Part shown: positions 1 through 32,000 of the stretch, in pieces
How the letters are laid out: each line of letters begins with the position of its first letter
Position numbering within the stretch: the first letter of the stretch is position 1
Source of the DNA: Aciduliprofundum boonei T469
GTDB lineage: Archaea > Thermoplasmatota > Thermoplasmata > Thermoplasmatales > Aciduliprofundaceae
NCBI RefSeq assembly: GCF_000025665.1
Contig: NC_013926.1
Location: forward strand, 1,200,001 to 1,232,000
DNA: 32,000 nucleotides
Direction of reading: 5' to 3'
Translations under genes and position numbers: made by a program
The notes under the pieces: model-generated
Told to the model about the DNA's origin: nothing
Databases searched by the model: none
What the model saw: the letters and a program-made list of their open reading frames with translations, nothing else

Positions 1-615
1 ATCAGGATTTAACGATATGGCTCTTGCGATACCTATTCTCTGTCTTTGTCCCCCACTAAATTCGTGAGGAAACCTGTGAAGGTGCTCTTTTTTCAAGCCA
101 ACTAGCTCAAGCAGCTCAATTATTCTATCTTCGACTTTATGAGGAGGCACTACCTTATGCGTCAAGAGAGGTTCGGCAAGTATTTTTTTAACAGTCATTC
201 TGGGATCTAAGGAAGATTGTGGATCTTGAAACACTATTTGCATTTTTCTTCTATATGGCATCATTTCCTTATCTTTTTTCAAGTTCAAATCATATTTTTT
301 CCTTATTTCTTCCAATTCTCTTTTAGATTTCTCATCTTTTTTGCCCACAAGTTCTCTAATTCTATCCTGCACATTTTTGGGTGTTTCAAAGAAAATCATG
401 CCATCATCTGCTTTTATAAGCCTTAAAATAGTCCTACCCAATGTTGTTTTACCGCAGCCAGATTCTCCAACTATACCTAAGGTTTCACCTTTTTTTATCT
501 CTAATGATACATTATCTACAGCTTTAACATGGGCAATGATCTTACCAAACATACCTCCCTTTACTGGAAAATATTTCTTCAATCCATAAATTTGAAGAAT
601 TGTATCATCACTCAT
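1..615 (-). CDS. oppF: Oligopeptide/dipeptide ABC transporter ATP-binding protein (OppF/DppF-like), 3' end cut by window edge
   Basis: Absent from the ORF track because it runs off the window. Minus-strand translation from ATG (613-615) reads MSDDTILQIYGLKKYFPVKGG...GETLGIVGESGCGKTTLGR (Walker A)...FPHEFSGGQRQRIGIARAISLNPD (ABC signature), in frame to base 1. The ATG overlaps the oppD stop (ATGAGTGA). Confidence 0.9.
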   Translation of the reverse strand, partial: MSDDTILQIYGLKKYFPVKGGMFGKIIAHVKAVDNVSLEIKKGETLGIVGESGCGKTTLGRTILRLIKADDGMIFFETPKNVQDRIRELVGKKDEKSKRELEEIRKKYDLNLKKDKEMMPYRRKMQIVFQDPQSSLDPRMTVKKILAEPLLTHKVVPPHKVEDRIIELLELVGLKKEHLHRFPHEFSGGQRQRIGIARAISLNPD

Positions 616-1651
616 TATCCTCACCCTCCGTTTCCTTGATCTTTTCAAAGAATTCCTTAGCAAAATGGCAAGCGACATAGTGTCCTGGCTCTATCTCTAC
701 TAACTTAGGTTTCTCCTTCTTGCATATATCTTGGGCATACTCGCACCTTGGATGAAATCTACATCCAGGAGGTGGGTATATTAGATTGGGTACAGAACCT
801 TTGATATATTTCAATTCCTCTTTCTTTTCAGCTATACTGGGTATAGCTTGCATCAGTCCCCTGGTATAGGGGTGTACAGGATTTTTAAAAATTGTATAAA
901 CATCTGCCATCTCCACAATATTTCCAGCGTACATCACCGCTACTCTATCGCATACATCTGCTACAACACTCAAATCATGCGTAATAAGAATTATTGATAT
1001 CCCCAATTTCTCTCTCATATCCAGTAGGATATTTAAAATCTGAGCTTGAACAGTCACATCTAAAGCTGTTGTAGGTTCATCTGCTATAAGCAAAGAGGGT
1101 TCGGTAGCGAGCATCATTGCAATCATAGCCCTTTGTCTCATTCCTCCACTCAACTCGTGGGGATAGCTATCTATAGCTCTCTCCGGATCAGGCATCCTAA
1201 CTAACCTCAACATATCTATAACATTTTTTCTTTCCTTCTTTTTAATATCTTTTGGAGCTTTTTTGATATTTTCAATACCATATTTATGCAACAGGATTAT
1301 CTCTAGAATTTGATCACCTATGGTGTACACAGGATTTAAAGCAGTCATAGGCTCTTGAAATATCATACTTATACCTTTACCTCTAATTTTTCTCATTTCA
1401 TCCTCTGGTAACTCTCTAAGGTTCTTCCCTTGGAAAATTATCTTTCCGCTCTCTATCTTTCCAGGCTCATCAATTAACCCAATTACAGAAAGAGCAGTTA
1501 CTGATTTTCCGCAACCAGTTTCACCTACGAGCCCGAAAATTTCCCCCTTTTTTACAAAGAAAGAAACACCATCCACAGCTTTTACAACTCCCTCATAAGT
1601 GTAAAAATAAGTATGAAGATCTTCAACCTTTAACAATATCTCATTATCCAT
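608..1651 (-). CDS. oppD: Oligopeptide/dipeptide ABC transporter ATP-binding protein (OppD/DppD-like)
   Basis: Walker A GETGCGKS, signature LSGGMRQR, Walker B LLIADEPTTALD, H-loop ITHD. C-terminal Cys-containing oligopeptide-ABC extension (PPGCRFHPRCEYAQDIC). GGAGGTGA SD at 1656-1663, 4 nt upstream of the ATG. Confidence 0.93.
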   Translation of the reverse strand: MDNEILLKVEDLHTYFYTYEGVVKAVDGVSFFVKKGEIFGLVGETGCGKSVTALSVIGLIDEPGKIESGKIIFQGKNLRELPEDEMRKIRGKGISMIFQEPMTALNPVYTIGDQILEIILLHKYGIENIKKAPKDIKKKERKNVIDMLRLVRMPDPERAIDSYPHELSGGMRQRAMIAMMLATEPSLLIADEPTTALDVTVQAQILNILLDMREKLGISIILITHDLSVVADVCDRVAVMYAGNIVEMADVYTIFKNPVHPYTRGLMQAIPSIAEKKEELKYIKGSVPNLIYPPPGCRFHPRCEYAQDICKKEKPKLVEIEPGHYVACHFAKEFFEKIKETEGEDNE

Positions 1652-1655
1652 GCTT

Positions 1656-2579
1656 TCACCTCCTTAACCTCGGATCCAAGATATCTCTGATTCCATCACC
1701 AAATAGATTGAAAGCTAGTACAGTTATGAATATTGCAAGTCCTGGAAATGTGGACCACCACCAATAGCCAGAAACCAGCCAAGAGCGCCCTTGGCTAACC
1801 ATAACGCCCCAGTCTGCAGTGTATGCAGCAGCACCTAGACCCAAGAAGGCCAGACCTGCAGCAGTTAGAATAACATTTCCAAGATCCATGGTAGCTTGGA
1901 CAAGAATTGGGGGCAATGAGTTTGGTATGACATGTTTCCATATTATTTTGAATCTACTTATGCCAATAGCCCTTGCTGCCTCTATATATTGATTCTCCTT
2001 TACAGATAGAACTTGGCCTCTCACTATTCTTGTATATCCAGGCCACCAAACGATCATTAATGCATACATAACATTCTGCAATCCCGGACCGAGAGCTGCA
2101 GTTATAGCCATTGCCAAAATTAATCCGGGAAACGCAAAGAACATATCGCAGATTCTCATCATAATTTCATCAAACCATCCTCCAATATAACCTGAGTATG
2201 CCCCCAAGAGAACACCTATAAGCATTGCCACTATTACAACTATGAATCCTATGTAAAGGGCTTCTCGAGTACCATAAACGACCATACTAAATATATCATG
2301 GCCCATATCATCGGTACCAAACAAGTGTTTCCAACTAGGTGGCTCAAGCATCGCTGATGAATCATAGGGCCAATACTGTTGTCCACCCACATATTGAGGA
2401 TGGTATGGGGCGATCCAAGGAGCAAAAACCGCAACCAAGAATATGAAGATTAGAATAATTAAACCTGTGAGCGTTAGAGGACTCTTTCTTATTAAATGCA
2501 ATGTATACTTAAACTCTTTAATCTGCGACTCGTGAGCCTTCGAAAAACTCCTTATTGCTCCAATTTCAGCCATCCTCAT
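1656..2579 (-). CDS. oppC: Oligopeptide/dipeptide ABC transporter permease (OppC/DppC-like)
   Basis: Multi-TM BPD-type permease with the EAA-like loop (YIEAARAIGISRFKIIWKHVIPN). The track start at 2582 is GTG. ATG at 2577-2579 overlaps the oppB stop by 1 nt, and ATG at 2571-2573 is also possible. Confidence 0.88.
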   Translation of the reverse strand: MRMAEIGAIRSFSKAHESQIKEFKYTLHLIRKSPLTLTGLIILIFIFLVAVFAPWIAPYHPQYVGGQQYWPYDSSAMLEPPSWKHLFGTDDMGHDIFSMVVYGTREALYIGFIVVIVAMLIGVLLGAYSGYIGGWFDEIMMRICDMFFAFPGLILAMAITAALGPGLQNVMYALMIVWWPGYTRIVRGQVLSVKENQYIEAARAIGISRFKIIWKHVIPNSLPPILVQATMDLGNVILTAAGLAFLGLGAAAYTADWGVMVSQGRSWLVSGYWWWSTFPGLAIFITVLAFNLFGDGIRDILDPRLRR

Positions 2580-3586
2580 CACTCTCCCAGTTTGATCCTT
2601 GGATCAAGATACGCATACATTATATCCACAATCAAATTCCCAATCACAAATATTATAGCCATAAGCAATGTGACTCCCATTATGGCGGGATAATCCAGTG
2701 TTGATATAGCTTGATAAGCGTATCTACCCATACCCGGCCAAGCAAAAATCGTTTCTGTAAGGACTGCGCCTCCAAGCAATCCAGCGAACGCAAGTCCTGA
2801 AACTGTTAAAGTCGGTATCAGAGCGTTTCTTAATGCATGCCTATAAATAACAACTTTATTTGATAATCCCTTTGCCTTTGCAGTCTTTATATAATCTAAT
2901 CGTAGAACTTCAAGCATACTGGATCTAGTCATCCTTGTTATTACAGCTAAGGTTGCATAAGAAAGGGTTATGGATGGAAGTATAATGTGCCGTAAATCAA
3001 CTACAAATGCATGCCAATCGAGAGATAATATACTATCCAGTATCCAAAGCCCTGTATAAATGTGTCTAGGCGGTATGCCTCTTCCGCTTGCAGGTAGCCA
3101 GCCCAGATATGTATAGAAGAGCAAAATTAAAAGTAAACCAAGCCAGAAAATAGGCATTGATACACCACTCAAAGCAAAAACTCTTGAAAGATGGTCGGGT
3201 ATTTTATTTCTTTTAACAGCAGAAACAACACCTAAATATATACCAGTTGGGATAGCTATAGCCATGGCCCATAAGGTCAATTCAAATGTTGCTGGAAAAT
3301 AATTTGCAAGACATTGAGCAACTGGTCTTTTTTCCGAATGCGAGTACCCCCAGTTTCCCGTGAATACACCTGTGATATAATAGTAGTATTGCACATAAAT
3401 AGGATCATTTAAGTGGTATTCTATTCTGATTTTCTCAACAACCGATGGTGGAGCCTTCTGTCCAGCCCATGCTCTAGCAGGATCAGCAGGTATCACAAAA
3501 GATATTGTAAAGGTTATCAGTGTAACTCCTATGATAACTGGAAAAAGCAGCAATAATCTCCTAACAATATATTGCCATAGTTTCAT
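2579..3586 (-). CDS. oppB: Oligopeptide/dipeptide ABC transporter permease (OppB/DppB-like)
   Basis: N-terminus MKLWQYIVRRLLLLFPVIIGVTLITF is typical of DppB/OppB. Permease loop DYIKTAKAKGLSNKVVIYRHALRNALIP. The track start at 3607 is TTG; the first ATG is at 3584-3586. Confidence 0.88.
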   Translation of the reverse strand: MKLWQYIVRRLLLLFPVIIGVTLITFTISFVIPADPARAWAGQKAPPSVVEKIRIEYHLNDPIYVQYYYYITGVFTGNWGYSHSEKRPVAQCLANYFPATFELTLWAMAIAIPTGIYLGVVSAVKRNKIPDHLSRVFALSGVSMPIFWLGLLLILLFYTYLGWLPASGRGIPPRHIYTGLWILDSILSLDWHAFVVDLRHIILPSITLSYATLAVITRMTRSSMLEVLRLDYIKTAKAKGLSNKVVIYRHALRNALIPTLTVSGLAFAGLLGGAVLTETIFAWPGMGRYAYQAISTLDYPAIMGVTLLMAIIFVIGNLIVDIMYAYLDPRIKLGE

Positions 3587-3644
3587 TAGAAAGGTTATAG
3601 ATAGCAAATACTTAAAAATTTAGATATATAAAAAGAAAAAAGAG
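3587..3644 (-). promoter_or_regulatory. oppA-oppB intergenic oligo-T tracts plus TATA-like box (candidate partial terminator and internal promoter)
   Basis: The minus strand directly after the oppA stop reads CTCTTTTTTCTTTTTATATATCTAAATTTTTAAG. It has T6 and T5 runs (archaeal termination signals) merging into TTTTTATATATC, about 42 nt upstream of the oppB ATG. Confidence 0.45.
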
Positions 3645-5345
3645 TTAAGATTTTTCTTCACTTACTTTGTATAGAGAATAGAACTGTAGCATCATCACTG
3701 GGTTGTAGAAGTATCCCTGTAGCCAAGTTCTGTATACTGCAACATGCTTGTTCTGCGCGAGATATATGAATGATGGATCCTGCATTGCTATCTGCTGTAT
3801 CTCCTTATAGAGTTCAATTCTCTTTGTCTGATTTACACAGTACTTTGCCTCAAGAAGTAGCTTATCCACTGTAGCATTATGCCAGCCTGTCTCGTATGTA
3901 TCTCCACCAATTGCTGCAGAGCCAAGGAACGGAAATGCATAGTCATCAGGGTCATTGTAATCGGGAGCCCAGCCAACTATAATCATGCTGTAATCTCCAC
4001 GGTCCATCTTATCCAACAGAGTGGGCCAAGCGAGTTCTTGCACATTGACTGCTATACCAATCTGTGCAAGATCACCTTTAACAATCTGTGCAATGTGGGC
4101 ACGGACATCATTACCTTGGTTGTAAATCAAAGTCAATTGAATTGTTGCAGGAAGATGATACTTCTGCCTTGCATCATTCATAAGCTGCTTTGCTTTATTT
4201 ACATCGTAAGGATACATGAACAAATTGTTGTCATGGCCAGGCATACCCTTTGGTATAGGACCCTGAAGTCTTATTGCATAACCCTTGTAAACATCCTTTA
4301 TGATGGTGTTATAATCAATTGCATAGGATATTGCCTGTCTTACTTCCTTATAGTATAGAGGATTAGTCTTGTTCTGATATTTCGGTCTGCAGTTCATTTC
4401 AATCATATCTACATCAAATGTCAATCCACCTTCATCAACCTTGATACCTGGCTTACCCTTAACATCATTGAGATGGTTCACAGGAATGTACGCCATATCA
4501 GCGTCTCCCTTAAGAAGCTCCTGCTCTCTAGTTGCTACTTCAGGTATGTTCTTTATGATTACATACTTAACATGGTGACCGCTCCAGCCACCCCAGTAGT
4601 TAGGATTCCACTCTAGTTTTATGTATGCGTTATGCTGCCAAGTAACTAACTTGTACGGACCTGTACCTACCATATTCTGGCTCATCCATGCATTGTCCTT
4701 ATTGGGCTGAACTCCACCATGCTCATTTACAACCTTTGGATCAACTATGGATGCAACTGTGAATGCGATTGCTGGCAAGAAACCACCGTATGCTTTTCTA
4801 AGATGGAATGCAACTGTATAGTCGTCAATTACTCTAACGCTGCTCTGCCCATCTGGACTATTCCACTTGCCCGTTGTGGCATTGTAGGTATACATAAACT
4901 GACTTAGAATCCAAGATACACCTGTCTGTGGAGAATTCATTATCAATACTCTGTCAAAGGAGAACTTCACTGCCTCAGCATTGAAAGGATCACCATTGGA
5001 GAACTTAACATTATGTCTTAGATGGAATGTCCAGTTCTTACCTGTAGAATCAACACTCCAACTTGTTGCTAGAAGCGGATATATATGCTCAGTATCGCTT
5101 CCATGGTAAGTTACCAATGTTTCATACACATTCTGTATAACCACACCTGATGCCGTGTCATATGCCTCTGCTGGATCCAATGTCTGTGGATCCCCAATAG
5201 TGTCCCAGACAAAAGTGTCTGGATTCTTCACTGGTGGTGTTGTGGGTTGATTGCTGGATGGTGCCGTCATCACGGCCCAGGCCGCAACGACTACAATTAT
5301 TATCACCACCACAGCTATTATTCCATACAATACTCCTTTTTGCAT
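3645..5345 (-). CDS. oppA: Extracellular solute-binding protein, peptide/nickel (family 5) ABC transporter
   Basis: Family-5 SBP-like sequence with an N-terminal membrane anchor (MQKGVLYGIIAVVVIIIVVVAAWAV) followed by an S/T/P linker (SSNQPTTPPVKNP). The track start at 5393 is TTG and lies inside the TATA box. ATG at 5343-5345 is preceded by GGGAGGT (5352-5358). Confidence 0.9.
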   Translation of the reverse strand: MQKGVLYGIIAVVVIIIVVVAAWAVMTAPSSNQPTTPPVKNPDTFVWDTIGDPQTLDPAEAYDTASGVVIQNVYETLVTYHGSDTEHIYPLLATSWSVDSTGKNWTFHLRHNVKFSNGDPFNAEAVKFSFDRVLIMNSPQTGVSWILSQFMYTYNATTGKWNSPDGQSSVRVIDDYTVAFHLRKAYGGFLPAIAFTVASIVDPKVVNEHGGVQPNKDNAWMSQNMVGTGPYKLVTWQHNAYIKLEWNPNYWGGWSGHHVKYVIIKNIPEVATREQELLKGDADMAYIPVNHLNDVKGKPGIKVDEGGLTFDVDMIEMNCRPKYQNKTNPLYYKEVRQAISYAIDYNTIIKDVYKGYAIRLQGPIPKGMPGHDNNLFMYPYDVNKAKQLMNDARQKYHLPATIQLTLIYNQGNDVRAHIAQIVKGDLAQIGIAVNVQELAWPTLLDKMDRGDYSMIIVGWAPDYNDPDDYAFPFLGSAAIGGDTYETGWHNATVDKLLLEAKYCVNQTKRIELYKEIQQIAMQDPSFIYLAQNKHVAVYRTWLQGYFYNPVMMLQFYSLYKVSEEKS

Positions 5346-5392
5346 TTCAATACCTCCCACGCTTAGTTGGGCGAGAAGATAATTGATACCCA

Positions 5393-5403
5393 AATATATA
5401 AGT
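5393..5403 (-). promoter_or_regulatory. TATA-like box for the opp operon
   Basis: The minus strand reads CTTATATATTT, centred about 53 nt upstream of the oppA ATG. This leaves a short 5' UTR that contains the SD. Confidence 0.4.
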
Positions 5404-5442
5404 TTTTTGTTAAAAGATAATTGTTAGAAAATTTAAAAGATT

Positions 5443-5604
5443 TTATAAGAATCCAAATCTATCTTGCAATTCGGTTGCAACCTGATTGAGAATCTCTTCA
5501 AAACTCTCACTTTCGATCTTGGTCACAGAGCCATCTGGAAGAGTTATTCTCGCGTAGAATATATCTCCATCGCGCACAATTTCCACATCTGCAAGTTTGC
5601 CCAT
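5443..5604 (-). CDS. Small hypothetical protein (53 aa), not in ORF track
   Basis: Hand translation: MGKLADVEIVRDGDIFYARITLPDGSVTKIESESFEEILNQVATELQDRFGFL, then TAA. Perfect GAGGTGA SD (5610-5616) with a 5-nt spacer. TATA-like AAGTTTATATTC sits about 41 nt upstream. Balanced, non-repetitive composition. The plus-strand track ORF 5464..5706 is its antisense shadow. Confidence 0.6.
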   Translation of the reverse strand: MGKLADVEIVRDGDIFYARITLPDGSVTKIESESFEEILNQVATELQDRFGFL

Positions 5605-5710
5605 ATCATTCACCTCTTTAAGAGGGAGGATTACATTAAGAATATAAACTTTTCCTCAAATAAAGCGCAAATTATTAATTTATTATGCCATGGGGGTAAA
5701 AGGTGATAAA
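5605..5710. promoter_or_regulatory. Divergent promoter region (small ORF on minus strand / rplX on plus strand)
   Basis: AT-rich TATA-like elements on both strands (plus-strand coordinates 5639-5650 for the minus-strand gene; AAATTATTAATTTATTA at 5669-5685 for rplX). AGGTGAT SD at 5701-5707. Confidence 0.4.
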
Positions 5711-5947
5711 ATGAAAGTGTACCGCATAGCAGGACTTTACTCGCCTAAGGGAAAGAAATGGTACAAGTTTAGCAAGGATGTTGTGGCTGATGATGAGAGT
5801 GCAGCAATAGAGAAAGTTTACTCCATAATTGGGAGCAAATATGGAATTAAGAGAAGGCTAGTGGACATAAAGGCAATACAGGAAATCAAGCCAGAAGAAT
5901 CAAATGATCCCATGGTAAAATACCTAACAAGTGGTGGAAATGAATGA
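5711..5947 (+). CDS. rplX: 50S ribosomal protein LX (eL20/L18Ae family)
   Basis: MKVYRIAG...EKVYSIIGSKYGIKRRLVDIKAIQEIKPEESNDPMVKYL matches the archaeal LX pattern (MKVFRVKG...SEIGSKH...IEEIKPEE). SD AGGTGAT lies 4 nt upstream of ATG 5711. The track start at 5690 is probably too long. Confidence 0.85.
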   Translation: MKVYRIAGLYSPKGKKWYKFSKDVVADDESAAIEKVYSIIGSKYGIKRRLVDIKAIQEIKPEESNDPMVKYLTSGGNE

Positions 5948-6374
5948 GGAGGAACTAGAGAAAGGATTGGCTACCCTTGAAGTGCTCAAAGCTCAAATTT
6001 CAAATTTACAAACTCAAATTGATGCTCTGCAAAGATCCATACAAGAGCATACGAACGCAAAGGAGACCATTGAGGGCTATATGAAAATGGAAAATGATGA
6101 AATCTTAGTGCCCATCGGTGCAGGAGTTATGATCTCTGCAAAAGTGCAAGAGAAGAAAGGTTTGATAACCATAGGCAACGAGCTTTACACAGAATTGCCC
6201 TTAGAGAAAATCTTGGAAAAAATAGAAAAGAGGAAAAAAGATTTAGAAGATTTGCAGTTAAAACTATCCACAGACCTCAAAAGATTGCAGGAAAATTATG
6301 CGGTTTTGAGTGCGAAAGTAGAGCAGGATTATGCTAAATACATAGAGGAGAGGAAGAATGTTCAAGGCCCTTAA
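5940..6374 (+). CDS. pfdA: Prefoldin alpha subunit
   Basis: Coiled coil, beta-hairpin core (ILVPIGAGVMISAKV...LITIGNELYTE), coiled coil; correct size. Position between rplX and ftsY is the conserved archaeal arrangement. GTG 5931 is an alternative start. Confidence 0.85.
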   Translation: MNEEELEKGLATLEVLKAQISNLQTQIDALQRSIQEHTNAKETIEGYMKMENDEILVPIGAGVMISAKVQEKKGLITIGNELYTELPLEKILEKIEKRKKDLEDLQLKLSTDLKRLQENYAVLSAKVEQDYAKYIEERKNVQGP

Positions 6375-7281
6375 AGAAAAATTAGGGTTTATAAAGAAAA
6401 AAGCGGAAAGCATGGATCAAGAGTTTACCACGGGAGTAGGTAAGAAAATAACTGAGGATAAGCTGGAAGATTTTCTATGGGATATAGAAGTGGCATTGAT
6501 GGAGGCAGATGTGGCCGTAGATGTCATTGAAAAAATAAAGAATGACTTGAAAAAAGCTTTGGTTGGGAAGAAGGTAAAGCTCAGAGCAGATGTGGGCAAA
6601 ATTGTAGAAGACACCCTGAAAAAATCAATAAAGGAGATTTTGACCAAAGATTTTGATTTTGATGAATTTATCAGGAATGCTCCAAGACCCACCGTTATAA
6701 TGTTTCTTGGAGTAAACGGTACCGGAAAAACCACGGTTATTGCAAAACTAGCCAAATACCTAAAGGATAAGGGTTATTCGGTAGTTATGGCTGCCGGAGA
6801 CACTTTCAGAGCAGGGGCTATTGAACAAATTTCTATCCATGGAGATAATTTAGGAATTAAGGTGATAAAACACCAGGCAGGGGGAGATCCTGCAGCGGTA
6901 TGTTATGATGCTATTGAACATGCAAAGGCAAAGCACAGGGATTTTGTGCTTATTGACACGGCAGGAAGAATGCAAACCAACCGCAATCTTATGGAAGAGA
7001 TGAAGAAAATAAAGAGGGTTGCCAAACCGCATTTGACTATTTTCGTTGGGGATGCCCTTGCAGGCAACGATGCCATTGAGCAGGCAAAAAAATTTGAAGA
7101 AGCGGTGGGTATAGATGCTGTCATTTTAAATAAAGTTGATGCAGATGCTAAAGGAGGTGCAGCGTTAAGCATCGCATATGAATTAAACAAGCCCATTATA
7201 TTCCTTGGAAATGGACAAAAATACGATGATCTTATGATATTTGATGTGAACTGGTTTTTGCATAGAATATTTGGTGATTGA
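6358..7281 (+). CDS. ftsY: Signal recognition particle receptor FtsY
   Basis: SRP-GTPase NG domain with GVNGTGKTT (G1), DTAGR (G3), NKVDADAKGG (G4). SD GGAGAGGAAG upstream. Confidence 0.93.
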   Translation: MFKALKEKLGFIKKKAESMDQEFTTGVGKKITEDKLEDFLWDIEVALMEADVAVDVIEKIKNDLKKALVGKKVKLRADVGKIVEDTLKKSIKEILTKDFDFDEFIRNAPRPTVIMFLGVNGTGKTTVIAKLAKYLKDKGYSVVMAAGDTFRAGAIEQISIHGDNLGIKVIKHQAGGDPAAVCYDAIEHAKAKHRDFVLIDTAGRMQTNRNLMEEMKKIKRVAKPHLTIFVGDALAGNDAIEQAKKFEEAVGIDAVILNKVDADAKGGAALSIAYELNKPIIFLGNGQKYDDLMIFDVNWFLHRIFGD

Positions 7282-7282
7282 A

Positions 7283-8167
7283 ATGCAAGTTTTTGAGCTT
7301 ATAGGCAACACTCCTACTTTGAGAGTTGAAAATATATGGCTAAAACTTGAATTTATGAACCCAACAGGGAGCCATAAGGATAGAATCGCTTATTATATGA
7401 TAGAGGAGGCAAAAAACAAAGGTTTGAAAAAAGGAAGATATGTTATTGAATACACCTCCGGAAATACGGGTATATCTGTAACTTGGCTCTCAAAATTAAT
7501 GGGCTATAAACCCCTAATATTACTTCCTGAAAACATTGTTGAAGAGAAGAGGGCTCTTATCAAGGCCTTGGGTGGGGAGATAAGAATTGTAAAAGAGGGC
7601 GAAGATGGTCATCTTCTAGCCGAGAAACTTGCAGAAGAGTTAAAAGGTGTATATCTGCATCAAACAGAAAACTTGGCGAATTTCAGAGCCCATTACGAAA
7701 CTACAGCACCAGAATTATTTTCTCAGGTAAAAAATATTGATTGTTTTGTGATGGGCGCAGGTACTGGTGGCACCATATACGGCATTGGAAAATATTTAAA
7801 AGCGAGAAACGAAAAAATAAAGGTTGTACTCTTGGTTCCAAAGGGCTCTCAGCTTCAAGAGGAGTTCTTTGAAAAGAGGGAAAAGGATATGGAACTGCTC
7901 GAGGGTTTCTCTTATCATTCCTACAGCAAACTACTCAAGAAAGCGATAGATGAAAATATAATTGATGAAATTAGAGTAGTAAGCGCAGAAGAGGCTATTA
8001 AAGGCACAAAAATGCTTATGTCTTACGGCATATTAGGGGGATTCACAGCCGGAGCAAATTTTTATCAAGCAAAGAAAATGGAGAAAAATTGTAGAAATAT
8101 AGCCACGATAGTGGCCGATTCCATTATACGCTATCCATCTCGAATGGAACTCATTCAGCAGATTTAG
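7283..8167 (+). CDS. PLP-dependent cysteine synthase / cystathionine beta-synthase family enzyme
   Basis: PLP-lysine motif NPTGSHKDR, Asn loop TSGNTG, phosphate loop GAGTGGT. ATG 7283 is preceded by GGTGAT inside the ftsY end. The track start at 7271 is TTG. Confidence 0.8.
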
Positions 8168-9530
8168 GCAGGTATTTTTCTATGTATTCTCTATCTATCT
8201 TCTTTAAATAGCTCCTTGGGAGTAATGCAAGGAGATTCCAAGCTATGCTCAAAGTATCTTCTATGCTTCTATCTTCATCCCTGCCTTGGGTTATGAATCT
8301 CTCCTCAAAGGCATCTGCAAAATTTAGCAGTATTCTGTCCTCCTCACTTAGAGCTTCTTCTCCCACAACGGCAACGAGGTCTCTCAATCTCAGACCCTCT
8401 GCATAAGCCGCATAGAGCTGATTGGCAACACCGGCATGGTCTTCTCTGGTCCTGCCTTTACCTATTCCCTCTTTCATCAATCTGGACAAGGAAAGAAGAG
8501 GATTGATAGGAGGATAAATACCACGGCGATGCAATGGGCGACTCAACACAATCTGTCCCTCTGTGATATATCCTGTCAAATCTGGAATAGGATGAGTCAT
8601 ATCATCATCGGGCATTGTTAAAATTGGAATTTGGGTAATGCTTCCTTTCTTTCCGATTATTCTTCCTGCTCTTTCGTAGATAGTTGCAAGGTCTGTGTAC
8701 ATATAACCTGGATAGCCTCTTCTACCGGGAACCTCCTCTCTAGCTGCACTAATTTCTCTCAGAGCTTCGCAGTAGTTGGTCATATCGGTCAAAATAACCA
8801 AGACATGCATGTCTTTTGCATAGGCAAGATATTCTGCCACCGTCAAACCCATTCTGGGAATGACTATACGCTCTATAGCAGGATCATTTGCAAGATTCAA
8901 AAACAATACCGTTCTCTCGAGAGCACCTGTTCTTTCAAACTCTTTACGGAAGAAATTTGCTTCTTCTGCAGTTATACCCATGGCAACAAATACCACAGCA
9001 AATTTCTCTCCCTTACCTCTGAGCTTTGCCTGCCTTGCAATCTGTGCTGCAATTTCATTATGAGGCATACCAGAGCCACTGAATATAGGTAATTTTTGGC
9101 CACGAACAAGGGTGTTCATACCATCTATAGTGGATATACCTGTTTGTATGAATTCCCTTGGATATTCTCTAGCCGATGGATTGATTGGATAACCATTTAT
9201 ATCTCTCATTTCCTCAGGTATTATATCAGGCCCTCCATCAATTGGCCTGCCAGTACCATCAAATACACGACCGAGCATTTCTAAAGATACACCTATTTTA
9301 AGGGTCTCTCCTAAAAATTTAACAGTAGTGGATTTCACATCCAATCCCCTAGTACCCTCAAAAACTTGAACAATGGCCATATTCTCCCTTGCTTCAAGCA
9401 CTTGACCAAGGCGCTCTTTACCATCTGGACCACGAATCTTAACTACCTCGCCATAAGCCACATCTTTAGTGTTTTCCACTATGAGCAAAGGACCTTTTAT
9501 TTCCCTAATAGTCTTATACTCAACCTCCAT
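8151..9530 (-). CDS. atpB: A-type ATP synthase subunit B
   Basis: Highly conserved A/V-type B subunit sequence ([15 protein letters not shown]..., [43 protein letters not shown]). Confidence 0.97.
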
Positions 9531-11279
9531 TTACTTCACCTCTCTGATAAGCCTATCTATCTCGCTTTCAATTTTCTCCTCAATCTTTGCAAACTCTTCC
9601 TTGTAAGTTTCATTGGGTATTCTTCCCATGTACGCAAGATCCTCTTTTACACTCAATTTTCTTATTTTATCCATTGGCACACCGCTTTCTACAGCCCTAG
9701 TAATCAAAGAGTGGAACTTAAGAATGAGTTTTAACATCAGATACTGCTTATCAGCTGGGCAGTAGGTATCTACATCATGAAAAGCATTCTGCTGCAAGAA
9801 ATCCTCACGGAGAGAGCGCGCTGTTTCCAGTAATGCCTGCTCTTTGGCAGGTAATGCATCTGGACCAACCAACTGCACAATTTCTTGCAATTCTGCTTCT
9901 CTCTGCAATATACCCATTGCCTCCCTTCTTAGCTCGTACCAATCCTTAGCAACATTTTTAGACCACCAAGAGCTGACGGAATTCAGATAGAGGGAATATG
10001 AGCGAAGCCAGTTTATTGATGGGAAGTGTCTCTTATGCGCCAGCTCTGCATCAAGAGCCCAGAAGACCTTGACGATACGCAGGGTATTCTGTGTAACTGG
10101 CTCACTGAAATCACCGCCGGGAGGAGAAACTGCCCCAACAACAGTCACAGAGCCATATTTCTTTTCAGAACCAGCAACTTCAACATAACCTGCACGCTCA
10201 TAGAATTCGGCAAGACGAGATGCAAGATATGCAGGATAACCTTCCTCACCAGGCATTTCCTCCAATCTTCCCGATATTTCTCTAAGAGCCTCAGCCCAGC
10301 GGGAGGTTGAATCTGCCATTAAAGCAACATGGTAGCCCATATCTCTGAAGTACTCAGCTATTGTGATACCTGTGTAAATAGAAGCTTCTCTCGCAGCCAC
10401 GGGCATATTTGAAGTGTTTGCTATGAGCACCGTCCTATTCATAAGAGGCTCCCCAGTGCGAGGATCTTTAAGTTTAGGGAAATCTTCGAGAACCTCTGTC
10501 ATCTCGTTTCCCCTCTCCCCACATCCAACATAAACCACGATGTCTGCATCACTCCATTTTGCAAGCTGATGCTGCGTAACCGTTTTGCCTGTGCCGAATC
10601 CTCCAGGTATGGCGGCTGTACCACCCTTGGCTATAGGAAAGAATGTGTCAAGCACTCTCTGCCCAGTAACAAGCAATTCCACTGGGTCTAATTTAGATTT
10701 AAATGGCCTCTGTCTCCTCACAGGCCAGCGCTGGTACATTTTTATTTCTGCACTATCTATCTTGGCTATAGGCTCCTCTATTGTGTAATCTCCCTCCTCC
10801 GCAATCCATTCTATCTTTCCCTCTTTTTCAGGAGGGACCATTATCCTATGTTCCACAATAAGTGTCTCTTGAACGGTTCCTAAAATATCTCCTCCTCTCA
10901 CATAATCTCCCACTTTTGCCCTTGGTACGAAATGCCATTTTTTATTTGGATTCAATGGGGGAGCAGTTGCACCCCTTTTTATGAAATCTCCTGTCAATTC
11001 TTTAATCTCCGGTAAAGGTCTTTGAATACCATCGTAAATCTGAGAAATTATACCTGGACCAAGCATCACAGATAAAGGTGCTCCAGTTCTTTCAACAGGT
11101 TCTCCTGGCTTTATACCCGAAGTTTCCTCGTAGACCTGTATGGTTGCAGTATCCCCATACAGACCTATAATTTCACCAATCAAACCTTCTTCACCAACCT
11201 TAACCACTTCGTACATCTCGCTTCCTTTCATTCCATCAGCAACGACCACTGGTCCTGCTACCCTAATTATTCTTCCCAT
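9531..11279 (-). CDS. atpA: A-type ATP synthase catalytic subunit A
   Basis: P-loop [19 protein letters not shown], and a non-homologous insert region typical of A subunits. No intein (normal length). ATG 11277-11279 is preceded by GAGGTGA. The track start at 11288 is a GTG overlapping the atpF stop. Confidence 0.97.
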
Positions 11280-11284
11280 ATTTT

Positions 11285-11602
11285 TCACCTCTTTAGTATG
11301 TCTATACCTATAGCTCTTTTAACCAAACTCCTCATAGGATCTTCAACCTCAACTTCCTTCTTATCAGGTATCTCCAAAATTATTGGATATATGCCTTTCT
11401 CCTTTTTCCACTCATTAATATAATCCCTTATCTCCCGAGCCATCCTTCTGGATATTATTACTATGGCTACATCTTTCATATACTTAATCTCATTTAGAAT
11501 CTCCTTCATTTTCCAAGGATCCTCAGCCTCATAAGAATCCTTAATACCTGCAAGCTGGAAACCGTTAATCATGTCCCTGTCTCCCACAACTACGATTTTC
11601 AT
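11285..11602 (-). CDS. atpF: A-type ATP synthase subunit F
   Basis: [20 protein letters not shown]... is a typical subunit F of about 100 aa. ATGA overlap with the atpC stop. Confidence 0.9.
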
Positions 11603-12699
11603 GCCACATCACCAACCAAGAGTCCACGAATCCTATCCTTAGATATTCCTTCCATATAGCCCTTAACTATGCTCTTTAGGTTCCTTAATTCAAAATCTTT
11701 AGCCACAAGGAACATGAGCAATGGCCCAGCCGTTGTCGCAAATGTCAACGAAAGCTCGTTTACCTTCCTCAGAAGCATCCGATCTAGCTCTAACTCGATT
11801 ACGAATGGATCTTCCACATCCCTAAGAAATGCGTAGCTGGTTCCTTCCAGATGAGATAATGCCTCATCCAAAGTCCTAGCATTTGCCATGCTCTTTACTT
11901 TCCAATCACTTAACTCGTATCCGCCTTCCAAAAGCAGATTACTTATATCTTCAATTTCAGCTTTCTTCGCTCTAACAATGGTTTTTATATTGAATATATC
12001 AACAAACATAGAGAGCACAATATTAACAGGCTCTGCGGAGTTCTCTTCAAGCATTCTCTTAGAATCTATCAAATTCTTTAAAACCAATCTATCAAGAGCG
12101 ATATCCACTTTATATAAGTCAGAGGATTCGTTCCATATCTTTATTACCTCGGCAAAGGGTGTTGCATCCAAGGCACTGACAGCATCTTCCATACTTGTGG
12201 CTTCTACCATATGTTGAATTATGAGTTTTGTTAAGAATCTACCTGGATATACCTCCTCATATATCCGAGCCTTTGGCACCTTGGCATATTTTGCTCTTAA
12301 AATCCTCTTGACCATATTTGCATCATACTTGAGCATATACGCCTCTGCGAAGCTCTTACCATCATCAGGAAGCATTTCCATTACTCTTTGCATCATTGCA
12401 AGCATACTTCTTTCTAACTCTATATCATATTTTTTCAGATCTTCTACGCTATATCCTTCTTTTTCAATGTCAGATACAACTTCAGTCAAGTTTGTGTAAT
12501 TTAATAATCTCTCGATATTATCTTTTTCAGTGTATTTGGCACCTATGGCAAATATGGTGGCGTTGGGACCCATATAGGCTCCAATATTGAGCATCTTTCT
12601 AAAGAATCCCATAAGAAAAGCTATAACCACGAAGATTGCGAGGAATGATATCGTAATTGCCAAGATTATAGCGGTGCTTTCAAGCATACTCTTCACCAA
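11599..12699 (-). CDS. atpC: A-type ATP synthase subunit C (V-type d homologue)
   Basis: Operon position between E and F, size of about 366 aa, helical composition. N-terminal hydrophobic segment (residues ~9-32). Confidence 0.85.
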   Translation of the reverse strand: MVKSMLESTAIILAITISFLAIFVVIAFLMGFFRKMLNIGAYMGPNATIFAIGAKYTEKDNIERLLNYTNLTEVVSDIEKEGYSVEDLKKYDIELERSMLAMMQRVMEMLPDDGKSFAEAYMLKYDANMVKRILRAKYAKVPKARIYEEVYPGRFLTKLIIQHMVEATSMEDAVSALDATPFAEVIKIWNESSDLYKVDIALDRLVLKNLIDSKRMLEENSAEPVNIVLSMFVDIFNIKTIVRAKKAEIEDISNLLLEGGYELSDWKVKSMANARTLDEALSHLEGTSYAFLRDVEDPFVIELELDRMLLRKVNELSLTFATTAGPLLMFLVAKDFELRNLKSIVKGYMEGISKDRIRGLLVGDVA

Positions 12700-13264
12700 A
12701 TAACTTCACATAAATCCTTTTTCTCATATCACCCATATTCCTCTCTACAAAGGCCTTCACGGTGTAATCGACCTTCTTTAGAGAGTCGCTGCTTATTGCA
12801 AGAATTCCCCCATATTCTAGTTCACCTGCCATGACCTTCAAATTTAATTCCATATCATCCGCAATTCTCTTTACCATCTCTACATCCTCTTGCATGGCGA
12901 TGACTTCAAAGTTATTACCAAGAACATTCTTAGCATCTTCGAGAGATTCCCTAATATATTTCTCATAATTCACATAATCTTTAAAGCTAATCTGAACTTG
13001 GTTTATGATTCTCTCTATTACTTTTTCCCTTGCATTCATCAACATCTTCTTTCCATCTAAATGGGCCTTGGAAATATGCATCTGTTTTATGGTCTCTGCC
13101 TCTCTCTTACCAGAACTTTCCATTTTTTCTCTTTCTTTATCCCACTTGCTCTCTTCAATATTCCTGATTCTCTCTATTTCTCTATCTGCTTTATCCCAGT
13201 ACTCCTTAATCTTCCACTGCACATCCTCTTCGATTCTCTTTATTATTCTGTCTATGGCATCCAT
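12680..13264 (-). CDS. atpE: A-type ATP synthase subunit E (peripheral stalk)
   Basis: Charged N-terminal coiled coil followed by a globular C-terminal domain. 194 aa. Operon position immediately after atpK. Confidence 0.88.
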   Translation of the reverse strand: MDAIDRIIKRIEEDVQWKIKEYWDKADREIERIRNIEESKWDKEREKMESSGKREAETIKQMHISKAHLDGKKMLMNAREKVIERIINQVQISFKDYVNYEKYIRESLEDAKNVLGNNFEVIAMQEDVEMVKRIADDMELNLKVMAGELEYGGILAISSDSLKKVDYTVKAFVERNMGDMRKRIYVKLFGEEYA

Positions 13265-15085
13265 TTAGAACACCCCTATAGCCATAAGTAGAAGGATTGC
13301 TACGAGCAAGCCAAAGATAGCAAAGGTCTCACTCATCACGGATAACATCATACTCTTTCCAAAGCTCTCAGAGCGTCTAGTGAAGGCGCCTATACCCATC
13401 GCTGCCGTTATACCTTGGCCAATACCGCTCAATCCCGCAAATCCAATTGCCAAACCAGCACCTATTGCGCCGATTCCAACGAATAAGGCCATTGATTTTG
13501 GAATCTGCAATCCACCACCAAGAAGGCCAACTGCATAGAGAATTATTATGGATACAATCAAAGCATAGATACTCTGTGTCTCTGGAAGCACTGAGAATAT
13601 GATGGACTTTGAGAACGCTGATGGCTTTTCCACGGAAGCAGCAGCACCACTTCCCGCTGCAATACCCTGCCCTATGGCAGTCATACCACTAACACCTATG
13701 GCCAAGCCAGCGCCTATTGCAGCCAAGCCTACACCTATAGGAAAAGCAAGTGGTTTTGAACCAAATAAACCTGCACCATTAACGATGAATATAGCTACAA
13801 GCAATCCGTAAATAACTTGAGTTTCTGGCATTATTGCAAATACCATTATTTTACCAAAGGAAGCTTTCTCACGCATACTTGCATAGACGCTACTTCCCGC
13901 AGCTATGCCGAGTCCTATACCACTCAAACCAGCAAATCCAACAGCTAGGCCTGCACCTATTGCAGCCAAGCCAACAAATAGGGCTGCATTTCCACTCATA
14001 AATCCAGAGCCGCTTAGCAAACCTGTGGCGCTTAGGACCACTATGGCTATAATCAAAGCAGTTATACTTGGAGTTTCAGCTATAACGGAAAATATCATGC
14101 CCTTGGTGAATGCCTTTGGATTCTCAGCTGTTGCCGCACAGGAGCTAGATGCAGCAATACCTTGGCCTATGGCTGTCAAGCCGCTCACACCCATGGCCAA
14201 GCCAGCACCTATTGCAGCCAAGCCCACACCGAGAGAATAGTGTTTTACCCCACCCCCGAACATTCCAGAGCCATATAGAATTAAAATGGCGATAAGCAAG
14301 CCATAGATTGCCTGAGTTTCAGGAAGAATGGAGAACACAACAGCTTTTCCGTAAGAAATTCTATCATGCTGTGTAGTGCCAATGCCAGTGCCAGCAACGA
14401 TTCCCTGTCCTATAGCACTCAAACCTGCAAGACCCACGGAGATGCCAGCACCTATTGCAGCCAGGCCTATGGATATTGGCACATTCTCAATGTGCCCAGA
14501 GAAAGCACCTATGCCCATCATAATTATAATTGCTATCAAAAATCCATAAATTGCCTGGGTCTGAGGAAATGCCTGGAATATAAGTATCCTTCCAAACTTG
14601 CTCTTAGGATCGCTTCCAATGGCAGCAGCACCGCTTGCTCCGGTGATACCCACACCAACACCAGAACCTATGGCCGATAGACCAACAGCAAGGCCTGCAC
14701 CTATGAGGGCAAGATAACCACCCATTGGGCCTTCTCCCACAACGAATTTGTAAACATAAGTTGTATTGGCATTTTCTATGACTTTTAACTGATAAGTTCC
14801 ACTTTGCTCGAGTGTGACCGTGAATCTTGAACCTGTACCTGTTAAATTCTTACCTCCAAAACTCAAGATCCATGTTACACTTGAACTCCATTTGAATGTA
14901 TAATTCTTCCCTATTTCAAATGCTCCAGATGAATTTACCTCACTAAGCGGTTTCTCAACAGTCTTTCCATTAACCTCATAAATTACAGTTGGCTCAACAC
15001 CTTGAGCTGCCGCATGTGGCATAGAAACCACAAATAGCAGCAAGAGCGCACTTAAGAGCACCATTAGCGGCACTAATTTTTTCAT
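13265..15085 (-). CDS. atpK: A-type ATP synthase proteolipid (subunit K/c): signal peptide + extracytoplasmic domain + six fused hairpins
   Basis: Six copies of the c-subunit pattern GLAAIGAGLA-G-(A/S)G(L/M)(S/T)(A/G)IGQGI...loop...(P/S/A)(E/Q)T(Q/P/F)xI(Y/F/T). GGAGGTGA SD lies 8 nt upstream. The ATG overlaps the atpI TAA by 1 nt. Confidence 0.93.
   Translation of the reverse strand: MKKLVPLMVLLSALLLLFVVSMPHAAAQGVEPTVIYEVNGKTVEKPLSEVNSSGAFEIGKNYTFKWSSSVTWILSFGGKNLTGTGSRFTVTLEQSGTYQLKVIENANTTYVYKFVVGEGPMGGYLALIGAGLAVGLSAIGSGVGVGITGASGAAAIGSDPKSKFGRILIFQAFPQTQAIYGFLIAIIIMMGIGAFSGHIENVPISIGLAAIGAGISVGLAGLSAIGQGIVAGTGIGTTQHDRISYGKAVVFSILPETQAIYGLLIAILILYGSGMFGGGVKHYSLGVGLAAIGAGLAMGVSGLTAIGQGIAASSSCAATAENPKAFTKGMIFSVIAETPSITALIIAIVVLSATGLLSGSGFMSGNAALFVGLAAIGAGLAVGFAGLSGIGLGIAAGSSVYASMREKASFGKIMVFAIMPETQVIYGLLVAIFIVNGAGLFGSKPLAFPIGVGLAAIGAGLAIGVSGMTAIGQGIAAGSGAAASVEKPSAFSKSIIFSVLPETQSIYALIVSIIILYAVGLLGGGLQIPKSMALFVGIGAIGAGLAIGFAGLSGIGQGITAAMGIGAFTRRSESFGKSMMLSVMSETFAIFGLLVAILLLMAIGVF
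13268..14731 (-). repeat. Intragenic tandem repeat: six c-subunit hairpin modules (243/252-nt period)
   Basis: The plus-strand motif cc(a/t)gc(a/g)cctat(t)gc... (encoding AIGAG) recurs, with its acctat core at 13460, 13712, 13955, 14207, 14450 and 14699. Spacings are 252, 243, 252, 243 and 249 nt. Odd and even modules form two sequence classes. Confidence 0.9.
14732..15004 (-). other. Predicted extracytoplasmic beta-rich domain of AtpK (residues ~28-118)
   Basis: QGVEPTVIYEVNGKTVEKPLSEVNSSGAFEIGKNYTFKWSSSVTWILSFGGKNLTGTGSRFTVTLEQSGTYQLKVIENANTTYVYKFVV. Alternating hydrophobic/polar beta pattern, with four N-x-S/T sequons (NSS, NYT, NLT, NTT). Confidence 0.6.
15005..15085 (-). other. Predicted Sec signal peptide of AtpK
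   Basis: MKKLVPLMVLLSALLLLFVVSMPHAAA|QG has a basic n-region, a hydrophobic h-region and an A-A-A cleavage-type c-region. Confidence 0.65.
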
Positions 15086-17223
15086 TATTCATTCACCTCC
15101 AACCTGCTATGTTTCCTAACTTCTCTAAACGGCACAAACTTTACACCATCTCCCTCATAGAACTTTGAGAAGAACTCTACATACTGCAAACGCAGAGAGT
15201 GCACAAATGAGCCCAATGCTTGAAGCATTGAGTTCCCTATATGCCCTATAATCAAGAAGAGAAGTATGAATAACCATATGGCTGCTGTTATGCTTACCAC
15301 TCCCACTATACCAAATACGAGGAGGAGCAGTATTATGCCCTTCTTTATGGGATCCTTCTTTCTCATCCAAAGAAGAGCAAGAGCAACACCTGCAAGGAGC
15401 ACTGGAAGACAGCAAACCATGCCTGTGGCTCCTGCAGTCATAGTCCTTATTATCCCGGCAAGGATGTTTATCGTAAGAGCCAAACCGGATGTAGCTAAAT
15501 CTAGCGCAAGTAAACGGGAATAAGAGAGCCAATCCCCAATCATACCTGTTATATCAAAGAAAAATAGTCCGTTTATAGAGGCTTTTTTATCCACAAGTTT
15601 ACCCATTACTCCTGGGAGGAATAAGAATAATCCAATTACTGTGAATATCCATGCTATTGTAACTGCCGTTCCAGACATCTGCCACCATCCGAAATAATAG
15701 CCTATGAGCGCACCGCCTGCAGGGTATAGTATGAGCCAAGACACTTCGCCCTGCAAAAATTCAGAGTAATTTTTATCTCTAAGGTGATGGAACGCGCCAA
15801 GAGCCATACCCAAGCTCAGCTGAAATACACCGATCATAAGAGAGATCTTTAGCAGAGTTATAGGGTCCTGCATTGGATCCAAGATAGGAGTGTAGTGAAT
15901 TAAAGGTGTAAGTGGATTCGATTCATTTAAAGGTCCAAATATACCTCCTTGAATTAAACCAAAAACTACAGCCGATAACCCGGAGACAAATAATATAGAT
16001 CCTAGTGTTCTATTTGTCCAGTTGTATTTGCCCAGTGGCTTCCATAGGATATATCCCAGTACAGCCATTATCATACCATAACCAGCATCTCCCAGAGTAA
16101 GGCCAAAGTAGATGATGAACAAAGGCGCTATTATCACAGTCGGATCTATATGCCCGTACTTTGGCGTGGAGTACATATCCACAAATGCCTGAAAAGGCCT
16201 AAACATCCTTGGATTGTTATATTTTACGGGGACATCTCCTCCCTTCGCCTCTTTCCATCTTATCAATGCAAGGCCTCGCGCTGCTTTTTCGATAACTTTC
16301 CTTGCACTTTCAAAATCCACCTTTGGTATGTAGCCCCTGATTACTGTAGTATAAAATGTCTTGCCAAATTTTGAATGAATTTCCTCCTTTATTTTCTCAT
16401 TATAAAGATCATCCTTTAAAACGGAAAGATGAGGATAAACTTCCTTTCTCAAAATCCTCAATTCTGTCAGAATTTTTTCCTTCTCTTTGGACAGCTTTTT
16501 AGATTTTAATTCCATATCTTTCAATACCTTATCGGGTTTACCCTTCCACTCTTTTAACTCAAATTCTGAAAATCCTGCAAATCTCAAAGCAGATTCGAGT
16601 TCCTTCTTATCCTTCATATGCGAAGCCACTACAATAATGTAATTGACTTCCTTTTTCTTTCCCTCAGTTACACTCCACAAAGCTATTTTACCTTCGGATT
16701 CTAATTTTTTCAGATGGTCTAAATTTTTTGCAGTTCCCGCAGCGATATACGCATAAGGTCCTTCTCCCAAGTACGAAACATCAAAAGGTAATGCCTTTAA
16801 CTTCTCCACCTGCCTCCTTTGAATTTTTATTCTCTCAATCTCAGTATTTATTTCTTCCCATTTTGAGTATAAATCTAAAATTCTTGGTTCTAAACTCTCC
16901 AAGGTTCTCTCTGCATCTTTCATTATCTCCTCTCTTTCTCTATGCTTTGCAGGATACTTCTCTGGAGGCTCAGTTTTGATTGATGCAAGCATTCCATTTT
17001 TCTTTATCTTAGAGATATTGAGAATCTCCATTAGTTTACCAATTCTAAATTCATAATCCACTATTGTGGTAGCTATATCAGATGGATTTGCATTTTCTAA
17101 ATTTTCAATGTTATGGGTGCTTATATGCATAAAGCCCCTTCTTTGCATCGCATCTAAAACATCGTATTTAACAGAATCATGAAGAAGCACTTCTACTTCC
17201 ACCATCTTGGATGGAAAAAGCAT
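15085..17223 (-). CDS. atpI: A-type ATP synthase subunit I (stator a-subunit)
   Basis: Cytoplasmic N-terminal half with coiled coils plus a C-terminal multi-TM half containing the essential-Arg motif (DWLSYSRLLALDLATSGLA). ATG 17221-17223 is preceded by GGGTGA. The track start at 17232 is a GTG overlapping the atpH stop. Confidence 0.93.
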   Translation of the reverse strand: MLFPSKMVEVEVLLHDSVKYDVLDAMQRRGFMHISTHNIENLENANPSDIATTIVDYEFRIGKLMEILNISKIKKNGMLASIKTEPPEKYPAKHREREEIMKDAERTLESLEPRILDLYSKWEEINTEIERIKIQRRQVEKLKALPFDVSYLGEGPYAYIAAGTAKNLDHLKKLESEGKIALWSVTEGKKKEVNYIIVVASHMKDKKELESALRFAGFSEFELKEWKGKPDKVLKDMELKSKKLSKEKEKILTELRILRKEVYPHLSVLKDDLYNEKIKEEIHSKFGKTFYTTVIRGYIPKVDFESARKVIEKAARGLALIRWKEAKGGDVPVKYNNPRMFRPFQAFVDMYSTPKYGHIDPTVIIAPLFIIYFGLTLGDAGYGMIMAVLGYILWKPLGKYNWTNRTLGSILFVSGLSAVVFGLIQGGIFGPLNESNPLTPLIHYTPILDPMQDPITLLKISLMIGVFQLSLGMALGAFHHLRDKNYSEFLQGEVSWLILYPAGGALIGYYFGWWQMSGTAVTIAWIFTVIGLFLFLPGVMGKLVDKKASINGLFFFDITGMIGDWLSYSRLLALDLATSGLALTINILAGIIRTMTAGATGMVCCLPVLLAGVALALLWMRKKDPIKKGIILLLLVFGIVGVVSITAAIWLFILLFLIIGHIGNSMLQALGSFVHSLRLQYVEFFSKFYEGDGVKFVPFREVRKHSRLEVNE

Positions 17224-17228
17224 GGTTT

Positions 17229-17549
17229 TCACCCAAATATCTCTTTAAGTACCTCTACAGCTACTTCGTTAATCCTATTTTCATCGATGCTCTCAATTTC
17301 TTTCACTCTTTCCCTGTATTCCTCTAATATTTTCTCTGCCTCTCTTTTTCCCTCTTCATCAGCTTCTTCCTTCCATCTTTCTATGGTTTCCAACACTTCT
17401 TCTCTCTCTTTTTCAATAGTGGCTCTAATTTCTTTTTTTGCATTTTCAATCTTCTCCTTACTTTCCTTCTCTGCTTTCTCTATGCGTGATAGTGCACTGT
17501 TTTCAGTCTCACGAATCCGTTTAAGGTCCCTCTCGATCATAAAACTCAT
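17229..17549 (-). CDS. atpH: A-type ATP synthase subunit H (peripheral stalk)
   Basis: 106-aa charged helical protein, MSFMIERDLKRIRETENSALSRIEKAEKESKEKIENAKKEI...INEVAVEVLKEIFG. First gene of the atp operon. The 221-aa track ORF extends upstream across the intergenic region and into pxpA on the other strand, so the extension is spurious. Confidence 0.8.
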   Translation of the reverse strand: MSFMIERDLKRIRETENSALSRIEKAEKESKEKIENAKKEIRATIEKEREEVLETIERWKEEADEEGKREAEKILEEYRERVKEIESIDENRINEVAVEVLKEIFG

Positions 17550-17624
17550 CGGGAGATGACATTTACATTTATAATAATTTTGGATGGCCAAAAATTTAAG
17601 TTCAAAGTAGAGTATTAAGATTCG
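17550..17624. promoter_or_regulatory. Divergent promoter region, atp operon (minus strand) / pxpABC (plus strand)
   Basis: Minus-strand TTATTATAAA (plus-strand coordinates ~17568-17577) lies about 19-28 nt upstream of the atpH ATG. Plus-strand AAAATTTAAG (~17591-17600) lies about 25-34 nt upstream of the pxpA ATG. Neither gene has an SD, which fits leaderless first genes. Confidence 0.45.
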
Positions 17625-18392
17625 ATGAAAGTTGATTTGAATGCGGACCTTGGAGAGAGTTTCAGCATCTACAAAATTGGAAATGATACGGAGATTATGA
17701 ATTATATCACCTCTGCAAATATTGCCTGTGGATGGCATGGTGGAGACCCCATTGTTATGAGAGAGACAGTTAAGTGGGCAAAGGAGAAGAATGTGGCAAT
17801 TGGTGCTCATCCAAGCTACCCTGATAGATTGGGGTTTGGAAGAAGGTACATGAAAATAAGTTCTGATGAGGCTAAAAACTATGTTATATATCAAATAGGT
17901 GCATTGTATGGATTTGTTAAAGCAGAATCACTGAAAATACAGCATGTCAAACCACATGGAGCTTTGTACAACGCGATGGTTAGAGATGAAGATCTTGCAA
18001 GGGGAATTATTGAGGGAATTTTAGAATTTGATAAAGAACTAATATTTGTAGGCCCTTCTAACTCGAAAATTATGGATATAGCAGAGGATATGGGCTTAAG
18101 AGTTGCACATGAAGTATTTGCTGACAGAGCTTACAATTCAGATGGAACCTTAGTGCCGCGAGGCAGGCCTAGGGCTGTCATAGAGGATAAAGAGGAAATT
18201 GCAAGAAGAGTCATCTCAATCGTCAAGGATGGGGGAGTAAAAGCAATTGATGGGAAATGGGTTGAGTTAAGGGCAGATACAATTTGCATCCACGGTGATA
18301 ATCCAAATGCGGTTGAAATAGTCAAGTATTTAAGAAGGGTATTGGATAAAGAGTGCATAGATGTGGTCTCTATGGGAGAGTTTATAAAATGA
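17625..18392 (+). CDS. pxpA: 5-oxoprolinase subunit A (LamB/YcsF family)
   Basis: [13 protein letters not shown]...[12 protein letters not shown]...[10 protein letters not shown] are LamB/YcsF hallmark motifs. Confidence 0.9.
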
Positions 18393-19054
18393 TAAGAGCA
18401 GCAGGAGATTCTGCCCTGATCATAAATCTTGGAAATGAGATAGATGAGGAGATAAATAAAAGAGTGCACGCTATCGCCAGAAGAATAGAAGAGGAAAGAA
18501 TAGTAGGAATAAAAGAGGTTGTGCCCACTTACACATCTATCTATGTTTATTATGATCCTCTAATTGTTAGCTACGATAAATTGAAATTCCTTCTAAAAAA
18601 TTATCTTATAGAAGAACCAAGGACGATGAATGGAAAAATTGTAGAGATCCCTGTAATATATGGAGGAAAATATGGACCAGATATTGAATTTGTGGCAAGT
18701 TATAATGGATTGAGTGTGGATGATGTTATAGAGCTCCACACCAAGCCGCTTTACAGAGTATATATGCTTGGCTTCCTTCCTGGATTTGCATACCTTGGTG
18801 GAATGGATGAGAGAATCGCAACACCTCGCTTAGAAAATCCGAGGAAAAGAGTGCCTGCTGGAAGTGTGGGTATTGCAGGAAAGCAAACTGGATGGTACGC
18901 TATTGAGAGCCCCGGTGGATGGAGAATAATTGGAAGAACTCCTCTAAGAACATTCAACCCTTCAAAAGAACCTCCCAGTATAGTTTTGCCTGGGGATTAT
19001 GTAAAATTTAAGGCAATTGATGAGGATAATGCCGAGGAGTACGATGGAAAATGA
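18389..19054 (+). CDS. pxpB: 5-oxoprolinase subunit B (KipI / allophanate hydrolase subunit 1 family)
   Basis: Cyclophilin-like KipI domain ([13 protein letters not shown]..., [40 protein letters not shown]). ATGA overlap with pxpA at 18389. The track start at 18353 is too long. Confidence 0.88.
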
Positions 19055-20040
19055 TTAAAATAATTGAAGCTGCAGGCCTATCCATACAAGATTTGGGAAG
19101 GGAGGGATACCAAAAATATGGAGTGCCTGTGGGGGGGGTTATGGATAGATACTCTGCAGTTATAACCAACTACCTTGTTGGAAATGAGAAAAATGCACCA
19201 CTCTTGGAATTCTTCATGGGTAGCCTAAAAATAAAATTCCTTCGAGATTCAATTTTTGCTGTGGGTGCTAATTCAGAGGTTAAATTAAATGGGGAGAAAA
19301 TAGAGGCATGGGAAGCACATATGGGAAAAAAGGGAGATGTGCTAGAAATATCACAACCGAAAAGTGGAGTATACGGATATCTTTCTTTTCAAGGCGGTTT
19401 GAAGTGTCAGAAAGTGTTTGGAAGTTGCTCCACATATCCGCAGGCAGGTTGGGGCAGGTATCTAAAAAAGGGAGAGGTTATAGAACTCAAATATCTAACA
19501 AACAGATTTCCTAAGAGAAGAGAGTTGCCTGAAGAATTGATTCCAAAATATGATAGAAATCCAAAAATAAGGTTGATTTTAGGGCCCCAACTAGAGCATT
19601 TCAGCAAAGAGGGAATAAGAACTTTTCTAAGCAATGAGTACATTGTCACGGAGGAATCCAGCAGGATGGGTTATAGATTAGATGGACCAAGAATAGAGCA
19701 TTCAGAAATGGGGGCGGATATAATTAGTGATGCGATTCCACTGGGCTCAATTCAAGTGCCGGAAAGTGGCAAGCCGATAATTATGCTTGCAGATCATCAA
19801 ACTACAGGAGGTTATGCAAAAATAGGAGTTGTAATATCTGCCGACATCTCAAAGGTAGCTCAAACTCCAATTGGGGGGAAAATTAGATTCCAAGAAGTTA
19901 GCGTGGAAAAGGCTCAAATGATATGGAAGAGAACCTGCAATACTTTACAAAATATAAAAAGGTATTTGGAGGGGAAAATAAGGGCTTTGAGAGTAAAGGT
20001 GAACGATGAGAGTTTGTTAGCATTTGTGGAAGAAATTTAG
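19051..20040 (+). CDS. pxpC: 5-oxoprolinase subunit C (KipA / allophanate hydrolase subunit 2 family)
   Basis: KipA-type sequence (SIQDLGREGYQKYGVPVGGVMD..., SSRMGYRLDG, GSIQVPESGKPIIMLADHQTTGGYAKIG). ATGA overlap with pxpB. Confidence 0.88.
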   Translation: MIKIIEAAGLSIQDLGREGYQKYGVPVGGVMDRYSAVITNYLVGNEKNAPLLEFFMGSLKIKFLRDSIFAVGANSEVKLNGEKIEAWEAHMGKKGDVLEISQPKSGVYGYLSFQGGLKCQKVFGSCSTYPQAGWGRYLKKGEVIELKYLTNRFPKRRELPEELIPKYDRNPKIRLILGPQLEHFSKEGIRTFLSNEYIVTEESSRMGYRLDGPRIEHSEMGADIISDAIPLGSIQVPESGKPIIMLADHQTTGGYAKIGVVISADISKVAQTPIGGKIRFQEVSVEKAQMIWKRTCNTLQNIKRYLEGKIRALRVKVNDESLLAFVEEI

Positions 20041-20693
20041 TACTTCCTCGGACCAAATATGCCCGTGCCTATACGCACAATATTTGTTCCCTCTTCTACC
20101 GCAACTCTCCAGGTATTGGTCATACCCATTGATAAATACTTTATTTGTTCGTCTCCATAGATATACCGCAACTCATCAAATATTTCCTTAGTATTGCGAA
20201 AATACGGCCTTATCTCCTCTGGCTCATCCACCACAGGGCCCATTGTCATCACACCCATAAGTCGCAGATGCTCCAATGAGTATATTTCATCTGCCAGATC
20301 AAGAGCATATTCAGGCATAACTCCTGCCTTCTGAGGCTCCCTTGCAGAGTTTATCTCAATCATAACAAAGGCAATTTTCTCCATATTTTTCGCTCTTTTA
20401 TCTATCTCCTTTGCAAGCTCAACATTATCAACTGTCTCAATAACATCAAAAATTTGCAAAGCTTTTTTCACCTTGTTCTTCTGCAAATGCCCAATAAAAT
20501 GCCATTCCACCTTATTTCCTATTTTTTCATATTTTTGCAGGGCTTCCTGAACATAGTTCTCTCCTATCAAATCAACTCCAGCATTTATAGCCTCTAAAAT
20601 CTCCTCCACAGTTCTTGATTTTGTGGCCGCTAATAACCGAACCCCCGGAGGCAATTCTTGGATAATCTTGATTACATTTTCAGATATGTTCAT
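20037..20693 (-). CDS. yggS: YggS/PLPBP-family PLP-binding (PLP homeostasis) protein
   Basis: Alanine-racemase N-terminal TIM-barrel fold, single domain of 218 aa. LLAATKSRT (PLP Lys), HFIGHLQKNKVKK, LSMGMTNTWRVAVEEGTNIVRIGTGIFG. Confidence 0.88.
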   Translation of the reverse strand: MNISENVIKIIQELPPGVRLLAATKSRTVEEILEAINAGVDLIGENYVQEALQKYEKIGNKVEWHFIGHLQKNKVKKALQIFDVIETVDNVELAKEIDKRAKNMEKIAFVMIEINSAREPQKAGVMPEYALDLADEIYSLEHLRLMGVMTMGPVVDEPEEIRPYFRNTKEIFDELRYIYGDEQIKYLSMGMTNTWRVAVEEGTNIVRIGTGIFGPRKY

Positions 20694-20837
20694 TGAATCA
20701 TCATTCCATTAAGAGATTAAAAACTTTCTAAAATAAAAAGAAGGGGGAGGGTGTGTCATCGTGAGTTGTGAGCATTTGAAAAATTCTAGGTATACTTATA
20801 AAATTTTTCATTCAAATCTAAGTCCTTGATTTTTAAA

Positions 20838-20868
20838 TGAAATAAAAGAGATTAAAAATTAAAAGAGG
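20838..20868 (-). terminator. Oligo-T termination tracts downstream of pcp
   Basis: About 20 nt after the pcp stop, the minus strand reads CTCTTTTAATTTTTAATCTCTTTTATTTC, with several T4-T5 runs. Confidence 0.45.
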
Positions 20869-20888
20869 AATGTTTCTTTATTGAAAAT

Positions 20889-21524
20889 TCAAGAGAACTT
20901 TTCAACTGCAACATTTATGGCGATTTTTATAGCCTCTATTTCCATATCCAAACACATACTTGGGGTGCTCTTCCCAAGCAAGAAATATCTATTCACCACT
21001 TGGTCCGGAGTGTATGGGATGTGTATAAACCCTGCGCTCTTGGGATAACCATGATCGGATGCATAGTGCAATACTTTGAAAAGTGCGTAATTACATAGAT
21101 AGGTGCCTGCACTGTACGATAGAACTGCCGGAATGCCATTCTTCTTCAATTCTTCAACTATTTCCCTTGTTGGCAATGTGGCAAGATAGGCTAAGGGTGC
21201 ATCCTCAACGATTGGCATATCCATGGGTTGCTCTCCATCATTATCAGGTATCCTTGCATCCACCAGATTCAAGCCCACTCGCTCTACCGTTATACTTGTA
21301 TATGTTGGTGCCAGTCCCAAGCTTATAACTACATCGGGCTTCAATTCATATAGAACTTTGTCTATCTCGGGACCTGCACGCTTTACGGATACAGGTAAAA
21401 TTTTTCCATACACCTTTGCATTTTTTATTCTCTTTCCTTCAAGGGCGGCAACAATATCCATAGTGGGATTTTTCTTATGCCCTCCAAATGGCTCGTATCC
21501 CGTGAGAAGAACTTTTATTGGCAT
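20889..21524 (-). CDS. pcp: Pyrrolidone-carboxylate peptidase (pyroglutamyl peptidase I)
   Basis: [18 protein letters not shown]-terminus, catalytic Cys context SAGTYLCNY, His context GFIHIP. 211 aa. Confidence 0.93.
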
Positions 21525-21621
21525 ATTCGGGTATTGTTTTGCTTGCTTATAAACCCTTTTTAGGAGAATACTTTTATATTTTTTACTCCCTTTACCTAAA
21601 TAATTGGGAGGAAATTTTTAA
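21525..21621. promoter_or_regulatory. Divergent promoter region, pcp (minus strand) / ABC exporter (plus strand)
   Basis: Minus-strand TTTATAAG (plus-strand coordinates 21546-21553) is centred about 26 nt upstream of the pcp ATG, suggesting a leaderless transcript. Plus-strand CTTTTATATTTTTT (21571-21584) is followed by GGGAGG (21606-21611) ahead of ATG 21622. Confidence 0.45.
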
Positions 21622-23340
21622 ATGAGAACAATGAAGCAGCTAGGCAGGCTCTTAACCTATTTGCGTACCCATGCAATTCATTTCTCACTTGGATTGCTAA
21701 TAGTTGTTCTTATGGCATATACCAGCGGGATTATACCAATACTTATAAAAAACGCAATTGACAAGGGCATTAGCACAGGGAATTATAGCATAGCCATATA
21801 CTATTCCCTCTTAATTCTTCTCTTTGGCGTGTTAAACGGAATGTTTAGTTTTTCTGGAAGATATTTACTTATTAAATCTGCCCAGTACGCAGTATACCAT
21901 TTGAGAATGGACACTTTCAGGGCAATACAGAGACAGGAGATGGAGTTTTTCGACAAAACTTTCTCTGGACAGTTAATAAGCAGAATAACCAATGACACAG
22001 AGAGAATAACCAGATTTCTTTCTTTTCGGATTAGAATGTTTGTTTATTCTATTTTCCTTATTGGAATTTCTCTATACTATATGTTTGGAATGAATATTTT
22101 GCTAACTGGAATTGCATTGGGTACCATAGCAATTGTAGTTGCATTGAACGCAAGTTATGCAATAAAAGTTAGGCCAATTTACGATAGAATAAGGCACCAA
22201 ACAGGCACAATAGCATCGATAGCAACCCAATCAATTGCTGGAGTAAAGACAATAAAATCTTTATCAGTAGAAGAAAATATAAAAGATAAGTTTTCCAAAG
22301 AAAATAACTATCTCTATTCCCTCAATATTGATGCCACAAAAATAACAGCCCTCTATGGAAACGCCCCATTCTTGGTACTCGGGATTGCAATGAGTGTAAT
22401 GTTTTACTATGGAGGAATGGCAATTATGGGAAACACGCTAACTGTTGGAGAGCTTGTTGCTTTTCTCACATACATGCTAACCCTGATGTGGCCCCTAAGG
22501 GCGCTGGGATTCACAATAGGAGATATCCAGAGAAGTCTCGCTGCGGCCTCTAGATTATTTGAGGTTATAGATTCAGCTCCAGAGAGTATAGATTCTCCTG
22601 ATGCAATTGAACTTATGAATCCGAAAGGAAAGATAGAATTCAAAAATGTGTGGTTAAAGTATCATACTGGAAAAATGGCACTTCGAGGTTTGAACTTTAA
22701 AATAAACGCTGAAGAGAGAATCTTAATAACAGGGCCCCCTGGCTCTGGGAAAAGCACGATTTTAAAGCTTATCGCTAGATTTTATAAGCCAGAAAGAGGA
22801 AAAGTGCTGATAGACGGTATAGATATAAGAAAGATAAAGAGCAAGAATTTTAGGAAAATTGTTGCATATGTACCACAAGAACCTTTCATATTCAACAGAA
22901 GTATAAGGGAGAACATAGCACTGGCAAAACCAGATGCCTCTTTAGAAGAGATAATCAAAGCTGCAAAGACAGCAAAAATACACGATTTCATCTCATCCCT
23001 CCCACAAGGTTACGAAACGGTTGTGGGTGAAAAGGGAGTAACTCTTTCAGGGGGTGAAAGACAGAGAATAGGCATTGCGAGGGCATTACTTTCTGAGCCA
23101 AAGATAATATTACTGGACGATCCAGTTTCTAATCTAGATGCTCACACAGAGAGCAGTTTGGTTGAAGATTTAAGAGATATTCTAAGGGGTAAGACAGCAG
23201 TTATTGTATCACAGAGGCTTTCCCTCGCAAAACTGGTAGATAGAGTCATGGTAGTCAAAGATGGGAGAATAATAGAAGATGAGAATATAAAAGAGGGAAA
23301 AATGTACAGAGATATGCTCTGGGCAGGTGAGGGAAAGTGA
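21622..23340 (+). CDS. ABC exporter half-transporter (TMD-NBD), subunit with degenerate ATPase site
   Basis: Six-TM exporter domain plus an NBD. Walker A GPPGSGKST, signature LSGGERQR. Walker B is IILLDD followed by D (GAT 23119-23121) instead of the catalytic Glu. H-loop position is Gln (SQRLS, CAG 23212-23214). Confidence 0.92.
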   Translation: MRTMKQLGRLLTYLRTHAIHFSLGLLIVVLMAYTSGIIPILIKNAIDKGISTGNYSIAIYYSLLILLFGVLNGMFSFSGRYLLIKSAQYAVYHLRMDTFRAIQRQEMEFFDKTFSGQLISRITNDTERITRFLSFRIRMFVYSIFLIGISLYYMFGMNILLTGIALGTIAIVVALNASYAIKVRPIYDRIRHQTGTIASIATQSIAGVKTIKSLSVEENIKDKFSKENNYLYSLNIDATKITALYGNAPFLVLGIAMSVMFYYGGMAIMGNTLTVGELVAFLTYMLTLMWPLRALGFTIGDIQRSLAAASRLFEVIDSAPESIDSPDAIELMNPKGKIEFKNVWLKYHTGKMALRGLNFKINAEERILITGPPGSGKSTILKLIARFYKPERGKVLIDGIDIRKIKSKNFRKIVAYVPQEPFIFNRSIRENIALAKPDASLEEIIKAAKTAKIHDFISSLPQGYETVVGEKGVTLSGGERQRIGIARALLSEPKIILLDDPVSNLDAHTESSLVEDLRDILRGKTAVIVSQRLSLAKLVDRVMVVKDGRIIEDENIKEGKMYRDMLWAGEGK

Positions 23341-25067
23341 AGGATAAATCATCTTATTCCCTTCTAAAAAGATTCATTAAAGAGGCAATATATGAGAAGA
23401 GAACTCTTGCAATAGTAACTATAACTATAATAGGTTCTGCCATAGCAAATATAGCCTCACCTTACATCCTTAGTGTTGCCATAGATAATTACATAATTCC
23501 CGGAAGATATGCACAGTTTTGGCTCATAGCCGTCCTATACCTTTTAGCCCTAGTTTCTCAGTGGCTTTTTGCAACGCTTCAAACTTTTTACACAGAAGTT
23601 TTTGGTCAGAAAGTTCTAAAGAACTTAAGAAGAATGTTACATGATAAAATGCTTGTTTCAAATTTAAATTTCTTTAAAGATAAGTCCACAGGAGATCTCG
23701 TATCAAGGATTATCAACGATACAAATGTTATTAACGATGTCCTGGTTTCAGGATTATTAGGAGGACTTAGTAGCTTGTTAAGCTTGAGCGGTATAGTAAT
23801 AGCCATGCTATTTTTAGATGTAAAACTGACATTAGTGACTCTTTCAAGTGTGCCCATAATGGTGCTCATCGCCCTATACTTTGGGGGAAGAATGAGGAGC
23901 GCGTATAGGGATACAAGGCAAAAGATAGCGAAAATTTCCAGTGTGGTAGAAGAGAGTGTGGCAGGAATAGAAACCATAAGATCCTTTGGTAAAGAGGAAG
24001 ATACGGAAAAGGAATTTTCAAAGGCATCTACGGAGACAATAAAAGCATATCTGCGTGTAGCCGTATATATGGGCATATTCTGGCCCTTAATGAACATAGC
24101 AAGTCTTCTTTCAGTCATCGTAGTGATAGCCTATGGTGGATATCAAGCATACTTGGGAGCTGTAAGCATAGGTGTGGTTGTGGCATTTATCCAGTATGCG
24201 CAGAGATTTCGTGGGCCTATAAACAATGTGGTAAGCATGTACGATAGTCTACAATCTGCCCTAGCAGCTCTTGAAAGAACCTATGAAGTGCTGGATGATG
24301 AGAATGTAGAGGAATATGAAGGTATTCATATAGAAAAGATAAAAGAGCGTATAGAGTTTCGTAATGTTTGGTTTGAATATGAAAAAGGTAGGCCTGTGCT
24401 CAAGGACATTAACCTAGTAATACCTGCTGGTTCTAAAATAGCTTTGGTTGGCAAGACCGGTGCTGGAAAGACCACAGTTGCGAGCCTGCTCATGCGATTC
24501 TACGATCCTACCAGTGGGAGTTTATTTTACGATGAAATTGAGGGAAGGGAGATAAGCAGAAGGAGCTTAAGAAAAAGAATAGGATATGTACCACAAGAAA
24601 CTTACCTGTTTCCAGGAACCATTATGGAGAATATAAGCATGGCAAATCCAGATGCTAGCAAGGAAGATATTATAAAAGTATGTAGAGAGCTGGGAGTCCA
24701 TGATTTTATAATGAAACTTCCGAAGGGATACAAAACAACTGCAGGGGAGGCTGGAAAGTTGCTCTCGGTTGGAGAGAAACAGCTAATCTCACTGGCAAGG
24801 GCATTGCTTAAAGACCCAGATGTAGTAATCTTAGACGAGGCTCTCTCAAGTATAGACCCAAAGACTGAGAGATTAGTACAGGATGCCATGCTAAAATTGA
24901 TGAATGGAAGAACAAGCATAATAATAGCTCATCGCCTTTCTATAGTGAAGTATGTGGATAATATTGTAGTTATTGATGAGGGAAAAATAGTGGAAAAAGG
25001 TTCTTTAGATGAGCTCTTAAGCAAGGAAGGTTACTTTTATAAGCTTTATACTTCCCAGCATAGTTGA
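23337..25067 (+). CDS. ABC exporter half-transporter (TMD-NBD), subunit with consensus ATPase site
   Basis: Walker A GKTGAGKTT, Walker B VVILDE with canonical Glu, H-loop AHRLS. The signature is non-canonical, LSVGEKQ (24762-24782). GTG start overlaps the upstream stop (GTGA). Confidence 0.92.
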   Translation: MKDKSSYSLLKRFIKEAIYEKRTLAIVTITIIGSAIANIASPYILSVAIDNYIIPGRYAQFWLIAVLYLLALVSQWLFATLQTFYTEVFGQKVLKNLRRMLHDKMLVSNLNFFKDKSTGDLVSRIINDTNVINDVLVSGLLGGLSSLLSLSGIVIAMLFLDVKLTLVTLSSVPIMVLIALYFGGRMRSAYRDTRQKIAKISSVVEESVAGIETIRSFGKEEDTEKEFSKASTETIKAYLRVAVYMGIFWPLMNIASLLSVIVVIAYGGYQAYLGAVSIGVVVAFIQYAQRFRGPINNVVSMYDSLQSALAALERTYEVLDDENVEEYEGIHIEKIKERIEFRNVWFEYEKGRPVLKDINLVIPAGSKIALVGKTGAGKTTVASLLMRFYDPTSGSLFYDEIEGREISRRSLRKRIGYVPQETYLFPGTIMENISMANPDASKEDIIKVCRELGVHDFIMKLPKGYKTTAGEAGKLLSVGEKQLISLARALLKDPDVVILDEALSSIDPKTERLVQDAMLKLMNGRTSIIIAHRLSIVKYVDNIVVIDEGKIVEKGSLDELLSKEGYFYKLYTSQHS

Positions 25068-25080
25068 ATCTGAGTCATTA

Positions 25081-25794
25081 TTAATGCATATATCTCCCGC
25101 CATTGATATCTATTATTGTACCATTGAGATAATCATTTTCAAGCAAGAATATTACTGCATGGGCGATTTCATCAGGCTTGGCTACCCTTCCAAGGGGGGT
25201 TAATTTTGAAAGCTCTTTCTTTTTCTCCTCACTGAGAAGCCCAGTATCAACAGGCCCGGGAGCCACACCGTTCACCAATATATTAGGAGCAAGCTGAGAA
25301 GCCAGAGCAAAAGTCAACCCGATTAATCCTGCTTTAGATGCGGCATAATGCACTCCAACTGTGCCACCATTTCTTCCTGCTATGGACGCTATATTCACAA
25401 TCTTTCCATTCTTCATATACTTTGTAACTTCCTGTGTTACAATGAATGCGCCTTTTAGATTTGTATCAAGAACCTCATCCCACTCATTATCATCAATCTC
25501 ATCAAATTTTGAATGCTTTCCTAGAATTCCTGCATTGTTTATGAGCACATCAATTCTCCCAAATTCATCCATTATTCTTTTAACTCCTTCTCTCACCTCA
25601 TCTCTTTTTGAAACATCAAATTTTATTGTTATTGCTCTACCTCCAATTTCATCGATCATTTTCTTTGTTTCCTCTGCCTTATCTTCATTTTTTCTGTAAT
25701 TAATTGCAACGGAATATCCTCTTTTTGCGAGTGCCAAGCTTATAGCCCTGCCAATCCCTCTATCTCCTCCAGTAACCAAAGCAACCCTTTCCAT
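25081..25794 (-). CDS. Short-chain dehydrogenase/reductase (FabG-like)
   Basis: TGGDRGIGRA cofactor motif, NNAG, catalytic YxxxK (YAASKAG). The track start at 25812 is TTG; ATGs occur at 25806 and 25794, and 25794 has GGTGA 4 nt upstream. Confidence 0.88.
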   Translation of the reverse strand: MERVALVTGGDRGIGRAISLALAKRGYSVAINYRKNEDKAEETKKMIDEIGGRAITIKFDVSKRDEVREGVKRIMDEFGRIDVLINNAGILGKHSKFDEIDDNEWDEVLDTNLKGAFIVTQEVTKYMKNGKIVNIASIAGRNGGTVGVHYAASKAGLIGLTFALASQLAPNILVNGVAPGPVDTGLLSEEKKKELSKLTPLGRVAKPDEIAHAVIFLLENDYLNGTIIDINGGRYMH

Positions 25795-25912
25795 ACTCTC
25801 ACCCATCCTCAATTAATTAAGAGATTCTTAAATTTTTCTCAAAACTTAATTATACACTTTTGTACCACAAATATTTTTATACAAACCCGTATACCCAAAC
25901 AAGGTGATTTAA

Positions 25913-26563
25913 ATGGGATATATACAGGATAAAGATAAAAAATATCTCAAGGGAGAGTTCGATAAAAATTTGAAAGAAGATGTTTACATCCTCGTGTTTG
26001 TGGGGGATAACTGCCAGTACTGCGGTGTGGCGTCTGCCATTGCACAGGAAGTAGCAGAGCTTCATCCAAAGATACATTTTGAAGAGCATAGAATAGGAGA
26101 TGATCTCTCAGAGGAGTACGGGTTGAAGAACGCCCCCACAGTGGTCATAACGGATAAAGAAAAGTATGGGGGTAGGATAAGATATGTTGGTTTACCCTCA
26201 GGATATGAATTCTCCTCAATGATAGAGGATATAATTGATGTCTCAAGAAGAACTGCTGAGGTTTCACAAGAAGTTCTTGAAAAACTTATGAAGATAGACA
26301 AGCCTATCATAATTCAGATATTCGTCACGCCAACCTGTCCTTATTGTCCGAGAGCTGTCAGAACATCCCATAGGTTTGCGATACTCAACGAGAATATAAC
26401 TGGAGAGATGGTTGAAGCAATGGAATTTCCAGAATGGGCTGATAAGTGGAAGGTTATGAGCGTACCCCACATAGTTATTAACGAAGATGTGCAGTTCATA
26501 GGCGCATATCCCGATGAGCAGTATATAGAGTATGTTATCCAGGCCTATGAGAAGATGAGGTGA
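25913..26563 (+). CDS. Protein disulfide oxidoreductase (two thioredoxin-fold units, PfPDO-like glutaredoxin-like protein)
   Basis: Two CxxC sites: CQYC (26012-26023) in the N-terminal unit and CPYC (26336-26347) in the C-terminal unit. About 216 aa. AGGTGAT SD lies 4 nt upstream. Confidence 0.88.
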   Translation: MGYIQDKDKKYLKGEFDKNLKEDVYILVFVGDNCQYCGVASAIAQEVAELHPKIHFEEHRIGDDLSEEYGLKNAPTVVITDKEKYGGRIRYVGLPSGYEFSSMIEDIIDVSRRTAEVSQEVLEKLMKIDKPIIIQIFVTPTCPYCPRAVRTSHRFAILNENITGEMVEAMEFPEWADKWKVMSVPHIVINEDVQFIGAYPDEQYIEYVIQAYEKMR

Positions 26564-26568
26564 GGACC

Positions 26569-27519
26569 ATGGATTTTGGGTTCGTGCTTCCCACAGGTTC
26601 TAGGGAAAGCAAAGATGTGGACCTTGCAATAATTGGGGGAGGCCCAGCAGGTCTTAGTGCAGGAATATACGCAAAAAGAGCAGGATTGGAGGCAATAATC
26701 ATAGACAAGGGCAACGCAGGAGGTTTGGCAGAGGAAGCACCCTATGTAGAGAATTATCTTGGATATAAAGGTATAAAAGGAGAGGAACTAGTTAAAGAGT
26801 TTAAGGAGCATGCTATGGATTATGTTGAGATATCTGAGAGGAATGAGGTTAAGGAGATAACAAAAGAGGGGGATATTTTCATAATCAACGCTGAAAAGGG
26901 AGAGTATAAAGCTAAAGCGATAATATTCGCCACTGGCACAACCCACAAGACACTTGGAGTTCCAGGAGAGAAGGAGTTATTTGGAAAGGGCGTATCTTAT
27001 TGTGTTACCTGCGATGGTTATTTCTATAGGGGAAAGAAAGTAGCTGTTATAGGCGGCGGTAATTCCGGAGCCATCGCTGCAATTTACCTAAAAGACATAG
27101 GTGTTGAGCCTGTAGTACTTGAATATATGCCAAAATTCATGTGTGAGAAGGCCTACGAGAATATCATAAAGGACAGAAAGATTCCCTACTATACCAATGT
27201 GCAAGTAACATCCATCGAGGGAAAAGATAAGGTTGAGAAGGTAGTATACAAAGATAGAGCCACAGGAGAGATAAATGAAATCCAAGTTGATGGAGTTTTT
27301 ATCTATGTAGGTTTAATTCCAATAAGTGATCTCGCCAAGAAACTTGGAGTAAAAACGGATGAAAGGGGATATATAAATGTTGATTTAAAGATGAGAACGA
27401 ATGTTCCTAGGATATATGCCGCAGGGGATGTGACCGGCTATGCAGGGCAGATAATAATCGCCGCTGGTCAGGGAGCAATGGCTGCCCTGAGTGCTTATGA
27501 AGATTTAATGCTCCATTAA
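26569..27519 (+). CDS. trxB: Thioredoxin reductase-like flavoprotein (low-Mr TrxR family)
   Basis: FAD motif IIGGGPAGLSAG, redox-active CVTC (27001-27012), second dinucleotide motif VIGGGNSG, C-terminal AAGDV. GAGGTGA SD lies 5 nt before ATG 26569. The track start at 26560 is GTG. Confidence 0.88.
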   Translation: MDFGFVLPTGSRESKDVDLAIIGGGPAGLSAGIYAKRAGLEAIIIDKGNAGGLAEEAPYVENYLGYKGIKGEELVKEFKEHAMDYVEISERNEVKEITKEGDIFIINAEKGEYKAKAIIFATGTTHKTLGVPGEKELFGKGVSYCVTCDGYFYRGKKVAVIGGGNSGAIAAIYLKDIGVEPVVLEYMPKFMCEKAYENIIKDRKIPYYTNVQVTSIEGKDKVEKVVYKDRATGEINEIQVDGVFIYVGLIPISDLAKKLGVKTDERGYINVDLKMRTNVPRIYAAGDVTGYAGQIIIAAGQGAMAALSAYEDLMLH

Positions 27520-27530
27520 TTTTTATTTTT
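27520..27530 (+). terminator. Oligo-T terminator after trxB
   Basis: TTTTTATTTTT begins immediately after the TAA stop. Confidence 0.5.
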
Positions 27531-27591
27531 ACAAAAAATAATTGCGATAAATTTATATACAGGGTGCATAATATTGGATTGGTGATATTCT

Positions 27592-27900
27592 GTGACTGAA
27601 GAGGTAACCAGGGTTCCTCTGCCAGATCGAAACAAAGGCGAGATGTTTGCAATAGTTGATAAAATATTAGGCGGTTCTAGAATGATTGTAATGTGTGCAG
27701 ATGGCAAATCTCGCATGGCGAGAATACCTGGCAAGATAAAGAGAAGAATGTGGATAAAGGAAGGGGATCTTGTAATAATTAGGCCTTGGGAGTTTCAGGA
27801 TGAGAAAGCTGATGTTATTTATCGTTACACGAGAACTCAGGCAAGCCATTTAAGTAAGAGTAACAAGCTTCCTGAGCTTCTGGATGTGTTCGGGAAATGA
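27592..27900 (+). CDS. eif1a: Translation initiation factor aIF-1A
   Basis: S1/OB-fold aIF1A pattern (GEMFAIVDKILGGSRMIVMCADGKSRMARIPGKIKRRMWIKEGDLVII.PWEFQDEKADVIYRY). GTG start with GGTGAT 5 nt upstream. TATA-like AAATTTATATAC at 27549-27560. Confidence 0.9.
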   Translation: MTEEVTRVPLPDRNKGEMFAIVDKILGGSRMIVMCADGKSRMARIPGKIKRRMWIKEGDLVIIRPWEFQDEKADVIYRYTRTQASHLSKSNKLPELLDVFGK

Positions 27901-28661
27901 AAAAAGATATGGAAGAATACCTTTATGAAAAAATCGTACCTTATAGAGAGGAGAAGAGAAAGAAAGGTATGGAGGATAGAAAGACCTATGCTGGTGTGTT
28001 TGATAATAGAACACTTCTAGCATTTTACAAACTTCTCAAAAGAGGTACCATAAAAGAGGTTGAATTTCCCATATCCACAGGGAAAGAGGGAGATGTTTTT
28101 CGTGGAATTGGAAAGAATGGATATGTGGCAATTAAAGTGTATAGGATTACAACTGCCAATTACAAAGGGCTTTCAAAATTCATAGATGGAGATGATAGAT
28201 TTGCGCATATACACAAAACCAAGGATACCATTATATTTGTTTGGGCTCAAAAAGAATTTAGAAATTTGAGAGATTTTAGAAAATATGGAGTAAATGTTCC
28301 AGAGCCTATAGACAGGTGGAAAAATATCATAGTTATGAATTATATAGGCAATGAAAATATGGCCGCACCTCTTATGAAGGATGTTATGGAAAGCCTTAAG
28401 AAGGATATGGCATACGAGATTATTGAAGAGATGAAAAAAATGCATAAGGCGAAGTTGGTACATGGGGATTTAAGCGAGTACAACATACTTGTATGGGAGG
28501 GCAAGCCATACATAATAGATGTGGCGCAAGCTGTACCTTTGGATCATCCCCTTGCAGATGAGCTTATGCTGAGAGATTTAAAGAATATGGTTAGGGTATT
28601 TAAGAAGTTAGGGGTGGATATCAGTCCAAAGGATCTAGCCAAGGAGATTGGGGTGATATGA
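27897..28661 (+). CDS. rio1: RIO-type serine/threonine protein kinase Rio1
   Basis: RIO domain: STGKEGDVF, AIKVYR, catalytic LVHGDLSEYNIL, metal-binding IIDVAQAV. ATGA overlap with aIF1A. Confidence 0.9.
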   Translation: MKKDMEEYLYEKIVPYREEKRKKGMEDRKTYAGVFDNRTLLAFYKLLKRGTIKEVEFPISTGKEGDVFRGIGKNGYVAIKVYRITTANYKGLSKFIDGDDRFAHIHKTKDTIIFVWAQKEFRNLRDFRKYGVNVPEPIDRWKNIIVMNYIGNENMAAPLMKDVMESLKKDMAYEIIEEMKKMHKAKLVHGDLSEYNILVWEGKPYIIDVAQAVPLDHPLADELMLRDLKNMVRVFKKLGVDISPKDLAKEIGVI

Positions 28662-29210
28662 ATGATGTATGTTAAGATTCCAAAATCAAGGGTTGGTGCT
28701 CTCATAGGAAAGCATGGAGAAGTCAAGAAGAAAGTGGAAGAAATATCGGGAGTGAAAATGGATATAAACTCAAATGATGGAGATGTTGTTATTGACGAAT
28801 CCTCAGGGGATCCCTTGATGGCCTTAAAAGTGAGAGATTTTGTTATGGCAGTAGGTCGTGGGTTCTCCCCAGAGCGGGCTTGGAGGATATTCAATGAAGA
28901 TGTCTACTTTGAAGTTATAGACATAAAAGAATTCACAGGAAAGAGAGAAAATAGAATAAGGGTATTGAGAGGAAGAATTATAGGAAAGAATGGAAAAACT
29001 AGGAGGATAATAGAGGAGATGAGCGGCGCTTCCATATCCGTCTATGGCTACACTGTTGCAATAATTGGAGATTACACTCAAATGGAAATCGCTAAGAAAG
29101 CTGTAGAGATGCTTCTCCGGGGAAGTAAACATGCAACAATATATCACTTCTTAGAGAAGAAGAGAAGGGAGAACAAGTACAGGGCTCTGGATTATTACTA
29201 CATCCAGTGA
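28662..29210 (+). CDS. KH-domain RNA-binding protein (archaeal Dim2/Pno1-like)
   Basis: Two KH-like modules (VGALIGKHGEVKKKVE; RGRIIGKNGKTRRIIEE). The conserved archaeal neighbourhood is aIF1A-Rio1-KH. Confidence 0.8.
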   Translation: MMYVKIPKSRVGALIGKHGEVKKKVEEISGVKMDINSNDGDVVIDESSGDPLMALKVRDFVMAVGRGFSPERAWRIFNEDVYFEVIDIKEFTGKRENRIRVLRGRIIGKNGKTRRIIEEMSGASISVYGYTVAIIGDYTQMEIAKKAVEMLLRGSKHATIYHFLEKKRRENKYRALDYYYIQ

Positions 29211-29214
29211 TTTT

Positions 29215-30435
29215 ATGGACATAAATACATTCCTTTTCTCTCTTATTCTACTGATTTTTCTGGGTCGTGCACTGGGTCTTCTCTTTGTGAAATACAAATT
29301 TCAGAGTTTAATAGGAGAGGTTATGGGGGGTATAATTTTAAGTCCCCTTGCATTGGGATTGATTGTTCCAAGTGATATCCTGCGTCTCTTTGCCCAGTTT
29401 GGAATAATAATGATTATGCTTCTCTCTGGCCTTCTAACTGATTTCAAAGCATTCAGCGAGCATAAGTACAAAAGTACATTAATTGGAGTGCTTGGTGTAA
29501 GTGTATCAATGACTTTGATATCATCAATTCTCTTAATGCTTGGAATAAGCCTCGAAGCGTCTCTTTTTATAGGTGTTATTCTCTCTAATACGGCAGTGGA
29601 AGTATGTGCAAATATACTGATGAAGAGCAAATCTTCCAAGGAGATCCAAGCGATAATTATGGGCGCAAGTTTTGTGGATGATATAGTTGCCGTTTTTCTA
29701 ATAGGCGTTGTTGGCTCTATAACCCTAGGCAATAATATAACTATTCTATCGCTCTTAATTCTATCCATAGGTGTTGCACTATTTATCCTAATATTTCTCT
29801 GGATTGTACCTTACTTCCTAGAAAAATACTCTGTCATAGACAAACTGATTGGAAGCGGCCCTAAAAGAGAGAAGGTTCTGCTTACTTTCACCATTCTTTT
29901 TGCTTTACTGTTAGGTCTTGTAGCACAATATGTAGGCCTGCAAGCGGTTATAGGAGCCTATATTGGAGGATTGATTATAGGAAAATGGGGGACCAAAGTA
30001 GGTCCAATGTTGAGAAGAAGGGTGGCTTATGAAGATCTTGTAGATGATTTAGAACCCTTTTCTCACGCTCTTTTCACACCCATTTTCTTCGGGTATGTCG
30101 GTCTAACACTTGGAGAAGTGTTATCAAAATTTGGTATGACCTTTGAAATGGGTATTCTCGTTTTTCTCCTAACTCTTGGAGCTCTTGCCGGAAAATTTAT
30201 TGGGTGCGGCTTAGGGGCTAGATTGTCGCACCTTGACAAAAAACAATCAGGATTTATTGGAATAGCTATGGGCGGTAGAGGTGCTTTAGAATTGGTTCTT
30301 CTTTCGATTGGATATGAAAAAGGTATCATAAACGGTCCATTATTTGCCTCGGTTGTTCTCGTTACTCTCCTAACTGTAATAATAACTCCCATTCTTCTCT
30401 CGTTGTATGAAAAGAGAATCATGGCTTCCCCCTAG
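29215..30435 (+). CDS. Cation:proton antiporter (CPA2 / Kef-NapA type Na+/H+ exchanger)
   Basis: About 12 TM segments, 406 aa, sodium/hydrogen exchanger-family pattern (GEVMGGIILSP...LFAQFGIIMIMLLSGL). Confidence 0.8.
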   Translation: MDINTFLFSLILLIFLGRALGLLFVKYKFQSLIGEVMGGIILSPLALGLIVPSDILRLFAQFGIIMIMLLSGLLTDFKAFSEHKYKSTLIGVLGVSVSMTLISSILLMLGISLEASLFIGVILSNTAVEVCANILMKSKSSKEIQAIIMGASFVDDIVAVFLIGVVGSITLGNNITILSLLILSIGVALFILIFLWIVPYFLEKYSVIDKLIGSGPKREKVLLTFTILFALLLGLVAQYVGLQAVIGAYIGGLIIGKWGTKVGPMLRRRVAYEDLVDDLEPFSHALFTPIFFGYVGLTLGEVLSKFGMTFEMGILVFLLTLGALAGKFIGCGLGARLSHLDKKQSGFIGIAMGGRGALELVLLSIGYEKGIINGPLFASVVLVTLLTVIITPILLSLYEKRIMASP

Positions 30436-30991
30436 ACTCTCCAAAATACAAGGTAGAGGCAATGATATGCGCTACCCTTAATGGCTCAGGAATTGCGCCT
30501 CTAACCGTGAAAGCATTTATCACTCTCTCCGCCTCGCTCCTTTCAATACCCACAATTTGTGCATAAACCTCATATTTTCCATTTTGAACTTTCTCAATCT
30601 TATACTTTTTAATTAATTTCATCCTAACTTCCCAATCTTCAAAATGCTTTTTTAAAGCATCTTCTATTGTTTTCAAATCTGGCATTTTTCGTGAAACAAC
30701 TATTATTGGAATACCATACTCTTTCCAAACTCTTTCTAGGTCCAAAACATTGAAACCGCCAAATGTTATACCTTGAGTGAATATAACCTTTATCTGCCTT
30801 CCATACTTAGACGAGAGCATATCAAGAAGTGCATCTGTGACATCCATCCCATCAACTTCAATTTCTCGCAGAAGCATACCTTCAATATAATTTGGATATC
30901 TCATAACTATTCCAACGAGATTAGAGCTACCGGGGATATGTGGCGCAAAATAAGAATCGTCTATACCCAAGGCACGAATGTATTTTTTCAT
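30419..30991 (-). CDS. DUF99/UPF0215 family protein (endonuclease V-like fold)
   Basis: N-terminus [11 protein letters not shown] and a size of about 190 aa are characteristic of archaeal UPF0215/DUF99. ATGA overlap with the pth2 stop. Confidence 0.65.
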
Positions 30992-31329
30992 AACAATGGC
31001 AAATTACCAGTTACCTTATTAACTATTTCCTCAGGCCCGGGTCCTATGCCCAAGCATGTCACCGTGCCAGGAGGTACCTCAGTAAGTCCAGCATCTCTAA
31101 TTATTGCCGTTGGCAAGCCCAAATTCTTTGCTTTAAATTCGAGCTCATATAGAGTTTTCAAATCTTTAACCTTGACTACAACCTTCTTCTGACCCTCTTT
31201 GAGCCATCCATCAAGCCACGGATTTTTCTGCCTTTTAGCTTTAAGAGTGCACTCAACAGCCGCATGAGCCACTTGAACTGCAAGCTTTCCGCATGAGAGT
31301 TGCAAATCATCCCTAACAACCATTACCAT
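30988..31329 (-). CDS. pth2: Peptidyl-tRNA hydrolase, archaeal type (Pth2)
   Basis: [25 protein letters not shown]...[27 protein letters not shown] is typical Pth2. ATG 31327-31329 is preceded by GAGGT. An upstream in-frame ATG at 31341 is an alternative start. Confidence 0.9.
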
Positions 31330-31330
31330 C

Positions 31331-31849
31331 TTATACCTCATTCACAACACCTTTCAATCTCTCTATCCTATCATCCATTTCTCTTATCTCCTCAAGAATT
31401 TCCCTTCTCTTCTCTTCATAATAATCCCTTCTTCTTGGGTTGAGCCTTATCATTCTCTCCACTTCTTCTAATTCTTTTATCTTTCTCTTTCTCTCTTTTA
31501 AAAGTTCGTCAAGCATTATTAACCTATCATACTTATCATTTTCCTCTAATCCAAACAATTTTCGGAGGGTAGGATAGCCACCTCTGTAAAATCCAACTAT
31601 GAAGAATATACCTGTGAGATTTATCAATGCAAACCATATATATTTCCCATAAAAAAGAGAAGTATAGCCCAAAATGTAGCCCGTGAGAATTGCAATGACT
31701 ATGCTCATCCCCATACCTAAACCGATGCGATACAACTGGTCATATTCCAAATCCAACTCACCTTTCTTTGGAAAAAGCATGTTTATGAATGTATAACCTG
31801 GAAGAAAGAATAGCATGAGTACAGCACCAATCACTTGCAATACATTCAT
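31331..31849 (-). CDS. Hypothetical membrane protein with C-terminal charged coiled coil
   Basis: Three predicted TM segments at the N-terminus ([17 protein letters not shown]..., DUF1616-N-like), then a highly charged helical tail ([19 protein letters not shown]...[18 protein letters not shown]). The track start at 31852 is TTG; ATG is at 31847-31849. Confidence 0.7.
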
Positions 31850-31899
31850 CAAGCCAAAATTGTGGGATAATATTTAAAATTTCACAAAGTTTTAAAAGG

Positions 31900-32000
31900 A
31901 TGTGCCAATATTGCATTGTGAAAGTTGTGATTTTAGATGGCTATGTTGACGAGCCCTCAGTGCTTGGAGTGCCACCCTATATTTCTCCCTACATCCGTGA
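31900..32000 (+). CDS. 5' fragment of a CDS running off the window (N-terminus resembles archaeal B12-binding-type radical SAM proteins)
   Basis: Hand translation: [33 protein letters not shown]... An in-frame GTG at 31918 would give MKVVILDGY... Two TATA-like boxes lie upstream (31867-31883, 31888-31899). The family call rests only on my recollection of the ILDGY.DEP..LGVPPYI N-terminal pattern. Confidence 0.45.

What the first reader, a model, noticed from the sequence alone, without database searches (positions are those of the whole stretch)
13268..14731. ATP synthase rotor proteolipid is one polypeptide with six fused c-subunit hairpins (a 2-hairpin unit triplicated)
Residues ~119-606 of AtpK contain six consecutive helix-loop-helix c-subunit modules, or 12 TM helices. 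The ion-site positions fall at residues 175, 256, 337, 421, 502 and 586, spaced 81, 81, 84, 81 and 84 aa. At DNA level the AIGAG-encoding motif recurs with alternating 252/243-nt spacing. Odd modules (1, 3, 5: ..(D/N/K)P(K/S)..F.K..IFSV..) and even modules (2, 4, 6: ..(S/Y)(F/Y)GK...) form two classes. That pattern implies a 4-TM unit, like the Pyrococcus 16-kDa c subunit, that was triplicated. Most archaeal c subunits have one hairpin. The exceptions I know of have 2 (Pyrococcus, Methanothermobacter), 3 (Methanocaldococcus jannaschii) and 13 (Methanopyrus kandleri) hairpins; I do not know of a 6-hairpin form. A fused hexamer forces the ring to contain a multiple of 6 hairpins (12, 18 or 24). 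That fixes the ion/ATP ratio genetically.
Basis: partly seen in the sequence, partly recalled or inferred. Interest (0 to 1): 0.72.

Follow-up and report, generated by a model that had tools for sequence, protein, structure and literature searches.

The report
Six-hairpin ATP synthase rotor with ectodomain
The rotor subunit of the Aciduliprofundum boonei ATP synthase really is one 606-residue chain of six fused c-subunit hairpins, but the first hairpin lacks the ion-binding glutamate and the chain also starts with a signal peptide and an external PKD-like domain; this architecture is common in sequence databases but absent from the papers I could search.

Summary
ORF 13265-15085 (-) is atpK of Aciduliprofundum boonei T469 (100% identical to Aboo_1266). 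It sits in an atpH-I-K-E-C-F-A-B operon and holds exactly six ATP-synt_C hairpins (12 helices). The repeats are old, with 26-48% identity at third codon positions, and the gene recurs in two finished genomes and many MAGs. It is not an assembly artefact.

- Residue 175 is Gln, not Glu. The pattern Q-E-E-E-E-E holds in 111 of 112 six-hairpin homologues. The site between hairpin 6 and hairpin 1 (the seam) lacks all its ligands.
- Site 4 is degenerate in the Aciduliprofundum clade. The other four sites carry the full Q/E/T/Q/Y (Na+-type) motif.
- Residues 1-118 are a signal peptide plus a PKD-like beta-sandwich predicted to lie outside the cell. This domain is fused to 2-, 3-, 4- and 6-hairpin c subunits in Thermoplasmatota.

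Six-hairpin c subunits are widespread, including in cultured Methanomicrobiales. Relatives have 2, 3, 4, 12 and 13 hairpins, among other counts. "A 2-hairpin unit triplicated" is not supported outside this clade.

The most likely ring is two copies, giving 12 hairpins and 10 carboxylates. This stoichiometry is inferred, not shown.

The parts
13265..15085 (-). atpK: rotor subunit c/K of the A1AO ATP synthase, 606 aa precursor (60.4 kDa)
   Evidence: ORF. Pfam ATP-synt_C E = 1.8e-87. NCBIfam V-type ATP synthase subunit K models. 100% identical to A. boonei T469 ADD09074.1/WP_008083817.1. Masses.
15093..15100 (-). Shine-Dalgarno-like GGAGGTGA upstream of the atpK ATG. The atpI TAA stop overlaps the ATG by one base.
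   Evidence: Sequence of the junction printed. Supports the ATG at 15085 as the start, so the N-terminal extension is translated.
15008..15085 (-). Predicted signal peptide, residues 1-26 (MKK, hydrophobic core, AAA then QG)
   Evidence: AF2 helix 4-20, then a low-confidence stretch at 22-29. An AxA-Q motif recurs at the same place in the homologues. Cleavage is inferred, not shown.
14732..15007 (-). PKD-like beta-sandwich domain, residues 27-118, predicted to lie outside the cell. It holds all four N-X-S/T sequons of the protein.
   Evidence: AF2 of the domain alone gives pLDDT 91 and is all-beta. Foldseek finds CD4 D1 and PKD domains (2y72, 1b4r, 1l0q) with prob about 1 but E about 0.02. Pfam PKD is only 13.2 bits in the query. 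PKD/PKD_4 is significant in 29-30 of 46 aligned homologues, and W72 is invariant.
14489..14731 (-). Hairpin 1 (residues 119-199), the N-terminal cap. It has Val in place of the helix-1 Gln and Gln175 in place of the carboxylate.
   Evidence: It aligns to hairpin 1 of E. hirae NtpK (P-Q175-T-Q against P-G63-T64-Q65).
14561..14563 (-). Codon of Gln175, at the ion-site position of hairpin 1
   Evidence: Invariant in 46 aligned homologues.
14246..14488 (-). Hairpin 2 (residues 200-280). Q227 and E256, with T176/Q177/Y180 of hairpin 1, form a complete site 2.
   Evidence: Q227 aligns to NtpK Q110, E256 to E139.
14003..14245 (-). Hairpin 3 (residues 281-361). E337 forms site 3. Its helix 2 reads ETPSIT instead of ETQAIY.
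13751..14002 (-). Hairpin 4 (residues 362-445). E421 is kept but the helix-1 Gln is Leu, giving a degenerate site 4 (L/E/T/P/T).
   Evidence: 23 of 62 PKD-fused six-hairpin proteins (the Aciduliprofundum clade) have L/P/T; the rest have Q/Q/Y.
13508..13750 (-). Hairpin 5 (residues 446-526). Q473 and E502 form a complete site 5.
13268..13507 (-). Hairpin 6 (residues 527-606), the C-terminal cap. E586 forms site 6. Its helix 2 reads SETFAIF, so F588 and F591 replace the Gln and Tyr it would give to the seam site.
15085..17232 (-). atpI (stator subunit a/I), immediately upstream
   Evidence: NCBIfam V-type ATP synthase subunit I, E = 1.8e-136.
8151..13264 (-). atpE (12680-13264), atpC (11599-12699), atpF (11285-11602), atpA (9531-11288) and atpB (8151-9530), downstream in the same operon
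   Evidence: NCBIfam hits.

Best explanation
This is the rotor (proteolipid) subunit of the A-type ATP synthase of Aciduliprofundum boonei.

The precursor has three parts:
- a signal peptide (residues 1-26);
- a small PKD-like beta-sandwich that stays outside the cell, joined by about three residues to the first helix, which is an inner-ring helix;
- six covalently linked c hairpins.

Chains pack head to tail into the ring, so hairpin 6 of one chain lies next to hairpin 1 of the next.

As in Enterococcus hirae NtpK, each ion site is built from two hairpins. Hairpin k supplies the Gln of helix 1 and the Glu of helix 2. The preceding hairpin supplies the Thr, Gln and Tyr of its helix 2. On this model:
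- the seam site (hairpin 6 to hairpin 1) has lost every ligand (V, Q, F, F) and carries no ion;
- sites 2, 3, 5 and 6 are complete Na+-type sites;
- site 4 keeps only the Glu and Thr.

Each chain therefore carries five carboxylates on six hairpins.

The most likely ring is two chains: 12 hairpins, 10 carboxylates, about 3.3 ions per ATP, and two external domains rotating with the ring over its outer mouth.

Shown here: the gene, six hairpins, the Q-E-E-E-E-E pattern, the architecture and its conservation, and the operon position.

Inferred: signal-peptide cleavage, outside location of the domain, the site model, the copy number of two, and the coupling ion.
For: Identity and reality of the gene:
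- establish identity and operon position.
- The repeats are ancient. Third-codon-position identity is 26-48% for every hairpin pair. DNA repeat identity is 62-85%.
- The same architecture occurs in two finished Aciduliprofundum genomes (606 and 603 aa) and in DHVE2 MAGs at 68-97% identity.

Structure:
- AF2 gives 12 helices plus a beta-sandwich.
- The best solved matches are NtpK and the V-ATPase c subunits.

Topology:
- There are 15 Lys/Arg in the hairpin turns and 3 in the inter-hairpin linkers.
- All four N-glycosylation sequons lie in the N-domain.

Site model:
- The alignment to NtpK maps T176/Q177/Y180, Q227 and E256 onto T64/Q65/Y68, Q110 and E139. PMC2359735 names T64, Q110 and E139 as Na+ ligands. 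That Q65 is a ligand too, and that Y68 bonds E139, is my own recollection of the 2BL2 structure.
- I compared 44 distinct multi-hairpin signatures. A modified site k goes with an altered Gln/Tyr in hairpin k-1 in 31 of 35 cases. For unmodified sites the figure is 5 of 269. There is no such link with hairpin k or k+1.

Seam:
- V/Q in hairpin 1 and F/F in the last hairpin occur in all 62 PKD-fused proteins and in 42-49 of the 50 other six-hairpin proteins.
- The same caps occur in 2-, 3-, 4- and 12-hairpin relatives.

Ring of 12:
- A close relative (AtpA 85% identical) has PKD plus 4 hairpins in the same operon slot.
- Single chains of 12 hairpins with the same caps exist. So 4x3 = 6x2 = 12x1.
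- Solved single-hairpin A/V-type K subunits are deposited as 12 chains per entry (132 chains in 11 entries).
Against: - The copy number per ring is not measured. NtpK is deposited as 10 chains of 2 hairpins, i.e. 20 hairpins (50 chains in 5 entries). Rings larger than 12 therefore exist, and 3 x 6 = 18 is possible.
- Relatives with 5, 7, 8 and 9 hairpins that look complete do not divide 12, so ring size probably varies in this family.
- I could not obtain model coordinates, a multimer prediction or the AFDB comparison. The curvature of the six-hairpin arc is therefore unknown.
- The 23 proteins that share the site-4 changes form one clade, so that pattern is a single evolutionary event.
- The statistic is not corrected for shared ancestry.
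- Only 32 kb of the genome is visible, so a second c gene elsewhere cannot be excluded.
- The PKD assignment in the query itself is weak (Pfam 13.2 bits against a cut-off of 23.5; Foldseek E about 0.02).
- Coupling-ion prediction from motifs has failed before. Methanosarcina mazei carries the Na+ motif yet uses H+ (PMC3017947).
Confidence: 0.7

Rival explanations
1. Same protein, but three copies per ring: 18 hairpins, 15 carboxylates, 5 ions per ATP and three external domains. This would be a high-ratio synthase suited to very low driving force.
For: NtpK is deposited as ten chains of two hairpins each, i.e. a 20-hairpin ring (50 chains in 5 entries). The eukaryotic V-ATPase c-rings that also match are, from my own knowledge, about that size too, so 18 hairpins is geometrically ordinary. 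The PNAS 2022 paper stresses life at low driving force in anaerobic archaea.
Against: A close relative has four hairpins, and single-chain relatives with the same caps have 12. Both fit a 12-hairpin ring, not 18. No 18-hairpin single chain was seen among 300 homologues.
Confidence: 0.22
2. One reading: the gene arose by triplication of a 4-TM (two-hairpin) unit like the Pyrococcus 16-kDa c subunit.
For: In the Aciduliprofundum clade, hairpins of the same parity are more alike (h3-h5 65%, h4-h6 54-57%, h2-h4 54-57%). Linker lengths alternate, giving the 252/243-nt spacing.
Against: Other six-hairpin lineages show no parity signal: 62.9% against 64.0%, and 60.9% against 62.2%. There hairpins 3-5 are about 80% identical to each other, but only about 58% to their positional counterparts in other lineages. 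That points to concerted evolution or repeated internal expansion. Hairpin 1 does not group with hairpins 3 and 5. The family follows cap + n internal hairpins + cap, with n = 0, 1, 2, 4 or 10. A multiplied one-site V-type unit gives QEQEQEQE (P0068), not QEEEEE.
Confidence: 0.15
3. The precursor is processed. Either the PKD-like domain is removed together with the signal peptide, or the chain is cut between hairpins. The working rotor would then be an ordinary proteolipid without an ectodomain.
For: Nothing in the sequence forbids it. Methanomicrobiales six-hairpin proteins work without any N-terminal domain. The N-domain evolves about four times faster than the hairpins (dN 0.25-0.32 against 0.06-0.10).
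Against: The domain is kept in 62 six-hairpin proteins and in 2-, 3- and 4-hairpin relatives across Thermoplasmatota, always directly abutting helix 1. Its glycosylation sequons are conserved. The inter-hairpin linkers are short, Gly-rich and not conserved as a cleavage motif.
Confidence: 0.12
4. Assembly artefact, frameshifted fusion or pseudogene: the six copies would come from a collapsed or expanded repeat.
Against: The copies are only 62-85% identical in DNA and are saturated at third codon positions. Identical or near-identical 602-609-aa proteins occur in two complete genomes and in many independent assemblies. The hairpin region has dN of only 0.06-0.16 against orthologues. dS is about 2.2-2.4 where it could be estimated and otherwise too saturated to compute.
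Confidence: 0.01

Closest known systems
Triplicated proteolipid of Methanocaldococcus jannaschii (three hairpins)
   Same: Both are A-type c subunits with more than two hairpins fused in one chain (PMC2359735). The NCBIfam 220-residue subunit K model NF004913 matches residues 125-351 at E = 1.3e-136. From my own recollection of Ruppert et al. 1999, the first hairpin has Gln instead of the carboxylate, which is the n hairpins / n-1 sites rule seen here. A three-hairpin relative with signature VQTQY QETQY QETFF was found (P0164).
   Different: This protein has six hairpins rather than three, one extra degenerate site, and a signal peptide plus an external PKD-like domain.
Methanopyrus kandleri AtpK (13 fused hairpins, proposed monomeric rotor)
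   Same: Both are single chains with many fused hairpins in the atpK slot. Methanopyrus proteins were retrieved at 46-49% identity. The literature is cited.
   Different: The Methanopyrus type keeps the carboxylate and full motif in all 13 hairpins and has no modified caps. It can close a ring alone. The six-hairpin chain must oligomerise and has a dead seam site.
Enterococcus hirae NtpK and the V-type 16-kDa proteolipid (two hairpins, one site)
   Same: NtpK is the best solved match by sequence and by fold. Hairpins 1-2 align residue by residue to NtpK. The first hairpin lacks the carboxylate but donates Thr/Gln/Tyr to the site of the second.
   Different: Four further live hairpins are inserted between the two caps. 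The ratio is 5 sites per 6 hairpins instead of 1 per 2.
Acetobacterium woodii hybrid F-type c ring (nine one-hairpin c plus one V-type c)
   Same: It is a rotor ring with a minority of positions that carry no ion, and it still synthesises ATP (PMC9171764). The chain 4bem_J was retrieved.
   Different: There the gap comes from a second gene product in a mixed ring. Here it is built into every chain at the seam.
Luminal cap of eukaryotic V-ATPase c-rings (Voa1/Ac45-ATP6AP1 and ATP6AP2); analogy only, from my own knowledge
   Same: Both place folded domains on the non-cytoplasmic face of the rotor ring, where they rotate with it.
   Different: In eukaryotes these are separate proteins with helices inside the ring. 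Here the domain is fused to the N-terminus of the c subunit itself and is PKD-like. No homology is implied, and none was tested.

Membership tests
ATP synthase subunit c/K (Pfam PF00137, A/V-type proteolipid) | Significant match to the ATP-synt_C profile | tested here: met
   288 bits against a cut-off of 24, with six stretches at E <= 0.01. NCBIfam subunit K equivalogs score above their cut-offs.
ATP synthase subunit c/K (Pfam PF00137, A/V-type proteolipid) | Helical hairpin with a conserved carboxylate in the middle of the second helix | tested here: met
   E256, E337, E421, E502 and E586 are present. Hairpin 1 has Q175 instead. AF2 gives 12 helices.
ATP synthase subunit c/K (Pfam PF00137, A/V-type proteolipid) | Encoded between atpI and atpE in an A-type ATPase operon | tested here: met
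   The operon is H-I-K-E-C-F-A-B in the window. The slot is the same in L006, L009, L010, L013, L014 and L015.
ATP synthase subunit c/K (Pfam PF00137, A/V-type proteolipid) | Assembles into a ring that rotates against subunit a and carries the coupling ion | not testable with these tools
   Needs biochemistry or cryo-EM.
Multi-hairpin fused archaeal c subunits (M. jannaschii and M. kandleri type) | More than two hairpins in one uninterrupted reading frame | tested here: met
   Six hairpins in one ORF. Conserved in 112 homologues.
Multi-hairpin fused archaeal c subunits (M. jannaschii and M. kandleri type) | The mature protein stays uncleaved between hairpins | not testable with these tools
   Expected masses are given.
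V-type 16-kDa proteolipid (two hairpins, one carboxylate) | Exactly two hairpins (four helices) per chain | tested here: not met
   There are six hairpins.
V-type 16-kDa proteolipid (two hairpins, one carboxylate) | The first hairpin lacks the carboxylate and donates ligands to the site of the next hairpin | tested here: met
   Alignment to NtpK. Coupling statistic.
PKD domain (PF00801 / PF18911) | Profile match above the gathering score | tested here: not met
   The query scores 13.2 bits against 23.5, E = 0.09. By contrast, 29-30 of 46 aligned homologues match significantly (best E = 2.4e-17), and the PKD Trp (W72) is invariant in the alignment.
PKD domain (PF00801 / PF18911) | Ig-like beta-sandwich fold similar to solved PKD domains | tested here: inconclusive
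   The AF2 model has pLDDT 91 and is all-beta. Foldseek finds PKD domains (2y72, 4tn9, 1b4r, 1l0q) with prob 0.99-1.0, but E is 0.02-0.05 and TM-score 0.4-0.5. CD4 D1 ranks first.
Na+-binding c-subunit site (Gln in helix 1; Glu-Thr/Ser, Gln and Tyr in helix 2) | The full ligand set is present at a site | tested here: met
   Sites 2, 3, 5 and 6 are complete. Site 4 has Glu and Thr only. Site 1 has no carboxylate.
Na+-binding c-subunit site (Gln in helix 1; Glu-Thr/Ser, Gln and Tyr in helix 2) | Na+ dependence of ATPase activity, or Na+ protection from DCCD | not testable with these tools
   Motif-based prediction is known to fail for Methanosarcina mazei (PMC3017947).

The most novel reading that the evidence does not exclude
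Thermoplasmatota, including cultivable A. boonei, may build rotary ATP synthases whose rotor carries covalently attached, probably glycosylated, Ig-like ectodomains that spin with the ring on the outside of the cell.

The ring would be assembled from chains that follow a general rule: cap + n live hairpins + cap, with one deliberately dead seam site per chain. On a common 12-hairpin ring, hairpin number per chain (2, 3, 4, 6, 12) would then act as a genetic gear-shift, setting 6, 8, 9, 10 or 11 ions per turn.

Together with the N-terminal membrane helix on subunit C, this would be a prokaryotic counterpart of the filled and capped c-ring of eukaryotic V-ATPases.
Probability: 0.3. Interest if true: 0.8.

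Novelty: new variant of a known kind. Interest (0 to 1): 0.64.

Why it matters
The number of ion sites per rotor turn sets the ion/ATP ratio. That ratio fixes the lowest driving force at which a cell can make ATP, or the steepest gradient it can pump against.

Reviews and recent primary papers still list archaeal c subunits with 1, 2, 3 or 13 hairpins. This gene belongs to a much richer series. I found 2, 3, 4, 5, 6, 7, 8, 9, 12 and 13 hairpins, and an unrelated 15-hairpin form. Within the family that shares these cap motifs, each chain usually has one dead site at its seam. The Methanopyrus-type 13-hairpin chains are the main exception and keep every site.

The series offers natural experiments on how rotors tolerate gaps and mixed sites.

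A folded external domain fused to a rotating subunit is, as far as I could find, undescribed for any prokaryotic rotary ATPase. A. boonei is cultivable, so the ring size, the ectodomain and the coupling ion can be tested directly by cryo-EM and biochemistry.

Tried and rejected
- **dN/dS.** dS is saturated against all four orthologous loci, so only dN could be compared.
- **AtpC comparators.** The search for AtpC homologues reached only close relatives, 362-363 aa. The PDB sequence search with AtpC found nothing meaningful. I could therefore not compare with organisms that have single-hairpin c.
- **Short contigs.** The contigs of a three-hairpin (P0164) and a two-hairpin (P0180) representative were too short to show their operons.
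- **Literature.** Nine full-text searches were run. They covered six hairpins, Aciduliprofundum plus ATPase, PKD plus subunit K, and Methanomicrobiales proteolipid. None found a paper on six-hairpin or PKD-fused c subunits. Subscription journals are not covered, so this is absence in the held library only.
- **Internal start at Met121.** Rejected. This Met is Leu in most relatives, and a strong ribosome-binding site precedes the ATG at 15085.
- **Closed ring from one chain.** I considered it and think it very unlikely. It would be smaller than any ring listed in the literature I read (8-15 protomers). It would also give 1.7 ions per ATP.
Full report
**What is there.** The finding lies in ORF 13265-15085 on the minus strand (606 aa).
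- The ORF sits between atpI (15085-17232) and atpE, atpC, atpF, atpA and atpB. All were confirmed with NCBIfam. A likely atpH lies upstream.
- The protein is 100% identical to Aboo_1266 (ADD09074.1 / WP_008083817.1) of Aciduliprofundum boonei T469, a finished 1.49-Mb genome.
- The atpI stop overlaps the atpK ATG by one base. A GGAGGTGA ribosome-binding site lies 7 nt upstream. The whole 606-residue frame, N-terminus included, is therefore the gene.

**Checking the observation.** All lines of evidence agree on six hairpins.
- Pfam ATP-synt_C matches at E = 1.8e-87, with six stretches at E <= 0.01.
- A hairpin HMM built from the six modules finds exactly six domains, at 13265-14731. It finds none elsewhere in the six-frame translation of the window.
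- AlphaFold2 on an alignment of 46 homologues (pLDDT 84.9, pTM 0.80) gives 12 long helices between residues 121 and 602.
- The DNA repeat spacing is 252, 243, 252, 243 nt.

The copies are old. DNA identity is 62-85%. Third-codon-position identity is 26-48% for every pair. The same 602-609-aa architecture occurs in a second finished genome (Aciduliprofundum sp. MAR08-339, 603 aa) and in DHVE2/Thermoplasmata MAGs at 56-97% identity. An assembly artefact is excluded as far as sequence data allow.

- Residue 175 is Gln.
- It is invariant in 46 aligned homologues.
- The pattern Q-E-E-E-E-E holds in 111 of 112 six-hairpin proteins.

**A model of the sites.** Hairpins 1-2 align residue by residue with Enterococcus hirae NtpK.
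- P174-Q175-T176-Q177...Y180 falls on P62-G63-T64-Q65...Y68.
- Q227 falls on Q110, and E256 on E139.
- PMC2359735 names E139, Q110 and T64 as Na+ ligands of NtpK. That Q65 is also a ligand, and that Y68 bonds E139, is my own recollection of the 2BL2 structure.
- Site k therefore uses the helix-1 Gln and helix-2 Glu of hairpin k, plus the helix-2 Thr/Gln/Tyr of hairpin k-1.

Read this way:

| Site | Residues in A. boonei | State |
|---|---|---|
| 1 (seam, hairpin 6 to hairpin 1) | V / Q / T / F / F | No carboxylate; dead in essentially all six-hairpin proteins |
| 2, 3, 5, 6 | Q / E / T / Q / Y | Complete |
| 4 | L / E / T / P / T | Degenerate in the 23 proteins of the Aciduliprofundum clade; complete elsewhere |

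The model has independent support. I compared 44 distinct multi-hairpin signatures. A modified site k is accompanied by an altered Gln/Tyr in hairpin k-1 in 31 of 35 cases. For unmodified sites this happens in 5 of 269 cases (Fisher p = 8e-33). Hairpin k and hairpin k+1 show no such link. Shared ancestry is not corrected for.

The same coupling holds across the chain ends: the last hairpin reads ET(F/Y)..(F/L) and the first reads (V/A/T)Q. This is sequence-level evidence that the last hairpin packs against a first hairpin, as in a head-to-tail ring.

- Residues 1-26 look like a signal peptide: MKK, a hydrophobic helix, then AAA followed by QG. The AxA-Q motif recurs in relatives.
- Residues 27-118 fold as a confident beta-sandwich (pLDDT 91). 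Foldseek matches are weak but consistent: CD4 D1 and PKD domains of collagenase G, polycystin-1 and an archaeal S-layer protein (E about 0.02, TM-score 0.4-0.5).
- Pfam PKD is below threshold in the query (13.2 bits). PKD/PKD_4 is significant in 29-30 of the 46 aligned homologues, and the PKD Trp (W72) is invariant.
- Topology places the domain outside. There are 15 Lys/Arg in the hairpin turns against 3 in the linkers. All four N-X-S/T sequons of the protein lie in this domain, and three are conserved.
- The domain joins helix 1 through about three residues. The N-terminal helix of a c hairpin lines the inside of the ring (PMC3639240). The domain should therefore sit over the outer mouth of the ring and rotate with it.
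- It evolves faster than the hairpins (dN 0.25-0.32 against 0.06-0.10). dS for the domain was too saturated to estimate in three of four comparisons; the fourth, with the most distant orthologue (dN 0.85 there), gave dN/dS 0.46.
- Its function is unknown. My best guesses are a cap or plug of the ring, or help in assembly. I hold these with low confidence.

**How common it is.** I scored 154 sequences (153 retrieved proteins plus the query). These include cluster members fetched, so the sample is redundant.
- 112 have six hairpins.
- 62 of those carry the N-terminal domain. They come from Thermoplasmatota, and several are annotated "PKD domain-containing protein".
- 50 lack the domain. These include annotated subunit K of cultured Methanofollis, Methanocalculus and Methanolinea, and of Undinarchaeales.
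- Others have 4, 5, 7, 8, 9, 10, 11, 12 or 13 hairpins. Some of the odd numbers are fragments.

A search of 1.84 billion cluster representatives adds more forms:
- PKD plus 2 hairpins (P0170, P0173);
- PKD plus 3 hairpins (P0163);
- PKD plus 4 hairpins (P0154-P0159);
- an unrelated 15-hairpin protein (P0161).

The 2-, 3-, 4-, 6- and 12-hairpin forms that I looked up all occupy the atpI-atpE slot of A-type operons. In the family that shares these cap motifs the usual form is a dead N-terminal cap, n live internal hairpins and a C-terminal cap. The Methanopyrus 13-hairpin type keeps every site.

| Group | Same-parity identity | Different-parity identity |
|---|---|---|
| Aciduliprofundum clade | 51.6% | 45.7% |
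| Other PKD-fused Thermoplasmatota | 62.9% | 64.0% |
| Methanomicrobiales type | 60.9% | 62.2% |

(All.)
- In the other lineages, internal hairpins 3-5 are about 80% identical to each other. They are only about 58% identical to the same positions in other lineages. Hairpins 1 and 6 are clear positional orthologues.
- This fits concerted evolution or repeated gain and loss of internal hairpins between fixed caps. It fits less well with one triplication of a 4-TM unit.
- A multiplied one-site V-type unit looks different: QEQEQEQE in P0068.

**Ring size and gearing (inferred).** A homo-oligomeric ring must hold a multiple of six hairpins and five carboxylates per chain.

Evidence for two copies (12 hairpins, 10 carboxylates, 3.3 ions per ATP):
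- A relative with AtpA 85% identical has PKD plus 4 hairpins.
- Single chains of 12 hairpins carry the same caps.
- Solved single-hairpin A/V-type K subunits are deposited as 12 chains per entry.

Evidence that keeps three copies (18 hairpins, 15 sites, 5 ions per ATP) open:
- NtpK forms a 20-hairpin ring (10 chains per entry).
- Apparently complete 5-, 7-, 8- and 9-hairpin relatives do not divide 12.

The complete Q/E/T/Q/Y motif suggests Na+ at four sites. Such predictions have failed before.

**Comparison with what is known.**
- The closest described relatives are the three-hairpin M. jannaschii proteolipid and the 13-hairpin M. kandleri AtpK.
- The closest solved structure is NtpK.
- No solved chain has more than two hairpins plus one helix.
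- The papers I could search list 1, 2, 3 or 13 hairpins as late as 2022. None mentions a six-hairpin or PKD-fused c subunit.
- The proteins themselves have been in public databases since the A. boonei genome was deposited.

**Verdict.** This is a real and well-conserved variant of the fused archaeal rotor subunit, not a new kind of machine. Two features would surprise a specialist: a built-in dead seam site, and an external Ig-like domain on a rotating subunit. Its count of ion sites, its evolutionary model and its claim of uniqueness need correction.

Noticed in passing
window 11599-12699 (-), atpC; also L006 6207-7298, L009 6042-7160, L010 7070-8260, L013 3120-4280, L014 1924-2994, L015 6860-8041: Subunit C (the rotor socket, homologue of V-ATPase d) begins with a strongly hydrophobic helix of about 20-25 residues followed by Arg/Lys (Kyte-Doolittle 2.6-3.3). 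This holds in all seven operons examined, whether the c subunit has 2, 3, 4, 6 or 12 hairpins. The AhaC profile TIGR02923 matches only from residue 44. The helix could sit inside the c-ring. I did not compare with archaea that have single-hairpin c subunits.
   Followed up: partly
window 14732-15007 (-), residues N51, N61, N80, N107 of AtpK: All four N-X-S/T sequons of the 606-aa protein lie in the N-terminal domain. Three recur at the same positions in the clade. This suggests an N-glycosylated external domain.
   Followed up: partly
window 6358-8167 (+), next to atpB (8151-9530, -): No atpD (central stalk subunit D) follows atpB. A cysteine synthase-like gene and ftsY on the opposite strand come next, so atpD must be encoded elsewhere.
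   Followed up: no
window 17229-17894 (-): The ORF upstream of atpI has no family match. Only its last 106 residues or so (from MSFMIERDLKR...), which are Glu/Lys-rich and helical-looking, resemble subunit H. The mechanical ORF start is probably too far upstream.
   Followed up: partly
proteins P0161 (1139 aa), P0168 (631 aa), P0227, P0203, P0226: A different family of fused c subunits has the signature IEALY in every hairpin. It includes a 15-hairpin chain and an 8-hairpin chain. Three-hairpin forms carry long N-terminal extensions of 158-302 aa.
   Followed up: no
L006 4311-5621 (P0112) and relatives P0117, P0118, P0154-P0159: A lineage close to Aciduliprofundum (AtpA 85% identical) has the same signal peptide and beta-domain fused to four hairpins instead of six (VQTQY QETQY QETQY QETFF). 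The operon is otherwise the same.
   Followed up: yes
six-hairpin proteins outside the Aciduliprofundum clade (e.g. P0049-P0060, P0096-P0119): Internal hairpins 3-5 are about 80% identical within a protein but about 58% identical to the same positions in other lineages. This points to gene conversion or repeated expansion among the internal repeats.
   Followed up: partly
12-hairpin proteins P0026, P0027, P0031 (L009 2545-5445): These single-chain 12-hairpin proteins mix complete sites with several Leu-type sites (QETHF LETQY). This is the same kind of degenerate site as site 4 of A. boonei, and the first one also falls at hairpin 4.
   Followed up: no

What the first reader, a model, noticed from the sequence alone, without database searches (positions are those of the whole stretch)
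14732..15085. Signal peptide plus ~90-aa beta-rich, glycosylation-sequon-rich domain fused to the N-terminus of the rotor c-subunit
AtpK does not begin with a hairpin. It begins with a classical Sec signal (MKKLVPLMVLLSALLLLFVVSMPHAAA|QG), followed by about 90 residues with an alternating beta-strand pattern (TVIYEVNG..., YTFKWSSSVTWILSF, RFTVTLEQSGTYQLKVIE, TYVYKFVV). That stretch carries four N-x-S/T sequons, whereas the 488-aa hairpin region has none. c-subunit N-termini face the non-cytoplasmic side, so the topology is self-consistent. An Ig/PKD-like glycosylated domain would then sit on the outer face of the rotating ring. The extension looks genuinely translated: its ATG overlaps the atpI stop by 1 nt and has a GGAGGTGA SD 8 nt upstream, and the frame stays open for 360 nt before the first hairpin. 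I know of no described A/V/F-type c subunit with an extracytoplasmic globular domain. It could plug or cap the ring, contact the S-layer or pseudo-periplasm, act as an assembly or targeting pro-domain that is later cleaved, or regulate rotation.
Basis: partly seen in the sequence, partly recalled or inferred. Interest (0 to 1): 0.78.

Follow-up and report, generated by a model that had tools for sequence, protein, structure and literature searches.

The report
PKD domain fused to ATPase rotor
The membrane rotor subunit of this archaeon's ATP synthase starts with an export signal and a small, probably sugar-coated, immunoglobulin-like (PKD) domain. That domain should sit on the outer face of the spinning ring, an arrangement conserved across many Thermoplasmatota and not found in any paper I could search.

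Summary
The window comes from Aciduliprofundum boonei T469. atpK (13265-15085, minus strand; Aboo_1266) encodes 606 aa in four parts:
- residues 1-27: a Sec-type signal with an AxA|Q site;
- residues about 31-117: a beta-sandwich predicted with pLDDT above 90;
- residues 118-120: a 3-residue linker;
- residues 121-606: six c-subunit hairpins.

The domain is a diverged PKD domain. On its own it scores below Pfam's cut-off. The same position in about 50 related six-hairpin c-subunit clusters from Thermoplasmatota holds clear PKD domains. The family profile matches collagenase PKD structures at E=8.5e-16.

The extension is a real coding sequence:
- It is kept in all four full-length DHVE2 relatives.
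- pN/pS is 0.26-0.35 among the three closer relatives.
- The Shine-Dalgarno motif is conserved.
- Met121 is not conserved.

N-glycosylation sequons are 3.5-fold enriched in the extension across the family. They are nearly absent from the hairpins. Charge distribution puts the N-terminus of helix 1 outside the cell.

I infer a retained, glycosylated Ig-like domain that co-rotates on the outer mouth of the ring. The nearest analogue is the mammalian V-ATPase subunit Ac45, which is not a homologue. Cleavage, glycosylation, retention and function are untested. I rate this a new variant of a known kind, visible in database annotation but apparently undescribed in the literature.

The parts
15093..15100 (-). 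Shine-Dalgarno-like GGAGGTGA, 7 nt upstream of the atpK ATG, lying inside the 3' end of atpI
   Evidence: Read directly. TGGAGGTG is present in the 40 nt upstream of the start in all four DHVE2 relatives, and three of them have the full GGAGGTGA.
13265..15085 (-). atpK (Aboo_1266): 606-aa precursor of the A-type ATP synthase rotor subunit c/K, including the stop codon
   Evidence: ORF. Pfam ATP-synt_C at E=1.8e-87. Exact match to ADD09074.1 / WP_008083817.1 of A. boonei T469.
15005..15085 (-). Residues 1-27: Sec-type signal peptide (n-region MKK, 20-residue uncharged h-region, c-region P-H-A-A-A | Q)
   Evidence: Heuristic scan of 39 homologues: 37 share the architecture. The sequence is poorly conserved (22-59% identity) while the architecture is kept. 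Predicted helix 4-20, with pLDDT below 50 for residues 21-29.
14735..15004 (-). Residues 28-117: diverged PKD-type Ig-like beta-sandwich domain
   Evidence: AF2 pLDDT 90-98 with seven strands. Foldseek hits to PKD domains 4tn9, 1b4r, 2y72 and 1l0q. Pfam PKD at E=0.0067, below cut-off. 18 of 22 family members hit PKD at E<=0.01. Family profile versus ColH/ColG PKD at E=8.5e-16 to 1e-10. pN/pS 0.26-0.35 among the closer relatives.
14933..14935 (-). Asn51 of sequon N-S-S, conserved as NSS, NST or NKS in the close relatives
14903..14905 (-). Asn61 of sequon N-Y-T
14846..14848 (-). Asn80 of sequon N-L-T, conserved as NLT, NIT or NMT in the close relatives
14765..14767 (-). Asn107 of sequon N-T-T, with NET, NYT or NYS nearby in relatives
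14726..14734 (-). Residues 118-120 (E-G-P): 3-residue linker between the last beta-strand and helix 1
   Evidence: Full-length AF2 model: strand 108-117, helix 1 from residue 121.
14723..14725 (-).
   Evidence: The aligned codon is CTT, CTG, TTG, CTT or ACA in five relatives. The internal start is therefore not conserved.
13268..14725 (-). Residues 121-606: six tandem c-subunit hairpins (12 transmembrane helices)
   Evidence: Six hairpin-HMM domains. AF2 pTM 0.79. Glu at residues 256, 337, 421, 502 and 586 is invariant.
14561..14563 (-). Gln175, which replaces the ion-binding Glu in hairpin 1
   Evidence: Invariant Q175 in 39 homologues.
15085..17232 (-). atpI (stator subunit a/I), immediately upstream, with a 1-nt overlap
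   Evidence: Pfam V_ATPase_I. Same gene order in L006.
12680..13264 (-). atpE, immediately downstream
   Evidence: Pfam vATP-synt_E.

Best explanation
atpK of Aciduliprofundum boonei encodes a pre-protein. A Sec-type signal peptide (residues 1-27) directs the N-terminus across the membrane and is probably removed after Ala27. This leaves a roughly 90-residue PKD-type Ig-like beta-sandwich, probably N-glycosylated at up to four Asn residues. Only three residues join it to helix 1 of the first of six c-subunit hairpins.

In known c-rings the first helix of each hairpin lines the central pore. Each rotor subunit would therefore hold one glycosylated Ig-like domain at the outer mouth of the ring, where it turns with the rotor. 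Two copies, possibly three, would build the ring, giving two or three such domains per enzyme.

The most likely role is structural. The domain may cap or shield the outer opening of the ring, or help to set and stabilise the assembly of the few large subunits. This resembles the glycosylated luminal domain of Ac45/ATP6AP1 on the mammalian V-ATPase ring.

Shown here:
- the reading frame and its conservation;
- purifying selection on the extension;
- the fold and its PKD ancestry;
- signal-peptide architecture;
- sequon enrichment;
- positive-inside topology;
- the operon context.

Inferred only:
- signal cleavage;
- actual glycosylation;
- retention of the domain in the mature enzyme;
- its position over the pore;
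- the number of copies per ring;
- its function.
For: Full-length conservation holds in four DHVE2 genomes at 68-86% identity, with no frame disruption. pN/pS for the domain is 0.26-0.35 among the three closer relatives, against 0.08-0.12 for the hairpins.

TGGAGGTG is conserved before the start. Met121 is not conserved.

About 50 of the 120 best c-subunit clusters share signal + 100-160 aa + six hairpins. Many carry precomputed Pfam PKD hits. One of them sits in an identical atpI-K-E-C-F-A-B operon.

The fold is predicted with confidence. PKD structures are among the best Foldseek matches. 18 of 22 members hit Pfam PKD. The family profile matches ColH/ColG PKD at E=8.5e-16 to 1e-10 and an archaeal S-layer PKD at 1e-6. 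hhalign of the DHVE2 clade against the PKD clade gives P=4e-5.

The signal architecture occurs in 37 of 39 members. Sequons number 168 observed against 47 expected in the extensions, or 3.5 versus 0.13 per 100 aa in extension versus hairpins. The window domain has 4.4 per 100 aa against at most 1.1 in other window proteins.

There are 14 K/R in the six hairpin turns and 2 in the five inter-hairpin loops, which places the start of helix 1 outside. The linker is 3 residues. Single-chain homologues with 12-13 hairpins support a ring of about 12 hairpins.

The Ac45 luminal beta-domain is glycosylated and rotates rigidly with the c-ring (PMC7414150).
Against: - No experimental evidence was available for cleavage, glycosylation or retention.
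- SignalP and DeepTMHMM could not be run. The 20-residue h-region is long enough to be a membrane anchor.
- The window's own domain scores below Pfam's PKD cut-off (16.8 versus 23.5 bits). The Foldseek E-values are weak (4e-3 to 2e-2). hhalign probability is only 70%.
- Synonymous sites are saturated, so dN/dS is only a rough guide.
- With the most divergent relative, L004, the domain is only 23-27% identical and pN/pS is 0.57-0.73.
- Model coordinates could not be inspected. Placement over the pore rests on textbook c-ring geometry and not on a result here.
- In the full-length model the domain's pLDDT falls to 70-85.
- A crude tree does not group all extension-bearing subunits together.
Confidence: 0.68

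Rival explanations
1. The N-terminal hydrophobic segment is not cleaved. It stays as a thirteenth transmembrane helix (N-in, C-out), and the PKD domain becomes an extracellular loop domain between this helix and helix 1. The extra helix could sit inside the ring, like TM1 of the eukaryotic subunit c''.
For: The uncharged h-region is 20 residues long (15-26 across the family), which is enough to span a membrane. AF2 models residues 4-20 as a helix. [quoted passage not shown]
Against: A helix-breaking Pro lies near the end of the h-region, followed by a small-x-small motif, in most of the 37 sequences with the signal architecture. About half of these show a clear A-x-A|Q or A-x-A|E site. The segment evolves almost freely (22-59% identity, pN/pS 0.45-1.0), as signal peptides do and as packed ring helices would not. 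pLDDT is below 50 for residues 21-29.
Confidence: 0.15
2. The signal and PKD domain form a transient targeting or assembly pro-region. It helps the 12-helix protein insert with its N-terminus outside and is then clipped off, so the working rotor carries no domain.
For: Furin cleaves the linker between the two luminal domains of Ac45 and removes the luminal domain of PRR (PMC7414150), so processing of rotor-associated domains has precedent. The domain evolves three times faster than the hairpins.
Against: The linker to helix 1 is only 3 residues, which leaves little room for a protease site. The 3.5-fold sequon enrichment across the family and the conserved core residues W72, G96 and Y98 point to a stable, surface-exposed, long-lived domain. 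Six-hairpin c subunits of Methanomicrobiales insert without any such region.
Confidence: 0.1
3. The 5' 360 nt are not translated and the real start is Met121. The apparent signal and domain are then an annotation artefact or a decaying remnant.
For: Met121 exists in A. boonei and GGAG lies 8 nt upstream of it. Six-hairpin c subunits without an extension exist in other archaea.
Against: The aligned codon is CTT, CTG, TTG, CTT or ACA in relatives. The frame is open and under purifying selection in all relatives. The GGAG is explained by the Gly-Glu-Gly codons, whose E-G is conserved in the four DHVE2 relatives. A confident fold is predicted. The upstream start has a conserved SD and is coupled to the atpI stop. 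Homologous PKD extensions occur in about 50 clusters.
Confidence: 0.02
4. The domain docks the enzyme to the S-layer or another fixed outer structure, acting as an anchor or brake.
For: PKD domains are common in archaeal S-layer and surface proteins, for example 1l0q. A. boonei has an S-layer (my own knowledge, not tested here).
Against: The domain is fused through 3 residues to the rotating part. A fixed contact would block rotation unless it were regulatory. The fusion also occurs in many Thermoplasmatota lineages whose envelopes are unknown.
Confidence: 0.05

Closest known systems
Multi-hairpin A-type ATP synthase c/K subunits (one to 13 hairpins per chain, some ion sites lost)
   Same: Tandem ATP-synt_C hairpins in one polypeptide. 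One hairpin lacks the carboxylate (Gln175). The gene lies between atpI and atpE. PMC9171764 states that archaeal c subunits have 1, 2, 3 or even 13 hairpins with reduced numbers of ion sites.
   Different: This one has six hairpins, a number not listed in that paper. It also has a cleavable-type signal peptide and an extracellular globular domain, which none of the described or solved c subunits has (solved chains are 73-213 aa).
Ac45/ATP6AP1 (and PRR/ATP6AP2, yeast Voa1) of eukaryotic V-ATPases
   Same: A glycosylated, beta-rich domain on the non-cytoplasmic side of the c-ring. It turns with the ring as a rigid body (PMC7414150).
   Different: Ac45 is a separate type-I membrane protein whose helix sits inside the ring. 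It is not fused to c. It is not detectably related in sequence, because the family profile found no ATP6AP1 chain in the PDB. Its fold has 14 strands and is not a PKD domain.
PKD domains of archaeal and bacterial surface proteins (collagenase ColG/ColH; Methanosarcina S-layer protein 1l0q)
   Same: Same beta-sandwich fold and the remains of the W...G.Y signature. Extracellular location, and often glycosylated in archaea.
   Different: Those domains occur as tandem spacers or binding modules of secreted or S-layer proteins. Here a single copy is fused to a rotary-motor membrane subunit. In the DHVE2 clade the WDFGDG and His signature has decayed.
Eukaryotic V-ATPase subunit c'' (Vma16/ATP6V0B)
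   Same: A c-type subunit with an extra N-terminal hydrophobic helix that precedes the hairpins.
   Different: TM1 of c'' is retained, sits inside the ring and has no attached globular domain. Here the first hydrophobic segment looks like a cleavable signal.

Membership tests
A/V-type ATPase proteolipid subunit c/K (Pfam PF00137) | Hairpin domains matching ATP-synt_C above the curated cut-off | tested here: met
   288 bits against a cut-off of 24, E=1.8e-87, 7 stretches. Six hairpin-HMM domains.
A/V-type ATPase proteolipid subunit c/K (Pfam PF00137) | Ion-binding carboxylate in the second helix of the hairpin | tested here: met
   Glu at residues 256, 337, 421, 502 and 586 is invariant in 39 homologues. 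Hairpin 1 has Gln175 instead.
A/V-type ATPase proteolipid subunit c/K (Pfam PF00137) | Encoded in the atp operon between subunits I (a) and E | tested here: met
   atpI is upstream with a 1-nt overlap. atpE, C, A and B lie downstream. The order is the same in L006.
A/V-type ATPase proteolipid subunit c/K (Pfam PF00137) | Assembles into the rotor ring of the enzyme | not testable with these tools
   Needs purification or cryo-EM.
PKD domain (Pfam PF00801 / PF18911) | Score at or above Pfam's gathering threshold | tested here: not met
   The window domain scores 16.8 bits against a cut-off of 23.5, E=0.0067. At the same position, 18 of 22 family members match PKD at E<=0.01, with a best E of 1.5e-14. 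Many homologues carry precomputed PKD hits.
PKD domain (Pfam PF00801 / PF18911) | PKD-type beta-sandwich fold | tested here: met
   AF2 pLDDT above 90. Foldseek matches include ColG PKD 4tn9 and 2y72, polycystin-1 PKD 1b4r and S-layer PKD 1l0q, all with weak E-values of 7e-3 to 2e-2.
PKD domain (Pfam PF00801 / PF18911) | Signature WDFGDG ... H.Y ... G.Y.V | tested here: inconclusive
   W72, G96 and Y98 are kept. The DFGDG and His positions are lost in the DHVE2 clade and present in the other clades.
PKD domain (Pfam PF00801 / PF18911) | Profile-level homology to bona fide PKD domains | tested here: met
   Family profile A1 against PDB sequences: ColH 8.5e-16, ColG 4e-10, 1l0q 1e-6. DHVE2-only profile against the PKD-clade profile: P=4e-5, probability 70%.
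Sec-type (class 1) cleavable signal peptide | Positive n-region, hydrophobic h-region, c-region with small residues at -3 and -1 | tested here: met
   MKK, then 20 uncharged residues, then P-H-A-A-A|Q. The same plan occurs in 37 of 39 homologues. This was a heuristic scan and not SignalP.
Sec-type (class 1) cleavable signal peptide | Actual cleavage by signal peptidase | not testable with these tools
   Needs N-terminal sequencing or mass spectrometry.
Archaeal N-glycoprotein | Sequons enriched on the extracytoplasmic part | tested here: met
   168 observed against 47 expected across 39 extensions. Density is 3.5 versus 0.13 per 100 aa in extension versus hairpins. The window shuffle test gives P=0.019.
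Archaeal N-glycoprotein | Glycan attached to Asn | not testable with these tools
   Needs glycoproteomics.
Ac45/ATP6AP1-type rotor accessory subunit | Sequence homology to ATP6AP1 or Voa1 | tested here: not met
   No ATP6AP1 chain appears among the PDB sequence hits of the family profile at E<=1. The resemblance is functional and topological only.

The most novel reading that the evidence does not exclude
In many Thermoplasmatota the c-ring is built from two (or three) six-hairpin subunits. Their covalently fused, N-glycosylated PKD domains meet over the outer mouth of the ring. Together they form a protein cap that seals or shields the central pore and fixes the ring's stoichiometry. This would be a prokaryotic, fused and independently evolved counterpart of the Ac45/PRR plug of animal V-ATPases.
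Probability: 0.3. Interest if true: 0.8.

Novelty: new variant of a known kind. Interest (0 to 1): 0.62.

Why it matters
Rotor rings of F-, A- and V-type ATPases are generally treated as bare bundles of hairpins, with the pore filled by lipid or, in eukaryotes, by accessory proteins. Here the rotor itself carries a folded, probably glycosylated, extracellular domain, and the feature is conserved across a large archaeal phylum. That would show that decorating the outer face of the ring arose independently in prokaryotes.

The case is open to experiment. A. boonei is cultivable, so one purification with mass spectrometry or cryo-EM could address several points at once:
- what closes the c-ring pore;
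- how ring stoichiometry, and hence the ion-to-ATP ratio, is set when subunits hold six hairpins with five sites;
- how a 12-helix proteolipid is inserted.

It also matters for annotation. Some of these proteins are currently named only 'PKD domain-containing protein'.

Tried and rejected
- The word-indexed protein search with the N-domain alone found nothing. The exhaustive phmmer search was needed. It returned only c-subunit fragments or orthologues (P0001, P0006, P0012) and short weak matches to giant Ig/PKD-repeat proteins. No free-standing orthologue of the domain was seen.
- dN/dS proper could not be used because synonymous sites are saturated (pS 0.7-0.9). I report pN/pS instead.
- Model coordinates are not exposed. 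I therefore could not measure where the domain sits relative to the hairpin arc. I dropped the idea of modelling a tandem dimer for the same reason.
- A neighbour-joining tree of the hairpin regions did not make extension-bearing subunits monophyletic. The sequences are short and repetitive, so I draw no conclusion on single versus multiple acquisition.
- I considered and rejected Tat, lipoprotein and type-IV-pilin-like signals. There is no conserved twin-arginine motif, no conserved Cys at +1, and no [KR]-G-[FAS] site ahead of the h-region.
- The weak Pfam hits Bflower_3 and Por_Secre_tail were dismissed as noise.
- Seven literature searches found no description of the fusion. The 'PKD domain' mentions in PMC6461988 refer to peptidases.
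Full report
**What is there.**
The minus-strand ORF 13265..15085 encodes 606 aa. It is identical to Aboo_1266 / ADD09074.1 / WP_008083817.1 of Aciduliprofundum boonei T469, annotated 'ATP synthase subunit C' at the same length. It lies in a normal A-type ATP synthase operon on the minus strand. atpI (15085..17232) is upstream, and atpE, atpC, atpA and atpB are downstream.

Pfam finds ATP-synt_C at E=1.8e-87, starting at residue 128. A hairpin HMM built from the protein finds six hairpins, the first with its envelope starting at residue 118. Residues 1-120 have no Pfam hit above threshold. The best is PKD, at E=0.0067 and 16.8 bits against a cut-off of 23.5.

- The atpK ATG shares one base with the atpI stop.
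- GGAGGTGA lies at 15100-15093.
- There are four sequons (N51, N61, N80, N107) in the extension and none in the 488-aa hairpin part.

**Is the extension translated?**
A scan of species-representative genomes found four full-length relatives. All are DHVE2 or Thermoplasmata MAGs at 68-86% identity. All keep an ATG, a signal-like N-terminus, a domain of about 90 aa and six hairpins in one open frame.

Synonymous sites are saturated, so I use pN/pS. Among the three closer relatives the domain gives 0.26-0.35. The hairpins give 0.08-0.12. With the most divergent relative, L004, the domain value rises to 0.57-0.73. The domain is therefore constrained, but less tightly than the hairpins.

TGGAGGTG precedes the start in all five genomes. 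The codon aligned with Met121 is CTT, CTG, TTG or CTT in the four relatives and ACA in a more distant one. Initiation at residue 121 is not a conserved option. The GGAG before Met121 comes from the Gly-Glu-Gly codons, whose E-G is conserved in the four DHVE2 relatives.

**What is the domain?**
I ran AlphaFold2 on a 22-sequence alignment of N-terminal regions. It gives pLDDT 90-98 for residues 31-118, with seven strands and one short helix.

Foldseek against the PDB places PKD domains among the best matches, all with weak E-values of 7e-3 to 2e-2:
- collagenase ColG (4tn9, 2y72);
- polycystin-1 (1b4r);
- a Methanosarcina S-layer protein (1l0q).

The decisive evidence is comparative. A search with a divergent orthologue (P0012) returned 253 c subunits. 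Of the 120 listed, about 50 clusters have a signal, an extension of 100-160 aa and six hairpins. Many carry precomputed Pfam PKD hits (PF00801, PF18911, PF22352). NCBI names some of them 'PKD domain-containing protein'. One lies in an identical atpI-K-E-C-F-A-B operon in a complete Thermoplasmata genome (L006).

In the alignment W72, G96 and Y98 are kept throughout. The WDFGDG...H.Y signature is present in the other clades and decayed in the DHVE2 clade. Further support:
- 18 of 22 members hit Pfam PKD.
- The family profile hits ColH/ColG PKD chains at E=8.5e-16 to 1e-10.
- A DHVE2-only profile aligns to the PKD-clade profile at P=4e-5 with 70% probability.

I conclude that the domain is a diverged PKD domain. 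By Pfam's own threshold the window sequence is not a member, but it is homologous to domains that are.

The exhaustive search with the domain alone found no free-standing orthologue.

**Export, topology and glycosylation.**
Thirty-seven of 39 family members share one plan. A positively charged n-region is followed by 15-26 uncharged residues that mostly end near a Pro, and then by a small-x-small site. That site is A-x-A followed by Gln or Glu in about half of them. The other two look like truncated gene calls. The sequence of this segment is barely conserved while its architecture is, which is typical of signal peptides. SignalP was not available, so cleavage is inferred.

The six hairpin turns hold 14 Lys/Arg and the five inter-hairpin loops hold 2. 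The family means are 12.1 and 1.8. By the positive-inside rule the turns are cytoplasmic and the start of helix 1 is outside. This matches a domain exported by a signal peptide.

Sequons are 3.5-fold enriched over composition-preserving shuffles in the extensions of all 39 proteins, 168 observed against 47 expected. They are 27 times denser there than in the hairpins. In the window, 4 of the domain's 6 Asn lie in sequons, a density of 4.4 per 100 aa. The 22 other window proteins have at most 1.1 per 100 aa. Three sequon positions recur in the close relatives. This fits a surface-exposed glycoprotein domain that persists. It fits a throw-away pro-peptide less well.

**How it probably works.**
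In the full-length model (pTM 0.79) the last strand ends at residue 117 and helix 1 starts at residue 121. The domain is therefore held by three residues to the outer end of helix 1.

From established c-ring structures, the first helix of each hairpin lines the pore. This point is my own knowledge and I could not inspect model coordinates. The domain should then sit at the outer mouth of the ring, near the rotation axis, and turn with it.

Homologues with 12 or 13 hairpins in one chain suggest a ring of about 12 hairpins. That would mean two AtpK copies and two PKD domains. Three copies cannot be excluded.

The likeliest role is structural: capping or shielding the pore, or stabilising a ring made of few large subunits. 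The nearest precedent is Ac45/ATP6AP1. Its glycosylated luminal beta-domain rotates rigidly with the mammalian c-ring (PMC7414150). Ac45 is a separate, unrelated protein.

**Rivals.**
- Uncleaved signal anchor acting as an extra helix, as in c'' (about 0.15).
- Pro-domain removed after insertion (about 0.10).
- Static contact with the S-layer (about 0.05).
- Start at Met121 (about 0.02). Comparative data already contradict this one.

**Novelty.**
The searchable literature holds no description of this fusion. A 2022 paper states that archaeal c subunits have 1, 2, 3 or 13 hairpins and mentions no extra domain (PMC9171764). Solved c subunits are 73-213 aa with no such domain.

The architecture is, however, visible in public annotation. 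It is a domain fusion onto a well-known subunit, so I rate it a new variant of a known kind. The finding is real and of moderate to high interest. Its function is open.

Noticed in passing
window 14561-14563 (-), residue 175 of AtpK: Hairpin 1 has Gln where hairpins 2-6 have the ion-binding Glu. Q175 is invariant in 39 homologues. The six-hairpin c subunits without the N-domain also read PQTQ here. This gives five ion sites per six hairpins, which would lower the ion-to-ATP ratio.
   Followed up: partly
window about 14051-14089 (-), residues 333-345 of AtpK (hairpin 3): In A. boonei and its three closest relatives the second helix of hairpin 3 reads IAETPSITA in place of the usual LPETQAIYG. 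The preceding loop contains a Cys (SSSCAATAENP). The more distant relative L004 keeps LPETQSIYA. This may be an altered ion site.
   Followed up: no
proteins P0022, P0024, P0059, P0039: Single-chain 12-hairpin c subunits from Nanoarchaeota-like MAGs carry N-terminal tails of 54-86 aa. The tails have no signal peptide and are packed with N-x-T/S sequons. This looks like a second, different way of decorating the outer face of a rotor.
   Followed up: no
proteins P0072, P0077 and P0084: P0072 has a 305-aa extension with an acidic, internally repeated insert before the PKD C-terminal part. P0077 and P0084 combine the N-domain with only four hairpins (438 aa).
   Followed up: no
window 17229-17894 (-): The mechanical ORF of 221 aa from TTG is probably over-extended. 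The C-terminal 105 aa or so (MSFMIERDLKRIRE..., starting near 17546) look like AtpH. The longer form overlaps the divergent gene at 17625, and there is no Pfam hit.
   Followed up: no
window 17625-20040 (+) and 20889-21524 (-): Beside the atp operon lie genes matching LamB_YcsF, CT_C_D and CT_A_B, which look like 5-oxoprolinase subunits, and a pyroglutamyl peptidase. This is probably coincidental. The predicted mature N-terminus of AtpK, and of about half of its homologues, is Gln, a residue prone to cyclise to pyroglutamate.
   Followed up: no
window 608-5393 (-): An oligopeptide ABC transporter operon: SBP_bac_5, two permeases and one ATPase. I used its extracellular binding protein as a sequon-density comparator (0.86 per 100 aa).
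   Followed up: partly
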